Positions 1 through 64,000 are shown, numbered from the stretch's first letter. The stretch is DNA of 64,000 nt from Croceivirga sp. (GCA_028284285.1 JANQSA010000022.1:7741-71740); one strand, 5' to 3'. A program made the numbers and translations. Notes: generated from the letters alone by a model not told the origin.

Positions 1-2
1 AT

Positions 3-437
3 CAGCTGAAACCGGTATTAGAGAAAGAAGCCCTTACGTTTGGGGTTTGTCATGTACCAGAAGCCGAAATTGATACCATAAACATCTTAAATGCCTCTAT
101 TTTGGCAATGCATCGTTCCCTGGAAAAATTAGTTACTACCCCACAGCTTATCCTTGTAGATGGCAACCGATTCAAGCCCTTTAAAAAGATTCCTCACCAA
201 TGCATTGTAAAAGGAGATGCCAAATTTTTAAGTATTGCAGCCGCCTCAATCCTTGCAAAGACATACCGTGATGCTTTTATGGAAAAAATACATCAGGAAT
301 TCCCTATGTACAACTGGGCCAGGAATAAAGGGTATCCAACACGGGAACACCGGGAGGCGATCCGGAAGTACGGCCTTACCAAATATCACAGAAAAAGTTT
401 TAGGCAACTGCCCCAGCAACTGGTTTTTAAGATGTAA
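3..437 (+). CDS. rnhB: Ribonuclease HII, 5' end cut by window edge
   Basis: Frame 3 is open from nt 3 ([24 protein letters not shown]...). Motifs [23 protein letters not shown] and NKGYPTREH are typical of RNase HII. Stop at 435-437. Confidence 0.9.
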
Positions 438-465
438 GCAAAGACCGTAACTTTGCCGTAAACTG

Positions 466-2925
466 ATGGCTATGAAATTTCGAATGCTGCTGTTTTTTTT
501 TGTGTTACTAACCGCCTGCACCCAAAAAAACAGGACATCTGATTCCTATTTGTCTTACTTACCGCAAAATGCCGAAATAATTATTAAGATCAACCATCCG
601 GACCGCTTTACCAGCGATTTGAAGAACAACAGTTTTATCTCCAGCCTTCAAAAAACCAAAGCATACCGGAAAATACAGGAGAAATTACGCCCCATGGATT
701 CCCTGGTGCTTCAGGGGCCTTACCTCCTCGCCTTTTATGAAGTTGGTAAAGCCAATTTTGAATATCTGTTGGTTGTACCGGAAATACCTACAGGGATCAA
801 CGGCAACCCGGATACTGTAGGAGCCACTTTTTCCTACGACAATACCACTATAACCCAATACATAGCGAATGAGAACGATTTTTTCCATGCTGTAATAGAT
901 AAAAATCATGTAATCAGCTCTGCACAAATACTCCTTGAAAATGCGATTAGATGGGGTAATACCAATAGCGTACCCCCTGCTCTTCAAAAATTGTACGATA
1001 CCACAGATCCTAATGAAACTGCAGCAATTTTCATCAACCTTGACCGGCAGAATAGTCTGATGTCTTTCCCACTTAAGGACACTACAGCATTTCGTCCGGA
1101 CGCTTTTGCAGATTGGATTTCTCTGGATATTAATTCAAACAATGATGCCCTTTTGCTTTCCGGAGTGGCGGTAGCCCGGGATTCTGTGACCAACTTTATA
1201 AATCTTTTTAAAGGTACCACCCCTTTATCCGACCGCATCTCTGGGATTGCTCCTCAAAATTCAGATGCCGTCCTATCCTATAGTTTTAACGACTCCGAAA
1301 AGTTTTTACAAAATCAAAAAAGCTATTTGGATCTGGCCTCCTTTGACAATGAGGAACTTATGACATTTGAAGAGCTTGGTATTATATACTTAAATAACAC
1401 AAAAGCAATTGCCCTAACCACTTTTTCCAACGAAAATCTTTCGCAATTCCTCACTTCAAACACTGTAGGCAGGGCTAACTACCAGGGTACGGAAATTATT
1501 GAGCTATCTTCCCCGAAATTCGTGGTCAACACCTTCCAGCCCCTGATTAGCACGTTTGCTTCCAATTTTTATTGTGTTTTTGATAACACCTATGTTTTTG
1601 CCCAGGACGGGGAGACCTTGCAAACCCTGATTGCCAACAAAAAAAATGGCGTCACCTTTGACAAAAACCCGGCCTATACTACCATTAAGTCCAGATTGGC
1701 GGATGAAGCTTCCATCTTACTGGTTGCTCAGGGAAAGGGACTTCGCCAGTTTACAGCTAATCAATTTTCGGATGCCTATGCTAAAGATATGGCATCACTT
1801 CAGCTGGGAAAAGAAAGTTTTGCTGTTCAACTGATCGCCGATGGCAGTTTTCTCCATTTCAACGTATTGTTAACACAAATTCAAAAGAAACCTAAGGTAA
1901 ATACGGTGGCACCGCTATTTACATTGGAACTGGATAACGATCTGGCAACCGATCCGGTCTTTGTGGAGAATCACAGAACCCATAAAAAAGAAATAGTAGT
2001 ACAGGATCAAGACAACATCTTATACCTCATATCTACAGCAGGCAAAGTGCTTTGGAAAAAGCAATTGGAAGGCAGGATCCGTGGAAAAATCCACCAGGTG
2101 GATATTTATAAGAATGGCAAACTACAGTTAGCCTTCTGTACCAACAATCAGTTCTTAGTGCTGGACAGAAATGGCGAAGAAGTACCGCCTTTCAATAAAA
2201 AATATGAAGGTGGTAATGTAAATCCGTTAGCCGTTTTTGATTATGAAAAAAACAAGGACTACCGCTTTGTCGTTACCCAGGGTAAAAAGGTATTCATGTA
2301 CAATAACAAAGCTGAAATTGTTACCGGCTTCACGTTTACCGAAGCCAACAATAGCATACTTACCGCTCCGGATCATTTCAGGATTGCTCAAAAAGACTAT
2401 TTGTTGTTCCGCCTTGAGGATGGTACCTTAAAAATTCTGCATCGCGCTGGAAATGATCGAATCAAGGTAGCTGAGCGCATTGATTTTTCCAATAATGGCA
2501 TCTTTTTATATAAGAACAAATTTTCCATGACCAATAAAAAAGGAGTGCTCCATCAAATAGACACCAAGGGAAAACTTACGGCAACCAATTTCAATTTAGG
2601 TCAGAATCATGGAATGTACGCCACCAGTAAGACCTTAGCGCTTATGGATGAGAATGTTTTAAGCATTAAAGGAAAAAAAGTAGAATTGGAATTGGGAGTC
2701 TATACCCCTCCTAAAATCTTTTATATCTACGATAAAATCTATGTGTCTGTTACCGACATTCAGAATCAAAAAATCCACTTGTACGATAGTCAGGGGAAAC
2801 CTATCCCCAATTTTCCGGTTTACGGGAATTCAATTGTTGATATGGTAGACATGGACAATGACAGGAAGTTGGAATTGGTAGCCAAAGATCAAGAGAACTC
2901 GATTATCGTGTACGGCATAAATTAA
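466..2925 (+). CDS. Large hypothetical lipoprotein (819 aa), function unknown
   Basis: Long uninterrupted ORF with an N-terminal signal and lipobox-like LLTAC. The C-terminal third has repeated beta-strand-like segments. No catalytic motif recognised. Confidence 0.7.
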   Translation: MAMKFRMLLFFFVLLTACTQKNRTSDSYLSYLPQNAEIIIKINHPDRFTSDLKNNSFISSLQKTKAYRKIQEKLRPMDSLVLQGPYLLAFYEVGKANFEYLLVVPEIPTGINGNPDTVGATFSYDNTTITQYIANENDFFHAVIDKNHVISSAQILLENAIRWGNTNSVPPALQKLYDTTDPNETAAIFINLDRQNSLMSFPLKDTTAFRPDAFADWISLDINSNNDALLLSGVAVARDSVTNFINLFKGTTPLSDRISGIAPQNSDAVLSYSFNDSEKFLQNQKSYLDLASFDNEELMTFEELGIIYLNNTKAIALTTFSNENLSQFLTSNTVGRANYQGTEIIELSSPKFVVNTFQPLISTFASNFYCVFDNTYVFAQDGETLQTLIANKKNGVTFDKNPAYTTIKSRLADEASILLVAQGKGLRQFTANQFSDAYAKDMASLQLGKESFAVQLIADGSFLHFNVLLTQIQKKPKVNTVAPLFTLELDNDLATDPVFVENHRTHKKEIVVQDQDNILYLISTAGKVLWKKQLEGRIRGKIHQVDIYKNGKLQLAFCTNNQFLVLDRNGEEVPPFNKKYEGGNVNPLAVFDYEKNKDYRFVVTQGKKVFMYNNKAEIVTGFTFTEANNSILTAPDHFRIAQKDYLLFRLEDGTLKILHRAGNDRIKVAERIDFSNNGIFLYKNKFSMTNKKGVLHQIDTKGKLTATNFNLGQNHGMYATSKTLALMDENVLSIKGKKVELELGVYTPPKIFYIYDKIYVSVTDIQNQKIHLYDSQGKPIPNFPVYGNSIVDMVDMDNDRKLELVAKDQENSIIVYGIN

Positions 2926-3047
2926 TGGCTTCTTATACATGATTTAACACAAATCATACATCTCCGGGGACAGCTTTACCTCAATTTCACTATTTTGAGA
3001 CTTGGTATTTTTCCACCTTAACACACACACAATCAAAACACTAAATA

Positions 3048-4379
3048 ATGAAGACTTCTCTTACAGGAAAAATCGTTTTGAGTGTACTACTAGGTCTTGC
3101 CTTTGGCACTAGTGGTAACGCTCAACTCCTTAAAAAATTGGGAAAAAGAGCGCAACGTGCTGCGGAACGCACTGTGGAACGCCGTGTAGAGCAAGAAACG
3201 GCTGAAAAGACGGATGAGGTTTTGGACAGTATTCTGGAGCCTGGGAAAAAGGGGCAACAAGTCCCTCCTAACACGGAAATTCCTCCCGGTTCACAAGGAG
3301 GAGGAACACCCTCGGACAATTCCACCAATGGTGCAAACACCAACACCCCTGAAACAGGGCCTAAAACCTTAACGGTATACAGCAAATTCGATTATGTCCC
3401 CGGTGATAAACCCTTGTTTTTCGATGACTTTGCCAATGATTTCCTTGGCGACTTTCCTTCAAAATGGAATACCAATGCCGGTGGTGAAGTGGTAACGCTA
3501 GGAGACTCTTCGCAAAAGTGGCTGGGACTGAAATCTGGTTACAGTATTTTCTACATACCAAATGCACCACAACTGCCTGAAGAATATACCATAGAATTTG
3601 ATATTGCAACAGTAGGATTGGACCGAAACACTTCTTCTACATCACGACTTGTTGTTATGTTAAGTAATGATGAAAAATTTGGGGATGGCAGTAATTTTGC
3701 CATGGCTGAATTACCTTTTTGTCAATACTCCCCTATAGGAATTACTGTCCGGAACAGGGTAAATGGAAAACAGGAAATACGCAGTACGGTAAAAGCTGAT
3801 TTGAGGGATGAAGTTTTGGACTATCCTCATATATCCATAGCTGTCAACAAACAACGTTTCAGACTATGGGTAAATGAGGTCAAGTATATAGATGTTCCTC
3901 AATTAGTGACCAGCGGGGCTGTCCTGAATACGATAAAATTTCATGCCAACAATTTCAAAGACGGCAAAGAACAGGTCTTTATTTCCAATCTTAAAATCGC
4001 CGAAGGCGGAGTCGACCTCCGACGAAAACTCATTGCAGAAGGAAAGATCTCTACCAACGGTATCTTGTTTGATACGGGATCGGCCAACATTAAACCCGAA
4101 TCTATGGGGATCATCCGGCAGATCTATCAGGTATTGCAACAAGACGCTAACATCAACCTGAAAATCGTGGGACATACGGATAGTGATGGTAGTGACGAGG
4201 CCAATATGTCCTTATCCAAAAATCGCGCGGATGCCGTAAAAAATGCACTTGTTAATGTATATGGCGTTGATAGTGGTCGGCTTACCACAGAAGGCAAAGG
4301 TGAATCAGAACCTGTTGGCGATAATACTACCGGGGAAGGTAAGGCACAGAATCGTAGAGTAGAATTTATAAAGCAATAA
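3048..4379 (+). CDS. OmpA-family protein with uncharacterised N-terminal domain
   Basis: Signal peptide. C-terminal OmpA-like peptidoglycan-binding domain (ILFDTGSANI...IVGHTDSDGSDEANMSLSKNRADAV...NRRVEF). Confidence 0.85.
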   Translation: MKTSLTGKIVLSVLLGLAFGTSGNAQLLKKLGKRAQRAAERTVERRVEQETAEKTDEVLDSILEPGKKGQQVPPNTEIPPGSQGGGTPSDNSTNGANTNTPETGPKTLTVYSKFDYVPGDKPLFFDDFANDFLGDFPSKWNTNAGGEVVTLGDSSQKWLGLKSGYSIFYIPNAPQLPEEYTIEFDIATVGLDRNTSSTSRLVVMLSNDEKFGDGSNFAMAELPFCQYSPIGITVRNRVNGKQEIRSTVKADLRDEVLDYPHISIAVNKQRFRLWVNEVKYIDVPQLVTSGAVLNTIKFHANNFKDGKEQVFISNLKIAEGGVDLRRKLIAEGKISTNGILFDTGSANIKPESMGIIRQIYQVLQQDANINLKIVGHTDSDGSDEANMSLSKNRADAVKNALVNVYGVDSGRLTTEGKGESEPVGDNTTGEGKAQNRRVEFIKQ

Positions 4380-4382
4380 ACC

Positions 4383-5084
4383 GTGATAAAATATAAAATT
4401 GCAAGTCTGATTGCCATTGCCTTGATTTGTTGGAATACCACAGCTCAAAACTGCAGTCAATACTATCCCATGGTAGAAGGTTCTTCTTTTGAATACACCG
4501 TTTATAACAAAAAAGGGAAAACCGATGGGGTTATAGCCTACACTGTTACTGATGTTAGAACCAATGGTGATAGTGCCACCGCCACCATGCAAATGAATAT
4601 GAAGGACGGCAAAGGCAAACAACAATATGCAATGGACTATGACTTTACCTGTGAAAACGGGATAATAAAAATAGATTACGAATCCCTTTTCCCGCAACAA
4701 ATGATGGAACAGTTTGGAGAAGATGTAGAAATTACAATGTCCGGAACCGATGTAGAGTTGCCAGCTAACTTATCCGTGGGACAGGAATTAAAGGATGCCA
4801 ATGTTGATGTTGCTATGGATATGGGGATGATGAAAATGGATATCGCCGTAAAGACCATTAATCGGAAAATAGAAAAAAAAGAAACCATAACTACACCGGC
4901 GGGCACTTTTGACTGTTTGGTCCTTTATAGTGAAAGCATTACCAAAATGCCCATGGGTGGAGGGAAAAAAGCCTACCCTTCCAGAGTATGGCTGGCAGAT
5001 GGCGTTGGCATGGTGAAACAAATCTCCTATAACCCAAAAGGAAATGTAGATTCCACTTCTGAACTTACTGCATTCAGTAAATGA
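4383..5084 (+). CDS. Hypothetical secreted protein
   Basis: 233-aa ORF with signal peptide, starting 4 nt after the OmpA-family stop. No recognisable motif. Confidence 0.6.
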   Translation: MIKYKIASLIAIALICWNTTAQNCSQYYPMVEGSSFEYTVYNKKGKTDGVIAYTVTDVRTNGDSATATMQMNMKDGKGKQQYAMDYDFTCENGIIKIDYESLFPQQMMEQFGEDVEITMSGTDVELPANLSVGQELKDANVDVAMDMGMMKMDIAVKTINRKIEKKETITTPAGTFDCLVLYSESITKMPMGGGKKAYPSRVWLADGVGMVKQISYNPKGNVDSTSELTAFSK

Positions 5085-5117
5085 CTTAACCAGCCTGAAA
5101 GTTGGGAAGGGCCCTGA

Positions 5118-5876
5118 TTACAACGGGGCCTTTTCTTTTATCCATTCCGCTTCAAACAAGTTGGAAAAGTGGTGCAATAGTTTTTGTTTTACTTCCTGCA
5201 TATCCACTTGTACACGCCCCAGTTCAACATTTAGGGAGGTCACTGCCTTATCCTTGATGCCACAGGGAATCATCAGGTCGAAATACCCTAAATCGGCGTT
5301 AATATTGAAGGCAAATCCATGCATAGTAACCCATCTGCTTGCACGAACCCCCATAGCACAGATCTTTCGGGCAAAGGGGGTACCTACGTCCAACCACACC
5401 CCGGTTTCACCATCAGAGCGTTGCCCTTTTAACCCATACTCCGCCAAAGTACAAATGACCATCTCCTCCAAAAAACGGAGGTACTTGTGAATGTCGGTAA
5501 AAAAATTCTCCAGATCCAATATGGGATACCCTACAATCTGGCCCGGACCATGATACGTAATATCGCCACCCCGGTTGATTTTGTAAAAGGTGGCTTGCTT
5601 ATCCGCCAGTGTTTTTTCGTCCACCAACAGATTAGTTACATCGCCGCTTTTACCTAAAGTAAAGACATGAGGATGTTCTACAAAAAGAAAATAATTGGAA
5701 GTGGCTATCTCACTGCCCTCCCTCCGGTTTTTAATCTTAGTGTCAATAATCCCTTTGAACAGGGTCTCCTGATAATCCCAGGTTATCTTGTAATCCTGAT
5801 ATCCCAAATCCTGTAGTTGTACAACTTTATTCTTCCCCATATTCATAAGCAATTTCGTTAACTTAGGTATCGCCAA
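5118..5876 (-). CDS. lipB: Lipoyl(octanoyl) transferase LipB (true start may be the Met at 5846 or 5840)
   Basis: RGGDITYHGPGQIVGYPILDL and CGIKDKAVTSL motifs are characteristic of LipB. Confidence 0.9.
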   Translation of the reverse strand: MAIPKLTKLLMNMGKNKVVQLQDLGYQDYKITWDYQETLFKGIIDTKIKNRREGSEIATSNYFLFVEHPHVFTLGKSGDVTNLLVDEKTLADKQATFYKINRGGDITYHGPGQIVGYPILDLENFFTDIHKYLRFLEEMVICTLAEYGLKGQRSDGETGVWLDVGTPFARKICAMGVRASRWVTMHGFAFNINADLGYFDLMIPCGIKDKAVTSLNVELGRVQVDMQEVKQKLLHHFSNLFEAEWIKEKAPL

Positions 5877-5919
5877 TTTTCTTTCCCCTACCCTAAAAGG
5901 CGGAAAATTGGCTGCTATC

Positions 5920-6297
5920 TTACAAAAACGTCAAAATTCTCCTCGTTACTTTCCTAAAACTGTGATCAATTTCAGAATTATCAAACCGAATAACTTTTAA
6001 GCCATAGCTTTCAATGACTTTAGTACGATCATCATCATATTCTATATTAGATCTATGTTGCCTACCATCCAACTCGATTACCAACATAGCACTATGACAA
6101 TAAAAATCAAGTATATAATCCTTAAAGGGGTGCTGTCTTCTGAACTTGAGACCTTTTGGTCTAGTGCGTAAAAAACTCCACAGTTTTTGTTCTTGTGGGG
6201 TCTGAGTCTTACGTAAAATACTGGCGAATGCAAATTTATCTGCTTGTGCCCCAGCATGCATTCCCTCATTCTTTAACAAGTTTTTCCCTTTTTGCAT
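5920..6297 (-). CDS. DUF559 (Vsr-like) endonuclease-domain protein
   Basis: LWSFLRTRPKGLKFRRQHPFKDYILDFYC...VIELDGRQH pattern is typical of DUF559 proteins. Confidence 0.8.
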   Translation of the reverse strand: MQKGKNLLKNEGMHAGAQADKFAFASILRKTQTPQEQKLWSFLRTRPKGLKFRRQHPFKDYILDFYCHSAMLVIELDGRQHRSNIEYDDDRTKVIESYGLKVIRFDNSEIDHSFRKVTRRILTFL

Positions 6298-6493
6298 TTA
6301 AAGAATTTATTCAAACTGCTCTTACCTGTAAGGTAAAAAAGAAGATAATTGGAAGACTTCTTAAAGTTCAAAAAAACCGCACCCTCCAGGGAAGGGGAAA
6401 TGGTTTTTTCGGCCTAGGCCAGTGAAGAAGCCGTACTCCACAAATCTTGCAGCAGGACTTTTTTGTTCATGCTACAAAGTTACAAAGCAGCGG

Positions 6494-7240
6494 TTATTTT
6501 TCCAGTTCCACCCGTATCTTAAACGCTTCCGGGTCTTTCATCATCTCAAGAAAATTCACTTCGTAGATCATGGTCTTCCCATCCATTGAAAAAGTTGCCC
6601 CTTCCACATTAGTGTTCTTCACCCGTCTGGGAAAATGGTATTTAAAGGTATAGGTAGAACCGGAGAGAAACATTTCTGATCCTTTTAAACTATCCAGTCC
6701 CTTTGAGAAAAGGGCCTCATCAATGATCTTGGTGGTTCTTGTAAACGTATTTTCGGAGAACGAATAATTTACCTGGGTAGTAGGTTCCTGCGATGGCATG
6801 TCTGCAGATGGTCCACCACCTCCCGGCTTAGGACCCAAAGCGCTGGCTTCCTGAAAGGCGTTGAAGGCATCGTTTACTTCGGACACATTTTTAAACTCGC
6901 TGAAAAGGTCAAAACTCAAGGTTTCATTTTTCGAATCCATAGCCATATGTAGGCTGAAAGGTTCCAGTTTTTTTAGTTTTTCCTGCTCTTCTAAAGGGAG
7001 CTTGGAAATACTATCCGCTTTTTCCTTGAAAAAATCTTTGAAGACAATAGTGGAATCCATCACCTCCTCTTGCTGTGTGCTATCTTCCATAGAGGCCAAA
7101 GCGGCCATCATTTCATTACCGTCAAAATGAATGTTTAGTTTTCCGGAACCGTCTTTGTTAAAATGAATTTCTTCGGTAAAATTACATGCCACGATCAGGC
7201 CACAGATGATCACTGCAGCTAATAATTTGAGTTTTCCCAT
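6494..7240 (-). CDS. Hypothetical lipoprotein
   Basis: 248-aa ORF with signal peptide and Cys (IVACN). No recognised domain. Confidence 0.6.
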   Translation of the reverse strand: MGKLKLLAAVIICGLIVACNFTEEIHFNKDGSGKLNIHFDGNEMMAALASMEDSTQQEEVMDSTIVFKDFFKEKADSISKLPLEEQEKLKKLEPFSLHMAMDSKNETLSFDLFSEFKNVSEVNDAFNAFQEASALGPKPGGGGPSADMPSQEPTTQVNYSFSENTFTRTTKIIDEALFSKGLDSLKGSEMFLSGSTYTFKYHFPRRVKNTNVEGATFSMDGKTMIYEVNFLEMMKDPEAFKIRVELEK

Positions 7241-7247
7241 AGGACGC

Positions 7248-7403
7248 TTAATTCGGATTGTTCAAAATAATCAAGGCGGCTATAACCCCTGGTACCCAGC
7301 CACAAAATGTTAAAAGTAGCACAATAAGGAAAGAACCGCAACCTTTTCCGATAACCGCTAAGGGCGGAAATAGTATGGCCAGTAAAACTCTTAAGAAACT
7401 CAT
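7248..7403 (-). CDS. YqaE/Pmp3 (UPF0057) small proteolipid membrane protein, 51 aa, below ORF-track cutoff
   Basis: Hand translation of the minus strand gives MSFLRVLLAILFPPLAVIGKGCGSFLIVLLLTFCGWVPGVIAALIILNNPN. ATG at 7403-7401, TAA at 7250-7248. The PPLAV...GW(V/I)PG pattern is the Pmp3 signature. Confidence 0.75.
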   Translation of the reverse strand: MSFLRVLLAILFPPLAVIGKGCGSFLIVLLLTFCGWVPGVIAALIILNNPN

Positions 7404-7469
7404 TGTTGATTGATGTACTCTATTGGTCTAAAAATACGCTAACTTGTTACAGTAAAAAAGAAGTTTCTG

Positions 7470-8528
7470 ATGCGCTTTTCCCTAATGGTCTCTTTCTTCC
7501 TTTGTACAACCCTTTTAACCGGGCAGTACCGATTTGAGGGTCAGGTGGGGGATACGTATAAAAACCATACGGTTTACCTGTCTTTGGTAGAAAACTATCG
7601 AAAAAGCTCCCGGGTATATCTGGATCAGATCATTCAAAAAACCAGGGCAGATTCCGCAGGGTATTTTTCGTTCTCAGGGAATCAGCTCTCGCCCAAAAAC
7701 CGGATATATCGTATTCATGTTGATGGTTGCGAGGAGGAATCCCCCACTAAGAATCATTTTTTACGGGAGTGCAGCACTACGGAAAGCTTACTCTTTATTG
7801 CCTCCAACGCGGATACATTATCCTTCCCCCTGGAGAACAACAATCAGGCCTTTTGTGAGATTCGTTCCACTAACCCGGCCTCAGCCCTCCTTTTGGAGGT
7901 GGAAGCCTTAAAAGAAGACATGATCCTGGATTTTATGGATTATGATTCGGAACTCAGCCAAGTCCTCAATTTTAAAAAATGGTTTGCACAATTTCAGGAA
8001 TTTGGAGAAGAAAGCAACGAACCCCTGGCAGAGTTATATATCTATGATTTCTTATCCGACAGGACAAATGAAACCTATTCTACCTATTTGGAAGAGCTGC
8101 CTTCCAATTCATACTATAAAGCGTTGTTATCCCGAATGCAAAATAAGTATCCCAAGTCCAAAATGGTCACCCAATATGTAAGTGAGCTGCAGTCCGATCT
8201 GGCCTTAGCACCAAAAGAAACTACCAGCACTTCCGGTTTTGACCCCCAGTATTTTATATATCCGCTATTTTTTCTGGTATTGCTTTCCCTTGGATATTTT
8301 TTTCTTCGCAAAAGAAAGCCCCCTCAGGGGAAAACAGTATTGGAAACCCTCACTTCACAGGAACGAAAAATTATGGATGCCATTCTGGACGGGAAATCAA
8401 ATAAAGAAATTGCAGCCCATTTTTACATCAGTGTAAGTACTGTAAAATCCCATATCAATAGCATTTATAAAAAGTTAGGTTTGTCTTCCCGGACCGAAAT
8501 ACGGTCTGCCTATAAAGCAAATACATAA
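7470..8528 (+). CDS. Membrane-anchored LuxR-family transcriptional regulator
   Basis: N-terminal signal, about 260-aa extracytoplasmic region, one TM segment (FIYPLFFLVLLSLGYFFL), then a C-terminal LuxR HTH (LTSQERKIMDAILDGKSNKEIAAHFYISVSTVKSHINSIYKKLGL). Confidence 0.8.
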   Translation: MRFSLMVSFFLCTTLLTGQYRFEGQVGDTYKNHTVYLSLVENYRKSSRVYLDQIIQKTRADSAGYFSFSGNQLSPKNRIYRIHVDGCEEESPTKNHFLRECSTTESLLFIASNADTLSFPLENNNQAFCEIRSTNPASALLLEVEALKEDMILDFMDYDSELSQVLNFKKWFAQFQEFGEESNEPLAELYIYDFLSDRTNETYSTYLEELPSNSYYKALLSRMQNKYPKSKMVTQYVSELQSDLALAPKETTSTSGFDPQYFIYPLFFLVLLSLGYFFLRKRKPPQGKTVLETLTSQERKIMDAILDGKSNKEIAAHFYISVSTVKSHINSIYKKLGLSSRTEIRSAYKANT

Positions 8529-8616
8529 TTTCCAACAGGTTCTAGTCCTTTTTTCCACCCTATTCTATTTCGGTAACCTCAAGGATTCCACGATTTTCGA
8601 CAAAAAACTGGAAATC

Positions 8617-9159
8617 ATGAAAAAATTGGCATCACTTATCATCTTTATAGCAGGGTTTTGTATGTTAGCCCAAAACAATCCCAAGGAAATTGAACTGCCT
8701 GACGGCAGCACTTTTTTATTAGGGAAGATCACTCGAAAGGAACTTCAAACAGCCCCTTACTCCCAATGGTTTCAGAACAATTATGAAAAATACATGGTGG
8801 ATAAAAGCCTGGTAACGCTCTTCAAAAAGGAGCTGAATACAACCGAAATTCTTCTATTTCTGGGCACCTGGTGTGGGGATAGCAAACGGGAAGTTCCCAG
8901 GATATTCAAGGTACTGGATACCGCTGATTTCCCTGAGGAAAATCTTACTATAATCGCTTTGGATAAACGAGACGAATACTATAAAAAGAGTCCAGGAGGG
9001 GAGGAAAAAGGTTGGGATATAAGTTATGTTCCCACGCTAATTCTTATGAACCAAGGCAAGGAGATCAATAGAATTGTGGAACGCCCCATTGGATCATTGG
9101 AGGAAGACCTGTTGGCCATTCTTTCCGGTACGACCTACATTCCCAACTATGCGAAGTAA
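8617..9159 (+). CDS. Thioredoxin-fold protein (monothiol WCGDS motif)
   Basis: Signal peptide. LFLGTWCGDSKREVP lies in a thioredoxin-like context. Confidence 0.7.
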   Translation: MKKLASLIIFIAGFCMLAQNNPKEIELPDGSTFLLGKITRKELQTAPYSQWFQNNYEKYMVDKSLVTLFKKELNTTEILLFLGTWCGDSKREVPRIFKVLDTADFPEENLTIIALDKRDEYYKKSPGGEEKGWDISYVPTLILMNQGKEINRIVERPIGSLEEDLLAILSGTTYIPNYAK

Positions 9160-9182
9160 ACGGTAAAACGACCACAGGGATT

Positions 9183-9217
9183 AAAGCGCAAAAGTGTAAT
9201 TTTGCGCTTTAATTTTT
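9183..9217 (+). terminator. Rho-independent terminator after the thioredoxin-fold gene
   Basis: Perfect 11-bp stem aaagcgcaaaa / ttttgcgcttt (9183-9193 with 9200-9210), loop gtgtaa, then aattttt. Confidence 0.55.
9197..9204 (+). promoter_or_regulatory. Candidate Bacteroidota -7 box (TAnnTTTG) for lysS
   Basis: taattttg matches TAnnTTTG exactly, 18 nt upstream of the lysS ATG. Confidence 0.3.
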
Positions 9218-9221
9218 GGTT

Positions 9222-10910
9222 ATGCAACTATCCGAACAGGAGGGTATTCGAAGAGAGAAGTTAACCCAACTCAGAGAAATGGGTATTGACCCCTATCCCG
9301 CGGCCTTATATCCCGTAAATGCTACCTCTGCTAGTATAAAAACCGATTTTGAGGAAGGAAAAGAAGTAGTCATTGCCGGCAGGTTAATGTCCCGCCGTAT
9401 CCAGGGAAAAGCCTCATTCGCGGAATTGCAAGATAGTGACGGTAGAATTCAAGTCTATTTTAACCGGGATGAAATTTGCCCCGGGGAAGATAAGACCCAC
9501 TACAATGAGGTCTATAAAAAACTATTGGATATCGGCGATATCATCGGTATTGAAGGCACATTGTTCACCACACAAGTAGGAGAAAAAACAGTGATGGTCA
9601 AAGGTTTTACCCTGTTAAGCAAAGCCCTGAGGCCTTTACCGCTGCCAAAAACCGATGCGGAAGGCAAAGTGTATGATGAGTTCAATGATCCGGAGCTCCG
9701 TTATCGGCAACGCTATGTGGATCTGGTGGTCAACCCAAAAGTAAAAGACACCTTTATCAAACGGACCAAAATTACCAACAGCATCCGGGATTTTTTTAAT
9801 GCACGGGGGTATTTGGAGGTAGAAACTCCCATTTTGCAGGCCATTCCGGGAGGTGCGGCGGCACGCCCCTTCATTACCCATCACAATGCATTAAATATTC
9901 CCCTCTATCTGCGCATTGCTAACGAGCTATATCTGAAACGTCTAATTGTCGGTGGATTTGACGGTGTCTATGAGTTCTCCAAAGATTTCCGGAATGAAGG
10001 TATGGACCGCACGCATAACCCGGAATTCACTGTCATGGAGTTGTATGTGGCCTACAAAGATTACGAGTGGATGATGGAAACCACTGAGCAGCTGTTGGAA
10101 AAAGTAGCTACAGAAGCCAACGGAAGCACCAAAATCCCGGTGGGGGATACGATTATCGATTTTAAAGCACCTTATCCCAGGGTACCTATTTTGGAGGCGA
10201 TTGCCACTCACACCGGAATTGATGTAGCCGGAATGGAGGAGGCACAGCTTCGGGAAGTAGCCCGGCAACTGGAGATTGAAGTAGATGACACCATGGGTGT
10301 AGGCAAACTGATCGATGAGATCTTTGGAGAAAAATGCGAACATCATTATGTACAACCAACGTTTATCATTGACTATCCCAAAGAAATGAGTCCGCTAACC
10401 AAAGCGCATAGAAGTAAACCCGGATTAACCGAGCGTTTTGAACTTATGGTAAACGGAAAAGAAATTGCCAACGCCTATTCCGAGTTGAACGATCCTATTG
10501 ACCAACGGGAACGTTTTGAAGCGCAGCTACAGCTATCTGAAAAAGGGGACGATGAGGCTATGTTTATTGACCAGGATTTCCTAAGAGCCCTGGAATATGG
10601 CATGCCCCCTACCTCCGGTATCGGAATTGGTATTGACCGCCTGGTGATGCTAATGACCGACAACGCTTCCATCCAGGAAGTGCTGTTTTTCCCCCAAATG
10701 CGACCTGAAAAAAAGCAGGTAGAATTGACTGAGGAGGAAAAGGTGATCCTCAACATTTTAAAACCGCATGGGAAAATGCCTTTATCCGACCTGAAAACAC
10801 AAGCCGGATTAAGTGGTAAAAAATGGGATAAAAGCACTAAGAATTTGGTAAAATTGGGAGTAATGGAAGTGGAGAAAAATGATGTTGGGCTATTCGCCAG
10901 GACCAAATGA
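9222..10910 (+). CDS. lysS: Lysine--tRNA ligase (class II) with C-terminal extension
   Basis: [32 protein letters not shown] and [12 protein letters not shown] motifs. First ATG at 9222; the ORF track begins at an upstream TTG. Confidence 0.95.
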
Positions 10911-11014
10911 TGAAATACAAATTGTGCTAAGTATTCCCTTTGACTTGATCCATATCATTGTTGGAAATGTAGGTCGGAACTAGTTTTGCGAGGGCAATTT
11001 GGTATACCCTCCTC

Positions 11015-12184
11015 ATGAAAAAGACGGTATTTTTATTCCTCATAGTTCAACTATTCCTGGCAGGATGTACCTCCCAACACCAGGAGCCCTATCGCTATCA
11101 AATTCCGGAAAAATTAGAAGACGGTCTGGAAGTGGGTTCTCTGGAAAGTGCAAAAATTGATACGCTTCCGATCTTTAAAAGTATCAACCGGATCCGAAAA
11201 GGGCGTTTCGGGGAAGTACACTCCCTCTTACTATACAAAAACGGTGCTCTGGTAATGGAAGAATACTTTCCGGGATACCAATACCAATGGGATGCCCCGG
11301 GGCATCGGGGAAAATGGGTACAATGGGATAAAACTATGCCGCATTCCATTATGTCCGATACCAAAAGTATTACCTCGGCCTGCATCGGAATTGCTATCGC
11401 TCAGGGCTTTATCCAAAGTGAACAGCAGTCTATTTTTGACTATCTTCCGGAACACCGCCATCTTGCCAAAAATGGTAAGGAAAAGATCACCATTGCACAT
11501 TTGCTCACCATGACCTCAGGCCTGGAATGGGAAGAGTGGAGTACCCCTTACAGCAACCCGGAAAATCCTATTATCGGCATCTGGTTTTCACACAAGGATC
11601 CGGTCAGTTTTATTTTGGAAGGGCGTTTGGATCATACTCCAGGCACCCATTATTCCTATTATGGCGGACATCAGATCTTGTTGGGGGAGATCCTAAAAAA
11701 TGCTAGTGGAATGCGTATTGACAGTTTTTCTGAAAAATACCTGTTTGATCCTTTGGGCATTACCAATGCGAATTGGGGGGTTCGGTTTGATAATGGAGTT
11801 ATAGAAGCGGCCGGAGGTTTAAAGTTAAAACCTCGCGACATGCTTAAAATAGGGATAACTTTTTTGAATGAAGGGAACTGGAAGGGTGCTGGCATTGTTC
11901 CTGCAACATGGATAAGCCTTAGTACCACACCGTACAAAGGAAATACCAATATCCGGGTCCCCGGAACGGATTCCAAAAAATGCGGTTATACCTATTCCTG
12001 GTGGACGCAACAAATCCCAACCCAAACGGTAGAGGTCAATGCGTTTTGGGCAGGTGGCTGGGGAGGACAACGTATTTTTGTACTTCCGGAATTAAAAGCC
12101 GTTGTGGTCATGACAGGTGGAAATTACACTGGCAGGGACACGTCTTTAAAACTCCTTAAAAAACATATCCTTCCGGCGCTATAA
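11015..12184 (+). CDS. Serine hydrolase, beta-lactamase/PBP-like family
   Basis: Lipoprotein signal (LAGC). SxxK motif SDTKSITS. Length and layout typical of class C beta-lactamase-related proteins. Confidence 0.8.
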   Translation: MKKTVFLFLIVQLFLAGCTSQHQEPYRYQIPEKLEDGLEVGSLESAKIDTLPIFKSINRIRKGRFGEVHSLLLYKNGALVMEEYFPGYQYQWDAPGHRGKWVQWDKTMPHSIMSDTKSITSACIGIAIAQGFIQSEQQSIFDYLPEHRHLAKNGKEKITIAHLLTMTSGLEWEEWSTPYSNPENPIIGIWFSHKDPVSFILEGRLDHTPGTHYSYYGGHQILLGEILKNASGMRIDSFSEKYLFDPLGITNANWGVRFDNGVIEAAGGLKLKPRDMLKIGITFLNEGNWKGAGIVPATWISLSTTPYKGNTNIRVPGTDSKKCGYTYSWWTQQIPTQTVEVNAFWAGGWGGQRIFVLPELKAVVVMTGGNYTGRDTSLKLLKKHILPAL

Positions 12185-12540
12185 TGCGTTAACTTCAGAA
12201 AGTCCCCACCCGGCACTACCGAAAGGGCTTGTGATTTGGTTTTGCTTTCTGTAGCACTACATTTTCCTATCTTTAAATGCTGTAAAGCTACCATTCATGC
12301 GATCCCTTTTTGCCTTATTGCGCTCTTTACTCTTTGCAAAAACCCACTCCCAGGAAATCTCCCGGGAGCAATTTTTAGACCATTCTTTTCTTAGAGCTCT
12401 TAATATTTATTCCCATAAGGGAATCGTTGTCTGGACCGAAAACAAAAAAGGAGTCAGAAATATCTTTTATGACATAGCCTCAAACTACTATCCGGTTCAA
12501 TTCACCACCCAGGACATGGGTGGAAAATTAAAAGTGCATA

Positions 12541-13971
12541 ATGGAGCTGAGTAAAAAAGTAGGCCTTCTTCTTGGCCCGATCGTTTTTTTGATTTTTATC
12601 AATTTACCGGTGGTGTTGGTCTCAGAAAAAGGAGATGCTGTTATTGCCGTTGCCCTTTGGATGCTGTTCTGGTGGATTACGGAAGCCGTTTCCATTTCCG
12701 TCACTGCACTATTGCCGTTATTACTTTTCCCCTTATTAAAAGTACTGCCCATAGCCGAAGTAGGCGCAAATTATGGCAGTCCCATCGTCTTTTTATTCTT
12801 TGGCGGCTTTGTAATGGCTTTGGCTTTGGAAAAGGTAAATCTTCATAAACGTATAGCGTTGAATATTATTCGATGGACCGGTACTACACCCAACAAGGTA
12901 GTTCTCGGATTTATGATAGCTACCGCTGCTTTAAGCATGTGGATCAGTAATACCGCCAGTACTGTGGTCATGTTACCCATAGCGCTTTCCGTAATCCACC
13001 TGTTGATCAATGATGAAGACGGATTTACTAAAAAAGATCAGAATTTTGCACTTAGTATAATGTTGGGAATTGCCTTTTCAGCCAATGCCGGGGGGATTGC
13101 AACCGTTATTGGAACGCCTCCAAATTCTGTTTTGATAGGTTTATTGGAAAATGAATACAATATCCAGATCTCATTTTTAAAATGGATGACTCTTGGACTC
13201 CCCTTTTCCATACTCATGATCGGTATCATATACATGGTATTGGTAAAGTGGATGTTTCCTAATAGTGGCTTACAGTTTACCGCTTCAAAAGAAGTGATCC
13301 AAAAAGAACTGCACCAACTGGGGCCAACTTCGGGAAAGGAAAAAATGGTATTGATCATTTTTGGAATTACGATCTTTCTTTGGGTGTTTCGAACCCTTAT
13401 CAATTCCATTTTTCCAAAGTTGGGGCTTTCGGACACGATGATCAGCATTTTTGCGGCCATTACCCTTTTTGCCCTTCCCTATAATTTAAAAAAAGGGGAT
13501 TTTATCATTCACTGGAAGGATACTTCTAAGCTGGCCTGGGGTATTCTTATCCTTTTTGGCGGCGGTTTGGCCCTGGCTAAGGGAATGTCTGTAAGTGGTA
13601 TTGTGGACCTGGTAGCCAACGGTATTGCCCAAAGCAACATCAGTATTTTACTTACCGCGGCGCTGTTGATCCTTTTGATGCTTTTTATGACAGAGTTAAT
13701 GAGTAACGTGGCCCTGGTAGCGGTGTTGGCTCCGGTTGTAGCAGGAATCGCCATTGGGTTAGGGATTCCGATGCTTTATCTTTTAATTCCGGTAACTATT
13801 GCCAGTAGTTGTGCCTTTATGCTTCCTATGGCAACACCACCCAATGCCATTGTGTTTGCCAGCGGTTATGTTAAAGTACCACAAATGGCTAAAGCCGGTA
13901 TCTTTTTAAACCTTATTGCCGTGGCTTTGCTCATCCTGGTCTTTCAATTTGTGCTTCCTTTGCTTTTCTAA
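12541..13971 (+). CDS. DASS/SLC13-family anion:sodium symporter
   Basis: Polytopic membrane protein with duplicated SNTAS/SNVA hairpin motifs (WISNTASTVVMLPI, ELMSNVALVAVLAP). Confidence 0.85.
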   Translation: MELSKKVGLLLGPIVFLIFINLPVVLVSEKGDAVIAVALWMLFWWITEAVSISVTALLPLLLFPLLKVLPIAEVGANYGSPIVFLFFGGFVMALALEKVNLHKRIALNIIRWTGTTPNKVVLGFMIATAALSMWISNTASTVVMLPIALSVIHLLINDEDGFTKKDQNFALSIMLGIAFSANAGGIATVIGTPPNSVLIGLLENEYNIQISFLKWMTLGLPFSILMIGIIYMVLVKWMFPNSGLQFTASKEVIQKELHQLGPTSGKEKMVLIIFGITIFLWVFRTLINSIFPKLGLSDTMISIFAAITLFALPYNLKKGDFIIHWKDTSKLAWGILILFGGGLALAKGMSVSGIVDLVANGIAQSNISILLTAALLILLMLFMTELMSNVALVAVLAPVVAGIAIGLGIPMLYLLIPVTIASSCAFMLPMATPPNAIVFASGYVKVPQMAKAGIFLNLIAVALLILVFQFVLPLLF

Positions 13972-13976
13972 AAAAA

Positions 13977-13999
13977 AGCCCCGGCAATTTGCCGGGGCT
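13977..13999. terminator. Bidirectional intrinsic terminator between convergent genes
   Basis: Perfect 9-bp stem agccccggc / gccggggct, loop aattt. The A7 run on the plus side is a T-run for the minus-strand gene 14039-14338. Confidence 0.65.
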
Positions 14000-14038
14000 T
14001 TACTAAACTAACTAACTCAAATAATTAAGATAAAGAAA

Positions 14039-14338
14039 TTATTTTTGATAGGGATCAAAGTTTTCAGGAAGGTAGCCTGAGGTGTCAAAACCTAATTCCA
14101 CAGCTTCCTCTTCCACAAAGTTCACAGAGGTAACCGGAATTTCCTCGGCGTACGGATTAAACCCTTCAGGTAAATATTCTGAAGTATCAAATCCCAATGC
14201 TTCCTCCTTTTCCAGTTCAATGTAAGGCACAGACCCCAAATCCAACTCTTCTTTAGGAACTTCCACTGTTTTGGCACTTAATAAGGGCAAAAACAATGCT
14301 GCTATAAATGCTGTTGTTAAGTATTTTCTGTATTGCAT
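14039..14338 (-). CDS. Secreted acidic repeat protein, 2 copies of LGFDTxxYLPxxFxPY
   Basis: Signal peptide, then ...EEALGFDTSEYLPEGFNPY... and ...VELGFDTSGYLPENFDPY. Paralogue of 14680-15426. Confidence 0.6.
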   Translation of the reverse strand: MQYRKYLTTAFIAALFLPLLSAKTVEVPKEELDLGSVPYIELEKEEALGFDTSEYLPEGFNPYAEEIPVTSVNFVEEEAVELGFDTSGYLPENFDPYQK

Positions 14339-14611
14339 TACTGTCGTTTTTTAATTGTTTAGACAAAGATAAAACTGTTAAAATTCAGGATTAGTATACT
14401 TTTGATTTTCGTTAACAATGGCAGAAATCCCTGTCAGAAAAGTATTGTCAACAGAACGATTCCCCCGTTGAGAAGGTAATATCTCCGAGCCATGTTTTTT
14501 GCCAACTTTATAGCTTTTGAGCACAAAATTTAACAACTACACTTTATCGATTTTTGTGTTATTTTTTTGTTAAGTGCGGTTTTTTAGGAACGGATAAAGG
14601 CCAAAAACAAA

Positions 14612-14634
14612 AATCCCGGCTGTGCACCGGGATT
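14612..14634 (-). terminator. Intrinsic terminator downstream of 14680-15426
   Basis: Stem aatcccgg / ccgggatt with loop ctgtgca. The plus strand is preceded by caaaaacaaaa, which is a T-rich tail on the minus strand. Confidence 0.6.
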
Positions 14635-14679
14635 CCTGACTAACTAACTCAAAAATTTGATAAAATGAAAACATCCTAC

Positions 14680-15426
14680 CTAGTTTGACCGCGTATAGGG
14701 GTCAAAACCTTTTGGGAGATACATACCAGTATCAAAACCCAAATCTATTTCATCATTCTCTACATAGTTGATAGCACTTACCACCAACACATCGGAATAG
14801 GCATCAAAATTGACTGGTAAGTACGCTTTGGTATCCAGGCACAAGTCCAAATCCAGTTCCTCCATATCCATGTATTCCAAAGTATTCACATTAAAATACA
14901 TTTCATAAGGTGTAAAGTCGGTTGGCAGGTAATCGGCAGTATCAAAACCTAAATCTACCGCTGTTTCTTCCTCTATATAGTTGATCGAATTGATATCCAG
15001 GTCACTGCTATAGGCATCAAACCCCTCTGGGAGATAGTCCGAGGTTTCAAAACCCAGGTCAATTTCAGATTCATCTTCGATATATATAATGGAATTCAAA
15101 TCAAAAAAGCTTTCATAAGGGTCAAATCCCTCCGGAAGGTAATCGGTAGTGTCAAAACCTAAGTCTACCGTTGTTTCTTCCTCTATGAACTCAATTTCGT
15201 TCAAGTCCAACTCAGCAGGCTCTCTATCTGCAACGGAACTACCGTGTAAGGGAGCTTCTTCTACTACGTCAGCAACTATGGAAAGTGCCGTAAAATTGTT
15301 CTCAAAGCTACGGTTGGTTGTTTCAAGGGTTTGTACCTGGGGTACAATAACCGTACTTTTTTGTTCTTCTGCTACGGGAGTACTACTCATAAATAAACAC
15401 CCGTAAATAATTAATAACTTGTTCAT
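14680..15426 (-). CDS. Secreted acidic repeat protein, 5 copies of an approx 36-aa unit ending (L/I)DLGFDTxxYLPxGFxPY
   Basis: Signal peptide. Units are VDLGFDTTDYLPEGFDPY, IDLGFETSDYLPEGFDAY, VDLGFDTADYLPTDFTPY, LDLCLDTKAYLPVNFDAY and IDLGFDTGMYLPKGFDPY. Confidence 0.65.
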   Translation of the reverse strand: MNKLLIIYGCLFMSSTPVAEEQKSTVIVPQVQTLETTNRSFENNFTALSIVADVVEEAPLHGSSVADREPAELDLNEIEFIEEETTVDLGFDTTDYLPEGFDPYESFFDLNSIIYIEDESEIDLGFETSDYLPEGFDAYSSDLDINSINYIEEETAVDLGFDTADYLPTDFTPYEMYFNVNTLEYMDMEELDLDLCLDTKAYLPVNFDAYSDVLVVSAINYVENDEIDLGFDTGMYLPKGFDPYTRSN

Positions 15427-15693
15427 TTTTCGATTGATTTGATGATTGATGTTATTTGCTTATAAGACTGGGGAAATTCACAAATGTTACAGTTGCCCCG
15501 TTCTTTTAACAAAACTTCAATACTCGCTCACGTCAGGCATACCGGGGGATTTGAGCGGGACCCTCAGTAAAATTCAGGACTCCGAAAGGGTAAGATACTT
15601 CGGGGGAAAAAATTTCCTTATTACTATTTTAACACTTTCTCTAGGTTATTTTTTGGTTCTTTAGGCGATTATACCAAACTCAAATTGACTAAA

Positions 15694-18195
15694 ATGATTC
15701 GAAAATTCTTTCCCGGAGTACTTATAGCGCTACTCTGCCTGGGCACTTTTCATACTTCCGAAGCCCAACTTTTTAAGAAAAAGAAAAAAAAGACCGAAGC
15801 AAAAGCTAAGGAAAAGCCCAAAAAAGGTGCTATCAAACCTTATGATAAAGTAATTACAAAAGAGGCCAAAACCGATGAAGGCTTGTTTGCCGTACATCAA
15901 GTAGAGGACAACCATTATTATGAAATCCCGGATTCCTTGTTCAACCGGGAAATGTTAATGGTAAGCCGTATCTCAAAAACCGCTACAGGTATTGGCTTTG
16001 GTGGGGGAAAAATCAATACTCAGGTACTGCGGTGGGAAAAAAAGCCCAAAAAAGTACTCCTACGGGTAGTTTCCTATGGCAATTACGCAGCAGATTCTCT
16101 TCCTATTCATGAGGCTGTGGTGAACTCTAACTTTGAGCCGGTGCTTTTTGCATTTGACATCAAGGCCTTTAACAAAAAGGACTCTCTACATCCGGCAACG
16201 GTAATACAGGTAGATGATCTTTTCACCAAAGACATAAATGCCATTGGTATGCCGGAACGATTCCGCAAGCGGTACAAGGTGAGCCGTTTGGCTGGAGACC
16301 GCAGTTATATAGAATCCTTAAAAAGCTATCCCCTTAATGTTGAAGCACGTCATGTAAAAACCTATGCGGCAAAGGAGCCTCCCAGCAATCAGAGTATGGC
16401 CTCCATTTCCATAGAGATCAATAATTCCATGATTTTATTACCTAAAGAGCCTATGAAACGCCGTTATTTTGATGAGCGTGTAGGTTGGTTTGCCAGAGGC
16501 CAGGTGGATTATGGCCTGGGAGCGCATAAGAGTAAAACGCTGCGCTACCTGGACCGTTGGCGGCTTGAAGTGAAGGAGGATGATATTGAAAAGTTCAAGG
16601 CTGGGGAACTGATAGAGCCCAAGAAGCCTATTGTATACTATATAGATCGCGCCACTCCGGAAAAATGGCGTCCTTATATAAAACAAGGGATTGAAGACTG
16701 GCAGGTGGCGTTTGAAGCAGCGGGTTTCAAAAATGCCATTATTGCCAAAGATCCTCCAACGCCTGAAGAAGACCCGGAATGGTCCCCGGAAGATGTTCGG
16801 TATTCTGTGGTGCGCTATCTGGCCTCACCTATTCCCAATGCCAATGGCCCTCATGTGAGCGATCCCAGAAGTGGAGAGATCCTGGAGTCCGATATTAATT
16901 GGTACCACAATGTAATGACCCTGCTTCGCAATTGGTTCTTTGTACAGACCGCTGCCATTAACCCAGAGGCCCGTACTACAGAGTTTAAAAATGAGGTAAT
17001 GGGAAGATTAATTCGATTTGTATCTGCTCATGAAGTAGGTCATACCCTGGGACTCCCTCATAATATGGGTAGTAGTGCAGCCTATCCTGTGGATTCGCTC
17101 CGTTCTGCCTCATTCACACAAAAATATGGTACGGCACCGTCCATAATGGATTATGCCCGGTTCAATTATGTAGCACAACCCGGAGATGAGGGCGTGGCTT
17201 TAATGCCGGACATTGGAGTGTATGATAAACATTCGATTCGCTGGGGATATCGCCCCATTTTGAACACTACAGCCAAAGACGAAAAACCAATATTAAATCA
17301 ATGGATACTGGAATATGCGGATGATCCCATGTATCGTTTTGGCCATCAACAGGTAGGCGATGTACATGATCCCAGCTCACAGACCGAAGACCTGGGAGAT
17401 GATGCCATCAAAGCAAGTACCTATGGCATTGCCAATTTAAAACGAATTGTTCCCAATTTAACGGAATGGACCACCGAAGCAGGCAAGGACTATGCCGACC
17501 TGGGAACCCTGTACAGACAGGTAGTAGGGCAGTTCCGGAGGTATATGGGCCACGTTTCCAACAATATTGGTGGAGTATACGAATTTTACAAAACCGCCGA
17601 CCAAGAAGGAGCGGTATACATCCATGTTGATAAGGACCATCAGAAAAACTGTATGGTATTTGTACAGAAACAACTTTTTGAAACTCCCGAATGGCTTATT
17701 GACCCTGATATCTTTAACAAAGTAGAATATTCCGGTTCGGTGGAGCGGATTCGTGCATTACAGGTGGGTACTTTGAACAACATTTTACATTTGGGTAAAA
17801 TAGCACGGCTTATAGAAAACGAAACCATGAATGGGAATAGCGCTTACCCTTTATTAGAAATGATGCGTGATATGCGCAGGGGTCTTTGGTCCGAGACCCG
17901 AAGCGGAAGAAACATAGACACCTACAGAAGAAATTTGCAAAAGGCGCATATTGATCGACTGGAATATCTTATGACAGCAGAAAATCAGAAAAAGCTACCA
18001 GACTTTGGTGGGTACCGTAAATCCACGGCGGTAAACACCAGTCAGTCCGATATTCGCAGCGTGGCCCGTGCCGAATTAAAGAATCTAAAAAGGGATGTTA
18101 CCAACGGCCTGTCCCGGGTCTCAGATACCATGAGTAGATATCATTTGCAAGATGCCCTGGAGCGAATAGATCAAATCCTAAATCCAAACGGATAG
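15694..18195 (+). CDS. Secreted zinc-dependent metalloprotease (large Bacteroidota type)
   Basis: Signal peptide, poly-Lys linker, and HExxH zinc site SAHEVGHTLGLPHNMG. First ATG at 15694; the ORF track starts at a TTG at 15685. Confidence 0.85.
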   Translation: MIRKFFPGVLIALLCLGTFHTSEAQLFKKKKKKTEAKAKEKPKKGAIKPYDKVITKEAKTDEGLFAVHQVEDNHYYEIPDSLFNREMLMVSRISKTATGIGFGGGKINTQVLRWEKKPKKVLLRVVSYGNYAADSLPIHEAVVNSNFEPVLFAFDIKAFNKKDSLHPATVIQVDDLFTKDINAIGMPERFRKRYKVSRLAGDRSYIESLKSYPLNVEARHVKTYAAKEPPSNQSMASISIEINNSMILLPKEPMKRRYFDERVGWFARGQVDYGLGAHKSKTLRYLDRWRLEVKEDDIEKFKAGELIEPKKPIVYYIDRATPEKWRPYIKQGIEDWQVAFEAAGFKNAIIAKDPPTPEEDPEWSPEDVRYSVVRYLASPIPNANGPHVSDPRSGEILESDINWYHNVMTLLRNWFFVQTAAINPEARTTEFKNEVMGRLIRFVSAHEVGHTLGLPHNMGSSAAYPVDSLRSASFTQKYGTAPSIMDYARFNYVAQPGDEGVALMPDIGVYDKHSIRWGYRPILNTTAKDEKPILNQWILEYADDPMYRFGHQQVGDVHDPSSQTEDLGDDAIKASTYGIANLKRIVPNLTEWTTEAGKDYADLGTLYRQVVGQFRRYMGHVSNNIGGVYEFYKTADQEGAVYIHVDKDHQKNCMVFVQKQLFETPEWLIDPDIFNKVEYSGSVERIRALQVGTLNNILHLGKIARLIENETMNGNSAYPLLEMMRDMRRGLWSETRSGRNIDTYRRNLQKAHIDRLEYLMTAENQKKLPDFGGYRKSTAVNTSQSDIRSVARAELKNLKRDVTNGLSRVSDTMSRYHLQDALERIDQILNPNG

Positions 18196-18233
18196 TTCCC
18201 GTACGAAAATTCCGGGGCTATTCTTCAAATTAC

Positions 18234-18261
18234 AGGCAAACCAGTGGTTTGCCTTTTTTTG
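18234..18261 (+). terminator. Rho-independent terminator after the metalloprotease gene
   Basis: Stem aggcaaacc / ggtttgcct, loop agt, followed by T7. Confidence 0.7.
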
Positions 18262-18363
18262 GTCTCTATTTTTTTCAATTCACCACCACTTTTGGCACGT
18301 TCACAACATATTCTCAAAGTGTGTGTATCGTTTTCGTAAATTAGAATTCCCAAAATCTTACCT

Positions 18364-18540
18364 ATGAAAACCTACAAAATCAAAAGCCTAATTTACCTTA
18401 GTATTTTTGTCGCCTCAGCTGTGGTATACTACCATGTGGAGCAGAGCGAAACGCTTCAGAATACTTTATTAACTTCTTCCGTCGCTGATTTAGAAGTGCA
18501 ACAACCCAACGAACTGGAAGAAGAAGTTATAAAGGAATAA
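18364..18540 (+). CDS. Possible small membrane protein (58 aa), below ORF-track cutoff
   Basis: Hand translation gives MKTYKIKSLIYLSIFVASAVVYYHVEQSETLQNTLLTSSVADLEVQQPNELEEEVIKE, with one hydrophobic helix. No homology recognised. Confidence 0.3.
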   Translation: MKTYKIKSLIYLSIFVASAVVYYHVEQSETLQNTLLTSSVADLEVQQPNELEEEVIKE

Positions 18541-18640
18541 ACTTTCTTTCCTTTTGTTAAAAGCCTCATAAAAGCCTTCATGGTATTAAACCTTTGCTCC
18601 TGAAGAGGGTCAAAAAGGTGAAATCATAAAAATAAATATC

Positions 18641-19099
18641 ATGAAACATGTTAAGCCACTTTTGGCCGTGGCCCTATTAATCGGAGTAATGGCCTTTGCA
18701 CAACGGGACGGGCATCGCGGACCCCGGGGTAATCAATTCAATGACCTTTCCGTGGAACAGTTGGCCACGTTAAAAACCAAAAAAATGACTTTGGCCCTGG
18801 ATCTTACTGAAAAACAGCAGCAGCAAATCATGGAATTGAATTTGGAAAACGCAGCTTTTCGAAAGGGCAAAATGCAGGAACTTGAAAAAAGAAAGGAGTC
18901 CGGCGAATTAAAAAAGCCTACTACTGAGGAACGTTACGTTTTGGAAACCGAGCGGTTAGACAGGATGATTGCCCGGCAGGAAACCATGAAAAAAATATTG
19001 AATGAAGATCAATATGAACAGTGGAAAAAAATGCAACTGCACCGACATGCCCACGCTCATGGACACAAGAAAATGAAAAGACAAAGCAGAAGAGGGTAG
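18641..19099 (+). CDS. Periplasmic LTXXQ-motif (Spy/CpxP-like) protein with His-rich tail
   Basis: Signal peptide, LTEKQQQQI (an LTXXQ motif), predicted helical Lys/Glu-rich body, HRHAHAHGH tail. Confidence 0.5.
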   Translation: MKHVKPLLAVALLIGVMAFAQRDGHRGPRGNQFNDLSVEQLATLKTKKMTLALDLTEKQQQQIMELNLENAAFRKGKMQELEKRKESGELKKPTTEERYVLETERLDRMIARQETMKKILNEDQYEQWKKMQLHRHAHAHGHKKMKRQSRRG

Positions 19100-19184
19100 T
19101 GTTTTTTTGTTGATTGGAAAGCCCCTTGCTCCTAACTTCAGGATCCCAAGGGGCTTCTTCTTTTTTCCATAATTTGGTCAGCAC

Positions 19185-20927
19185 TTACACCGTAAAGCTG
19201 ACCCTGTTGTCTTCGGTTTCCGTATAGCCGGAAGCAGCAATAGTATCTACAAAGCGATAAGAGGCTGTGGCGGAACCTGTGGTAAATTCGACGAGCACAT
19301 AGCCCCGCTGACTCGCATCAAAATATTGCAATCCGTCTATCAGCAAGGTAAACGCCTGTTCAATACCGGCAATGGTGGCCGGATCTGAACCAAAAATACC
19401 TTCAAATCCCGGAGAGGTCACGGAAGGACAGGCAAACTCCTCTCCTATTTTGTTTCCATTGATGTCTGTAAGGATATTATGCCATGCGTTATGGGTATCT
19501 CCCGCCAAAACCACAGTATTCTTGCCATTTAAAATAGCATAGAGTTGCTCTCTTTCCGCAAAATAGCCATCCCAGGCATCCAGGTTATAGGGTACCTGAG
19601 CTGCAAGTCGAGCCGATTCTTCTTCGGTCAGGGAGGGATCCCCCGCCAAAGCTCTGGCTTTTAATGTGGAGAGATCTACAATTGCAGCCTGTAATGCTCC
19701 CAGTGTTTCGGGCGACGTATCCCCTGCGGCCACTTGCCCGATCAGGATCAACAACTCTGCGGGAACGGTCATAGTCCCCATCAACACCTGCTGTCCCAAT
19801 ACTTGCCATTGGGCGTTGCTCCCTCCTACGGCACCAGCAGTCCAGGCTAGTTGTTCCGGCCCCATCAATGCCCTGTTGGGATCTCCCAGGGCAGCTGCAA
19901 ATCCGTTAAAATCAAAAGCGCCATCATCGCCAAAGAAATCCGTAAAACTCAACTGTCTGTCCCTACCCACAATTCGGGTATCTAACATCACCAGGTTCAC
20001 AAGGTTGCCGTATTCAAAATTACGATAGATGATCCCTTCGGTATCCGTACGGACCGGAAGATATTCCCCATGAACCTTAATAGCACGCTGCAAACGCTCC
20101 TGATAATCCCCTTCGGAAGGATCGTGATTTTCGGCTCCCTCCCTGTAGGCATCATTGGTGATTTCATGATCGTCCCAGACCACAATAAAAGGTTTTTTCT
20201 GATGTGCCAGTTGTAAACCTTCATCGGTTCTATATTGCCTGTAACGCAGACGATAATCCTCAAGGGTTAAAATCTCAGTGACGGGATCGTGTTCCCTTCC
20301 CAGAGGAGAAGTGTTTTCGTTGGTACCGTAACCCCCTACTTCATATTCGTAAATGTAATCGCCCAGATGTAGAATAATATCCGCATCACTTTTGGCCATA
20401 GCATCGTACACATTGAATAACCCGGTTGGGTAATTACTGCAGGAACAAAAGGCTACTTTAAGGCTTGCTACAGCGGCACTTGACTCCGGAAGCGTTATGG
20501 TTTCCCCAACCATGGAATATGCTCCCAAATCCTTTTGCATAAAACGGTAATAGTAGTTACCGTTAGATGCCAATCCTGTAACATCCTGTACAATAGTAAA
20601 ATCGTTCTCAGCGGAGGCATACTGCATTCCTTCCTTCACTACATGATTAAAGTTAGCGTCTGTGGCTACCTGCCAGTCAATTTGAATAAATTCATTTACC
20701 TCATCCGCGGTAGGAGTAAATCTGGTCCAGATGATCACCGCCGCGGCAATAGGGTCAAAACTGCCTACGCCATGCAAAAATCTTGGGATACCGTCCCCAT
20801 CATCGCCATCCCCCAGAAAATCGTCCAGCTTGTTGCAAGCCGCCAATTGCGAGGTAAGTATGACCCCTCCGGAGGCCAGGATTGATTTTGCCAAAAAGGC
20901 CCTTCTTGTGTGTATTTTTCGTTCCAT
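19185..20927 (-). CDS. phoD: Alkaline phosphatase D family protein, Tat-exported
   Basis: Twin-arginine signal HTRRAFLAKS. LHLGDYIYEY and VVWDDHEITND metallophosphatase motifs of PhoD. Confidence 0.9.
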   Translation of the reverse strand: MERKIHTRRAFLAKSILASGGVILTSQLAACNKLDDFLGDGDDGDGIPRFLHGVGSFDPIAAAVIIWTRFTPTADEVNEFIQIDWQVATDANFNHVVKEGMQYASAENDFTIVQDVTGLASNGNYYYRFMQKDLGAYSMVGETITLPESSAAVASLKVAFCSCSNYPTGLFNVYDAMAKSDADIILHLGDYIYEYEVGGYGTNENTSPLGREHDPVTEILTLEDYRLRYRQYRTDEGLQLAHQKKPFIVVWDDHEITNDAYREGAENHDPSEGDYQERLQRAIKVHGEYLPVRTDTEGIIYRNFEYGNLVNLVMLDTRIVGRDRQLSFTDFFGDDGAFDFNGFAAALGDPNRALMGPEQLAWTAGAVGGSNAQWQVLGQQVLMGTMTVPAELLILIGQVAAGDTSPETLGALQAAIVDLSTLKARALAGDPSLTEEESARLAAQVPYNLDAWDGYFAEREQLYAILNGKNTVVLAGDTHNAWHNILTDINGNKIGEEFACPSVTSPGFEGIFGSDPATIAGIEQAFTLLIDGLQYFDASQRGYVLVEFTTGSATASYRFVDTIAASGYTETEDNRVSFTV

Positions 20928-21127
20928 TTTTAAATGTTCTCAGGTTTAGCATTAAAGCTACCAAACCCAGGTACCGTTTGGGTTAGGGGAACATTACGGG
21001 AAAATTAAGGTTAAGAGGGTCTGTGTTCGTTTTATGTTAAGTTGTCCTACACGTTTTACGAGTGGCGTAACCTATGGGTAATTTTCTTTGTATTGGTATT
21101 TATCGTTTGTTTTACCATTATTTTAAA

Positions 21128-21261
21128 ATATCGTTTATTTTGACGATATTTTGTAGTATCTCTTAAAAAGCCGATATCTCACATTATCTATTTTTTTATA
21201 GATATTTTTACGTATCTACTTTTTTGCAGATATTTTTTGCATATCTACTTTTTTACAGATA
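21128..21261 (+). promoter_or_regulatory. Array of palindromic operator-like repeats upstream of the SatD-like gene
   Basis: ATATCG-N10-CGATAT (21128-21149); TATCTA-N8-TAGATA (21185-21204); TATCTAC-T6-GCAGATA (21213-21232); TATCTAC-T6-ACAGATA (21242-21261). The last three sit at 28-29 bp spacing, and the array ends 30 nt before the ATG at 21292. Confidence 0.5.
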
Positions 21262-21291
21262 CTTTTACACCTACAATTGAATACAATCCTC

Positions 21292-21891
21292 ATGATTGCC
21301 GTACTCACAGGTGATGTAAAAAACTCCAGAGCCGATACCTCTTTAACATGGCTTAAGCTGTTAAAAGAAGGGTTAAATCGATATGGAAAAGAACCAAAAG
21401 AATGGGAAATCTACAGAGGAGATAGCTTTCAACTGGAAGTTTCACCAGGAGAAGCGCTAGAAGCATCAATATATTTAAAGGCGAATCTTAAACAGATAAA
21501 AAACATAGATGTGCGCATAGCCATAGGATTGGGTCAAAAACACCATGATGCAGCTAAAATCACTGAATCCAACGGCACAGCGTTTACCAACTCTGGTAAG
21601 TGTTTTGAGCAACTCAAGAAGAAAACACTTGCTATTCAATCATTGGATACCGCTTTTGATACGCAACTAAATTTATTGATCGAATTGGCTTCATTAACCA
21701 TGAATAACTGGACCCCTACCATCGCTAAAACTATAAAAACAGCCCTGGAAAACCCAGGTCTCACCCAGGTAGCCTTAGCTAAAGAATTAGAGAAATCTCA
21801 AGGAAATATCAGTGAGGAGCTAAGTAGATCGGGTTACGATGGGATCAAACAACTCCTGGAGTATTACCAAAATCAAGTAACACTACTATGA
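21292..21891 (+). CDS. SatD-family-like protein (N-terminal cyclase-like GD motifs, C-terminal HTH)
   Basis: MIAVLTGDVKNSR...IYRGDSFQLEV at the N-terminus. HTH-like LTQVALAKELEKSQGNISEEL near the C-terminus. Assigned to SatD from memory of that family's N-terminal IGDxxxSR pattern. Confidence 0.55.
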   Translation: MIAVLTGDVKNSRADTSLTWLKLLKEGLNRYGKEPKEWEIYRGDSFQLEVSPGEALEASIYLKANLKQIKNIDVRIAIGLGQKHHDAAKITESNGTAFTNSGKCFEQLKKKTLAIQSLDTAFDTQLNLLIELASLTMNNWTPTIAKTIKTALENPGLTQVALAKELEKSQGNISEELSRSGYDGIKQLLEYYQNQVTLL

Positions 21892-22610
21892 GCCTTATCG
21901 CCCTTAAATTGATCCTTGCCCATTTTCTAGGGGATTTTGCCTTACAACCTTCCCACTGGGTCGCGCATAAACGCACTAACAGATTTCGCTCCAAATACCT
22001 CTACTGGCATATGGGGGTTCATCTGGTACTACTGTTGCTCCTTCTGCAACTGCAGCACTTATGGGCCGTTGCGGTAATTCTTGTTTCCCACTATCTGATC
22101 GATCTGGGGAAACTGCTTTTGCGCAATGATCGGAATCACCGATGGCTCTTTGTTATTGATCAGCTCCTGCATTTGGGGGTTATCGCCCTTGTGGTTTATT
22201 TCATCACACCTTATCCATTGAATCTGGGATTCCTGAACTCCAAAACTACCCTGCTCCTGGCCACCTGTATCGTTTTTGTCACCTTCGTAGCAGCAATTCT
22301 GATGAAACTGTTTTTAACTCCCTATATCAAAGAAATTACGGAAGATGACAAGGACGAAGGTTCCGCCTTAAAAGATGCCGGCAAGTATATTGGTATGCTG
22401 GAGCGTTTGTTTGTCTTTGGCTTCATACTAGGCAATCAATGGGCGGCCATCGGCCTGCTAATTGCAGCAAAATCCGTATTCCGATTTGGCGACCTTAACA
22501 AGGGAAAAAACCGTAAACTCACCGAATATGTGCTTATTGGCACCCTCCTCAGTTTTGGCCTGGCCATTTTGACGGGATTAGGCTATAACACCCTGTTAAG
22601 GATTTTATAA
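21888..22610 (+). CDS. DUF3307-like integral membrane protein
   Basis: ATGA start/stop overlap with the upstream gene. HxxxDFxxQ motif (AHFLGDFALQ), a second HYLID motif, and about 6 TM segments. Confidence 0.65.
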   Translation: MSLIALKLILAHFLGDFALQPSHWVAHKRTNRFRSKYLYWHMGVHLVLLLLLLQLQHLWAVAVILVSHYLIDLGKLLLRNDRNHRWLFVIDQLLHLGVIALVVYFITPYPLNLGFLNSKTTLLLATCIVFVTFVAAILMKLFLTPYIKEITEDDKDEGSALKDAGKYIGMLERLFVFGFILGNQWAAIGLLIAAKSVFRFGDLNKGKNRKLTEYVLIGTLLSFGLAILTGLGYNTLLRIL

Positions 22611-22720
22611 ATCCTGTCATTGAACGATAAAACACCCCATTTCATCCGAATGCAGCGCTTTGTACGGTTCTGAGCGCGTAGATAATACAACGTTCATTAT
22701 AAATTTTAAATCTTAATTCG

Positions 22721-23539
22721 ATGAAAGCAAAACAGATGTCATCCATCCTTACCTTACTAACCATCTGTTTGTTTGCAAATGCCCAGCAAAAACTCCATTG
22801 CGGTTATGATGACTGTGGTTTTGAGTCCGGGGAAGTGGTCTATCTTTTTGGGGATCAGGTGCAATTACGCGAAGGTCCTACCACTACGTCCAAAGTGCTG
22901 AAAACCCTGAAGATCGGTACACAATTAGTCATTTTGGGTAAACATGAAAATTCCTGGCGCTACAAAGGAAGGGACTCTCATTTTTACAAAGTGGGCTATA
23001 AAGGCATGGAAGGCTATGTATTGGGAGGTTTGATCGCCATAGAACGAAAGGTGGTTCGTAAAGCAACCCACCTGTTCGGTCAGGCAAAAACCGGAGACGA
23101 GCACTATCTATTGATCCGCACCCTTGCTGAGGACAGTTCCTTTACAGAGAAAGCGACCCGATTAGGCAACACGCAATTTTATTTATCTCACCTGGGCACC
23201 AAAGGAGTACCCGAGGTTGAAGGGATATTGTGGGTCGACTATATATCCGAAGGTTGTGGAAGTGAAGGCGGTGGCATTTACTTCTTTCAACAGGAAGGTA
23301 CACTTCATCAGGTGGCACGACTTTCTCAGGTTTCAGATGCGGGGGTCTGTTATTTTTGGGAGGAATTTGTTTTTCCGGAAGATGACCATGGGGTAGCCGG
23401 CAAAATTCGTTACAAAAAAGAAATTGGCGAATATTATGATGAGGCCTCCCAATGGAAAAAAACAAGTGTGGAAACCAGAGAACTGGAATGGTCCGGGGAA
23501 AAGCTATTTCCGGATAGCACAGCCGTGGTTAACTATTAA
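22721..23539 (+). CDS. Secreted protein with bacterial SH3-like domain
   Basis: Signal peptide. GDQVQLREGPTTTSKVLKTLKIGTQLVILGK...GYVLG resembles SH3b (SH3_3). Confidence 0.55.
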   Translation: MKAKQMSSILTLLTICLFANAQQKLHCGYDDCGFESGEVVYLFGDQVQLREGPTTTSKVLKTLKIGTQLVILGKHENSWRYKGRDSHFYKVGYKGMEGYVLGGLIAIERKVVRKATHLFGQAKTGDEHYLLIRTLAEDSSFTEKATRLGNTQFYLSHLGTKGVPEVEGILWVDYISEGCGSEGGGIYFFQQEGTLHQVARLSQVSDAGVCYFWEEFVFPEDDHGVAGKIRYKKEIGEYYDEASQWKKTSVETRELEWSGEKLFPDSTAVVNY

Positions 23540-23548
23540 AAAAGGGGG

Positions 23549-24058
23549 CTACCGTTGTAGCCCTTTGCTTTTTTTGTTTTTGAACAACCAGTACAACAAT
23601 ACGATGAGGGAAACAATATACGATACCGTCATTAATAGCCCGGAAATCATAACCACATACTTCATCCATAAGAGCTCCTTCCAAAGGAAATAGATCCCTC
23701 CAAATGTCAGAAATACCGAAACCAAGGGTTCAAAAAGTAACACTTTCCTCAGTACTCCGCCCACAGGGGTAGTAGCCACTAGCAGCGCCAAAATAAAGAA
23801 TAACATGCCCATGGAGAGCATGTGCGCGTGAACGATGTTCAGAATTTGGCGTTCCTGCATTACAAATTTGAGCTCTGTAGCTTCCAGGTCTTCCTCATTC
23901 CCCAAATAGTTTTCCTGGATGCCCTTAGGTGTCCCTTCGGTGGTCACATTGACAAATTGCAAGGCCGATAAAAACCCAATACTGGTAATGATCAAATAGA
24001 TGAAAATCAGCCATTTGATTTCTCTGGATACTTTTAGAATCTGACCTTTTAGTTCCAT
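23549..24058 (-). CDS. Hypothetical 4-TM membrane protein (last gene of the FMN-binding operon)
   Basis: Start taken at the ATG at 24058 (MELKGQILKV...), 43 nt after the upstream stop. Four hydrophobic helices and a conserved-looking NIVHAHMLSMG. Confidence 0.6.
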   Translation of the reverse strand: MELKGQILKVSREIKWLIFIYLIITSIGFLSALQFVNVTTEGTPKGIQENYLGNEEDLEATELKFVMQERQILNIVHAHMLSMGMLFFILALLVATTPVGGVLRKVLLFEPLVSVFLTFGGIYFLWKELLWMKYVVMISGLLMTVSYIVSLIVLLYWLFKNKKSKGLQR

Positions 24059-24101
24059 CCTATTTATTTTGGGGCAAAGTAAATAAGATATATAAGAAGG
24101 G

Positions 24102-24458
24102 TTAAATATTCTCCAACAAATCGTTGAGTGAAAGTTGAAAAAGAGCACCCTCCACCAACTCTTTAATCGCCTTCAATTCTTTTAAACTCATAGCGAAGCT
24201 AACCCTGTTAAACGGGGTTTCCAGTAGCAACGCCCTGCATTCTTCGTCTTCACCACAATGTTCACAAAGCGGAGCACGTGCAATCGTATTTGAAATGGTT
24301 TTGGAAAACCGGGTCAATTCTTCAGTAGATAACAACAGTCCTGTATCCCGGAACACCAATTGTACTTTAAACATTTGCTTCGCTGAGCATCGCTTCCATT
24401 GAAAGGCCACTCCAAAAGCATTATGGTACAAAGGATTGATGTTGTGCCTATCATTCAT
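24102..24458 (-). CDS. Hypothetical cytoplasmic protein with Cys cluster (CEHCGEDEEC)
   Basis: 118-aa ORF whose ATG overlaps the stop of the upstream FMN-binding gene (ATGA, 24455-24458). Confidence 0.5.
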   Translation of the reverse strand: MNDRHNINPLYHNAFGVAFQWKRCSAKQMFKVQLVFRDTGLLLSTEELTRFSKTISNTIARAPLCEHCGEDEECRALLLETPFNRVSFAMSLKELKAIKELVEGALFQLSLNDLLENI

Positions 24459-24985
24459 TGTACTACTACACCTTCTTGGGTTAACAATGCCATACTCTCC
24501 AGGACTTCGTTAATGGCTTTCGTCATAGACTTAGCGGAAATGGTAGCGCCGGAAATCGCATCCACATCCTCCCCATACGCCAGGACATCCCCGGGTTGTT
24601 TTCCGATAAACTTTTTTAACCAACGTTGGCTCCCGATCTGTCGCCCATAGTCCTCTCGATAGATGAGCACCTTGGATTTTTTAACCGCCATATCCGGGGT
24701 AAAGAGTACCACGTAATCAAAAATGTCTTTCATGCTCGGTGCTTGTCCCAGATAGGCATAGCCTACTAATGCATCTTCCTTTAGAATGCGGAACAGGTTT
24801 TCGCCGCCCAACTCCACCGCAGTTTGTTGGTTGAGCGCAGGAGTTACTGCAATCGGCTTTAATTGAAACTCCTCCAATTCAAAGGTAGACTGCACCGCTG
24901 CATTCAACTTTTGCTGTAATCGAGGTGAAATTTTATCCTCACCGGAAAATCCAAAAAACAAAAAGGCCGCGCAAAGCACGGCCAT
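24455..24985 (-). CDS. FMN-binding domain protein (NqrC/RnfG-type FMN_bind)
   Basis: Start taken at the ATG at 24985 (MAVLCAAFLFFGF signal-anchor), 16 nt after the upstream stop. C-terminal DAISGATISAKSMTKAINE is the FMN_bind signature. Confidence 0.7.
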   Translation of the reverse strand: MAVLCAAFLFFGFSGEDKISPRLQQKLNAAVQSTFELEEFQLKPIAVTPALNQQTAVELGGENLFRILKEDALVGYAYLGQAPSMKDIFDYVVLFTPDMAVKKSKVLIYREDYGRQIGSQRWLKKFIGKQPGDVLAYGEDVDAISGATISAKSMTKAINEVLESMALLTQEGVVVQ

Positions 24986-25001
24986 TATTAGGATCCTATT
25001 C

Positions 25002-25925
25002 TTACTTTCCTTCAGCACGGCTTTCCATGTTTGGAGTGGCCACGAACTTATCAATGACCGCTTTAATTTGGGAAACATCCGCATTAGCTTTTTCCAGGGG
25101 GTAGAAATGCATAAACAATGGCTTTTCTTCAACTTTTTTCAGTAGCGTCAAATCCCCTTCGCGATTGTACACGTCGTCCCAGGCACCGCGTACAGTAGCC
25201 CAAAAGTCACCATGATCTTTCCACCAATCTGCTGCTATTTTACATTTTTCCTTTTCAACACGGCTGTAGGTATTCCATCCTTTTTCCTGAACTAACAACA
25301 CATCTTCCTGTTCGTCTTCCCGGATGACCTTATCATTATCCTGCTCATGTACCCAACCGTAGGAGGTGATTTCCTGACGATTACCGCGCAACATTACATT
25401 GTAATCACTTCGCTTGGTATATTCTCTTCGGGGTAGCGGAGAATCTGTTTTATTCTCCCAATAGGATTTTCCATCAAAGTGTACCCAGGTTGCGGAACCG
25501 GAATACCGTGGGCTATCGTCTACCTGGTAGACCTTTTGGGTCCACTGCCCTTTAACGGCATCTTTCGGTAGTGTTTTAAACACCCAATTGTTGTCTTTGT
25601 TGTAATAAAACACCTTGTCATTTTCATAGAGCCAATCCTGTCTCCAGTGTTTCACCACCATGGTATCATTAACTACCAGTACATGCTGAATGGAAATCTT
25701 ATCCTCTGTATCTACAATAGGAATAGCCAGTTCCAGTGCCGCCGCTGTATAGTCCAATTTCTTTTCGTAATCAATTTCCGGGGCAAAGGTCTCTGTGTAT
25801 TTAAAAGTAATATCATAACATCCGCACATATCCAGAATGGCTTTGCGATCCATTTCCTTCTTGGTTTGCGCATTCATTCCAACTGCCATTAGTATACCCA
25901 AACCGGCTAAGACAAATTTTTTCAT
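25002..25925 (-). CDS. Hypothetical secreted protein (first gene of the operon divergent from the TonB receptor)
   Basis: 307-aa ORF with signal peptide, Trp/Tyr-rich, no recognised motif. Confidence 0.6.
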   Translation of the reverse strand: MKKFVLAGLGILMAVGMNAQTKKEMDRKAILDMCGCYDITFKYTETFAPEIDYEKKLDYTAAALELAIPIVDTEDKISIQHVLVVNDTMVVKHWRQDWLYENDKVFYYNKDNNWVFKTLPKDAVKGQWTQKVYQVDDSPRYSGSATWVHFDGKSYWENKTDSPLPRREYTKRSDYNVMLRGNRQEITSYGWVHEQDNDKVIREDEQEDVLLVQEKGWNTYSRVEKEKCKIAADWWKDHGDFWATVRGAWDDVYNREGDLTLLKKVEEKPLFMHFYPLEKANADVSQIKAVIDKFVATPNMESRAEGK

Positions 25926-25999
25926 GATGTAGTGTTTTGTACTTGTGGTTAAAAAAGAAATATTTTCTTGTTCTTATTTAGATTGATTTAAAATAAATA

Positions 26000-26007
26000 T
26001 ATATTTG
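26000..26007 (+). promoter_or_regulatory. Candidate -7 box (TAnnTTTG) for the TonB-dependent receptor
   Basis: tatatttg lies 20 nt upstream of the ATG at 26027. Confidence 0.35.
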
Positions 26008-26026
26008 CCCTCAAATGTAGTCAGGA

Positions 26027-28147
26027 ATGAGTCTAAATAAAAATAATTGTCTAATTATTTTTTCACTTTTTCTATGGGTAGCCCTAAGCGCTCAGAAAAA
26101 GCGGGAAAAGGACTCCATCCTTACTGAAAACTTAGGGGAAGTTGTGGTCACCGCTACCCGGACCGTTAGACAACTCTCCTCCCTACCCTTACCGGTTACC
26201 CTTATCCCGCAAAAACAAATTACCAACTCCGGGGTAACACGTTTGAATGAGATCTTAAGTGAGCAAACCGGAATTGTAGTAACCCCTGATATCACCACGG
26301 GTGGTGGGGAAGGGGTACAGATCCAGGGAATTGCTTCAGATTACATTATGGTACTTATAGATGGTGTGCCTGTAGTAGGGAGGAGTTCGGGAAATCTGGA
26401 TCTGAGTCGACTTGCTATTGGTAACATCCAGCAGGTAGAGGTGGTCAAGGGACCTTCGTCCGCTCTTTTTGGATCCGAAGCGCTAGGTGGTGTGATCAAC
26501 ATTATCACAGAACGCCCAAAAACCGAAAAGATCAGTGGGCAAATCACCCACCGTGCGGCTTCCTTTAACAACCAAAATACCACGGTAAGTGTGAATCAGC
26601 GGAAGGGAAAATTGGGGTACTCCCTTTTTATTGATCGATTAAGCACCGATGGTTTTGACCTGGCAGATGGAGATGAAGGGCAAACCGTTAATCCCTTTTT
26701 TAACTACACCTTTAACGGGCGGATGTATTATGATCTCTCGGATAAATTACAACTGTTTGCTTCCGGGCGCTATTTCCTCCAGGATTTTGATATCCCCTCC
26801 GGAACCAGCGAGGAACGGGATGGTAATGCGCAATTACGCATAGATCATAAACTTTCCGACAAATCTCAGTTTGAATACGAGTTCTACTACACCAATTATG
26901 TGACTAACGAACAAACCGTAGACCCCATTGAGAATGAAATTCTTCTGGACAACGATTTTGACCAGCAACTTTTCCGGCCCGAGGTACGTTTCAACCATTC
27001 CTTTACCCCCAATAGTACTTTAACGATGGGAGGGGGGTATAACTTTGAAAGCCTGGACCGTTCCCTTTTTGCAGACCAGGTCACCTTTGATTCCCAGTAT
27101 GTGTTTGCGCAATATGACTTCAGACCTATAAAAAAGCTCAATATCATAGTGGGTGCGCGTTTTGACAACCACAGTGTATACAACTCCCAATTGAGCCCGA
27201 AAATCTCGGCCCGTTACAATATTACCGAGCACTTAGCCGTAAAAGGTTCCGTAGGCAGCGGCTTTAAAGCTCCGGATTTCAGACAATTATTCCTGGATTT
27301 TACTAATGCCGCCGGGGGTAACTATTCCGTTTTTGGGAAAGAGGTAGAGGTTCAGGGAATAGAACGGTTAATTGCTAATGATGAAATTATTACAGATTCG
27401 GAAGGTAATCAAATATTACCGGTCCCCCTTTCTGAATTGGGCGAACCCCTGAACGCGGAAAGCTCTGTAGGATATAATCTGGGTGTGGGATATGACAAGG
27501 GAAAATTTAGGGGCGATATCAATTTCTTTCGAAACGATTTTACCGATCTGATCGACACCCGAATTTTAGCCACCAAAAGAAATGGTGCCAACGTCTTTGG
27601 CTATATCAACCGGGAAAGTGTCTACACCCAGGGCATGGAGGTAGACTTGCGTTATAAGATCCTGGACCAACTCACTTTATCGGCAGGCTATCAATTATTG
27701 TATGCTTTTGACAAAGACGTAGAAGAAGAGTTGGCGGAAAACGGTGCGTTTGCCCGGGATCCGGAAACATTGGAAACCATACGAATAAGCGAAGACGATT
27801 ACTTTGGACTGGAAAACCGTTCCCGGCATATCATCAATGCTAAACTGTTTTATGAAATCCCGAAATGGGGAGCCAATGCCAATCTACGTGTGATCTATCG
27901 AAGTAGATTTGGACTCACCGATAGAAATGGTAATAGCTTTCTGGATGAATTTGACAATTCCTTTATTGAGGGCTTCACCTTGATCAATCTTTCTTTTGGA
28001 AAGACTTTTTTCAAACATTACCAGGTGCAGGTGGGCGCTAACAATCTGTTGGATTTTACCGGCACCAACCCTTTTTCCGCACCGGAGAATCAAATTGCGG
28101 TGAATCCCGGGATACAAATTTTTGGACGATTAAACTTTCATTTTTAA
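26027..28147 (+). CDS. TonB-dependent outer-membrane receptor (HmuR-like context)
   Basis: Signal peptide, plug domain (VVVTATRT...VEVVKGPSSALFGSEALGGVINIIT), long beta-barrel, C-terminal aromatic ...NFHF. Confidence 0.9.
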   Translation: MSLNKNNCLIIFSLFLWVALSAQKKREKDSILTENLGEVVVTATRTVRQLSSLPLPVTLIPQKQITNSGVTRLNEILSEQTGIVVTPDITTGGGEGVQIQGIASDYIMVLIDGVPVVGRSSGNLDLSRLAIGNIQQVEVVKGPSSALFGSEALGGVINIITERPKTEKISGQITHRAASFNNQNTTVSVNQRKGKLGYSLFIDRLSTDGFDLADGDEGQTVNPFFNYTFNGRMYYDLSDKLQLFASGRYFLQDFDIPSGTSEERDGNAQLRIDHKLSDKSQFEYEFYYTNYVTNEQTVDPIENEILLDNDFDQQLFRPEVRFNHSFTPNSTLTMGGGYNFESLDRSLFADQVTFDSQYVFAQYDFRPIKKLNIIVGARFDNHSVYNSQLSPKISARYNITEHLAVKGSVGSGFKAPDFRQLFLDFTNAAGGNYSVFGKEVEVQGIERLIANDEIITDSEGNQILPVPLSELGEPLNAESSVGYNLGVGYDKGKFRGDINFFRNDFTDLIDTRILATKRNGANVFGYINRESVYTQGMEVDLRYKILDQLTLSAGYQLLYAFDKDVEEELAENGAFARDPETLETIRISEDDYFGLENRSRHIINAKLFYEIPKWGANANLRVIYRSRFGLTDRNGNSFLDEFDNSFIEGFTLINLSFGKTFFKHYQVQVGANNLLDFTGTNPFSAPENQIAVNPGIQIFGRLNFHF

Positions 28148-28166
28148 ACCATAAACAAAGATTCCT

Positions 28167-29045
28167 ATGAAGACAACTCTCAAACTATTTTCTCTGATAT
28201 TCATACTGTTTGCTTTTGTAGCCTGCAGCGATGACGACGAGGGACCCGTTGAATTTTCGGTAACGGCCATATCGCCTGAGTCCGGAACGGTTGGTACCGA
28301 AATCACTATTACCGGAACCGATTTTCCTTCAGATGCTGCTGAAGTAAACCTAACGTTTGGTGGGGTGAGCGCCACCATCACTTCAATATCCAGCACACAA
28401 ATTGTGACCACGGTTCCTGCAGGCGCTACTTCTGGTGAAGTACGTATTGCGGCGAATGGATTTACCAGCACTACCCCAACCACTTTTACCGTATTATCGG
28501 ACTTGGTACAGGCAAGGGCCAGCAATATTCCGGCGCCTACCACCGGAGGAGGGCAAGGAGCCCCGGACGAAGGACCTTTTACCAAGTTCAGTTTTGCCAC
28601 TGGTGCGGTGACCGATAGCGACACGGAATGGGATATTGCGTTTAGGGCAACCACTATTGCCATAAATGGAGGCGTGGCGACGGGTACCAATGATGAGCCG
28701 GAACGAAATGGCAATGGGGGCGTTGCACTTGTTAGGGATGTATTGTTTAGCGAAGTGACTACCGCAAATGGCCTTACGTATACCCAGGATGCGGATGGTG
28801 CTTTTGCCATTAACCCGGTAAGTGACCAAGGTTGGTACAATTATAATGGGGCACTCTTTCTTGTTTCTCCTATCCCAGGTACGGTATTGGTCTTTCGTAC
28901 CCACGACGGCAAGTATGCGAAAATAGAGATCCTAAGCTACTACAGGGATGCTCCGGAAGAGCCGAATGCCTTTGTTGATGAAGCGCGTTTGTATACCTTC
29001 AACTATATTTATAACCCTAATGAAGGGGAAACCAGTTTGGAGTAG
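28167..29045 (+). CDS. Lipoprotein with IPT/TIG domain fused to an HmuY-like domain
   Basis: Lipobox FVACS. IPT-like region ISPESGTVGTEITITGTDF...IVTTVPAGATSGEVRI. Then WDIAFRATTIAINGG...GWYNY...YAKIEILSYY, typical of HmuY-family proteins. Confidence 0.7.
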   Translation: MKTTLKLFSLIFILFAFVACSDDDEGPVEFSVTAISPESGTVGTEITITGTDFPSDAAEVNLTFGGVSATITSISSTQIVTTVPAGATSGEVRIAANGFTSTTPTTFTVLSDLVQARASNIPAPTTGGGQGAPDEGPFTKFSFATGAVTDSDTEWDIAFRATTIAINGGVATGTNDEPERNGNGGVALVRDVLFSEVTTANGLTYTQDADGAFAINPVSDQGWYNYNGALFLVSPIPGTVLVFRTHDGKYAKIEILSYYRDAPEEPNAFVDEARLYTFNYIYNPNEGETSLE

Positions 29046-29062
29046 CCATGAACCAGGTGCTT

Positions 29063-29113
29063 TTGTCATTCCGCACCTGTCTAACGACAGGCGGGCGGGC
29101 GCAGGAATGACAA
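29063..29113. repeat. REP-like palindromic element
   Basis: ttgtcattcc ... ggaatgacaa terminal inverted repeat, enclosing an inner cctgtc/gacagg stem and a GC-rich core. Confidence 0.6.
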
Positions 29114-29158
29114 ATTAAGGCAAAAGCAATACCCAGATTTGAACACATTATTTAGTAT

Positions 29159-29605
29159 ATGAAAGCGATTAACATTTTGTTCATCATTTTGCGCCTTTTT
29201 TTAGGAGGGATGATGATATACGGAGGATTCCAAAAATTCCAAAAGCCCATTCCTACGCCCATAGAAGTGGTGGAAAAAGCAGAAAAGTTTAAAGACCCGG
29301 GTAAGGAAAGTACCCTGCAAAAGATCCTGTATATCAGCGGGAGCAAGCAGACCGGGTATTTCTGGCAGTTACTGGGGATCGGCGAGATCCTGTTTGGGCT
29401 ACTGGTGCTACTCCAGTTTACCAGCTTTGTGGGTGCTATTTTTCTGCTGCCCATTACGCTTAATATCTTTTTATTCCATGTGTTCCTGGAAGCGGATGAA
29501 ATGCCGGAACTGTTACAAACAGGGGCCTTATTCTTTATTAATATCGCCTTGGTGGTAAAAGAACGGGAAAAATGGCAGACGCTGCTTTGGATAAAACCGA
29601 TTTAG
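29159..29605 (+). CDS. DoxX-like small membrane protein
   Basis: 148 aa with 4 TM segments. The N-terminal LRLFLGGMMIYGGFQKF pattern resembles the DoxX family. Confidence 0.6.
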   Translation: MKAINILFIILRLFLGGMMIYGGFQKFQKPIPTPIEVVEKAEKFKDPGKESTLQKILYISGSKQTGYFWQLLGIGEILFGLLVLLQFTSFVGAIFLLPITLNIFLFHVFLEADEMPELLQTGALFFINIALVVKEREKWQTLLWIKPI

Positions 29606-29635
29606 TTTTCAGGTTACGTTTGAGTTAGTGTATTC

Positions 29636-29664
29636 AAAAACCGGGGGTAACCTCCGGTTTTTTT
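29636..29664 (+). terminator. Rho-independent terminator after the DoxX-like gene
   Basis: aaaaa-ccggggg-taa-cctccgg-ttttttt: a 7-bp stem (one G-U pair) with an A/T extension and T7 tail. Confidence 0.75.
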
Positions 29665-29834
29665 ATGTCAACAAGGTTAACATGACATCTTTGGAGTAAT
29701 TTCTTAGGTCGTTTTTACAGGAAATCCCCAGTTTTTTTACGGGTTTTCTGTAGTGTTCTTTGGTTGTTGTCCATTATATTGGAAGACTGACTTATCCCCC
29801 AAAAAACCTATTTCAGAAAAAGAGATTATGGTTT

Positions 29835-29842
29835 TATGTTTG
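29835..29842 (+). promoter_or_regulatory. Candidate -7 box (TAnnTTTG) for the Abi-like gene
   Basis: tatgtttg lies 31 nt upstream of the ATG at 29873. Confidence 0.35.
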
Positions 29843-29872
29843 AAGTTTCTACATGTTAAACCCTAACACCAA

Positions 29873-31036
29873 ATGACAAAAGCGATAGAAAAGATAGCTT
29901 GGGCATTTCTACTGCTTGGTATGGTCATTCTTTCCTATCTGCTTATAAAATCTTCAGTTGATGGATTTAGTATTTCAATAAAAAAAGATACCAATTATGA
30001 GGTAACTGGACAATTTGGAGACTTTGTTGGCGGTGTAATTGGAACCTTTTTCGCCCTGGCAGGAACTTTACTCATCTATCTATCTTTTAGAGAACAAAGC
30101 AACGAAAACAAACGAAACGCATTCGAGTCTTCTTTTTTTGAAATGATGAAGATTTACAGAGATAACGTTAACGAATTAAGGTACAGAAAATACAAGGACA
30201 AAGACCATATTATCTATGAGAACAGACAGGTAATTAGAGAGATTTTTGCAGAATTCATTGAATGCTACAGAGAAGTAAGAAAGTTTTCTAACTCAAAAAA
30301 GGTAGAAGATTATCTAACGCCAAGATACGCTGACAAACTAAAAAAAATAAAGGAAAAAATAAACCCTAAGATAAATCTCATCGAGCTAGCAAGAATTGAT
30401 ATAGCATATTCAATAGTTTTCTACGGTATAGGAGTTGAAGGAGAGTCAATAATCCGAAAAAATATTCAAAAAAAGTACAATCGTTACTATTACTACAAAC
30501 TCTTATACTTTATAAAATTAAAACCAAAAAAATCTAATCAAAGTAGGTATTTTTTGTGGCAACAGGCGCGAAATATGAACCTTGAGGATTTGCATAGATT
30601 GGTCGATGAACTTTATGAGAACAGAAAGAATCCAAGAAAGACGGATCATCTTTCTGAGCTGGCTAAAAGTTTTAAAATGCATTTAAAATATGAAAAGTAT
30701 TACGGTGGTCATCAGTTTAGGCTTGGTCATTATTTCAGACATTTATACCAAAGTTACAAATACTTAAACGATCATAAGGATTTAACTCAGGATGAAAAAT
30801 ATGCATATGGAAAGTTATATCGTGCACAACTATCAACTTATGAACAAGCTATACTCTTCATAAATAGTATATCCACCATTGGAATGAAATGGGAGTTTAC
30901 ACCAGAAAAATTAAACTCACCTTTAATAACTACTTATAACTTAATCAAAAATTTACCGGGAGAGCATCTTTATGGAATACGGTACAAAACTTATTATAAA
31001 GGCGTTGACTATGAAACAGATGAATTACTGAAATGA
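29873..31036 (+). CDS. Putative phage abortive-infection membrane protein (putAbiC-like)
   Basis: Two N-terminal TM helices, the second preceded by GQFGDFVGGVIGTFFALAGTLLIYLSFREQ. From memory this matches the family annotated 'putative phage abortive infection protein'. Lys/Tyr-rich soluble C-terminal domain; very AT-rich gene. Confidence 0.6.
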   Translation: MTKAIEKIAWAFLLLGMVILSYLLIKSSVDGFSISIKKDTNYEVTGQFGDFVGGVIGTFFALAGTLLIYLSFREQSNENKRNAFESSFFEMMKIYRDNVNELRYRKYKDKDHIIYENRQVIREIFAEFIECYREVRKFSNSKKVEDYLTPRYADKLKKIKEKINPKINLIELARIDIAYSIVFYGIGVEGESIIRKNIQKKYNRYYYYKLLYFIKLKPKKSNQSRYFLWQQARNMNLEDLHRLVDELYENRKNPRKTDHLSELAKSFKMHLKYEKYYGGHQFRLGHYFRHLYQSYKYLNDHKDLTQDEKYAYGKLYRAQLSTYEQAILFINSISTIGMKWEFTPEKLNSPLITTYNLIKNLPGEHLYGIRYKTYYKGVDYETDELLK

Positions 31037-31181
31037 AACTAGTGCTGACAATGATCACGATAAATTGTGGTTTGAACAGAGCTCTTGCCATTACTATGAG
31101 TTCTTAGCCGATTTCTAAATGCAATGATTCTTTAGGTAATTATGTAAATATAGCTGAGATTTTAAAAGATAAATTTAAAGT

Positions 31182-32258
31182 ATGGATCAAATCAATATAG
31201 AACAACCATTACTATTCAACTTCGATGACGAAACTGAAAATGAGAACATCGATTTCAGATACGTAATAACGAGTTATGGTGCCGATTATCCAGTCGATAG
31301 CCTAATGAAAAGAATAAAGGACAAAGTCGTTTTTATCCCTCCATTCCAAAGGCAATTTGTATGGAACATTAACGAAGCATCCAAATTCATTGAATCATTG
31401 ATCTTGGGGTTGCCTGTGCCGGGAATTTTTTTATCAAAAGAAAAAGACACCAATAGATTACTTGTGGTAGATGGACAACAAAGGCTAATGAGTTTGTACT
31501 TTTTTTATACCGGTTATTTCCAAAACACTCCCTTTAAATTACAGAATGTACAAGAGGATTTATTAGGAAGAACTTATAGCACATTAAAATCCCCTGACAG
31601 AATACGATTAGATGATTCCATAATACACGCAACTATTGTAAGGCAAGACGAACCTGATAAAGATGAAAGCAGTATATATCAAATTTTTGAGAGGCTAAAC
31701 TCTGGTGGAAGAGATTTAAAACCTCAAGAGATCAGGGCTTGTATATATTATGGAGAATTTAATGAATTACTAAATGATTTAGTAAAACTCCCCTCTTGGA
31801 GAGCTATTTTCGGAAAAAAGTCCGATATAAGACTAAAAGAGCAAGAGTTGATTTTAAGATTCCTCTCTTTACTGTATGGCAGACAGGAATACAAAAAACC
31901 TCTAAAAGGGTTTCTGAATTCTTTTATGGCGCAACATCAACACCTAAAAGGTATTGGTGGGGAGGAGTTTGCCGAAACATTCAAAAGTACATTCGATTTC
32001 ATAGTTAGAACCATCGGCACAAAACCATTTAGGATAAGAAGGAATTTAAATCTTGGAGCATTTGATTCAATATCCATAGCAGTTGCCGAGAGATTAAAGT
32101 CGGGAGTAATTCAAAATCGTAAGAAATTTGTTGAAAAGTATAATGATTTAGTTGATAATTCAGAGTTTATTTCTATTGTTCAAGGGGGGACATCTGACGA
32201 AAAAAATGTTGAAGCCCGTATTGGCTTGGCAATTGAGGCTTTTAAAGAAGTTGAATAA
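31182..32258 (+). CDS. Stand-alone DUF262 (ParB/Srx-like, GmrSD N-terminal type) protein, no fused nuclease domain
   Basis: IPPFQRQFVW (aa 52-61), VVDGQQRL (aa 95-102) and IFERLNSGGRDL are DUF262 hallmarks. I see no DUF1524/HNH-type His motif in the C-terminal half. Confidence 0.85.
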   Translation: MDQINIEQPLLFNFDDETENENIDFRYVITSYGADYPVDSLMKRIKDKVVFIPPFQRQFVWNINEASKFIESLILGLPVPGIFLSKEKDTNRLLVVDGQQRLMSLYFFYTGYFQNTPFKLQNVQEDLLGRTYSTLKSPDRIRLDDSIIHATIVRQDEPDKDESSIYQIFERLNSGGRDLKPQEIRACIYYGEFNELLNDLVKLPSWRAIFGKKSDIRLKEQELILRFLSLLYGRQEYKKPLKGFLNSFMAQHQHLKGIGGEEFAETFKSTFDFIVRTIGTKPFRIRRNLNLGAFDSISIAVAERLKSGVIQNRKKFVEKYNDLVDNSEFISIVQGGTSDEKNVEARIGLAIEAFKEVE

Positions 32259-32722
32259 TGGGTCTCTATAAGTTAAAAATTTATGAGAGACAGTTAGATA
32301 ATCTCTTTGCAGAAGTTTCACATGTACAAGAAGGTGAAATAAACAAAGCTCACCTCACTCGTTATTTATGTGTTAGAACTTCTGGTTACCTTGAAAATGT
32401 TACTAGAATTCTCATTGCTAATTTTTGCGATGGTACTTCTCCACAACCTATAAATAACTACATTGTTAAAAGAACAAAATATATGTCGAATTTAGATTAC
32501 AAAAGATTAAAAGGTCTGCTTTCGGAATTCGATTTAAGATGGAGTTCAGATTTTGAAAATAAGATAACGGATCAGCAAAAAAGCTCTCTTAACTCGGTCA
32601 TCTCGAATCGAAATAATATTGCACATGGGAATCAAGATAGTATTACTTACCGTGATATGGTAAACTACTATCGCGACATAAAGGACGTTTGTAATATTCT
32701 AGTCGATATAATTAAGAAATAA
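32258..32722 (+). CDS. Small HEPN-like protein (Rx4H motif), coupled to the DUF262 gene
   Basis: Its ATG at 32258 shares one nt with the DUF262 TAA (TAATG). Predicted all-alpha, 154 aa. SNRNNIAHGN gives R118-x4-H123 near the C-terminus, where HEPN motifs usually sit. Confidence 0.6.
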   Translation: MGLYKLKIYERQLDNLFAEVSHVQEGEINKAHLTRYLCVRTSGYLENVTRILIANFCDGTSPQPINNYIVKRTKYMSNLDYKRLKGLLSEFDLRWSSDFENKITDQQKSSLNSVISNRNNIAHGNQDSITYRDMVNYYRDIKDVCNILVDIIKK

Positions 32723-32803
32723 GATTTGGGCACTTCAAATTGAATCCAAATCTCCTCAACCTCGCTGCGCGAAATTGGCAACTTCGCGCTTAACCCGGTA
32801 AAT

Positions 32804-32925
32804 GAGATTTCTCCCGCCAGAGGCGGGCAGGCGGTCGTTTCGCTTCCTCGAAATGACTAAGAGTCTCCATAATTAGCTTTTACTATCAAAAGTCATTTCA
32901 CACCACCAGAGGCAGGTAATTTTAC
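32804..32925. repeat. Dispersed palindromic repeat family, cluster 1 (one full plus one partial inverted copy)
   Basis: gagatttctcccgccagaggcgggcaggcggtcgtttcgcttcctcgaaatgac (32804-32857), then an inverted partial copy starting gtcatttca at 32892. Confidence 0.7.
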
Positions 32926-33045
32926 TGGCTGTAGACAGGCCAAACCGTGGTAGGGGATGCGAAAATGATCAAAAGATTACGTTTTAGGTATTGGATGTTG
33001 TGTTGTCAAAAACTATCTTAGAAGCAACAGCCAACTTCTCCAAAA

Positions 33046-33912
33046 ATGATCTTTATTCCCAAGTTGGCAATAATTAAAAAAATGACCTTTAAAAGCATCC
33101 CATCATTCAATCATTATGTGCATGCACAGCCCCCCAGGCATGATTGGATAGATATAGGTGCCTACCCGGAAGGCTTTCGCTTATCTTCGCCTAAGGTGTA
33201 CCCCAATTTCTATCGGATCTCTATTAAATACGGTTTTGAAGATGGTAATAGTAAAGGCTTTATGTATTTCTCAAGTCCTAACAATCCTCTGCAATGGGAA
33301 ACGGAAAAGCCATGGACGGGATATTACATTCAGCTGACGGAAGATGTTATTTCCAAATACCAGCATCTGGCATATTCTTTCCTTACCTATGGGTTACATG
33401 AACCTCTCTATTTGGAAAAAGAAGAAGAGGAGGTCATTACCTGCTTATTTAAAGATGCGCTTATGGAGTATACCAGGGACAATTTTTCCATGGATCTTTT
33501 GGTGGCGTACTGCAATCTCATGTTTGCCCATATTGCCCGATTCTACGAAAGGCAATTCGGGGAGCGAAAAGAGGAATATAACCAATTAGTGAATGGTTTT
33601 TTCCGCTTACTGAATGCCTATTACACGCCAATTCAGGATAAGGGTAATGTTCAACCTACGGTAAAATACTTTGCCAGCAGCTTGAACGTAACGCCCAATT
33701 ATTTGAGTGATGTTATTAAAGTTCATACCGGCCAGTCTGCGCTGGAACATATCCATCAACATATTGTTGAAGTGGCCAAATCCTCGCTGATCCAAAAAAA
33801 ATCTTCCATTTCCGAAATTGCCTATCAATTGGGGTTTGAATACCCGAATTACTTTTCCCGCCTGTTTCGAAAAGTCACCGGTGTCTCACCTACCCATTTC
33901 CGCAAGCTGTAA
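33046..33912 (+). CDS. AraC-family transcriptional regulator
   Basis: C-terminal double HTH (YFASSLNVTPNYLSDVIK...ISEIAYQLGFEYPNYFSRLFRKVTGVSPTHFRK). Confidence 0.85.
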   Translation: MIFIPKLAIIKKMTFKSIPSFNHYVHAQPPRHDWIDIGAYPEGFRLSSPKVYPNFYRISIKYGFEDGNSKGFMYFSSPNNPLQWETEKPWTGYYIQLTEDVISKYQHLAYSFLTYGLHEPLYLEKEEEEVITCLFKDALMEYTRDNFSMDLLVAYCNLMFAHIARFYERQFGERKEEYNQLVNGFFRLLNAYYTPIQDKGNVQPTVKYFASSLNVTPNYLSDVIKVHTGQSALEHIHQHIVEVAKSSLIQKKSSISEIAYQLGFEYPNYFSRLFRKVTGVSPTHFRKL

Positions 33913-34002
33913 TTTGTATCCTTTTTGCCTTGATTTGTCTTCATAGGGTCCGGTAAAACTGGACGATATTTACGCTACGGTAAGCAATAAACCCTTTACA
34001 TC

Positions 34003-35022
34003 ATGGCATTTGAAAAAACACTGGAGTACACCATTGACAATACCTTAAAAAGTAGGATGGGCGAAGCGGCTTTCAACAAAGCCCTGGAGCAGCAGAAAAC
34101 CATTTCAGAAGAGGAATATGGGACCCTTAAGTACCTGGCGGAATTTGCGGTACGACCCATGTTTCGGACACCGGTGCACAAAACTCCTGCCGATCATGGC
34201 ATGGACAAATGGGAGGATGTGTTTTTCCCATCAAGCGATGGAACCCCATTGGAAGGATGGTATATCCCTTCTGTCCAGGGACCATCAGATAAACTCATTA
34301 TTATCAACCACCCCATGCCGATGAGTCGTTCTGGCTTTACAGGGCATTTTGGAGCGCCATTTTCCGGTGTGGACACAATGGAAATTGATTTTGTCGCCCA
34401 TATGGGGCATCTCTCAAGAGCCGGTTACAACATCCTGGCGTATGATTTGAGAAACCACGGGAATAGCGGAGCAGCCAATGGTGGTATTTGCGGGATTGGC
34501 CGATATGAATGGAGAGATTGTGTAGGAGCTAAAATGTATGTGGATGCCCATCCCGAGCTCAGTAAAATGCAGGTTGGGTTATATAGCCGTTGTACCGGTG
34601 GCAATGCACAATACGAAGCCCTGTACCGCCGTCCTGAATTGTTCGAAAACATAAAATGTTTCTTTGGACCTATGACGGTTTCTATGACGGCCCTGATGAC
34701 ATCCTTTGCCGGTCTTATGGGATTGGACAAGTATATGGAGCTAATGGATCTGGAACAAATAAAGTTAGGCGGTTTTACCAATGGTGAAATGCACCCTCAG
34801 AACTATTCCCACGCAGTAAAAGTCCCTTACTTTATGGCAGAAGTGCTGGATGACATCTGGACCGATAACCCCAGGGATGCCCGGGAGATCTTTGATGCTA
34901 TCCGTTCAGAAGAAAAAGAATTGTTTTGGATTGAAGGAACTAACAGAAGGTTTGACGGATATAACTATTTTGGGGTTTTTCCGGAAAAAATGATTGCCTT
35001 TTTTGACAAGTACATGAAATAG
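34003..35022 (+). CDS. Alpha/beta-hydrolase-fold protein
   Basis: The order of the HPMPMSRSG, nucleophile-elbow-like YSRCTGG and C-terminal acid/His regions fits an alpha/beta hydrolase. Substrate unknown. Confidence 0.6.
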   Translation: MAFEKTLEYTIDNTLKSRMGEAAFNKALEQQKTISEEEYGTLKYLAEFAVRPMFRTPVHKTPADHGMDKWEDVFFPSSDGTPLEGWYIPSVQGPSDKLIIINHPMPMSRSGFTGHFGAPFSGVDTMEIDFVAHMGHLSRAGYNILAYDLRNHGNSGAANGGICGIGRYEWRDCVGAKMYVDAHPELSKMQVGLYSRCTGGNAQYEALYRRPELFENIKCFFGPMTVSMTALMTSFAGLMGLDKYMELMDLEQIKLGGFTNGEMHPQNYSHAVKVPYFMAEVLDDIWTDNPRDAREIFDAIRSEEKELFWIEGTNRRFDGYNYFGVFPEKMIAFFDKYMK

Positions 35023-35126
35023 AACGAACCCAGGGCAGCTTGGAATACCAGACAAAAAAGCACTAAACACCATTAGTGACCTGCCCATGGTAAGTCCGTT
35101 CGCCAAGGTTTGTCTACCCTGGGAGT

Positions 35127-35645
35127 TTATATCAACTCCCCTCGAGCAGGGTAGCCTGTTTTTACGATATAGTCCACCGCTTTGACAAAAGAAGGTAAAT
35201 AGGGCCTACCCCAGGGATTGCTGTTTATTGCCGCGTAGTACACCGTATGGGTGCTATCCACTAAAAACAATCCGGGCTCGCTAAATACCTCAGGTTCGCC
35301 TTCCTTCACCCCTTTGCTTAGATACAGGCCCCAGGCCCTGGCGGTGGCTTCGTCCAATCCATAGCCAAGGGTAAGCTGAGGGATTTCCCATTTTTGCCGG
35401 GACAATCGTGCCCTTTTTTCGCTATCCCTACTCACCGCAAGGACGTTTACCCCAAGTTGTTGAAATTCCGGTAACAGTTCCTCCAACTGTTGCAGGTATT
35501 TTTTGCAAATGGGGCAATGCAGTCCCCGGTAAAAAACGATCAGGGTAAAGGATTCCGGTTGCTGCTCCTTGAGGTTCCATTGCGCCCCTCCCAAGAGGGA
35601 AAACCGTAACTCGGGAGCTTGCTGTTGTGGTGTGGGTCGTGTCAT
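35127..35645 (-). CDS. Peroxiredoxin-like (AhpC/TSA-redoxin) protein
   Basis: FTLIVFYRGLHCPICKKYLQQLEE is a thioredoxin-fold CxxC. ATGA overlap with the upstream gene. Confidence 0.8.
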   Translation of the reverse strand: MTRPTPQQQAPELRFSLLGGAQWNLKEQQPESFTLIVFYRGLHCPICKKYLQQLEELLPEFQQLGVNVLAVSRDSEKRARLSRQKWEIPQLTLGYGLDEATARAWGLYLSKGVKEGEPEVFSEPGLFLVDSTHTVYYAAINSNPWGRPYLPSFVKAVDYIVKTGYPARGELI

Positions 35646-36238
35646 ATGCTACTTTTTGTAAAATGGGTAGTTAGGTGTTGTTCAAATCGGATAAAATCGT
35701 TGGCAACCTCGGGGTTTTTCATCACGTCATAGGCCATAAACGTCGGTAAAGGTTGTAACCCAAACCATTTGAAGTTTAAGTGCATGGGGCGCAAAAGTTC
35801 ATCCTCGCTCATTCCTCCAAAGAAGGTTTCCTCAGGATTATTAAAGGCCTCTTTGGGGGCATTAGCAGTGACGGACATCATATAATTTCCTTTAAGCCTT
35901 CCCCCCAGGCCATAGTTTTGCTTTGGTGCTTCCTTGCTCCGACCGTCCCCATCCGATAGTTCCCCCATCATCCCCATAGAGAATACCTCATCAATGTATT
36001 TTTTGAAGGACCAGCTTACCCCCATCCAGTTGATAGGGGTTTGAAAAAACACGATATCCGCCCATTTGAATTTTGCTATTTCTTCATTTACCTCATAATG
36101 GTCTTCCATAGTAGTTTTCTTGACCGTATAGCCATGGTGGGTAAAGAAATCAGCAGCTTTTTCCGTTAAGGCAGCATTTAACTTTCCTTCGGAAAAAGGG
36201 TATTTCTGATGGCCGTTGAGTATAAAAACATTTGGCAT
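35642..36238 (-). CDS. mdaB: NAD(P)H:quinone oxidoreductase, MdaB/flavodoxin-like fold
   Basis: The N-terminus MPNVFILNGHQKYPFSEGKLNAALTE and the approx 198-aa size resemble MdaB. Confidence 0.75.
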   Translation of the reverse strand: MPNVFILNGHQKYPFSEGKLNAALTEKAADFFTHHGYTVKKTTMEDHYEVNEEIAKFKWADIVFFQTPINWMGVSWSFKKYIDEVFSMGMMGELSDGDGRSKEAPKQNYGLGGRLKGNYMMSVTANAPKEAFNNPEETFFGGMSEDELLRPMHLNFKWFGLQPLPTFMAYDVMKNPEVANDFIRFEQHLTTHFTKSSI

Positions 36239-36344
36239 TGCTAAAATTTGATTTAATTTGTTTCGTAAAGGAACTAATAATAGTTTATAAAAGAGACTTT
36301 TATCAGAAACTCCTGATGAAATTGTAGTATCTAAAAAGTAACTA

Positions 36345-36716
36345 ATGGCACGGAAATATATTCAGAACCCCAATTCCTGTACCCTTGTACATACCATGAA
36401 TATTATTGGTAATAAGTGGAAGCCCATTATTATTTACTTATTGTCCAATGGGGCCTTACGTTTTGGGAAACTCAATGCCCTGCTTCCTACTATTTCCCGA
36501 AAAGTCTTGACCAATCAACTTAAAGAACTGGAAGGCGATGGGTTGCTCTTACGACAGTCGTTCGCGGAGACACCACCTCGGGTAGAATATTCATTGACAG
36601 AAAAAGCAAGTGGACTTTTACCTATTCTAAAGCAACTGAGTGATTGGGCAAACCACACCTATCCGGAAATTGACTTTGAGGAATGTCGGATCCTACTCAC
36701 CAAAGAACATCAATAA
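36345..36716 (+). CDS. HxlR-family winged-helix transcriptional regulator
   Basis: CTLVHTMNIIGNKWKPIIIYLL...VLTNQLKELEGDGLL...PPRVEYSLTEKA. Divergent from the mdaB-peroxiredoxin operon. Confidence 0.9.
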   Translation: MARKYIQNPNSCTLVHTMNIIGNKWKPIIIYLLSNGALRFGKLNALLPTISRKVLTNQLKELEGDGLLLRQSFAETPPRVEYSLTEKASGLLPILKQLSDWANHTYPEIDFEECRILLTKEHQ

Positions 36717-36815
36717 AAGCATGTTTCTACTTTATTTGCTCTCCGCTGTCGTTTGATGGCACTTGTCGGTACCCCCAACCGATGTATCATCTATTCCAAA
36801 AGGATTTAAATGGGT

Positions 36816-37171
36816 GAGATTTCCCGGTCGCTTTGCTTCCTCGAAATAACTATTGTGAATTAATTTGTACCCCCAGAGTCATTTCGAACCCGCTAAAGAC
36901 GGGCAAGCCGGATATTGCGGTGCAATAAGAGCGTGAGAAATCTCATCTTTTCAACGGCGTAATTATTCTAGAAATAGATTTCTCCCACCGGAGGAGGGCA
37001 AGCAGTCGCTTCGCTTCTTCGAAATGACTAAAAGTTTTCGTATTATGATCCTCTCTAAAGTCATTTCGAACCGAATGTAATGAGTGTGAGAAATCTCAAT
37101 AACCTGAGATGAGATTTCTCCCGCCATAGTCGGACTGGCAATCGTCGTTCCGCTCCGTATGATGAAATGAC
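36816..37171. repeat. Dispersed palindromic repeat family, cluster 2 (5 copies in alternating orientation)
   Basis: Units are bounded by GAGATTTCTC...TCGAAATGAC or the reverse complement: 36816-36850 (degenerate), 36878-36944 (inverted), 36976-37028, 37060-37097 (inverted), 37111-37171 (degenerate). Confidence 0.75.
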
Positions 37172-37383
37172 GTTAGGACTACCTCCAACCTTTTTTTAGA
37201 AATTATGTAGTTTAGGGCGTGTTTACGTAGACTTTCAGACTTCTGGTTCTTTGTGTTGCCCATGCCTCCGGAGAAAGGCTTCCACCGAGGTTGAGTTCTA
37301 CCTCAAATTCTTTCTATGCTTCCGAAGTACGGGTTTATTATTCTTTTTTACCAATTCCCTAAGTAGTAAAAAATTCTAAAGCT

Positions 37384-37499
37384 CCTTTCCCTAGTCAGGG
37401 AAAGGTGGCATCCCAAAGGGATGACGGAAAGGGTGGAAAATAACCAACCCTTCCGTCTTACTTCTTCGAAGTAAGCCACCTTCCCTTGCTAAGGGAAGG
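37384..37499. repeat. Run of five consecutive stem-loops abutting the 3' end of the NmrA-like gene
   Basis: Stems: cctttccct/agggaaagg (37384-37405); catccc/gggatg (37409-37423); an imperfect stem (37424-37456); cttacttc/gaagtaag (37457-37475); ccttccctt/aagggaagg (37479-37499). Confidence 0.6.
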
Positions 37500-37513
37500 A
37501 GCTCTTTGGATAT

Positions 37514-38353
37514 TTATTTAACTTCCACAGCCTTGTTCCAAATCCCGGTTTTAACGGTTTCGGCGACGTAGTCCGTGAAATCGATCGGTTTTCTGCCTAA
37601 CACTTTCTCCACGTCGTGGGTTACCATCTGATTCTTCGGGTTGTCCAGGACGTGGGTAAACAAATACTCGATCAACCATACGTAATCCTCAGGAAGCTGC
37701 ATTTCCTTCATGGCATTCACATATTCGGGAAGTGTGATCGGAATAAATTGCAATTCCCTGCCAGAAGCTTTGGCAATTTCAGCGATGACCTCCTTAAACG
37801 TAAGTAAGCGGGGGCCGGTGAGTTCATAGATCTTTCCGTCATGACCTTCGTTGAGCAGTATCTCCACTACCACATCGGCAATATCATTGGCGTCCACATA
37901 GGGCGTCGGGCTGTGTGCATTGGGCAGGGCTACTACTCCTTGCTGAATCGGTTCAAGAAAAAAGCTTTCACTAAAATTCTGATTGAACCAGCTCGCCCGT
38001 ACAATGGTGGCGGCTATGCCACTATTCAGGACAATTTGTTCACAACGCTGGGCTTCCACCTCGCCTTTCCCTGAAAGTAGCACGAGTTGTTGTACCCCTT
38101 GTTGTCTGGCGACTTTGGTGAGCGCCTGAATGGCTTCTTTGGCTCCGGGAACGGCCAGGTCCGGTTGATAGGTGATATACATTTTCCCGATCCCTTCCAG
38201 CACTGCAGGCCAGCCCGCAGGTTGATGCCAGTCAAAGGCCGGGGTTTCGCTTCGGGAACCGATACGGACATCGTGTCCCAGGTGGTGTAAACGTTCGGCG
38301 ATGCGTCGCCCGGTTTTTCCTTTTCCTCCTAATACTAAAATGTTGTTTTTCAT
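37514..38353 (-). CDS. NmrA-family NAD(P)-binding (atypical SDR) protein
   Basis: N-terminal Rossmann motif ILVLGGKGKTGRRI. Length and layout of the NmrA/HSCARG family. Confidence 0.85.
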   Translation of the reverse strand: MKNNILVLGGKGKTGRRIAERLHHLGHDVRIGSRSETPAFDWHQPAGWPAVLEGIGKMYITYQPDLAVPGAKEAIQALTKVARQQGVQQLVLLSGKGEVEAQRCEQIVLNSGIAATIVRASWFNQNFSESFFLEPIQQGVVALPNAHSPTPYVDANDIADVVVEILLNEGHDGKIYELTGPRLLTFKEVIAEIAKASGRELQFIPITLPEYVNAMKEMQLPEDYVWLIEYLFTHVLDNPKNQMVTHDVEKVLGRKPIDFTDYVAETVKTGIWNKAVEVK

Positions 38354-38384
38354 GATGATTTCTGTTTATGTTAATGAATTATTC

Positions 38385-38876
38385 TTATTTGTTAATGGCG
38401 GTAATAATGAGTATTGCAAAAGCGATGACCCCCGTAATAATTCGGATCGTATGAAACCGATTCCAGGGCTGTTCAAATCTTTTTCGTAGGGCACTCAGTT
38501 GTTCCGCACTGCTTTGGGCCAAATCGGTTTTATCCAGCAATTCGTTCAAAGGGACATTGCCGAAGACCGTCACCAGGATTACTCCAAAGAAGTAGATAAG
38601 TACCGCGGTGAATACCATCCAAAAATGGGTGGGAGACACTCCCTTACTCGTGAAGACGGCCACCATACCTACCAAAAGTGATCCCATAAAGACCCCGTAA
38701 AAAATGGGGTTTAAAATGCTACGATTCATTTGTTGAAAGGCGTTCAGGTAACTCAGATCGTCCAATTGTCCAATACCAGGGGTAACGGCGTTGCCCCAGG
38801 TGAAGCATAGTCCGGCGACCAGCCCAACCAACAGGACAGTCGCGAAAAGCGATAGATTGCTCAGTGTGATTTCCAT
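38385..38876 (-). CDS. DUF1772 (anthrone-oxygenase-like) membrane protein
   Basis: 4 TM segments and the FGNVPLNELL motif typical of DUF1772. Confidence 0.65.
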   Translation of the reverse strand: MEITLSNLSLFATVLLVGLVAGLCFTWGNAVTPGIGQLDDLSYLNAFQQMNRSILNPIFYGVFMGSLLVGMVAVFTSKGVSPTHFWMVFTAVLIYFFGVILVTVFGNVPLNELLDKTDLAQSSAEQLSALRKRFEQPWNRFHTIRIITGVIAFAILIITAINK

Positions 38877-38891
38877 GTTTCATAATTTGAA

Positions 38892-39293
38892 TTAGTGATT
38901 AATTTTTTGTGTGTTACGATAGACTTTCGCGTACCAGTATAGCAAGGCGGTAGCGATAAATACTACCCCAATGATCCAGAAGCCGGGATCGGTAAAGAAG
39001 GTATAATAGCTGCCCCCATGGGGAAGTACTAACAGGGGGACGGTGATTAGCGCGTCCAATGCTGCTGCCGTTAAAAAGAAGGTCTGTCCCACCCAATAAC
39101 CATGGGTATTTTGTTCTCCTTTGTAGTACCAACGGGCTCCAAACCAAACCAGGGGAAATACTACAAGAAACAGCACCATATTGGCCTGTTGTTCCGGATC
39201 ACTTAGTATAGGGATAGAGAAGGAGAGCGTATAAGCGCTTACGCCCAATGCCCAGATACCGACTCCAATCCCAATTGCTCTAGCTGTTTTCAT
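38892..39293 (-). CDS. Hypothetical 4-TM membrane protein
   Basis: 133-aa hydrophobic ORF, 15 nt upstream of the DUF1772 gene on the same strand. Confidence 0.55.
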   Translation of the reverse strand: MKTARAIGIGVGIWALGVSAYTLSFSIPILSDPEQQANMVLFLVVFPLVWFGARWYYKGEQNTHGYWVGQTFFLTAAALDALITVPLLVLPHGGSYYTFFTDPGFWIIGVVFIATALLYWYAKVYRNTQKINH

Positions 39294-39505
39294 GACTGTT
39301 TGTTTTTGAATTACAGGTCAAAACTAGAGCAGCCCTGTCCGGTTCATTTGTTTGAAAAGGAGGAAGATTTGTTCGAAAAGGAGAAGGTTTTAGTTTTTAT
39401 TCCTGTACCTGCATAGTAAGCCTATAGGTGTAAATGGAAATTTCACAATTCGGAAAACCATTCCGCAATGGATGCGGAATGACAGTAATCAACATACTTA
39501 TGGCA

Positions 39506-40363
39506 TTATACCTTCACCTCACTGGGACGAAAGCCAAACTTTTTGGTAAAGGCGTTAGAAAAGGAACTCAAGCTATCGTAGCCCACATGCCAGGCGGCCT
39601 CCTGAACGGTAGCCTGCTGACTTCGGATCAATTCATGTGCTTTGGTCATGCGTTCGTTTTGCAGGTACTTAAAGACAGGCACCCCAAACAGTGCTTTGAA
39701 TTCCTTTTTGAGTGTAAAGGTGTTGAGTCCTATTTGGCGGGAGAGTTCGTTCAGCGAGGGCGGGGTATCCAAATTTTCCGACAGGATATCCTTAACCTGA
39801 AGCAATTTTTCCCGTTCTGAATTTTTGATCTCTGTTGTTTTTAGGGTCGACAATTGCCAGAAAAAATGAGACAACAAGGCGGTGATCTGACTGCGGAAAA
39901 ACATCATTTTAGCTTTCCCTTCATATTGATTGGAAAAGATCTGATCCACAATATGCTGCATCTCGGGCGTCATAAAAAAACGCGGTCCTTCCACATAAGG
40001 GGCTTTGGGTTGCACCAATTGTTCAAGGAGGTCTGTGAACAGCTCCCCCTCATTATTCGGCAGCTGTTGCAGGTTTTTGGGTGCGGTGGCAATCACCAGG
40101 CATTGTAGCGGCTTATCCGGGGACACTGTGTGCACACAGGCAACAGTTTCGTCGGCATAAAAAGAAAGCGCCAGCCCTTTGGTATGCTCGTATTGCCTTT
40201 GGTATTCCTGATAATTCATGGAAAGATGCACATTCCCGGATCCGTAAAAGGCTACGGCAATCATGGGTTCATCAAAATAGCAGGTATCTATTGTCACCTG
40301 GTTGGAAGTTGCTTCTTCTACCAGGATGGTAAAATCGTTAATATCGATAATGTCTCTTGTCAT
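39506..40363 (-). CDS. AraC-family transcriptional regulator
   Basis: C-terminal HTH pair (LNELSRQIGLNTFTLKKEFKALFG...VQEAAWHVGYDSLSSFSNAFTKKFGFRPSE). Confidence 0.85.
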   Translation of the reverse strand: MTRDIIDINDFTILVEEATSNQVTIDTCYFDEPMIAVAFYGSGNVHLSMNYQEYQRQYEHTKGLALSFYADETVACVHTVSPDKPLQCLVIATAPKNLQQLPNNEGELFTDLLEQLVQPKAPYVEGPRFFMTPEMQHIVDQIFSNQYEGKAKMMFFRSQITALLSHFFWQLSTLKTTEIKNSEREKLLQVKDILSENLDTPPSLNELSRQIGLNTFTLKKEFKALFGVPVFKYLQNERMTKAHELIRSQQATVQEAAWHVGYDSLSSFSNAFTKKFGFRPSEVKV

Positions 40364-40734
40364 AGCTGTAACAAATTAAGGAAATCGTTGATTCTCTCCA
40401 AAATAGGGGATACATCAGGTATTACCCTTTTTATAAAATATTCCAATACAGTATACTGACCCAAAACTGTTTTCATGGAGTATGTACTCAATCATTTCTG
40501 GCAATGACTATCTTAAAAACAGATAGTGACCTTTCATTGCTTTGCGTTACGAATTGTGGTATTTTTCAAAAATCAAAAGTAACAGGCCTCGCGCAAGTCC
40601 GGAAGGCCAATGGTGTCCCAGGGGCTCTAAAAATCTGCCATTATGGTTCCGGATCAGCGAGATCTCCGGTGTAGTATTCCAGTCGGTAATCAAGATGACA
40701 TTCTGTGTACTATTACTCGAGCAAAACCAACACC

Positions 40735-41817
40735 ATGATTGAAAACCATTTTGTCTTTGCGGACCTCTCTACCTATGATCTCACTGTAGCCAAGCCTTTT
40801 TATACCACCGTTTTTGATTGGGATTACCGTACCGAGGACGAACTATATTACCTGGCTCACCACAATAGGAAAGAAATTTCAGGGCTATACGAAACGCCAC
40901 AAAAGTTTAAGGACATAAACATGCCCTCCTTCTGGATGAGCTATATCCGGGTGGAAAGTGTACAAGAGACCGTATCCAAAGCCAGGGATCTGGGGGGTAT
41001 TGTTGAACTGGTGGATACCGAAAATCCTGTGGGAAAGATTGCTTTGCTCCGGGATCCTCTAGGAGCCGGATTCACAGTATACGAGGGTAATCAACTGAAG
41101 AGTCGCTATGAAAACGTGAAAAATGCCCTGGTATGGAACGAATTGTTTATTTCGGATTTTTCCAAAATACATGGGTTTTATACCGCTCTTTTTCACTGGA
41201 CCTTCTCGCCTGCCGATACTAACCGCCGCTTTATTCTGGATTCTCAAAAACAGCAAATCGGGGCTATCCAGGAGGTGCATAGCGCGATTAAAGGAAAATA
41301 CGAGTACTGGGGAGTGTTCTTTGCCGTACAAAATGTTGCAGCCACCAAAAAAAGGGTGCTCGAAAATGGAGGATCCCTGGTCTTGGAAGATGATCGTTTC
41401 ACTGCCCTGGCCGATCCTTTTGGCGCCTTTTTTCATATACTCCCTTTGGACAAAGCGGGCCTGACTTCTAAAGAAGCCCTATCAGGCACACCGTTTAAAT
41501 GGCGGGCATTGTTAGGCCTGGTACTTATTGTTTTTAGCTTGATTACCACATGGTATTGGATTTGGGGCATCTTCTTTGCACTGTGGGTGTATATGGACCT
41601 GCGTTCCGGGGTTACCTATCTTTTGGAACCCGTTCCAAAAGCGGAACACCCTTTCTTGTATTGGATAGTGGTCGTATTGTGGGCTTTCCTGGGGGTATAT
41701 AGTGTGTTGTATTATATGAATCCGGAATGGTTTTGGACCTCCTACTTCACTAGACCTTTAGTGCCGGAGATAACATTTGGCGTATACGGTCTTTTCGCCA
41801 AAATCACCCTTCCTTGA
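40735..41817 (+). CDS. Tandem VOC/glyoxalase-like domains fused to a C-terminal membrane domain
   Basis: First ATG at 40735 (MIENHFVFADLSTYD). Two glyoxalase-like halves (FADLST...GFTVYE; WNELFISD...AFFHIL), then 3 hydrophobic helices (WRALLGLVLIVFSLITTWYWIWGIFFALWVY..., YWIVVVLWAFLGVYSVLYY). Confidence 0.65.
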   Translation: MIENHFVFADLSTYDLTVAKPFYTTVFDWDYRTEDELYYLAHHNRKEISGLYETPQKFKDINMPSFWMSYIRVESVQETVSKARDLGGIVELVDTENPVGKIALLRDPLGAGFTVYEGNQLKSRYENVKNALVWNELFISDFSKIHGFYTALFHWTFSPADTNRRFILDSQKQQIGAIQEVHSAIKGKYEYWGVFFAVQNVAATKKRVLENGGSLVLEDDRFTALADPFGAFFHILPLDKAGLTSKEALSGTPFKWRALLGLVLIVFSLITTWYWIWGIFFALWVYMDLRSGVTYLLEPVPKAEHPFLYWIVVVLWAFLGVYSVLYYMNPEWFWTSYFTRPLVPEITFGVYGLFAKITLP

Positions 41818-42989
41818 CAAAACCGGCTCCTCATATCCTCCCGAGCATTGTCATCGCACAATTCTGTTGTACCTCGCTCTGGTTTGCCGGCAATGGGGTG
41901 ATGTCTGACCTGATTGCCAATTTTGCGTTACCCCCCGGTGCCCTGGGACACCTGACCTCAGCGGTACAGCTGGGCTTTATCACCGGAACCTTGTTGTTTG
42001 CTTTACTCACCATCACCGACCGCTTTTCCCCCTCCAAAGTGTTTTTGATAAGTGCATTGTTTGGGGCAGGCTGCAATTTTGGGGTCTTATGGGAAAGCAA
42101 CACCCTCCCCACCATCCTGGCATTTCGTTTTTTAACAGGATGTTTCCTGGCAGGGATCTACCCGGTGGGGATGAAAATTGCGGCCGATCATTTTGACAAA
42201 GGCCTGGGGAAATCGTTGAGCTTTTTGGTGGGTGCCTTGGTTTTAGGTACCGCGCTACCGCATTTACTAAAAGGGGTGGCTTTAGCCCTCCCCTGGAAGG
42301 GAGTTATTGCCACTACCTCAGGTTTGGCGGTGTTAGGGGGCATTTTGATTGCAGCCGGGGTGCCGGACGGCCCGTACCGCAAACCCAGTACCGGGTTGGA
42401 CCTTAATGCGACCTTTACCATTTTTAAACAACCGCAATTCCGGGCAGCGGCTTTTGGGTATTTTGGGCACATGTGGGAACTGTATACGGTCTGGGCCTTT
42501 GTACCGGTAATGCTGGTAGCCTATAGGGAAGCCCATCCCAATACAGATTTTCCCGTTTCCCTGCTTTCCTTTGCTATCATAGCCATAGGCGGCCTGGCTT
42601 GTGTGTTAGGTGGTTTCATTTCCCAAAGGCTAGGCGAAAAACGTACTGCCGGTTGGGCCCTGGGACTCTCGGGTAGTTGTTGCCTATTGTTCCCGTTGGT
42701 GTTTGTCTTGCCCTATCCCGGAGTATTTGTGTCCTTTTTATTGTTTTGGGGCATGGTAGTGATCGCCGATTCCCCGCTCTTTTCTACCCTGGTGGCTAAA
42801 AATGCCCCTGTACACATCAAAGGCACCGCACTGACCATAGTGAATTGTATCGGTTTTGCCATTACCATTGTCAGTATCCAACTGGTTACCGCCTTACAGA
42901 CTACCCTATCCCCAAAATGGTTGTTTTTGGTATTGGCGGCAGGGCCGGTGTTGGGAGGTATGGCATTGTTTGGTAAAAAAGGAAATTGA
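41814..42989 (+). CDS. MFS transporter (start uncertain; TTG overlapping the upstream stop)
   Basis: About 12 TM segments with an MFS-like loop 2-3 region. Overlaps the stop of the VOC-like gene by 4 nt. Confidence 0.8.
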   Translation: MTKPAPHILPSIVIAQFCCTSLWFAGNGVMSDLIANFALPPGALGHLTSAVQLGFITGTLLFALLTITDRFSPSKVFLISALFGAGCNFGVLWESNTLPTILAFRFLTGCFLAGIYPVGMKIAADHFDKGLGKSLSFLVGALVLGTALPHLLKGVALALPWKGVIATTSGLAVLGGILIAAGVPDGPYRKPSTGLDLNATFTIFKQPQFRAAAFGYFGHMWELYTVWAFVPVMLVAYREAHPNTDFPVSLLSFAIIAIGGLACVLGGFISQRLGEKRTAGWALGLSGSCCLLFPLVFVLPYPGVFVSFLLFWGMVVIADSPLFSTLVAKNAPVHIKGTALTIVNCIGFAITIVSIQLVTALQTTLSPKWLFLVLAAGPVLGGMALFGKKGN

Positions 42990-43086
42990 TTTTTCTTCCC
43001 ACCTTACTGTCCAATGATTTCGCTATATTTCCAAAATCCTCCCGGAAAACCGTATAGCCGGTAGTAGGTATTATTCTGACAGTACT

Positions 43087-44169
43087 ATGAAAAGATCGCA
43101 TTCTATATCACTTCTGAATGAAAAGAATTTCCAACGCAATTTAGACGGCAAAACAGTTCGCCTTTTTACCTTACAAAATCAACAAGGCGCTATCGCTCAG
43201 CTCACCAATTATGGTGCTACCTTGGTGGCTTTGTGGATGCCTGATACCCATTCGAAATTTGAGGATGTGGTTTTGGGGTTTGACGATTTGGAAGGTTATT
43301 TGGGCGTGGATCATTCCTATCTGGGGGCCACGGTGGGGCGTTATGCCAACCGAATTGCCGGAGGAACATTTGAATTGGAAGGTGAGCGCTATACATTGGT
43401 CAAGAATAACGGTCCCAATCACCTCCATGGCGGCACCAAAGGGTTTAATGCAGTGGTTTGGCAAGCGCAACAGCACAACAATAAAACCCTTGAACTGCAC
43501 TATCTGTCTGAGGATATGGAAGAAGGATTTCCGGGAAATCTTGACGTTAAACTCGTGTATACCCTAACGGATTCCAATGTTTTGAACATTGAATATTGGG
43601 CGACCACAGATAAAACTACTATTGTAAACCTGTGCAATCACGCTTATTTTAATTTGAAAGGAGCGGGCAACGGAAGCATTCTAGATCACCAACTACAGCT
43701 AAACGCCCATCAATTTACCCCTGCAGATACGGGGCAAATCCCCACAGGGGAAATCCGCGATTTGAAAAACACTCCTTTAGATTTTGGGATAGCCAAGGCC
43801 ATTGGCCTGCATATTGACAACGACTATGAACAACTGCAACATCCCGGTGGATATGATCACAACTATATACTGAACAAAGAGAACGGGAACTTCAGCCGGG
43901 CCGCTGTGGTGATTGAACCGGAAAGTGGACGAGTTATGGACGTATTCACTACGGCGCCCGGTATGCAATTCTATACCGCAAATAACCTGAAAAAGGGCCT
44001 TATGGGCAAAAATAAGAAGCGCTATGGCCCGCGTTCCGCCTTCTGCCTTGAGACGCAACACTATCCCGATAGTCCTAACCAACCTCATTTTCCCTCTACC
44101 GTTTTAACGCCAGGGGAGCAGTATTATTCACTTAGTAGTTACCAGTTTAGGATCATGGAGGCCTTGTAG
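43087..44169 (+). CDS. galM: Aldose 1-epimerase (galactose mutarotase)
   Basis: GRYANRIAGGTFELEG..Y.L..NNGPNHLHGGTKGF and CLETQHYPDSPN motifs. Confidence 0.9.
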   Translation: MKRSHSISLLNEKNFQRNLDGKTVRLFTLQNQQGAIAQLTNYGATLVALWMPDTHSKFEDVVLGFDDLEGYLGVDHSYLGATVGRYANRIAGGTFELEGERYTLVKNNGPNHLHGGTKGFNAVVWQAQQHNNKTLELHYLSEDMEEGFPGNLDVKLVYTLTDSNVLNIEYWATTDKTTIVNLCNHAYFNLKGAGNGSILDHQLQLNAHQFTPADTGQIPTGEIRDLKNTPLDFGIAKAIGLHIDNDYEQLQHPGGYDHNYILNKENGNFSRAAVVIEPESGRVMDVFTTAPGMQFYTANNLKKGLMGKNKKRYGPRSAFCLETQHYPDSPNQPHFPSTVLTPGEQYYSLSSYQFRIMEAL

Positions 44170-44232
44170 AGCTGTTCTTTCTTAATTATTGCTTTATTCC
44201 TCATGTAGAAATGCATCAAGTAGGTACTCTAA

Positions 44233-44511
44233 AGTCCTATCGAACCCACCAGAGTCGGATAAATTTACCTGCCGTAGGCAGAGAACATGAGAAATCTAAT
44301 GCTATACACTACAATCATTCGGGAATAGATTTCTCCCACCGGAGGACGGCAAGCAGTCGCTTCGCTTCTTCGAAATGACTAATAGATGTTGGTTCGTGCT
44401 TTCGCAGTCATTTCGAACCGAATGTAATGAGTGTGAGAAATCTCAATACCCTGAGATGAGATTTCTCAATCGTCTCCCGATAACTATCGGGATTCCTCAT
44501 GTCGAAATGAC
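44233..44511. repeat. Dispersed palindromic repeat family, cluster 3 (4 copies, alternating orientation)
   Basis: Copies at 44233-44298 (inverted, degenerate), 44327-44379, 44407-44444 (inverted) and 44458-44511 (degenerate). 44327-44379 and 44407-44467 are near-identical to 36976-37028 and 37060-37120. Confidence 0.75.
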
Positions 44512-44708
44512 TATTAGTTTCTATTATAGCTTTTTTCCGCCAACAGGCATTACGAACTCGCCAGAGGTGGGGAAGGATAGACTCTGACAAAAGGAAGAAG
44601 AAAGGGGAAATTTAAAAAAATTTAGACCTGGTCTCAATCCCTCCGATCCCAGTCAAACTGAGATCACCTCCCTTTTCCAAAGGGAGGAGCTTTTCTCAGC
44701 AATATCGG

Positions 44709-47135
44709 TTATTCCAGTGTAATCCCAACGGCCTGTCTGATATTCCTGGACGAAGCTCCTGCCTTGATGCTGTAGGTTCCGGATTCCAGGGTCCAGCCAT
44801 TGTTGTTTTCATCCCAATACCGCAATTCATTCACAGGGATGTGTAGAAAAAGACTATCCACAGCCCCCGGTTCCAACTTCCCGGTTTTAGCAAAGGCTTT
44901 GAGTTCCTGCAAAGGACGGTCGATAGCTGAATTTACTTTTTCAGCATAAAGTTGTACCACTTCTTTTCCAGGTAACTGCCCGGTATTTTGGACGGTCAGT
45001 GCTACATGTATAGTATCATTTTGAATCATCGCCTCCATAGGACCGTATTCAAAATCCGTATACGACAAGCCATAGCCAAAAGGATAGGACACCTCCAGTC
45101 CGGTTTTGTCAAAATGACGGTAGCCCACATACACCCCTTCGTCATAGTGAGTATAGTCCCTATTTCGAATCTTTTCTCCTTCTGGCCGCTCTTTTGGCGG
45201 GAAGATGAGATTCCCCAACATGCCGGTAAAGCTCATATGTTCCCCTCCCTCAGGAAAATTGGCATGAGAGGCATGATCTCCAAGATTCACCGGAAAGGTC
45301 ATCGGCAGCTTGCCGCTGGGATTGACTTTCCCACTTAAAATGTCCGCCACGGAGTTGCCTCCTTCCTGTCCGCCTTGCCAGGCCAGTAGAATGGCATCAG
45401 GGATAGCTTTCCAGGAAGCGGTTTCAATTACCCCGCCAATGTTCATCACTACAATCAACTGTTTGCCGGCAGCATGGAACGCTTCGCCAATAGCGGCAAT
45501 CATTTCCTGCTCGGTCTCGGACAAAAGGAAATCGTCCTTTTCCAAACGATCACCCCCTTCACCGGCATTTCGTCCTATAGTTAATATCCCTATATCGGAA
45601 CCCGCCACAATTTCCTGCAGTTGTTCCGGAGTATAGGTCATTTCCGGTGGGGAAAAGGGTGTAAAAATAGCCGCCATGCCGTCCGGTTTTTGAAAGCCCT
45701 CGGCATTGGCCGCCTTATGGGCTTCAAAGGCGGTTTTACCCGCTGTATTAATAGTGAATCCGGCATTGGTCAACCCTTCCTCCAGGGAAACGGTATAGGC
45801 CTCATTTACGTCCCCAGAACCGGTCCCCCCGGCAATAAACATATAAGAGGTAGTCCCCAATAAGGCCACATTTTGACCAGGGGTGAGTGGCAAGGCGCTT
45901 TCATTTTTAAGCAAGACCATTCCCTCGGCTGCGGATTGGCGGGTTATTTGTGCATGCGCTTCCAGATCCGGTGCATTGCCGTAGGCATAGTTCTGCATCT
46001 TTTTGCTGGTGAAGATAAGCGTGAGGATGCGGGAAGCGGCTCTATTGATATCTGCTTCAGACAATTCCCCGTTTTCAGCGGCTTTGGTCAATGCTTTCCA
46101 CTGGCGTTTGGTCCCGGGCTCCAGCAGGTCGTTCCCCGCACTGATCTGAGCCGGGGGATTTTTACCGCCAAACCAATCCGTCATCACCAGGCCTTCAAAA
46201 CCCCAATCATCACGTAACACCTGCGTCAACAGATATTCATTCTCCGAAGCATAAGTGCCATTTACCTTATTATAGGAAGACATAATAGTCCAGGGCTGTG
46301 CCTTTTTTACAATATGCTCAAATCCCTTCAGGTAGATCTCACGCAGGGCACGTTCGGAGACTTTTACATCATTCATAAAACGTTCTGTTTCCTGGTTATT
46401 GGCCGCATAGTGTTTTACGGAAGTTCCCACCCCATTGGACTCAATCCCGTTGACGATAGCCGCTCCCATCTCGCCGGTGAGGAGCGGGTCTTCAGAAAAA
46501 TATTCAAAATTCCGGCCACAAAGCGGGTACCTGTGGATATTGGCCCCTGGCCCCAGGATCACATCTATGCCGTATTCTACGGCCTCATTGCCCATAGCAC
46601 CTCCTACTTCTTCTACCAGTGTAGTATTCCAACTAGAGGCCAAAAGCGTGGCGATAGGAAAGGCCGTGCAGTAGTAGGTGCGGTCCTCTCCCTCCCGGGT
46701 GGGTTGTATGCGCAGTCCGGCTGGACCATCCGACAAATACACGGTAGGGAGTCCCAGCCTGGGGGTGGGCACAATGGTCCCAACCGCTCCTGGAATTCCC
46801 GTACCGGGTTCTGTCCTCCCCATGGCCGAGGCAATCCCCGAGCCTTTTAACAAATGAATCTTTTCTTCCAGCGTCATTTGGGAAAGTACATCGGCTACCC
46901 GGGACGGGATCGGTTGCCGATCATCTTCATAGACGTCCAAAGCCCCGTTCCCATTTCGATCCAAAAAGGTGTAGCCCTCTTCGGACAATTCCGAAAACTC
47001 GGTTTGCTCCGTATACTTGTTCTCAAAGTTCAGGAAGGTCCGGTTAAAATAACGCCATCCCAAAAACCCTGTCAGAAGGAGAAGTAGCAGGAGTACTCCT
47101 AAAATCTTCAGTGAGAGTCGTAGTATTTTTTTCAT
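44709..47135 (-). CDS. bglX: Glycoside hydrolase family 3 beta-glucosidase
   Basis: SDGPAGLR, KHYAANNQE and GLVMTDWFG (nucleophile Asp) motifs, with a C-terminal fibronectin-like domain. Confidence 0.92.
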   Translation of the reverse strand: MKKILRLSLKILGVLLLLLLLTGFLGWRYFNRTFLNFENKYTEQTEFSELSEEGYTFLDRNGNGALDVYEDDRQPIPSRVADVLSQMTLEEKIHLLKGSGIASAMGRTEPGTGIPGAVGTIVPTPRLGLPTVYLSDGPAGLRIQPTREGEDRTYYCTAFPIATLLASSWNTTLVEEVGGAMGNEAVEYGIDVILGPGANIHRYPLCGRNFEYFSEDPLLTGEMGAAIVNGIESNGVGTSVKHYAANNQETERFMNDVKVSERALREIYLKGFEHIVKKAQPWTIMSSYNKVNGTYASENEYLLTQVLRDDWGFEGLVMTDWFGGKNPPAQISAGNDLLEPGTKRQWKALTKAAENGELSEADINRAASRILTLIFTSKKMQNYAYGNAPDLEAHAQITRQSAAEGMVLLKNESALPLTPGQNVALLGTTSYMFIAGGTGSGDVNEAYTVSLEEGLTNAGFTINTAGKTAFEAHKAANAEGFQKPDGMAAIFTPFSPPEMTYTPEQLQEIVAGSDIGILTIGRNAGEGGDRLEKDDFLLSETEQEMIAAIGEAFHAAGKQLIVVMNIGGVIETASWKAIPDAILLAWQGGQEGGNSVADILSGKVNPSGKLPMTFPVNLGDHASHANFPEGGEHMSFTGMLGNLIFPPKERPEGEKIRNRDYTHYDEGVYVGYRHFDKTGLEVSYPFGYGLSYTDFEYGPMEAMIQNDTIHVALTVQNTGQLPGKEVVQLYAEKVNSAIDRPLQELKAFAKTGKLEPGAVDSLFLHIPVNELRYWDENNNGWTLESGTYSIKAGASSRNIRQAVGITLE

Positions 47136-47145
47136 GATTTCTTAA

Positions 47146-47196
47146 TTGTGGCAGTTTGACACAAATATAATTCTTTTTTGTGGCTTACCGACACAA
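47146..47196. promoter_or_regulatory. Two copies of a TTGTGGC-N5-GACACAA inverted repeat in the GH3 / NUDIX-regulator divergent promoter
   Basis: TTGTGGCAGTTTGACACAA (47146-47164) and TTGTGGCTTACCGACACAA (47178-47196), centres 32 bp apart. Confidence 0.5.
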
Positions 47197-47214
47197 AATG
47201 GGTACTTTTGTGCT

Positions 47215-47943
47215 ATGGATATGCAAGAATTATTGGATCACGGCACCGAGTATTTTTTGCCGAACCTCTCTATCGACCTTGTAGTCATAGGATACCAGGA
47301 AGAAGCGCTTAAATGTCTGCTTCTTCAACTGGACGATAAGTGGGCCTTACCCGGGGGGTATATCAAAAAAGAGGAAGCTGTGGATGCTGCGGTAATCCGT
47401 ATCCTTAAAGAACGTACCGGTCTGGAGTACCCTCATTTTAAATTCCTGGATGTATTTGGGGATCCCCGGCGTAGTTTTTCCAAAGAGTTCCGGCAGTACT
47501 TTGAAAAAAAAGAGTTACCCTGGCAGGACGACTATTGGATCAACAACCGTTTTGTTACCCTGGCGTATTATTCCCTGGTAAATATTGCGACTACCCATCC
47601 GGTACCCGGCGTGTTTGACGAAGCCGCGGAATGGTTCCCTTTTGACGCCCTGCCCCCTTTCTGGATGGATCACGGGAGAATTGTGGCGACCGCTCGCAAA
47701 CGGCTCATAGCGGATGTGCAACGGGAACATTTGACCTATAATCTGCTCCCCCCGGAATTTACTATGCCGGAATTGCATCAACTGCATCAAACCATTTTAC
47801 AGGAAAATCTGGATCGCAGCCGGTTTCAAAAAAAGATGTTGGCCACGGGATTATTTGAACGATTGCCTAAACTTAAAAAAGAAACCCCTGGAAGTAATCC
47901 GTATCAGTATCGTTTAAAGGTAGAGTACAAGGATCCTGAATAG
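47215..47943 (+). CDS. NUDIX-domain transcriptional regulator (NrtR-like: degenerate Nudix box plus C-terminal winged helix)
   Basis: First ATG at 47215. LPGGYIKKEEAVDAAVIRILKERTGL is a degenerate Nudix box. The C-terminal approx 80 aa resemble the NrtR wHTH (FTMPELHQLHQTIL...SRFQKKMLATGL). Confidence 0.7.
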   Translation: MDMQELLDHGTEYFLPNLSIDLVVIGYQEEALKCLLLQLDDKWALPGGYIKKEEAVDAAVIRILKERTGLEYPHFKFLDVFGDPRRSFSKEFRQYFEKKELPWQDDYWINNRFVTLAYYSLVNIATTHPVPGVFDEAAEWFPFDALPPFWMDHGRIVATARKRLIADVQREHLTYNLLPPEFTMPELHQLHQTILQENLDRSRFQKKMLATGLFERLPKLKKETPGSNPYQYRLKVEYKDPE

Positions 47944-48018
47944 TGGATGCGTTTCTTGTTTCAAAACAAAATCCCGACCCTAATCCATATGATAGTTGGT
48001 AATCCCTACCTTTAAATT

Positions 48019-48489
48019 ATGAAGCCGCTTCAGGTAAAGAAAGGTGAGATTCTTCAAAAATCAGGTGAGTTGCGCAGTAAGATATACATGGTACGATCCG
48101 GATTGTTGCGAAGTTACCTTATTGATAAAAAGGGAAAGGAACATATCTTTATGTTTGCTCCGGAAGGCTGGGTCATAGCAGATAGCACAGGTCCTGAAAT
48201 TCCCACAACATTGTTTATCGATGCCCTGGAGGATTCTATTGTCCTGGTTCGGGAAAAGGACATCACCAAAGAACATCAAAATGTGGCTCCTTTGGTCAAA
48301 CGGCTGTCCGTACTGCAAAAGAGGGTAATTATGTTAATGAGTTCTTCAGCTATAGATCGTTATGAGGACTTCATTAGGACCTATCCCAATATCGTGCAAA
48401 GGGTACCGCAGCGTATGATCGCCTCTTATCTGGGGATTACCCCCGAGGCCCTAAGCAAGATCAAATCGGGAAAACTTCGAAATACCTAG
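48019..48489 (+). CDS. Crp/Fnr-family regulator (short form)
   Basis: cNMP-binding-like beta-roll (GEILQKSGELRSKIYMVRSGLLRSY...DKKGKEHIF) and a C-terminal HTH (RMIASYLGITPEALSKIK). Confidence 0.7.
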   Translation: MKPLQVKKGEILQKSGELRSKIYMVRSGLLRSYLIDKKGKEHIFMFAPEGWVIADSTGPEIPTTLFIDALEDSIVLVREKDITKEHQNVAPLVKRLSVLQKRVIMLMSSSAIDRYEDFIRTYPNIVQRVPQRMIASYLGITPEALSKIKSGKLRNT

Positions 48490-48559
48490 CAGCATTTCTT
48501 AATCTAGGTTAATGCATAACTTCTCGCCTTGCCGCATATTTGAGGAAAAAGTAGTAGAA

Positions 48560-49006
48560 ATGAAAAAGCTATCGCTGTGGTTAAGAGTTTCAGCCGTTTT
48601 GTGGATCATATGGGGGCTGGTACACATTTTTGCAGGTATCATGACCATGAAAGGCATATTGACCGATGACATTTCTGCCTCCGTATCCGGTATTGCCGAT
48701 AAGGTTGATCCCACGACTTTACAAATGGACTATCCGAAAGCAGCCGGAGCTATTATCGGGCAGCACGGTTTTAACCTGCTATGGATTGGTCTGGTTACTT
48801 TTCTAGCGGCTTTTTACATCTGGAAAGGCAATACGCATGCTATCTTTCTTGCCGCCATCACAGGGGGTCTTGCTGATTTAGGGTATTTCTTGTTCCTCGA
48901 CCTAGGGGGGTATGTGAATTTTGTTCCCGGAACGGTAATGACCCTTTTTTCCTCCCTGGCCATTATCACCAGCTTTTATGCCTACTTTAAGCGGCGCAAC
49001 ACTTAG
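48560..49006 (+). CDS. Hypothetical 4-TM membrane protein
   Basis: Start taken at the ATG at 48560 ([19 protein letters not shown]). Follows the Crp-like gene. Confidence 0.55.
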
Positions 49007-50280
49007 AAAACTGCCTTGACCGCTTCAATAGTAGCATCCAGATCCTGATAACTGATAGCATCATTTAAAAAATAGCTTTCAAAGGCTGAGGGAGGCAGAT
49101 ATACCCCCTGGTCCAACATCCCATGGAAGTACTTTTTAAAAATAGCATTATTCCCTTTTGCCGAAGAAGCAAAATCTACCACCGGTTCCTCACAAAAGTG
49201 TACGGAGAGCATACTGCCAAAACGGTTGATCTGATGGGGCATCCCTTTTTCCGTAAGTACCTGGGCAATTCCTTGATGTAAATGCTCGGTTTTTTGGGCA
49301 AGGCTATCAAAGACTTCAGGATTTTGGTCAATTTCCGTTAGCATCGCCAGTCCCGCACTCATAGCCAGAGGGTTCCCGCTTAAGGTTCCTGCCTGGTACA
49401 CCGGCCCTTCAGGAGCGAGATGGGCCATGATATCGGCCCGGGCAGCAAAAGCGCCTACCGGCAGACCCCCTCCAATCACTTTGCCAAACATCACAATGTC
49501 TGCGGTAATACCTAAGGCCTGCTGGGCTCCTCCCTTTGCCAATCGAAAACCCGTCATCACCTCGTCAAACAATAACAAAATATCTTCCTGCGAGCAAAGC
49601 TCTCGCAACCCTTGAATAAACTCTGTTTTAGGAATAATACAGCCCATATTCCCGGCGACCGGCTCGAGAATGATTCCTGCAATCTCCCCTTTATTCGCAG
49701 CCACCAGGGCTTTTACCCCTTCCAGATCATTGTAGTTGGCCAGCAGGGTATCCTTAGCGGTCCCCTGAGTTACCCCGGGGCTATTGGGGCTACCAAAAGT
49801 TACTGCCCCGCTTCCAGCCTGGATCAAAAAGGCATCGGCATGGCCGTGATAGCAACCTGCAAATTTGATGATCTTTTCCCTTCCGGTATATCCCCGGGCC
49901 AAACGCACTGCACTCATACAAGCCTCAGTCCCGCTATTTACAAAACGGATCTTGTCTATGTTGGGCACCATTTGCACCGCGAGCTTTGCCAGTTCGGTTT
50001 CAATTTCAGTGGGAATGCCAAAAGAAGTCCCCTTTTTGGCTTTTGCAATTACGGCCTGGAGCACCGGTTCGTGGGCATGGCCAAACAGCAAAGGCCCCCA
50101 GGAGGAGATATAATCGATATATTGATTGCCATCCTCATCATGGAGGTAGGCCCCTTTCGCTTGTTTTACAAAAATAGGCTCCCCGCCCACTGCTTTAAAG
50201 GCCCGTACCGGGGAATTGACCCCTCCGGGGATGTATTTTTTCGCTTCGGCAAAGAGCGCACTGCTCCGTTGGTATCGCAT
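49003..50280 (-). CDS. hemL: Glutamate-1-semialdehyde 2,1-aminomutase
   Basis: [10 protein letters not shown] and DEVMTGFR motifs and a PLP-Lys region [12 protein letters not shown]. Confidence 0.95.
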
Positions 50281-50302
50281 ATCCTGTCTTTTATATCACT
50301 TA

Positions 50303-51151
50303 CTATTTTGTTATCGGCTTTCTAATATTTAGCTCCTGGCCAATACCAATGTTAGTGCTATCCAGGTTGTTCAGTTTCATGATCTCCTCAACGGAAATGG
50401 CATATTTCCTTGAGATCCCATACAGTGTGTCGCCCTGCTCCACTACATGGGTAAACACTTCATACTTTTTGGGTTTTCGCACGGTTTCCAATCCATCATC
50501 CACTACTTCTTTGTCGTATTGGTCCAAATCATACCGCTGGATGAGTGCGATCAATTTCTGAGGATATTTTTTATCGGTAGCGTAACCGGCTTTTTTTAAG
50601 CCGTAAGCCCATTTTTTATAATCGTCCCTGCGGTAGTTGAACAAAAAACGGTAACGGGAACGCGATGCTAAAAAGATGCTATGGTCCCGAAAGGAAAACA
50701 TAGGATGATTGTATTTTCGAAAACACTCCCCTTTAGCGTCATCGTCATGAAAATCAAAATCTCCCTGCCATCCGGTATGGCATTTGATCCCAAAATGATT
50801 GTTTGTCTTTCGGGTCAGTGCTCCCCGTCCGGAACCACTTTCCAAAATTCCCTGAGCCAGGGTAATGCTTGCCGGAATACCGAAGGCACGCATTTCATAT
50901 TGTGCAATCTGCGCAAACTCGTCAATGTAATCTTCGGTAGAAGCAATAGGAAACTTTTTGAAGTAGCCAGGGTCCTCCGGTAAAGGATAGAGTTCCGACT
51001 TTTTTACCCTGGTCCCTTCCAAACCGGTATCAGGTTGGTAAACGCTTTTCTTTTGAGTCTGGACAGTCCTGGACACCCTTCGCTTTTTGGCGCCACAACC
51101 CACCAGAAGCGTAACTATTAACAATGTAGCAAAACAACGTGTAATCATCAA
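50303..51151 (-). CDS. Glucosaminidase-domain peptidoglycan hydrolase with C-terminal LysM
   Basis: LAQGILESGSGRGALTRKTNNHFGIKC is a glucosaminidase pattern. The C-terminal HVVEQGDTLYGISRKYAISVEEIMKLNNL is LysM-like. Confidence 0.85.
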   Translation of the reverse strand: MMITRCFATLLIVTLLVGCGAKKRRVSRTVQTQKKSVYQPDTGLEGTRVKKSELYPLPEDPGYFKKFPIASTEDYIDEFAQIAQYEMRAFGIPASITLAQGILESGSGRGALTRKTNNHFGIKCHTGWQGDFDFHDDDAKGECFRKYNHPMFSFRDHSIFLASRSRYRFLFNYRRDDYKKWAYGLKKAGYATDKKYPQKLIALIQRYDLDQYDKEVVDDGLETVRKPKKYEVFTHVVEQGDTLYGISRKYAISVEEIMKLNNLDSTNIGIGQELNIRKPITK

Positions 51152-52050
51152 TGGATTAACGGTAAATTTTTCTTTTTCAGTACGGCATTCATCCCGGGAA
51201 TCCCCTGTAATCCTCCTGAATGAATGATCAGGATGGAAGTTCCCGCCTCAAATTTATCCTGTTTTATCATTTCCAATACGCCAAAAAACAGCTTCCCGGT
51301 GTAAATGGGATCCAATGGAATTCCGGTCTGCTCTTTAAAAAGATTCATGAACTGAACCAACCCCTTATTGACTTTGGCATACCCTCCAAAATGAAAATCG
51401 GGAACTAAATTCCAATTGTTCTTACGAGCAAAGTTACGAATCGAATCCTTTAAAAAACCCCCCTTTAGCACTGGAAACCCTAAAATCCTTTGTCCCGGTC
51501 GGGCGGAGTTGGCCAAGCCGGCCAGTGTTCCTCCCGTTCCCACACAGCTGCAAATCACATCAAAATGTGCATCTTCCCCGGTCAAGATCTCTTCACATCC
51601 TCTCACAGCGAGGCTATTGGTGCCTCCCTCCGGTAAAAGATAAAAATCCCCGAATTGGGCCCTTAATTTGAAAAGCAGGGTAGCTTCTTCCTTTTTACGG
51701 TAGTCCTCCCTGGACAGAAAATGCAATTGCATGCCCTGGGTATGCGCCGCTCGTAATGTGGGGTTATCCTGCCACCGTTGCTGTAGTTCCTCACCCCGGA
51801 TGACCCCAATAGTACGGAATCCCTTCTCTTTTCCGGCAAAGGCCAAGGCGGCAATATGATTGGAATACGCTCCGCCAAAACTAAGCAAAGTGGTGTATCC
51901 TGAACGTTGGGCTTCCAAAAGGTTGTATTTCAGCTTGTGGTATTTATTTCCGGAGATCTTCGGATGGATCAGGTCTTCCCGTTTTACCCAAAGCGAGATC
52001 CCCTTTTCTTTCAGGAAGGGAAAGTAAAGTTCTTGATTATGCACCTCCAA
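51148..52050 (-). CDS. PLP-dependent ACC deaminase / D-cysteine desulfhydrase family protein
   Basis: LWVKREDLIHPKISGNKYHKLKYNL (PLP-Lys region) and a tryptophan-synthase-beta-like fold pattern. Confidence 0.8.
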   Translation of the reverse strand: MEVHNQELYFPFLKEKGISLWVKREDLIHPKISGNKYHKLKYNLLEAQRSGYTTLLSFGGAYSNHIAALAFAGKEKGFRTIGVIRGEELQQRWQDNPTLRAAHTQGMQLHFLSREDYRKKEEATLLFKLRAQFGDFYLLPEGGTNSLAVRGCEEILTGEDAHFDVICSCVGTGGTLAGLANSARPGQRILGFPVLKGGFLKDSIRNFARKNNWNLVPDFHFGGYAKVNKGLVQFMNLFKEQTGIPLDPIYTGKLFFGVLEMIKQDKFEAGTSILIIHSGGLQGIPGMNAVLKKKNLPLIH

Positions 52051-52053
52051 AGG

Positions 52054-52386
52054 TTAAGGTCGGGTAAGGTAATTTAAAAAACTATACGGTTTTCGGCGTT
52101 CCGGATAGCCCAAATCCTTTTCATTAGCGAAGGCCTCCCGTTCGAAGCTGATGTTCTGGTAGGCCCGGTAACTGTCAAGATAGAGCAAGGTGCGTACTAT
52201 CCATTCCCCCACATACCAAATATAAAAGGGAAGCACTAACAATTCCAGTTGCTGTTTTAGATGGATCTTTTCATGATTGATAAGGACTACATCTTCCTTA
52301 TGAATGTCTTCCTTAACAAAAATGAAGGGCCAAAGGGTGAGTCCCACGTAGTTTTTTCTGAAAAGATGTTTAAAAACCAATATCAT
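52054..52386 (-). CDS. Small hypothetical membrane protein with an HExxH motif
   Basis: 110-aa ORF, 3 nt after the upstream gene on the same strand. NHEKIHLKQ followed by hydrophobic helices. Confidence 0.5.
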   Translation of the reverse strand: MILVFKHLFRKNYVGLTLWPFIFVKEDIHKEDVVLINHEKIHLKQQLELLVLPFYIWYVGEWIVRTLLYLDSYRAYQNISFEREAFANEKDLGYPERRKPYSFLNYLTRP

Positions 52387-52554
52387 TTACAGTCCTTTTA
52401 CGAACTATTCTATTGTGGGGTACGCAAATATAACCCATTCTTTGAGGTCATTGAAGAATGATCGATTAAACCCTTCAATTATCGGACAAAGGCACTCCAA
52501 AAGCGCAAATAATTTTAAAATGAAGGGATTGGGCCGTAATTTTGATGGTATTAG

Positions 52555-52728
<174 letters not shown>

Positions 52729-52797
52729 TTTGGTTTTCGGCATAATATTTGAGGTAATTTTATAAAATTGCCCTGGTTAAACTCAAAAAAAATTGAT

Positions 52798-53406
52798 ATG
52801 AAAAAACTACAAATATTGACGCTTCCTGTATTTGCGCTCCTCTTTCTTAGTTCATGTGTATCTGTCCGTGTTATTTCCGATTATGACCGGCAAGCGAGTT
52901 TCAATGACTATAAGACCTATGCGTATTACAAAACGGGAATAGATAGAGCTCAGATTTCAGATCTTGACAAAAAAAGGATTTTAAAAGCGATTGACACAGA
53001 AATGGCGGCCAAAGGATTTGTAAAATCCCGGCAACCAGATCTACTGGTAAGTATCTTTACTAAAGAACGTGAACAGGTAGATGTATACAACAACAACTTC
53101 GGCTGGGGCTGGGGTTGGGGTGGCTTCGGCCCATGGGGCCTGGGCTGGGGTGGTTTCGGCCCATGGGGCTGGGGTCCCGGTTGGGGCTGGGGCGGCGGCT
53201 TTGGACCAGATGTATCTACCCGGACAGAAGGTTCCCTCTATATTGACCTCATAGATACCCAAAGTAAGGAACTGGTGTGGCAAGGACGTGGTGTGGGCAC
53301 CTTAAACAATATTGATAACATTGATAAAAAAGAACAACGTATACGTAAATTTGTTTCCGAAATTTTAGCGGCCTACCCTCCTGAACGCAAAATAGCGTCT
53401 AATTAG
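52798..53406 (+). CDS. DUF4136-like lipoprotein with an internal Gly/Trp-rich insert
   Basis: Start taken at the ATG at 52798 (MKKLQILTLPVFALLFLSSC lipobox). SDYDRQASFNDYKTYAY is DUF4136-like. Insert: FGWGWGWGGFGPWGLGWGGFGPWGWGPGWGWGGGFGP. Confidence 0.7.
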   Translation: MKKLQILTLPVFALLFLSSCVSVRVISDYDRQASFNDYKTYAYYKTGIDRAQISDLDKKRILKAIDTEMAAKGFVKSRQPDLLVSIFTKEREQVDVYNNNFGWGWGWGGFGPWGLGWGGFGPWGWGPGWGWGGGFGPDVSTRTEGSLYIDLIDTQSKELVWQGRGVGTLNNIDNIDKKEQRIRKFVSEILAAYPPERKIASN

Positions 53407-53434
53407 GGAAAGGCTCCATTTTCCGGAACTGAAG

Positions 53435-53506
53435 AGTGAAGAATCTACCCATATAGTTTGAGTGTTTATTGTTTGTTAAGTTTGGTAGGTTCTTCACTTC
53501 TTTTTT
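53435..53506 (+). terminator. Long-stem hairpin with T-run after the DUF4136-like gene
   Basis: agtgaagaatctacc (53435-53449) pairs with ggtaggttcttcact (53484-53498) with one mismatch, then tcttttttt. The loop is long (34 nt), so terminator function is uncertain. Confidence 0.4.
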
Positions 53507-53972
53507 ACAACAAGGGGAATCGGTTTTCGTCTTTAACCTCTTTCAGTACAAAAGCGCTTTTTACAGCACCAATATTGGGCAAAGTGGCAATTTTTTGTTT
53601 TGCAAAATCGTAATAGGCGTCCAGGTTTTTTACCACTACTTTTAACAGGAAGTCAAACTCTCCACCCACTACAAAGCATTCTACCACCTCCGGAAATTTC
53701 CGTACCATACCCACAAAAGCATCCATCATAGGGCCCTTTTGGGCCTCCAGGGAAATAAAACTAAATACCGTAATACTGGGCTCCACTTTTTCCTTGGCCA
53801 CCAGGGCTACATATTTTTTAATATACCCCTCCTGCTCTAACCTTCTTATCCGTTCATACACCGGAGTCTTGGTCATATTTAATTGTTCCGCGATGGTCTT
53901 GGCCACCGTTTTGGCATCATCTTCCAAAATTTTGAGAATCCTGCGGTCAATGGCATCTAACGGGCTAAGCAT
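53505..53972 (-). CDS. Lrp/AsnC-family transcriptional regulator
   Basis: LDAIDRRILKILEDDAKTVAKTIAEQLNMTKTPVYERIRRLEQEGYIKKY plus a C-terminal RAM domain. Confidence 0.9.
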   Translation of the reverse strand: MLSPLDAIDRRILKILEDDAKTVAKTIAEQLNMTKTPVYERIRRLEQEGYIKKYVALVAKEKVEPSITVFSFISLEAQKGPMMDAFVGMVRKFPEVVECFVVGGEFDFLLKVVVKNLDAYYDFAKQKIATLPNIGAVKSAFVLKEVKDENRFPLL

Positions 53973-54115
53973 ACAATTTCCTTTTTATAGAATTGAAAAT
54001 AAGACAATTTAGTACATTTTCCTAAAAACAAACTATTTTACAGCACAAATCGCTGATAAATTTCCAAAATTTCCTTTTTTTATCCATTATTGCTACATTT
54101 AAAAGAAACTTATTC

Positions 54116-54583
54116 GTGCGCTATTATCTTGCCCAAGCCAACATTGCAAGGTTCAAGGCTTCTCTGGACCATCCTATCATGAAAGAGTTTGTGGATTTCC
54201 TGGAGCCGGTAAACCGTTTTGCCGAAGAGAGTAAAGGTTTTGTTTGGCGTTTAAAAGATGAGCAGGGACGACCAGCAAGTTACCTCCAATCCCCGTTCAA
54301 AGACGAAATGATGGCGGTAAATATAAGCCTTTGGGAAGATCTGGATTCCTTTAGAAATTTTGTGTACGGCAGTGTGCACAGCTATTTTTTGCGTAATAAA
54401 AAAAAGTGGTTCGATCTTAAAGGGCCTTCCCAGTTTGTAATGTGGTGGTTGCCGGAAGGCGTTTTACCTACGCTGGAAATGGCTAAAAGCAAATTGGAAG
54501 AATTGGAGAAAAATGGCGCTACTCCGGCCGCCTTCACGATGAAGGCGTTTTATGACCCTCAGGGGAACAAAATATTAAATTAG
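54116..54583 (+). CDS. DUF3291-like protein (GTG start in ORF track)
   Basis: YYLAQANIARFKASLDHPIMKEFVDFLEPVNRFAEESKGFVWRLKDE resembles the DUF3291 N-terminal pattern. Confidence 0.6.
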   Translation: MRYYLAQANIARFKASLDHPIMKEFVDFLEPVNRFAEESKGFVWRLKDEQGRPASYLQSPFKDEMMAVNISLWEDLDSFRNFVYGSVHSYFLRNKKKWFDLKGPSQFVMWWLPEGVLPTLEMAKSKLEELEKNGATPAAFTMKAFYDPQGNKILN

Positions 54584-54588
54584 ATGGT

Positions 54589-56352
54589 ATGAAGCATCCT
54601 GCATATGAGAGCAACCCGGTACTGGACAAACTTCCGGAACATTTAAAACAGTTCATCAAGCCCCAGAATTATGAAGATTACACCGCTATTGATCAGGCGG
54701 TATGGCGCTATGTAATGCGCAAAAATGTGGAGTATTTAAGTAAAGTAGCGCACTCCTCTTATCTGGAAGGACTTACAAAGACCGGTATTTCAATTGACCA
54801 TATCCCCAACATGTATGGGATGAATCGCATTTTAAAAGAAATTGGCTGGGCCGCAGTAGCGGTGGATGGTTTTATTCCTCCCGCGGCTTTTATGGAATTC
54901 CAGGCCTATAATGTATTGGTGATTGCTTCGGATATCCGGCAGCTGGAAAATATTGAATATACCCCTGCCCCTGATATTATTCATGAAGGTGCCGGACATG
55001 CCCCCATCATAGCTAATCCCGAATATGCGGAATATCTAAGGAGGTTTGGTGAAATTGGGGCGAAGGCCATCTCCAGCGCCAAGGATTATGAATTATACGA
55101 CGCTGTACGCCATCTTTCCATCATAAAAGAAGCCGAGGGCACTCCCCAGGTGGAAATTGAAAAAGCCGAACAACACATTGCGCATTTGCAGGAAAACATG
55201 GGCAAACCCAGTGAAATGGCCCTAATCCGTAACTTGCATTGGTGGACGGTAGAATACGGCCTTATAGGAACACCGGACAACCCAAAGATATATGGCGCAG
55301 GCTTACTGTCTTCTATAGGAGAAAGTGCGTGGTGCATGACTGACGAAGTAAAGAAATTGCCGTATACCATAGAAGCGGCATTTACCGGGTTTGATATTAC
55401 CCAACCTCAACCGCAACTTTTTGTGACCCCCGATTTTGCACATCTCAGTCAGGTTTTAGAGGATTTCGCCAATACCATGGCCCTGCGCACCGGCGGCTTA
55501 AAAGGCGTGCAGAAACTGGTAGATTCCAAGGCTCTTGGGACTGTAGAGCTGAGTACGGGACTTCAGATCTCCGGATATTTTGAGGGTGTCATTTCCCACG
55601 ATGGAAAACCGGTTTATCTCAAGACGACCGGGCCAACAGCCCTGGCCTATCGTGAAAAGGAACTGGTAAGCCATGGGATTGAGAATCATCCTGATGGATT
55701 TGGCGCTCCGGTGGGCAAACTAAAAGGTATCAATTTGGCTATTGAAGATATGGGCCCACGGGACCTGAAAGCCTACAATATTTTTGAGGGAGAACGGGTG
55801 CGTTTGGAATTTGAAGGCGGAGTCCTGGTGGAAGGGGAAATTATTACCGGAACCCGAAATCTTAAAGGAGAGATTATCCTCATCACCTTTAGGGATTGCA
55901 GGGTAAGCCACAACGATACCGTACTCTTTCTTCCGGAATGGGGCTGGTACCATATGCCGGTAGGGGAAAAGATCACTTCTGCTTTTAATGGCCCGGCTGA
56001 TCTTAAGAGCTTTAACCTTATTTCCCATGAACTGACCGAAACCACGATCAAAAAAACAAGGGACAGCGAAAAAATACAGTTGGAAGCTTATTACCAGAGG
56101 GTTCGGGAGTACCGGGAAGGTACCAATACCACCATATCGCGTAGTAAATTGTTCTCTGAGTTCAGGGAGCGCTTCCCCCTGGATTGGTTGTTACCCATTG
56201 AGCTCTACGAACTTGCGGTAGCAGGCAACAAAAAAGAACTGGCTAGTGATATCAAGGCACATCTGGAAACCGTAAAACAGCAACGGCCCGAGGTAGGCCA
56301 TCTTATAGATGATGGTTTAGCACTTGTAAACGATGCTATTGTCAGGGCTTAA
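54589..56352 (+). CDS. Aromatic amino-acid hydroxylase (phenylalanine-4-hydroxylase-like), long Bacteroidota form
   Basis: Iron-ligand region IHEGAGHAP (H-x4-H), WWTVEYGL (Glu ligand) and YGAGLLSSIGE, with an additional approx 300-aa C-terminal region. Confidence 0.8.
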   Translation: MKHPAYESNPVLDKLPEHLKQFIKPQNYEDYTAIDQAVWRYVMRKNVEYLSKVAHSSYLEGLTKTGISIDHIPNMYGMNRILKEIGWAAVAVDGFIPPAAFMEFQAYNVLVIASDIRQLENIEYTPAPDIIHEGAGHAPIIANPEYAEYLRRFGEIGAKAISSAKDYELYDAVRHLSIIKEAEGTPQVEIEKAEQHIAHLQENMGKPSEMALIRNLHWWTVEYGLIGTPDNPKIYGAGLLSSIGESAWCMTDEVKKLPYTIEAAFTGFDITQPQPQLFVTPDFAHLSQVLEDFANTMALRTGGLKGVQKLVDSKALGTVELSTGLQISGYFEGVISHDGKPVYLKTTGPTALAYREKELVSHGIENHPDGFGAPVGKLKGINLAIEDMGPRDLKAYNIFEGERVRLEFEGGVLVEGEIITGTRNLKGEIILITFRDCRVSHNDTVLFLPEWGWYHMPVGEKITSAFNGPADLKSFNLISHELTETTIKKTRDSEKIQLEAYYQRVREYREGTNTTISRSKLFSEFRERFPLDWLLPIELYELAVAGNKKELASDIKAHLETVKQQRPEVGHLIDDGLALVNDAIVRA

Positions 56353-56429
56353 ATACGATTAGTATTCTCTTTGAGATCCTTATTGGAGCAACCGGTTCTT
56401 TTACAGATGAAACGAATGGAATCAAGAGA

Positions 56430-57044
56430 TCAGTGGATCAATTGATTCCAGGTATCGGTAGTGGTAATCGGCTGTTTTTCATAAATCAATGTCCAGCCCA
56501 TAGCACGGGTAAGCACTAAAAACCGGCCCAATTCGGTAATAAGGCGGTTTTCTGCATTGGCCATTAGGGTAGAGGCCTGCACCTTCCGCATAAGGGAAGC
56601 ATTAACCCGCTTTTTTATGGCATTATAGTCCGCTGCCTCAAAAGGATTAAAAAAGTCTGCATTCACATCATAGTACTCAAAGTCCGGATGGATCTTAATT
56701 TCGGGTTTCGGCAGGTTTCTGATCACCAAAGTTTTGTTTTCCGGATCAGGAACAACATCCATTTTGCTGAGATCGTACACTACCTGTACCTCAGCATTGA
56801 CCACAACCAAAGCTTTCTTATCCGCCCGGATCAGAGCACCAAAAAGCTCCCGGGAATCGGCATACGTATATACTTCGGCAAAGTGCCCCTCAGTAACGAT
56901 CAGCTTGGAAACATTTTGGAGTTGCTCTTGAATAAGTGCAGTATTTTCCTCAAGTACCATGCGCTCTTCTTTTTGATCTGTACAAGACCTATAGATCAAT
57001 ACCGAAGCCAAAGCGATTACCGCGCCTGCAAGCACTTTTCGCAT
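56430..57044 (-). CDS. DUF4230-like membrane-anchored protein
   Basis: N-terminal anchor; size and layout resemble DUF4230. Starts 1 nt after the alaS stop. Confidence 0.55.
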   Translation of the reverse strand: MRKVLAGAVIALASVLIYRSCTDQKEERMVLEENTALIQEQLQNVSKLIVTEGHFAEVYTYADSRELFGALIRADKKALVVVNAEVQVVYDLSKMDVVPDPENKTLVIRNLPKPEIKIHPDFEYYDVNADFFNPFEAADYNAIKKRVNASLMRKVQASTLMANAENRLITELGRFLVLTRAMGWTLIYEKQPITTTDTWNQLIH

Positions 57045-57045
57045 T

Positions 57046-59661
57046 TTATTTTAAATATTCTTTTACCGTATTCAACGCTTCCGGAATACCCCCCGGGTTT
57101 TTTCCGCCGGCAGTAGCAAAGAAGGGTTGACCGCCACCGCCTCCCTGGATATGTTTCCCTAATTCCCGCACAATAGTTCCGGCGTTAAGTCCTTTTTCAA
57201 AAGCCAGATCTTTGGAGATATAGCAGGCCAGCAAGGCTTTTCCCTCCTTTTCCGCCCCCAAAAGGACAAACATATTGGTAGTGGTATTCCCCATCTCAAA
57301 AAGCAGATCCTTCATTCCTCCGGCGTCCAGATCCACTTTCCTTGCCAGAAATTTTATCCCATTGACTTCTGTCAGGCTTTCCAACAATTCTTTTTTTAAG
57401 GCCCTGGCCTTTTCCTTCAATAGTCTTTCTACCTGTTTTTTTAGCTGGGCATTTTCGGCCTGTAGGTCAACCACCGTCTTCACGGGATCCTGGGTATTGC
57501 TTAAAAGGTTCTTGATCTCGTAAAGCGTTTGGCTATTGGTAAAGTAAAAGTCTTTTACCGCATCCAAGGTTATGGCTTCTATCCTTCTAATTCCCGCCGC
57601 CACCGCAGCTTCGGAAACGATCTTAAAATACCAGATATCCGCTGTATTCTGTACATGAGTCCCTCCACAAAGCTCAATGGATTTTCCAAAACGAATGGTG
57701 CGTACCGTATCGCCATATTTCTCTCCAAACAGGGCAAGCGCCCCTTGCTCCCGGGCCGCCGACATGGGAACTTTACGTTGTTCCTCCAGGGGTAAATGCC
57801 CATCGATCCTGGCATTGACAAAGTTTTCTACTTCTCGTAGTTCTTCAAGTGTCAGCTTCGCAAAATGCGAAAAATCGAAACGCAAATATTTGGAATGCAC
57901 GGCAGACCCTTTCTGTTCCACATGATCTCCTAATATTTCGCGCAACGCCTGATGCAGGAGATGTGTGGCCGTGTGGTTACTGGCAGTGCGCTGGCGTTGT
58001 TTTTGGTCTACAACGGCCTTAAATACTACATTTACATCTTTGGGGAGGGCTGCCGCAAAGTGTACGATCTCGTTGTTTTCTTTTTTTGTATCCACAATGT
58101 AGGTAACATCGCCATTAGGCGCCTTCAGATATCCCTTATCCCCTACCTGGCCACCGCCTTCTGCATAAAAAGGTGTAAGGTTAAAAACCAACTGATACCT
58201 GTTCCCTTCTTTTTTTGTGGTGATCTTTCGGTACTTCACGATACGTACGTTAGTTTCCAGCGAATCATAGCCGATAAACTCCTGATCCGCATCTTCCAAA
58301 AGCACCGTCCAATCTTCCTTCGCTACTTCCGAAGCCTGTTTGGAACGCTGCTTTTGGGCTTGTAACGCTTTTTCAAAGCCTTCCCTGTCCAGGGTATACC
58401 CCCGTTCCGCTAAGATCAATTCCGTTAGATCTACGGGAAAGCCAAACGTATCGTACAACTCAAAGGCCTTTTCCCCATCTATAACTTTTCCTTTGGTTGT
58501 TTTCAGCACCCCTTCCAGCAATACCAAACCCTGTTCCAGGGTACTCAAGAAAGAGTTTTCCTCTTCCCTGATCACATTTTCTATGAGTTGAAATTGCGCT
58601 TCAAGCTCCGGAAAAGCATTGCCCATTTGCTCCGCGAGTACTTTGACCAAACGATAGATAAAGGGGGATGTAGTGTCCAAAAATGTAAAACCGTACCGTA
58701 CCGCACGTCTTAAAATCCTTCGGATAACATACCCTGCCCCGGTATTACCGGGCAATTGCCCATCGGCAATGGCAAAGGCCACCGCCCTGACATGATCCGC
58801 TACCACGCGAATGGCAATATCAATGGCTTCCTCTTTTCCATATGTCTTACGGGTAATGGTTTCAATCTCCCGAATTAAAGGGACAAAAATGTCCGTATCA
58901 TAATTGGACTGTTTTCCCTGTAGCACCATACAAAGCCGCTCAAAACCCATACCTGTATCAATATGCTTCTCCGGTAAATCTTCCAATACGCCATTGGCTT
59001 TCCGGTTGTATTGGATAAAGACCAGGTTCCATATCTCTACTACCTGGGGATGATCTTTATTCACAAGACTGGCCCCGGGAACTGTTGCTTTTTCCCCATC
59101 GGAGCGTAGGTCCACGTGGATCTCGGAACATGGCCCGCACGGGCCTTGATCCCCCATTTCCCAAAAATTGTCCTTCTTATCCCCCATTAGAATACGTTCT
59201 GCAGGGATAATCGCTTTCCAAAAATCGTAGGCCTCCTGATCCATAGCCAGGTTGTCCTTGTCCTTACTGCCTTCAAATACCGTCACATACAAATTCTCCG
59301 GAGCTATTTTGTAGACTTCGGTGAGCAATTCCCAGGCCCAGCTTATCGCTTCCTTCTTAAAATAATCACCAAAGCTCCAGTTGCCTAACATCTCAAACAT
59401 GGTATGGTGATAGGTATCCTTCCCCACCTCATCCAGATCATTGTGCTTTCCGCTGACCCGAAGGCATTTTTGAGTATCGGCTACCCGCTTCTCCCGGGGT
59501 TTGGAAATCCCCAGAAAAAACTCCTTGAATTGGTTCATTCCTGCATTGGTAAACATCAGGGTAGGGTCATTTTTTATGACCATTGGGGCGGAGGGAACTA
59601 TTTTATGAGACCGGGATGCAAAGAAGTTTAAAAACTGTTCTCTAACCTTTTGGGATGTCAT
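57046..59661 (-). CDS. alaS: Alanine--tRNA ligase
   Basis: [10 protein letters not shown], the class II core, the editing-domain [11 protein letters not shown]...CGGTH motifs and the C-terminal DHHA1 GGGGG. Confidence 0.97.
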
Positions 59662-59711
59662 ATGGGAGGTTAAGCTTTAATTAATTTTAACAGAAGGAAC
59701 AAAACAATTTT

Positions 59712-59719
59712 TATATTTG
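59712..59719 (+). promoter_or_regulatory. Candidate -7 box (TAnnTTTG) for the M23 peptidase gene
   Basis: tatatttg lies 47 nt upstream of the ATG at 59766. Confidence 0.3.
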
Positions 59720-59765
59720 TCTGTTCCCTATTAATGAACGTTCAAAAATAGGACAATTTACCTTT

Positions 59766-60743
59766 ATGGCTAAAGTTAAGTACTACTACGACCCGGACAC
59801 GCTTTCCTACCGAAAGATAGAACCCAAAAAGTCGAAAAAGTACCGAAATATTGCCCTTTTTGTTTTAGGTGCCGCCCTTTTTGGTTTCCTGGGCCTATTG
59901 TTTTTATTGAACACCAACCTGATCAATACTCCTAAGGAGTTATCGCTGTCCCGGGAGGTTCAAAATTACGAGCTCCAATTCGATATCTTGAATAAAAAAA
60001 TGGAACAGATAGAACAGGTGCTGGCCAATATTGAGGAGCGGGACAATAATATCTACCGGCTTTATTTTGAAGCCAACCCCATACCCGAAGAACAGCGCAG
60101 GGCAGGTTTTGGAGGTGTTAACCGCTACAAATCCCTGGAAGGGTTCAATAATTCCGAAATTATCATCAACGTATCAAGGCGATTGGATATCATACAAAAA
60201 CAGATGGTCATTCAATCCAAATCCCTGGATGAAATTGCCAAACTGGCGGAGGAAAAAGAAAAACTATTAGCTGCCATTCCGGCTATACAACCGGTTCGCA
60301 ACGAGGATTTGATCCGAATGGCCTCCGGATTCGGTTGGCGCACGGATCCCTTTACCAAATTCCGGAAAATGCATAAAGGCATGGATTTTACAGCTCCCCG
60401 GGGAACTCCCATCTATGCTACCGGAGATGGTACGGTAACTCGTGCGGATAACAAGTCCTCCGGTTATGGAAAACATATTCGTATTGACCATGGATTTGGT
60501 TACTTAAGCCTCTATGCTCACCTGAGCAAATACAATGTCAGTCGTGGTCAAAAAGTAAAGCGTGGCGACCTTATAGGGTTTGTTGGCAATACCGGGCGCT
60601 CGGAAGCCCCACATTTGCATTATGAAGTGTGGAAAGATGGGGAAAAAATCAATCCGATCAACTTTTACTACGGAAGTTTGACTGCTGAAGAGTTTGAAAA
60701 CATGCTCAAATTTGCTAACCAGGAAAACCAATCGCTTGACTAA
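59766..60743 (+). CDS. M23-family metallopeptidase (membrane-anchored, coiled-coil)
   Basis: HKGMDFTAPRGTPIYA...GYGKHIRIDHGFGY...GNTGRSEAPHLHYEV. Confidence 0.9.
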   Translation: MAKVKYYYDPDTLSYRKIEPKKSKKYRNIALFVLGAALFGFLGLLFLLNTNLINTPKELSLSREVQNYELQFDILNKKMEQIEQVLANIEERDNNIYRLYFEANPIPEEQRRAGFGGVNRYKSLEGFNNSEIIINVSRRLDIIQKQMVIQSKSLDEIAKLAEEKEKLLAAIPAIQPVRNEDLIRMASGFGWRTDPFTKFRKMHKGMDFTAPRGTPIYATGDGTVTRADNKSSGYGKHIRIDHGFGYLSLYAHLSKYNVSRGQKVKRGDLIGFVGNTGRSEAPHLHYEVWKDGEKINPINFYYGSLTAEEFENMLKFANQENQSLD

Positions 60744-61073
60744 ATGCACGTAGACCTTCCTGAAAAACGGTATTATGGCATTGGCGAAGTCGCCAGAGCT
60801 TTTGGAGTAAACACTTCGCTTATCCGGTTTTGGGAAAAGGAATTTGATGTATTACAGCCCAAAAAAAATGCGAAGGGCAACCGAAAATTTACCCCCCAGG
60901 ATATTAAAAACCTACAACTGATCTATCATTTGGTAAAAGAACGCGGATTTACTTTGGAAGGCGCCAAAATACATTTAAAAGAAGAAAAGCATAAGACCCT
61001 TTCTAATTTTGAGATCATTGAAAAACTACAAAAGGTAAAGGCGGAACTTCTCAAAATAAAAGAACAACTATAA
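60744..61073 (+). CDS. MerR-family transcriptional regulator
   Basis: YYGIGEVARAFGVNTSLIRFWEKEF HTH. Starts directly after the M23 gene stop. Confidence 0.85.
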   Translation: MHVDLPEKRYYGIGEVARAFGVNTSLIRFWEKEFDVLQPKKNAKGNRKFTPQDIKNLQLIYHLVKERGFTLEGAKIHLKEEKHKTLSNFEIIEKLQKVKAELLKIKEQL

Positions 61074-61143
61074 GGTGTAACAAATACCTTAGTTTTCCTA
61101 CTAATGATACACCTATTCTCAATAAACACTAAAACACCAGTAC

Positions 61144-61743
61144 ATGAAAAAATGGTTAATCCCGGTAATTATTCTTGCCGTGGTAGCTTTTGGGGTCTAC
61201 CAGTGGGCAGTTGGATTTAATAACAAAGCAGTTGAATTGGAAGCCGATGCCAAAACGGCATGGTCCAACGTGGAAAGTTCGTACCAACGTCGTAACGATC
61301 TTATTGGCAACCTGGTAAAAACGGTCCAGGGGGCTGCAGATTTTGAGCGCGAAACGCTTACCAATGTAATAGAAGCCCGGGCAAAAGCTACTGCTACCAC
61401 TATAGATGTGGACAACATTAATCCGGAAGCCATAGCGCAGTTTCAACAAGCGCAAACCGGCCTGTCCTCTGCTTTATCCCGCCTGTTGGTTACGGTTGAA
61501 CGCTACCCGGACCTCAAGGCCAATCAAAACTTTTTAGAATTACAATCACAGTTGGAAGGGACTGAAAACAGAATTAACGTTGCCCGCGACCGCTACAATG
61601 AGAAGGTAAACCTCTACGATATTCATACCACTAAATTTCCGGGTAAACTTTTGGCGGGATGGTTTGGGTTTGAAGAAATGCCTCGCTATAAAGCAGACCC
61701 CGGTTCGGAAAATGCTCCTGAAGTAGATTTTAATTTTGATTAG
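61144..61743 (+). CDS. lemA: LemA-family protein
   Basis: N-terminal anchor. VESSYQRRNDLIGNLV and ERYPDLKANQNFLELQSQLEGTENRI...R..YN are typical of LemA. Confidence 0.92.
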   Translation: MKKWLIPVIILAVVAFGVYQWAVGFNNKAVELEADAKTAWSNVESSYQRRNDLIGNLVKTVQGAADFERETLTNVIEARAKATATTIDVDNINPEAIAQFQQAQTGLSSALSRLLVTVERYPDLKANQNFLELQSQLEGTENRINVARDRYNEKVNLYDIHTTKFPGKLLAGWFGFEEMPRYKADPGSENAPEVDFNFD

Positions 61744-61745
61744 AC

Positions 61746-62183
61746 ATGTCGGAAGTTGAGGGCTTTCTTACCGCCCGGGAGGAACAGGAAATAGTAGCGG
61801 CTATCCTTGAAGCGGAAAAGAACACTTCCGGAGAAATCCGGGTGCATATAGAAGCCTCCGCAAAAATGGATCATTTTAGCCGTGCCCAGCAGGTATTTCA
61901 TTTTTTAAAAATGGACAATACAAAAGATGAAAACGGCGTATTGATTTACGTGGCAGTTCATGATCACAAGTTTGTGATCTATGGGGATCGTGGTATTGAC
62001 CGTGTGGTTCCCCGAGGTTTTTGGGATACTACCCGGGATATCATACAACAACACTTTAAGCAGGGTGATTTCAAGACTGGTATTATTGAAGGTATCCTGA
62101 AAGCCGGCAAGGAACTGGAAGCCCATTTTCCCTGGCATCATGGTGATACTAATGAATTGAGCGATGCGGTTTCCAAAGGTTAG
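61746..62183 (+). CDS. TPM-domain protein (cytoplasmic short form)
   Basis: GEIRVHIE...NGVLIYVAVHDHKFVIYGDRGI pattern of TPM/TLP18.3-like phosphatase domains. Confidence 0.8.
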   Translation: MSEVEGFLTAREEQEIVAAILEAEKNTSGEIRVHIEASAKMDHFSRAQQVFHFLKMDNTKDENGVLIYVAVHDHKFVIYGDRGIDRVVPRGFWDTTRDIIQQHFKQGDFKTGIIEGILKAGKELEAHFPWHHGDTNELSDAVSKG

Positions 62184-62958
62184 CTTGCTATTCGCATTGC
62201 TTTGCGCTACCCTGGCCTGGGGGCAATATGAGATTCCTCCCAAACCTCAGGAGCAAACCAGTGTTTATGACTACATCAATCTGCTCTCCGCCACAGAAAA
62301 AAGCCAGCTGGAACAAAAACTGATACGATATGCGGACAGCACTTCCACCCAGATTGTAGTGGCCATTATTGGTTCTACAGAAGGAGAAAACATTAATTAC
62401 CTGGGGGCGCAGTGGGGGCAACAATGGGGGATTGGTCAGGCAGATGAGGATAATGGCATTTTGGTTCTGCTCGCCAAAAATGATCGTAGGATAGCGATCA
62501 ATACAGGCTATGGGGTAGAAGAATTTCTGACCGACCTCATGAGCAAACGCATCATAGAACAAGTGATCATCCCGAAGTTCAAACAAGAGGATTATTATGG
62601 AGGTTTGGATGCCGGGGCGGATGCCATTTTTCAGGTGTTGACCGGACAGTTTGAAGAAGACCGCAGTTTTGGGGAAAACAGAGGGTTTCCTTTACGGGCA
62701 TTACTTCCTGTCATTATCTTTTTTATCGTCCTCGCGATACTGATGAGCAGAAAAAACCGCGGAGGTGGAAACCGCCCGGGAGGCCGCAGGGGGTCCGGCC
62801 TGGATATTTGGGATATCATTATCCTGAGCAATATGGGCCGAGGTGGTTACAAAGGATCTTCAGGCGGAGGCTTCGGAAGCGGAGGTTTTGGAGGTGGTTT
62901 TGGCGGAGGCTTCGGTGGAGGAGGTTTTGGCGGCGGTGGCGCTTCGGGGGGATGGTAA
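62164..62958 (+). CDS. TPM-domain protein (YgcG-like) with TM segment and Gly-rich tail
   Basis: Signal peptide, STQIVVAIIGSTEGENI...NGILVLLAKNDRRIAINTGYG, a TM helix, and a tail GGGFGSGGFGGGFGGGFGGGGFGGGGASGGW. Confidence 0.8.
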   Translation: MRFPKVSLLFALLCATLAWGQYEIPPKPQEQTSVYDYINLLSATEKSQLEQKLIRYADSTSTQIVVAIIGSTEGENINYLGAQWGQQWGIGQADEDNGILVLLAKNDRRIAINTGYGVEEFLTDLMSKRIIEQVIIPKFKQEDYYGGLDAGADAIFQVLTGQFEEDRSFGENRGFPLRALLPVIIFFIVLAILMSRKNRGGGNRPGGRRGSGLDIWDIIILSNMGRGGYKGSSGGGFGSGGFGGGFGGGFGGGGFGGGGASGGW

Positions 62959-63077
62959 TTTTGGACGAAAGATATTAGACCGCTTACTTCGACAGAGCTC
63001 AGTACAGGTCGCTGTTAGAAATAAGACCTGACCTGGGTTTTCATCAAATCTTATATAGATTGTCTCAAGAATTCGTG

Positions 63078-63509
63078 TTACTGCTCAACTACCATTACAG
63101 GTTTACGGTAAAAGATCTTATTGACAATTTTCCATTGCCCATCTATCTTTAACAGGTTCATAAAGTCCACAAAAGTAAAGGTGGAATACTCAATTTCCAG
63201 TCGGGCATTGGCAGCGTGTCCGGACACCGTAATATTGGCAATACGCGTCTTTCGGTTTTGCTTTGGTTTAGAGGCATCCATCCCGGAAAAAAACTTCAGG
63301 GCATTCACTTCCTTGTAGCCCTCCTCCGTAACATACTTCATGGTAGCCGTTTCATGAAAGGCCTTTTTAAGGGTCTCGTAGTCATTATTAGTCCCGCCTT
63401 CCAGGTAATAGTTCACTGTTTGGGCCACCAATTGATAATCATCTTCCTGAGCCGTTAACACAAGGCAGGGAAGAACCGTAAAGAGAAGAAAGAGCACTGT
63501 TTGTTTCAT
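63078..63509 (-). CDS. NTF2-like (putative lumazine-binding / SnoaL-like) secreted protein
   Basis: Signal peptide. YYLEGGTNNDYETLKKAFHETATMKY...DGQWKIVNKIF is typical of NTF2-fold proteins. Confidence 0.6.
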   Translation of the reverse strand: MKQTVLFLLFTVLPCLVLTAQEDDYQLVAQTVNYYLEGGTNNDYETLKKAFHETATMKYVTEEGYKEVNALKFFSGMDASKPKQNRKTRIANITVSGHAANARLEIEYSTFTFVDFMNLLKIDGQWKIVNKIFYRKPVMVVEQ

Positions 63510-63586
63510 AAGGATAGGTGTTGCTTGATTTAAAGATAGTAAACGCCTAAGGTATAACGTATTAAAGAATTGATAAAGTTCTCCCC

Positions 63587-64000
63587 TTAAGGTTCTGATG
63601 CGTCCTTTATTTCGATCTTTTTTGCCCAGCTTAGCAAAGCGCCCTCTTTTCCCATTCCCTCCAAATACAGCATTACCCCACTTTGATTATACAAAGGAAC
63701 GGTGATGGAAACAGGGATTTCCGAGTTTATATCCAGATCTCCTTGCCAATGTATCACTCCAAAATTTTTAAATACAGCAGAATTGTAATCCGGATAGTTC
63801 GCGCTAAAATATTCCTGTGGCCGGGCATACCCTTTTTCAATCAGGAATTTCACAAATCTATTCCGGTCCTCAGGGCGTTCGTAAGGAGAAGATCGCAACA
63901 CCACATTTACAAATTTGTTCTTATCGGCATCAAAATAAATCGCCTGAACCCTGGAAAGCGGCAAATTTAAAGTGGACCCGTTAAAACTAACCGGCTGGTT
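63587..64000 (-). CDS. Hypothetical protein, 5' end beyond window edge
   Basis: The minus-strand frame stays open from 63964 to the window end (...NQPVSFNGSTLNLPLSRVQAIYF...). No motif recognised. Confidence 0.45.
   Translation of the reverse strand, partial: NQPVSFNGSTLNLPLSRVQAIYFDADKNKFVNVVLRSSPYERPEDRNRFVKFLIEKGYARPQEYFSANYPDYNSAVFKNFGVIHWQGDLDINSEIPVSITVPLYNQSGVMLYLEGMGKEGALLSWAKKIEIKDASEP

Follow-up and report, generated by a model that had tools for sequence, protein, structure and literature searches.

Downstream of a DoxX gene in Croceivirga sp. lies a compact group of three AT-rich genes that encode a putative AbiC-like membrane protein (gene 1), a DUF262 protein (gene 2) and a HEPN protein (gene 3). 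Does this islet encode a single anti-phage system, and if so is it one that has not been described? The original prediction had treated the three genes as one combination that matched no named system. We have examined the islet within the whole 64-kb stretch of DNA that was analyzed (the window), and compared it with related loci. The islet is very probably two independent anti-phage modules of known type lying side by side, an AbiC-like gene followed by a PD-T4-2-type pair.

Boundaries and origin of the islet

The islet is clearly distinguished from its surroundings by composition. The GC content of the section 29665–32760 is 33% (0.330 for 29650–32760), compared with 0.441 for the remainder of the window, and 29650–32760 has the lowest value of all 3.1-kb windows, lying ~3.8 SD under the mean with the runner-up at 0.395. 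Four spot counts of GC content made earlier were reproduced (0.30, 0.30, 0.467 and 0.617), and the AT-rich islet proposed alongside them is confirmed by a sliding profile that is far from flat, with values of 0.30–0.356 over 29500–32750 and ~0.42–0.50 in the flanks. The same is found within the coding sequences. GC3 is 0.30, 0.30 and 0.27 for genes 1, 2 and 3 respectively, more than 4 SD lower than in the 47 other ORFs (0.476 ± 0.042, minimum 0.358).

On the left side the islet is bounded by the intrinsic terminator of DoxX (29636–29664, + strand), which belongs to the host. The terminator noted previously at this position is real, comprising a hairpin (centroid energy −16.4 kcal/mol) formed by the inverted repeat AAAAACCGGGGGT/ACCTCCGGTTTTT (29636–29662) and a T-run behind it. 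It is kept in the closest relative (L002), with which homology breaks exactly at the end of the terminator (29664) and restarts at 35124; the segment missing from L002 is therefore 29665–35123. Immediately 3′ of the terminator is an AT-rich leader on the + strand (29665–29872) that is specific to the islet, with no homology in L002 or in loci carrying gene 1 only, and its GC content falls from 0.43 to 0.31 along its length. The leader, which precedes gene 1, is likely to hold the promoter, and by eye TATGTTTG at 29835–29842 fits the sequence TAnnTTTG, which we take to be the Bacteroidetes −7 motif.

The right edge of the islet adjoins a cluster of repeats (32800–32925), where the GC content is back to ~0.44. 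The cluster is real as reported, but it is not part of the islet or its cargo; it is one copy of a dispersed REP/MITE-like intergenic repeat of the host. Four mutually alignable copies lie within the window and there is one more in a relative (L048), and a 24-nt core GTCGTTTCGCTTCCTCGAAATGAC recurs at 36827, 37005 and 44356, against a chance expectation of 0 matches. The presence of copies elsewhere in the window and in L048 places the repeat in the backbone and not the islet. Beyond it are genes for an AraC-family regulator and an alpha/beta-hydrolase-like protein (33046–35022, + strand), both with Pfam matches. These have a host-like GC content, yet they lie inside the segment 29665–35123 that is absent from L002, and they were found 3′ of DoxX in none of 56 relatives. 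Thus of the flanking genes that had been regarded as core-like, DoxX is so but AraC is not.

The islet is horizontally acquired, as had been proposed. This follows from its deviant composition, from its absence in related loci (each of the three genes is missing from this site in 56 of 56 related Flavobacteriaceae genomes, so the genes are not conserved there), and from the occurrence of closely similar cassettes (74–86% identity in protein, ~72–77% in DNA) at unrelated sites in other genera. In one MAG (WGS prefix JANQQQ) the site is empty (L020) and the pair is carried elsewhere (L062). The original prediction had seen no integrase, tRNA or flanking direct repeats. The first two points stand, with no integrase ORF found and no tRNA in the 64-kb window, and no Rfam families were found. 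The third requires qualification, as the segments 29590–29641 and 32967–33013 form a direct repeat (p ~0.004), the sole one found, that is weak, gapped and identified post hoc. With no integrase, no tRNA and only this weak gapped repeat, we reject a classical integrative genomic island.

The DUF262 and HEPN pair

The protein families assigned to the three genes from the outset, putAbiC, DUF262 and Rx4H HEPN, are those given by Pfam, and their defence-type character is supported. Gene 2 (31182–32258, + strand) encodes a 358-aa protein of the PD-T4-2A/NsnA type, comprising a ParB-DUF262 NTPase and, at the C-terminus, a helical ParBDB-like domain. GmrSD_N/DUF262 is its sole Pfam domain (1.5e-28). 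The best PADLOC match is to NsnA (2.1e-68, profile positions 43–382 of 385), and the match to PD-T4-2_A, like that to NsnA, is full-length (2.2e-59, 199.3 bits, positions 49–362 of 363), with a score of 199 bits that exceeds those of four tested E. coli homologues (132–187 bits). The motifs QRxxxW (residues 56–61), DGQQR (97–101) and FxxxN (169–173) are invariant in alignments. The structural model has BrxU (7p9k, 5.8e-5), SspE (6jiv) and ParB/Noc as its top PDB matches, and its C-terminal half is all-helical. No DUF1524/HNH nuclease domain is found by Pfam in gene 2, nor DUF1524 in any islet protein. Gene 2 has an intact NTP-binding DGQQR center and a helical C-terminal domain of DNA-binding type, without a nuclease.

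Gene 3 (32258–32722, + strand) encodes a minimal HEPN protein of 154 aa, of the PD-T4-2B type and RiboL-PSP family. The top Pfam match is HEPN_RiboL-PSP (PF18735; 1.1e-20, 74.9 bits with a cut-off of 28.4). Its catalytic motif RNNIAH (R118-NNIA-H123) is intact; R118 and H123 are invariant across 31 partner proteins, all 31 of which keep R-[N/H/K]-x3-H. Genes 2 and 3 overlap at the sequence TAATG, and gene 3 is thereby translationally coupled to gene 2, with its RNxxxH site intact. A tightly coupled downstream gene is present in essentially all untruncated relatives, at a spacing of −52 to +6 nt. Its product is recognizable as HEPN throughout the closer relatives, and is divergent, at 215–235 aa, in the remote ones. 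When a profile of the partner proteins was aligned with the B components of E. coli using hhalign, a probability of 98.8% was obtained (E = 4.6e-17, 139 columns). Gene 3 gives no match to PADLOC PD-T4-2_B at E ≤ 1, and the system would accordingly go uncalled by PADLOC. The PD-T4-2_B model is narrow, however. It also misses L069B from E. coli and L070B from Hymenobacter, and it matches L068B, L160B and L161B weakly (4e-4, 2e-4 and 1.4e-8).

Genes 2 and 3 (31182–32722) are a PD-T4-2-type DUF262 and HEPN pair, and so of a kind already described. A ParB/RiboL-PSP-HEPN operon has been on record since 2013, and PD-T4-2 of E. coli ECOR65 is an experimentally validated system that is listed as "DUF262, HEPN" and whose component B finds its best HHpred match in PF18735 (Vassallo 2022, PMC9519451, supplement and Table S3). 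The gene order is the same, with a nuclease-free DUF262 protein of ~350–390 aa followed by a small RiboL-PSP HEPN protein with Rx4H, and the two components span 1,541 bp here compared with 1,540 bp in ECOR65. The ranking of Pfam families for component B is also equal in the two (PF18735, PF18737, PF18731). At the level of sequence there is considerable divergence, with protein identities of ~35% (A) and ~26% (B) to E. coli plasmid homologues of the PD-T4-2 family. The location differs too; the pair in this marine flavobacterium is chromosomal and integrase-free, whereas E. coli PD-T4-2 is found on prophages or plasmids.

Two other known systems were considered and rejected. Gene 2 is of the NsnA type, ParB-DUF262 with a ParBDB-like domain, and has in common with Menshen (NsnABC; Millman 2022; Li et al. 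2025, PMC12065111) an architecture for which a sensor role has been proposed. In Menshen the ATPase NsnB would lie 3′ of this gene, whereas here that position is taken by the 154-aa HEPN protein, and there is no ATPase anywhere in 29665–33045. Nor is there a third gene encoding NsnC, an effector that combines an inPIN domain with a nuclease, the host repeat and then AraC following instead. With NsnB and NsnC both missing, the islet is not Menshen. The ParB-DUF262 NTPase fold at the N-terminus of gene 2, together with its motifs, is common to GmrSD, BrxU and SspE, but the pair lacks their DUF1524 His-Me nuclease, and has as its effector a separate HEPN protein of RNase type; the target is therefore probably RNA and not DNA. 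As DUF1524 is missing and only the N-terminal fold matches BrxU, identity with a GmrSD/BrxU type IV restriction enzyme is rejected.

This leaves a broader proposal, that the pair is a DNA-targeting system resembling type IV restriction, or else a toxin–antitoxin addiction pair (HEPN toxin, DUF262 antitoxin) that stabilizes its locus and does not sense phage. We regard this as improbable, but there are points in its favor. DUF262 is best known from the GmrSD and BrxU type IV enzymes, with which the fold match agrees. Toxin–antitoxin systems typically have such an overlapping two-gene layout that includes a HEPN toxin, and the pair is common on plasmids, where it lies beside toxin–antitoxin genes such as PemIK and VbhA. 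However, the proteins of genes 2 and 3 contain no DUF1524/HNH or other DNase domain, making DNA cleavage unlikely, and the homologous PD-T4-2 of E. coli gives protection from T4 in its native setting as well as after transplantation. Moreover, toxin–antitoxin action and defence are compatible, so the proposal is closer to a sub-variant of the anti-phage pair than an alternative to it.

How might a PD-T4-2-type pair act against phage? The literature ascribes a sensor role to DUF262, and the gene 2 protein may sense phage DNA. The equivalent domain senses modified cytosines in GmrSD and BrxU, and phosphorothioate DNA in SspE. NTP-dependent conformational switching of the gene 2 protein would then permit the HEPN protein, as a dimer, to cut RNA (tRNA or mRNA) of the cell or of the phage. 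Such cleavage would be expected to halt translation, whereupon the infection aborts. This scheme of a sensor acting on an RNase is made by analogy, because we found no mechanism for PD-T4-2 itself in the literature searched. A precedent of the same putative type is provided by DARNA/PD-T7-3, in which a HEPN RNase that is activated by a nucleic-acid signal of infection cuts tRNA anticodon loops (bioRxiv 10.64898/2026.02.22.705581). That system differs in being a single, dodecameric protein of 456 aa that is activated by ssDNA and has its own C-terminal ssDNA-binding domain (bioRxiv 10.64898/2026.02.22.705581), with a HEPN domain of another family and no DUF262 partner.

The AbiC-like membrane protein

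Gene 1 (29873–31036, + strand) is an AbiC-like single-gene module encoding a protein of 387 aa, in which residues 280–364 match Pfam putAbiC (PF16872; 3.4e-18, 66.4 bits with a cut-off of 22). Hydrophobic stretches occur at residues ~4–30 and 50–73 and nowhere else, indicating two N-terminal transmembrane helices, and the AlphaFold2 model (pLDDT 90.7) has helices at 2–29 and 42–100. The soluble domain of ~315 aa, the C-terminal part of which is putAbiC, is confidently modeled. The model has no structural analogue in the PDB or BFVD, and the protein has no PADLOC match. Its family has 633 members, including relatives of 58–61% identity in Enterobacter, Klebsiella, Vibrio and Pseudomonas, and the proteins of its own subfamily, ~390 aa long, make up a tightly conserved clade that extends over Bacteroidota and Gammaproteobacteria. 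Alignments of the family reveal invariant motifs that include a His/Arg-rich patch YYGGHQFRLGHYFRH and RAQLSxYEQ.

Lactococcal AbiC (AbiC/P group; Durmaz 1992; PMC13064643) is the closest known counterpart, linked to gene 1 by the Pfam family PF16872. AbiC is likewise a single gene, its product has the same topology of two N-terminal transmembrane helices and a large soluble domain, and the soluble domains of both proteins are uncharacterized, with no structure-based functional prediction (PMC13064643). Unlike in those respects, gene 1 has no similarity to lactococcal plasmid genes that is detectable by BLAST. A tblastn search of 72,556 plasmids gave no lactococcal match to the full protein at 1e-3, and none in Lactococcus to the domain alone even at E ≤ 10.

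By analogy with lactococcal AbiC and AbiP, gene 1 could function as the sensor and effector of abortive infection in a single polypeptide. The two-pass anchor would hold the conserved soluble domain, with its patch YYGGHQFRLGHYFRH, on the inner side of the membrane, and upon infection the protein might block late phage protein production or harm the cell. A more ambitious reading, which we advance tentatively and think somewhat doubtful, is that the clade is a mechanistically new single-gene defence effector with a novel fold, AbiC by name only, in which YYGGHQFRLGHYFRH and RAQLSxYEQ form a new catalytic or ligand-sensing center.

Alternatively the protein might have no role in defence, "AbiC" being only a Pfam label attached to a mobile membrane protein, for example one of prophage superinfection exclusion or a housekeeping accessory. 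The failure to find a PADLOC match, a structural analogue or similarity to the lactococcal prototype would all be consistent with this, and in one study no protection from the tested phages was conferred by a lactococcal AbiC-like protein that is 38% identical to AbiC. Yet the Pfam match is strong, and the topology is that described for AbiC. The gene 1 cassettes are persistently AT-rich and single-gene in hosts with 45–49% GC, and they keep the company typical of defence islands; the relative in Enterobacter lies within a decayed P2-like prophage, others adjoin a HigB/HTH pair with a transposase or an AAA_15/21 ATPase, and the one here adjoins a PD-T4-2-type pair. Furthermore, superinfection exclusion would be anti-phage in any case. 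We therefore consider a non-defence role unlikely, and retain gene 1 as a putative AbiC-like defence module.

Independence of the two modules at a variable site

The three genes might nevertheless constitute one integrated system, in which for example the pair signals to the AbiC-like membrane protein or is anchored by it. They are adjacent, on the same strand and equally AT-rich. On the + strand, the 145-nt spacer between the modules (31037–31181) contains no predicted terminator-like site, so that gene 1 and the pair may be co-transcribed. The identical arrangement is present in one further assembly (L001), but its DNA is 100% identical, from the same strain or species, and it is therefore not independent evidence.

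The modules are found apart in each of the independent contexts. The pair lacks gene 1 in all ~88 contexts examined, comprising 80 IMG/VR loci, none with a gene-1-like ORF, and at least 8 further pair-only sites (L062, L159, L162–166, L167–168, the plasmid loci L068–L070 and the E. coli prophage loci L160–L161). Conversely, the gene 1 family is found without the pair in ~9 independent contexts with differing neighbors (L058/059, L063–067, L071–074, L155–157 and L158). The closest relatives of each module, at 74–86% protein identity, are without the other. DNA homology is limited to the ORFs of each module, and the spacer is unique to the window, being unlike both gene-1-only and pair-only loci. 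An integrated three-gene system is thus very hard to sustain, and the genes are not the single combination for which they were taken. Gene 1 and genes 2 and 3 travel separately, and gene 1 is autonomous as a single gene, in the sense of genomic autonomy. Nor is the islet without a name, since it falls to characterized types through PD-T4-2 for the pair and through the AbiC-named Pfam family for gene 1. More weakly, gene 1 may cooperate locally with the adjoining pair.

Two modules side by side would make the locus a small composite defence island, inserted directly after the DoxX terminator without a recognizable integrase. In relatives the same site carries other PADLOC candidates, PDC-M48A and PDC-M48B in L011 and PDC-S60 in L012, and a PDC-S31-like protein is found there in L010. 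The site 3′ of DoxX is variable across Croceivirga/Flagellimonas-like Flavobacteriaceae, and is a recurrent hotspot for defence genes.

An AT-rich islet at a variable site

Within the window there is a clear depression in GC content at 29650-32760, where it falls to 0.330 while the remainder of the window has 0.441. No other 3.1-kb window in the 64 kb is as low: the value is ~3.8 SD under the mean, and the next lowest is 0.395. The 500-nt sliding profile is not flat, lying at 0.30-0.356 across 29500-32750 and at ~0.42-0.50 in both flanks, and the four 60-nt spot counts that accompanied the original prediction are reproduced (0.30, 0.30, 0.467 and 0.617). The AT-rich islet is therefore real. 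Its gene content is also as first read, with three ORFs whose Pfam matches are putAbiC (gene 1, 29873-31036, 387 aa), GmrSD_N/DUF262 (gene 2, 31182-32258, 358 aa) and HEPN_RiboL-PSP (gene 3, 32258-32722, 154 aa). No NCBIfam model matches any of the three. Their GC3 values are 0.30, 0.30 and 0.27 respectively, compared with 0.476 +/- 0.042 and a minimum of 0.358 for 47 other ORFs of the window.

The site was compared in other genomes using the upstream TonB-dependent receptor as query and scanning one genome per species. This gave 56 loci from Croceivirga, Flagellimonas, Croceitalea, Maribacter and related genera, with a best receptor match of 87% at the protein level. The block comprising the TonB receptor, HmuY and DoxX is conserved among these loci, and genes 1, 2 and 3 are missing from every one of them, so the islet is not a conserved occupant of this position. 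DNA homology to the closest relative (L002) covers DoxX together with its terminator, breaks off exactly at 29664, and restarts at 35124 with the peroxiredoxin, flavodoxin-like and HxlR genes. The gap between these breakpoints is 5.46 kb in the window and 1.34 kb in L002, where 29665-35123 is replaced by two unrelated small genes, one GNAT-like and one of 160 aa. In two further relatives (L007 and L020) HmuY leads to the peroxiredoxin gene in ~630 nt.

Since L002 homology stops exactly at 29664, the terminator noted on the left is the true left edge of the islet. This DoxX hairpin was verified by repeat finding and folding; a terminator scanner had overlooked it, probably since the T tail is taken up into the A/T arms. 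The repeat cluster noted on the right exists, but it is one instance of a dispersed host repeat that occurs four times in the window and once in a relative (L048). At this repeat GC has returned to ~0.44, which places the end of the cargo near 32722-32760. The description of the islet as lying between core-like genes holds for the left side but not for the right. There, an AraC-family regulator and an alpha/beta-hydrolase-like gene (33046-35022) have host-like GC, fall within the 29665-35123 segment that lacks L002 homology, and occur downstream of DoxX in 0/56 relatives. Exact-protein look-up gave no match for the AraC protein, and for DoxX a single identical Logan contig that is not independent evidence.

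The dispersed intergenic repeat is ~120-140 nt in length, and its copies lie at 32800-32925, 36800-36900, 36990-37110 and 44340-44460, and at 19250-19380 of L048. One adjoins the right islet edge and two stand in tandem after the HxlR gene. The core reads GAGATTTCTCCC..GAGG.GGGCA.GC.GTCGCTTCGCTTC.TCGAAATGACTAA ... AGTCATTTCGAACC, and inverted repeats lie within the element. It resembles REP/MITE sequences and matches no Rfam family. An intergenic palindrome of a second GC-rich type, GTCATTCCGCACCTGTCTAACGACAGGCGGGCGGGCGCAGGAATGAC, is found at 29058-29112 between the HmuY-like gene and DoxX, and has the short motif AGGCGGGC.GGCG in common with the repeat at 32821-32833.

As originally reported, there is no integrase or tRNA; scans of the whole window returned neither a tRNA nor an Rfam family. 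We have not accepted a gapped direct repeat of ~50 nt (29590-29641 and 32967-33013) as an att site, given p ~0.004 and its post hoc choice. In one Croceivirga MAG (WGS prefix JANQQQ) the site between TonB/HmuY and the peroxiredoxin gene is empty (L020), and genes 2 and 3 are on another contig (L062). Horizontal acquisition of a defence-type islet is thus supported.

Several relatives have AT-rich dips of their own just downstream of DoxX or HmuY. The PADLOC defence candidates among their cargo are full-length PDC-M48A and PDC-M48B in Flagellimonas ochracea (L011, 14540-15946), PDC-S60, a 1006-aa fusion of Metallophos, AAA_14 and nSTAND_NTPase4, in a Croceivirga MAG (L012, 14005-17025), and a DUF2971/PDC-S31-like protein in F. 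meishanensis (L010, 17078-17920). The presence of differing AT-rich cargo at the same site suggests that the position after the TonB-receptor/HmuY/DoxX operon is an integrase-free defence hotspot in Croceivirga and Flagellimonas relatives.

Two independent modules

The three genes do not travel together. Close relatives of gene 1 (74-84% identity) occur in four contexts (L058/059, L071, L072 and L158) without a DUF262 or HEPN gene, and distant ones in a decayed P2-like Enterobacter prophage and three IMG/VR contigs, all without the pair formed by genes 2 and 3. The pair has close relatives (82-86% identity, 358 and 154 aa, overlapping) at four unrelated chromosomal sites without gene 1 (L062, L159, L162-166 and L167-168), and L167 has nothing but the two genes inserted amid housekeeping genes. 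More remote pairs are carried by plasmids of E. coli, Salmonella and Hymenobacter, and in E. coli also by prophages of lambdoid and P2-like type. Gene 2 relatives were further examined at 80 IMG/VR loci: the HEPN partner is adjacent in essentially every untruncated close relative, and a gene 1-like ORF is present at none of the 80. These viral loci came from profile-based scans; scans of viral contigs with the single sequences of genes 1 and 2 gave none, and a metagenome scan with gene 1 gave at least 4 loci.

DNA homology is limited to the ORFs of each module, covering 31189-32722 in the pair-only loci and 29872-31040 in the gene 1-only loci, and the 145-nt spacer between genes 1 and 2 is unique to the window. 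Whatever the host, each cassette is AT-rich (0.28-0.35 GC), and this includes hosts of 45-49% GC. We conclude that gene 1 and the pair are two independent modules, and not one system.

The neighborhoods of these homologues have further features. In Enterobacter hormaechei and related assemblies (L063-L067, 6001-7179) the gene 1 homologue is 61% identical and sits in the decayed prophage, flanked by the Phage_tail_S/GpR genes on one side and by the baseplate V/W/J genes on the other; the exact protein is indexed in 166 assembly-collection blocks. An ORF of 276-285 aa that has no Pfam match and is absent from the window lies directly upstream of the gene 1 homologue on the same strand in L058 (1593-2450), L059 (1300-2157) and L072 (4015-4845), and may serve certain lineages as a partner gene. 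In one marine lineage (L162-L166, ~6641-7009) a 122-aa Y1_Tnp (IS200/RAYT-like) gene directly follows a pair 85% identical to gene 2, and may provide a mobilization route for the cassette. Two E. coli chromosomes carry DUF262 and HEPN pairs inside prophages (L160, 2840-4556; L161, 2916-4686), one in a lambdoid prophage, where it interrupts the capsid gene region, and the other in a P2-like prophage, with cI on one side and int on the other.

Identity of the pair and of the AbiC-like protein

Gene 2 has two full-length matches in PADLOC, to NsnA of Menshen (2.1e-68) and to component A of PD-T4-2 (2.2e-59), the DUF262 and HEPN system of E. coli ECOR65 (Vassallo 2022, PMC9519451). Menshen needs the NsnB ATPase and NsnC effector 3' of NsnA (PMC12065111). 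Neither is present downstream of gene 2, and Menshen is therefore ruled out. PD-T4-2 is entered as 'DUF262, HEPN' in Table S1 of its discovery paper, and in Table S3 component A matches PF03235 and component B matches PF18735 (97.8%) first, followed by PF18737 and PF18731 (PMC9519451). Gene 3 gives the identical ranking (PF18735 > PF18737 > PF18731), and the two ORFs span 1,541 bp in the window compared with 1,540 bp in ECOR65. The ECOR65 system lies at QOYX01000002:338334-339873, where component A is RCO39066.1 and component B an ORF without annotation. On the PD-T4-2_A profile gene 2 scores above each of four E. coli homologues tested. The three DUF262 motifs of gene 2 (QRxxxW, DGQQR and FxxxN) are intact, and a DUF1524 nuclease is absent; its model (pLDDT 81.6) has best fold matches to BrxU and SspE, and then to ParB/Noc CTPases. 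The HEPN motif of gene 3 is R118-NNIA-H123, with R118 and H123 invariant in 31 partner proteins. The stop codon of gene 2 overlaps the start codon of gene 3 in the sequence TAATG, and the two are translationally coupled.

The PADLOC profile for component B does not match gene 3. Applied to the partners from four E. coli pairs and a Hymenobacter pair, the same profile misses or barely matches them; the prophage-borne L160 and L161 are among these E. coli pairs, and the matches to their B components are weak (2e-4 and 1.4e-8). Yet Pfam finds PF18735 in all those E. coli and Hymenobacter partners scanned, and a profile-profile comparison of gene 3-type partners with E. coli B components gives 98.8% probability (E = 4.6e-17, 139 columns). 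The PADLOC model is thus narrow, and under-detects the family. A search of E. coli genomes for the ECOR65 system gave four related pairs with A + B spans of 1,596-1,771 bp, none having the ECOR65 span of 1,540 bp. By its sequence the pair fits PD-T4-2 as an additional member of a described system; a ParB/RiboL-PSP-HEPN operon was already in the 2013 HEPN survey.

Some gene 2 relatives have MTaX1 (PF20296, 'methylase-associated X1') fused N-terminally to DUF262 (L070, 2485-4050; P0049, P0051, P0062, P0082 and others), with the HEPN partner still next. Variable sensor additions at the N terminus have been described for NsnA, and these fusions agree with that pattern.

Gene 1 encodes two hydrophobic helices (~4-30 and ~50-73) followed by a soluble domain of ~315 aa, largely helical and with putAbiC at its end, the same topology as lactococcal AbiC (2026 review, PMC13064643). 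The model is confident (pLDDT 90.7, pTM 0.81), and fold searches of PDB and of BFVD were negative at E <= 0.001; neither AbiC nor AbiP gives a structure-based functional prediction (PMC13064643). The family is compact (633 hits) and strikingly conserved between phyla, with homologues of 58-61% identity in Enterobacter, Klebsiella, Vibrio and Pseudomonas, and family alignments reveal invariant patches that include YYGGHQFRLGHYFRH. Gene 1 has no PADLOC match, and no match in Lactococcus plasmids even at E <= 10; the putative link to the lactococcal AbiC prototype comes solely from the Pfam family. An R283...H290 motif considered as a HEPN Rx6H was dropped, having neither a HEPN family match nor a fold match. 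The 'Abi_C' of the SadR paper is the C-terminal HEPN domain of AbiJ, a family other than putAbiC.

Proposed mechanism and significance

In GmrSD, BrxU and SspE, DUF262 recognizes modified DNA, and NTP hydrolysis activates a nuclease. By analogy, the ParB-DUF262 protein of gene 2 would be the sensor of phage DNA, and the activated effector would be a HEPN dimer of gene 3, acting as an RNase to shut down translation. DARNA provides a precedent for a nucleic-acid-activated HEPN tRNase (bioRxiv 10.64898/2026.02.22.705581); it is PD-T7-3 and not PD-T4-2. T4 regains the ability to form plaques on ECOR65 once PD-T4-2 is deleted, and the system protects E. coli K-12 when cloned (PMC9519451). The text of that paper leaves abortive infection versus direct immunity unstated, this being shown in a figure, and the literature searched yielded no paper on how PD-T4-2 works. 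Gene 1 would be a membrane-anchored abortive-infection protein resembling AbiC and AbiP. AbiC lowers production of the major capsid protein, while AbiP binds RNA and requires its membrane anchor (PMC13064643).

The islet is a PD-T4-2-type pair beside a single gene of the AbiC family, inserted at a recurrent integrase-free defence hotspot. The unnamed three-gene system of the original prediction is unsupported, as the pair fits PD-T4-2, gene 1 belongs to the AbiC family and the modules are found apart; the islet consists of two catalogued module types and ought not to count as a new system. The pair provides a clean minimal example of PD-T4-2 from Bacteroidota (358 + 154 aa), free of fusions and with its catalytic motifs intact. 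The gene 1 clade is widely transferred and strongly conserved, has no structural analogue, and is a reasonable target for mechanistic work. The hotspot downstream of TonB-receptor/HmuY/DoxX could be mined for more cargo.

Follow-up and report, generated by a model that had tools for sequence, protein, structure and literature searches.

Does a DUF262 protein without a nuclease domain, encoded directly upstream of a small HEPN protein, represent a new kind of defence system or a further member of a known one? The question is raised by two genes, here called A and B, in the window, i.e., the whole 64,000-nt stretch of Croceivirga sp. DNA that we analysed. An initial annotation of this DNA had implied that the combination was novel and lacked experimental characterization. 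That view has to be given up, as experiments have established the same architecture as an anti-phage system, PD-T4-2 (PMC9519451), and it appears in reviews and PADLOC models. The locus reveals no new kind of system but a known defence pair, of which it is a new, divergent member. We put the probability that it is a PD-T4-2-type two-gene anti-phage cassette, including a mechanism in which a sensor would control an RNase, at roughly 0.7.

The features on which the analysis is based are the following.
29600..32750, no strand: low-GC islet with an AbiC-like gene, gene A and gene B (30–35% GC vs. 43–50% in the flanks)
29873..31036, plus strand: AbiC-like gene, 387 aa (Pfam putAbiC PF16872, E 3.4e-18; phrog_8999)
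31182..32258, plus strand: gene A, DUF262/ParB-Srx-fold protein, 358 aa (ORF, Pfam, PADLOC and AF2 model)
31344..31364, plus strand: DUF262 motif I (QRxxxW) within FQRQFVW, aa 55–61 of A (sequence reading)
31470..31484, plus strand: DUF262 motif II, DGQQR, aa 97–101 of A (sequence reading)
31686..31700, plus strand: DUF262 motif III (FxxxN), FERLN, aa 169–173 of A (sequence reading)
32256..32260, plus strand: TAATG stop/start overlap at the A–B junction (1-nt overlap)
32258..32722, plus strand: gene B, stand-alone HEPN protein of the RiboL-PSP/MAE_28990 type, 154 aa (Pfam)
32609..32626, plus strand: predicted HEPN catalytic motif R118-N-N-I-A-H123 (Rx4H; cga aat aat att gca cat)

Gene A encodes a predicted DNA sensor

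The motif set described for DUF262 in the literature comprises QRxxxW, DGxQR and FxxxN (PMC12065111). The initial annotation had assigned FQRQFVW, DGQQR and FERLNSGGRDL to a 358-aa protein, and all three were present where it had placed them, the last spanning aa 169–179 (nt 31686-31718). Residues Q56, R57, W61, D97–R101, F169 and N173 are invariant among 32 A homologues, and DGQQR is the predicted nucleotide-phosphate binding centre. The sole Pfam domain of A is GmrSD_N/DUF262 (PF03235, aa 40–189, E 1.5e-28), and a DUF1524 or His-Me domain was not found in the protein by Pfam. In the AF2 model (pLDDT 82.8) a disordered stretch (aa 1–28) is followed by an alpha/beta domain and then by an all-helical C-terminal half (aa ~190–358). 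With DUF262 as the only Pfam domain and a C-terminal half made of helices, the earlier observation that A carries no fused C-terminal nuclease stands.

The top Foldseek matches of the A model were BrxU, CTP/CDP-bound ParB, SspE, Noc, KorB and sulfiredoxin, and a search of the PDB with the A sequence profile also led to BrxU (4e-5). BrxU and SspE, the best structural matches, share with A and with GmrSD an N-terminal ParB/Srx-fold, NTP-binding DUF262 domain with DGQQR, followed by a helical middle domain. In SspE, GmrSD and BrxU, sensing of DNA falls to DUF262 and is driven by NTP (PMC10952713, PMC12065111). From this role A is predicted to be an NTP-dependent sensor that binds DNA and NTP and has no nuclease domain of its own. 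The locus differs from these three systems in its effector, which is a separate predicted RNase; Pfam revealed no DUF1524 His-Me DNase at the window locus, either fused to A or adjacent, with ten flanking proteins scanned.

Gene B encodes a predicted HEPN RNase

Gene B scored above the gathering thresholds of both HEPN families that the initial annotation had named, reaching 74.9 bits with HEPN_RiboL-PSP (gathering 28.4, E 1.1e-20) and 31.7 bits with HEPN_MAE_28990 (gathering 26.8, E 2.2e-7). The R118-NNIA-H123 motif that had been read in a 154-aa product is indeed encoded at nt 32609-32626, and R118, N119, H123, G124 and N125 are invariant among 21 diverse B homologues. The AF2 model (pLDDT 89.8) consists of seven helices. 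HEPN proteins prevail among its top Foldseek matches (AF_0298, HepT toxins, 4nqf and Csm6), but these matches are statistically weak, with E of at least 0.039 and TM scores of about 0.45–0.6, so that it is chiefly the sequence profile and the motif that support the HEPN call. The PDB search with the B sequence profile returned nothing meaningful, the best match being LotA (E 0.27). NCBIfam gave zero matches for A, B and the AbiC-like protein.

We predict that B is a metal-independent RNase effector, and it is the invariant Rx4H motif that argues for B as the catalytic component. An Rx4H HEPN helical domain is shared with the defence RNases HepT-MntA, ApeA, DARNA/PD-T7-3 and Csm6, which are used as abortive-infection effectors and whose activity is probably dimerization-dependent. 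In DARNA the motif is R117x4H122, at positions almost the same as those in B. The difference lies in the regulator, which at this locus is a separate ParB-like protein, whereas the systems just named employ an MNT AMPylase, a fused C-terminal ssDNA-sensing domain or a CARF domain. An MNT/NTase domain was found neither in the three islet proteins nor in the ten scanned from the flanks.

A and B form a conserved two-gene unit

The TAA stop of A (32256-58) and the ATG start of B (32258-60) have one base in common, in agreement with the TAATG coupling reported in the initial annotation. We compared this junction in a pair table of 26 rows, i.e., 25 fetched loci and the window. TAATG recurs in loci L001–L006, L016 and L025, and most of the remaining loci have ATGA or spacers of 2–6 nt. 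The A–B junctions fall between -4 and +6 nt in 21 of the 26 rows, and the larger apparent overlaps stem from the choice of the start of the longest ORF. The signature R[NH]x[IF][AS]H is present in every full-length B ORF of the table (25/25), and DGQQR in the DUF262 protein of every row that is not from E. coli (24/24).

The initial annotation had treated the two genes as one system, and their co-occurrence bears this out. A scan with the B profile, restricted to one genome per species, yielded 19 loci from Bacteroidota, Chloroflexota, Dehalococcoidia, a Peribacteria (CPR) MAG and a MAG labelled archaeon. In all 18 testable loci a DUF262-bearing A homologue lies immediately upstream of B on the same strand; in the nineteenth the upstream side is cut by the contig end. 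The association also holds from the side of A, since homologues with 54–58% identity are directly followed by a gene for a 152-aa RiboL-PSP HEPN protein (3/3 looked up), and distant B representatives are preceded by an A-type gene or gene fragment (3/3). Across 22 loci, the pairwise identities of A and of B are correlated with r = 0.95, a value reached by 0 of 2000 Mantel permutations. Mean identity over these loci is 50% for A and 38% for B, indicating that B evolves faster. A and B are a conserved, tightly coupled two-gene unit that is co-inherited and co-diverging.

Homology searches recovered numerous full-length homologues of both proteins. An exhaustive HMM search returned 1,984 B-like clusters (50% identity, E <= 1e-3), nearly all of them stand-alone proteins of about 150–160 aa. 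A scan of viral contigs with the B profile gave one weak locus only.

Relationship to PD-T4-2

Operons of this composition had been recorded by comparative genomics, as the initial annotation had stated: Table 1 of Anantharaman et al. 2013 lists "RiboL-PSP-HEPN, operon with ParB" (PMC3710099). Vassallo et al. 2022 then identified PD-T4-2 from E. coli ECOR65 as a defence against T4; its deletion in ECOR65 brought back plaquing by T4, and the two-gene clone is functional (PMC9519451). In the supplementary tables of that study, PD-T4-2 is labelled "DUF262, HEPN" (Table S1) and consists of two ORFs over 1540 nt, the second of them unannotated (Table S2; prototype coordinates QOYX01000002 338334-339873). 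HHpred assigned the first protein to DUF262 and the second to HEPN_RiboL-PSP (97.8%), followed by HEPN_MAE_28990 (96.9%) (Table S3, PMC9519451). As far as the main text and supplementary files of that study were available to us, they do not state whether PD-T4-2 acts by an abortive or a direct mode. A review enters PD-T4-2 under DUF262 and under PF18735 (PMC10952713), and the Menshen study places it among DUF262-centred systems, terming it largely uncharacterised. We found no mechanistic study of PD-T4-2 in the literature from 2023 onward, and full-text literature searches did not find a paper joining RiboL-PSP with DUF262.

The resemblance of the window pair to PD-T4-2 is close in layout. In both, a DUF262 protein of ~350 aa without DUF1524 is followed by a HEPN protein of about 150–170 aa, the second protein has the same top two Pfam families in the same order, RiboL-PSP and then MAE_28990, and the overall length is nearly equal (1541 nt in the window vs. 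1540 nt). They differ in that the window pair belongs to a Bacteroidota-type clade, whereas phage protection has been shown for the E. coli prototype only, and in that the E. coli copies carry DGYQR or DGFQR where A has the canonical DGQQR.

Among 5,426 E. coli genomes, DNA searches that started from plasmid and prophage copies turned up four further variants; the ECOR65 prototype of 1540 nt was not among the matches, and the pair from the P2 prophage of strain TW11681 (L024) served as its proxy in alignments. A is 36% identical to the TW11681 protein over 345 aa (E 1e-67), and B is 28% identical to its TW11681 counterpart (E 5e-12). Identities to the E. coli pairs compared amount to only about 35% for A and 22–28% for B. 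A tblastn search of 7.3 Gb linked B to an E. coli plasmid copy at E 1e-5, and hhalign of the B clade against the E. coli HEPN partners gave a probability of 99.1% (E 1.6e-18).

PADLOC models behaved differently for the two proteins. Gene A matched NsnA (2.1e-68, aa 28–357, near full length) and PD-T4-2_A (2.2e-59, profile positions 49–362 of 363), and NsnA outscored PD-T4-2_A for A and likewise for each of the four A proteins from E. coli that were examined. As the A models thus do not discriminate between Menshen and PD-T4-2, the partner genes have to decide. The PD-T4-2_B model had no match to B at E <= 1, and automated tools would consequently pass over the locus. This model is narrow even among the E. 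coli HEPN partners, all of which are clear Pfam RiboL-PSP HEPN proteins: it matched them at 1.3e-8 (the P2-prophage copy L024), 2e-4 and 4e-4, or not at all. Since PD-T4-2 already provides a validated example of this architecture, we regard the locus as a probable divergent member of that kind, a placement by sequence comparison that was judged via the TW11681 proxy and in which the PADLOC model of the second gene found no match.

Menshen (NsnA-NsnB-NsnC; Millman 2022, Li et al. 2025) was considered as well. A is homologous over its full length to NsnA (ParB-DUF262 + ParBDB), with which it has the helical C-terminal domain in common, and the model proposed for Menshen is one in which a DUF262 DNA sensor drives an effector nuclease, whose domain in the archetype has an RNase fold (BECR) (Li et al. 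2025). At the window locus, a single HEPN gene takes the place of the NsnB ABC-ATPase transducer and the NsnC inPIN-effector. Neither NsnB (ABC/AAA_15 ATPase + DUF3696) nor NsnC (inPIN + effector) is encoded adjacent to the pair, and in the roughly 5 kb to each side no ATPase was found. Membership in Menshen was rejected because NsnB- and NsnC-like genes are absent from the flanks.

Genomic context and mobility

The islet that contains the pair was likely acquired horizontally. The initial annotation had asked whether such pairs sit in defence islands, and here the pair lies in a small defence islet beside the AbiC-like gene, which may act in abortive infection on its own and is not part of the conserved pair. 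Beyond the islet, the flanking genes are ordinary and code for a TonB receptor, a TIG/HmuY-domain protein, DoxX, an AraC regulator, an ORF without Pfam match, a peroxiredoxin, a flavodoxin-like protein, HxlR and an NmrA-family protein. Gene B is followed by the AraC regulator, the ORF without Pfam match, the peroxiredoxin and others, and the AbiC-like gene is located upstream of A. None of the window's flanking genes recurs in 24 related loci, which indicates that the pair moves as a unit.

Relatives of the pair occur on mobile elements of several types. On 3.9-kb E. coli plasmids the pair makes up ~43% of the plasmid length, and on larger E. coli plasmids it adjoins pemIK. Other copies reside in a lambdoid prophage, in a P2-like prophage with the CI repressor on one side and the integrase on the other, on a Hymenobacter plasmid next to a recombinase, and in Akkermansia phage Chambord and a P2-like coliphage. 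In some relatives there is an MTaX1 ("methylase-associated") domain at the N-terminus, the gene directly follows a C5-cytosine methylase gene, or both apply.

We did not find direct or inverted repeats (att sites or transposon ends) flanking the islet, and the window contains no tRNA gene or Rfam family. A scan for sigma-70 promoters returned fewer sites than in shuffled sequence, and a terminator-like scan showed no clear excess. Neither scan carries weight here, and the promoter consensus of a Bacteroidota-type host is probably a different one.

Proposed mechanism and alternative explanations

A mechanism in which the sensor controls the RNase is plausible by analogy with the systems discussed above. 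Translational coupling would lead to production of A and B in a fixed proportion, and an A–B complex would keep the HEPN RNase inactive. During infection, A may sense a cue on DNA, most likely its modification state or the presence of foreign DNA, in keeping with DUF262 in GmrSD, BrxU and SspE. Binding and hydrolysis of NTP by A could then drive a conformational switch by which an active HEPN dimer is freed or assembled. The RNase would cut cellular and/or phage RNA (tRNA or mRNA) and thereby halt phage production, with abortive infection or growth arrest as the probable outcome. The MTaX1-fused and C5-methylase-linked relatives suggest that it is the DNA-modification state that A reads. A more far-reaching version is tentative, and we would sooner doubt than accept it as a whole: A would read DNA modification, in a type IV-like manner when stand-alone and with R-M-like self-marking in the methylase-linked variants, and would free the HEPN RNase in trans by an NTP-driven, ParB-like switch, in a family much larger and more varied than current defence-finder models cover.

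The genetic features of the pair are also compatible with a toxin–antitoxin or addiction module, in which B would be a HEPN toxin and A its antitoxin, and whose main role would be to stabilize the mobile elements carrying it rather than to sense phage. Protein partners of HEPN toxins are well documented, structures of HepT-MntA rank among the best fold matches of B, the small plasmids devote much of their length to the pair while the larger ones carry it beside pemIK, and translational coupling and co-divergence would be expected of a toxin–antitoxin pair as well. We nevertheless consider it unlikely that this is the main function, given that the validated member, PD-T4-2, protects its native host against T4. 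Furthermore, a 358-aa homologue of ParB-like defence sensors with all three motifs is far bigger than simple neutralization needs, the toxin gene would lie downstream of a much larger partner, and the locus has no MNT-type modifier. Defence and toxin–antitoxin behaviour are, moreover, compatible with each other.

Slightly less probable again is a division of labour in which A would itself be the DNA-targeting effector, a ParB-like enzyme that cuts or nicks modified or foreign DNA, with B in an auxiliary role or as a second effector, such that both DNA and RNA would be targeted. The resemblance of the methylase-linked variants to restriction-modification systems speaks for it, but in GmrSD, BrxU and SspE it is the fused DUF1524 that cleaves DNA while DUF262 serves as NTPase and sensor (PMC10952713, PMC12065111), A has no recognisable nuclease domain, and the invariant Rx4H points to B as the catalytic effector. 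That the AbiC-like membrane protein, A and B together form a three-gene system appears very improbable. The AbiC-like gene shares the islet and the strand with the pair and ends 145 nt upstream of A, and an AbiC-like ORF is found near the pair in Pedobacter locus L008 too. In L008, however, it lies downstream rather than upstream, and it is missing from the other 23 of the 24 loci; this lack of conservation beside the pair led us to reject the three-gene unit. PD-T4-2 functions as a two-gene clone, and A and B overlap by 1 nt whereas the AbiC-like gene is set 145 nt apart. The two-gene, PD-T4-2-type cassette is thus the reading we prefer.

Significance

As a PD-T4-2-type cassette, the locus would extend this two-gene logic well beyond Proteobacteria, to Bacteroidota, Chloroflexota, a Peribacteria (CPR) MAG, an archaeal MAG, plasmids and phages. 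Sensing of DNA modification by A, if true, would make the pair the first demonstrated case in which a DNA sensor of restriction type controls an abortive effector that degrades RNA. Relatives linked to a methylase or fused to MTaX1 offer a route towards the trigger of PD-T4-2-type systems, and the window's clade, with its canonical DGQQR, could serve as a cleaner model for biochemistry than copies from E. coli. Divergence of the HEPN partner is rapid enough for it to evade current PADLOC models, and the practical gain lies in better profiles for defence annotation.

Apparent partner exchange and sensor variation among relatives of the pair

In Peduovirus P2_4B2, a P2-like coliphage (L032, 140-2015), a DUF262 gene is followed by a gene for a 239-aa HEPN protein, whose best family is MAE_28990 (E 7.6e-18) and not RiboL-PSP, the type of the window's own HEPN protein B. 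Because this partner scores best as MAE_28990, the two HEPN families appear to be interchangeable behind the same DUF262 sensor. A Zunongwangia MAG carries an intact DUF262 gene with a HEPN ORF shortened to 83 aa (L002, 6001-6252); the short ORF may reflect gene decay to a pseudogene or a fault in the assembly.

The DUF262 proteins themselves vary at the canonical DGQQR motif, which is present in every one of the 24 rows that are not from E. coli in a 26-row table (25 fetched pair loci and the window) and replaced by DGYQR or DGFQR in the E. coli partners (L020, L024). Conservation extends to the N-terminus of the window's DUF262 protein, A. Residues 1-28 are predicted to be disordered (pLDDT below 50), and E21, R26 and Y27, inside this stretch, are invariant across 32 homologues, as are the subsequent I29-Y32, D35, Y36 and D39. 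This invariant run may be an interaction motif.

31182-31298, +: residues 1-39 of A

In some relatives MTaX1 (PF20296) is fused N-terminally to the DUF262 protein, and some pairs directly follow a C5-cytosine DNA methylase gene, or two of them. The following loci, of which Akkermansia phage Chambord provides one example, show either or both features.

L026, 2686-7061
L027
L022, 4485-6538
L031, 1345-4155

These fusions and/or adjacent methylase genes hint that the DUF262 sensor reads DNA methylation state as its cue.

Genomic surroundings of the pair

The A/B pair shares its low-GC islet with an AbiC-like gene, and a likely haem-uptake cluster, closed by a clean hairpin and T-run (29636-29668), sits just upstream of the islet.

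25002-29605: putative haem-uptake cluster (DUF6607, TonB-dependent receptor, TIG/HmuY-domain protein, DoxX)
29873-31036, +: AbiC-like gene, 387-aa protein

The AbiC-like protein contains a putAbiC domain (PF16872; aa 280-364, E 3.4e-18) and also matches phrog_8999; it matched none of the PADLOC models. By eye, two N-terminal hydrophobic stretches in its sequence look like membrane helices. Pedobacter, too, has an AbiC-like ORF close to the pair (L008, 6900-7385).

Five copies of an intergenic repeat family, GAGATTTCTCCCGCC ... TCGCTTCCTCGAAATGAC, are present in the window at up to 2 mismatches, vs 0.17 expected by chance, one of them at the right edge of the islet.

32804-32860
36930-36944, -
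36975-37030
37111-37125
44326-44340

The small ORFs at 36963-37263 are spurious; their translations run through these repeats.
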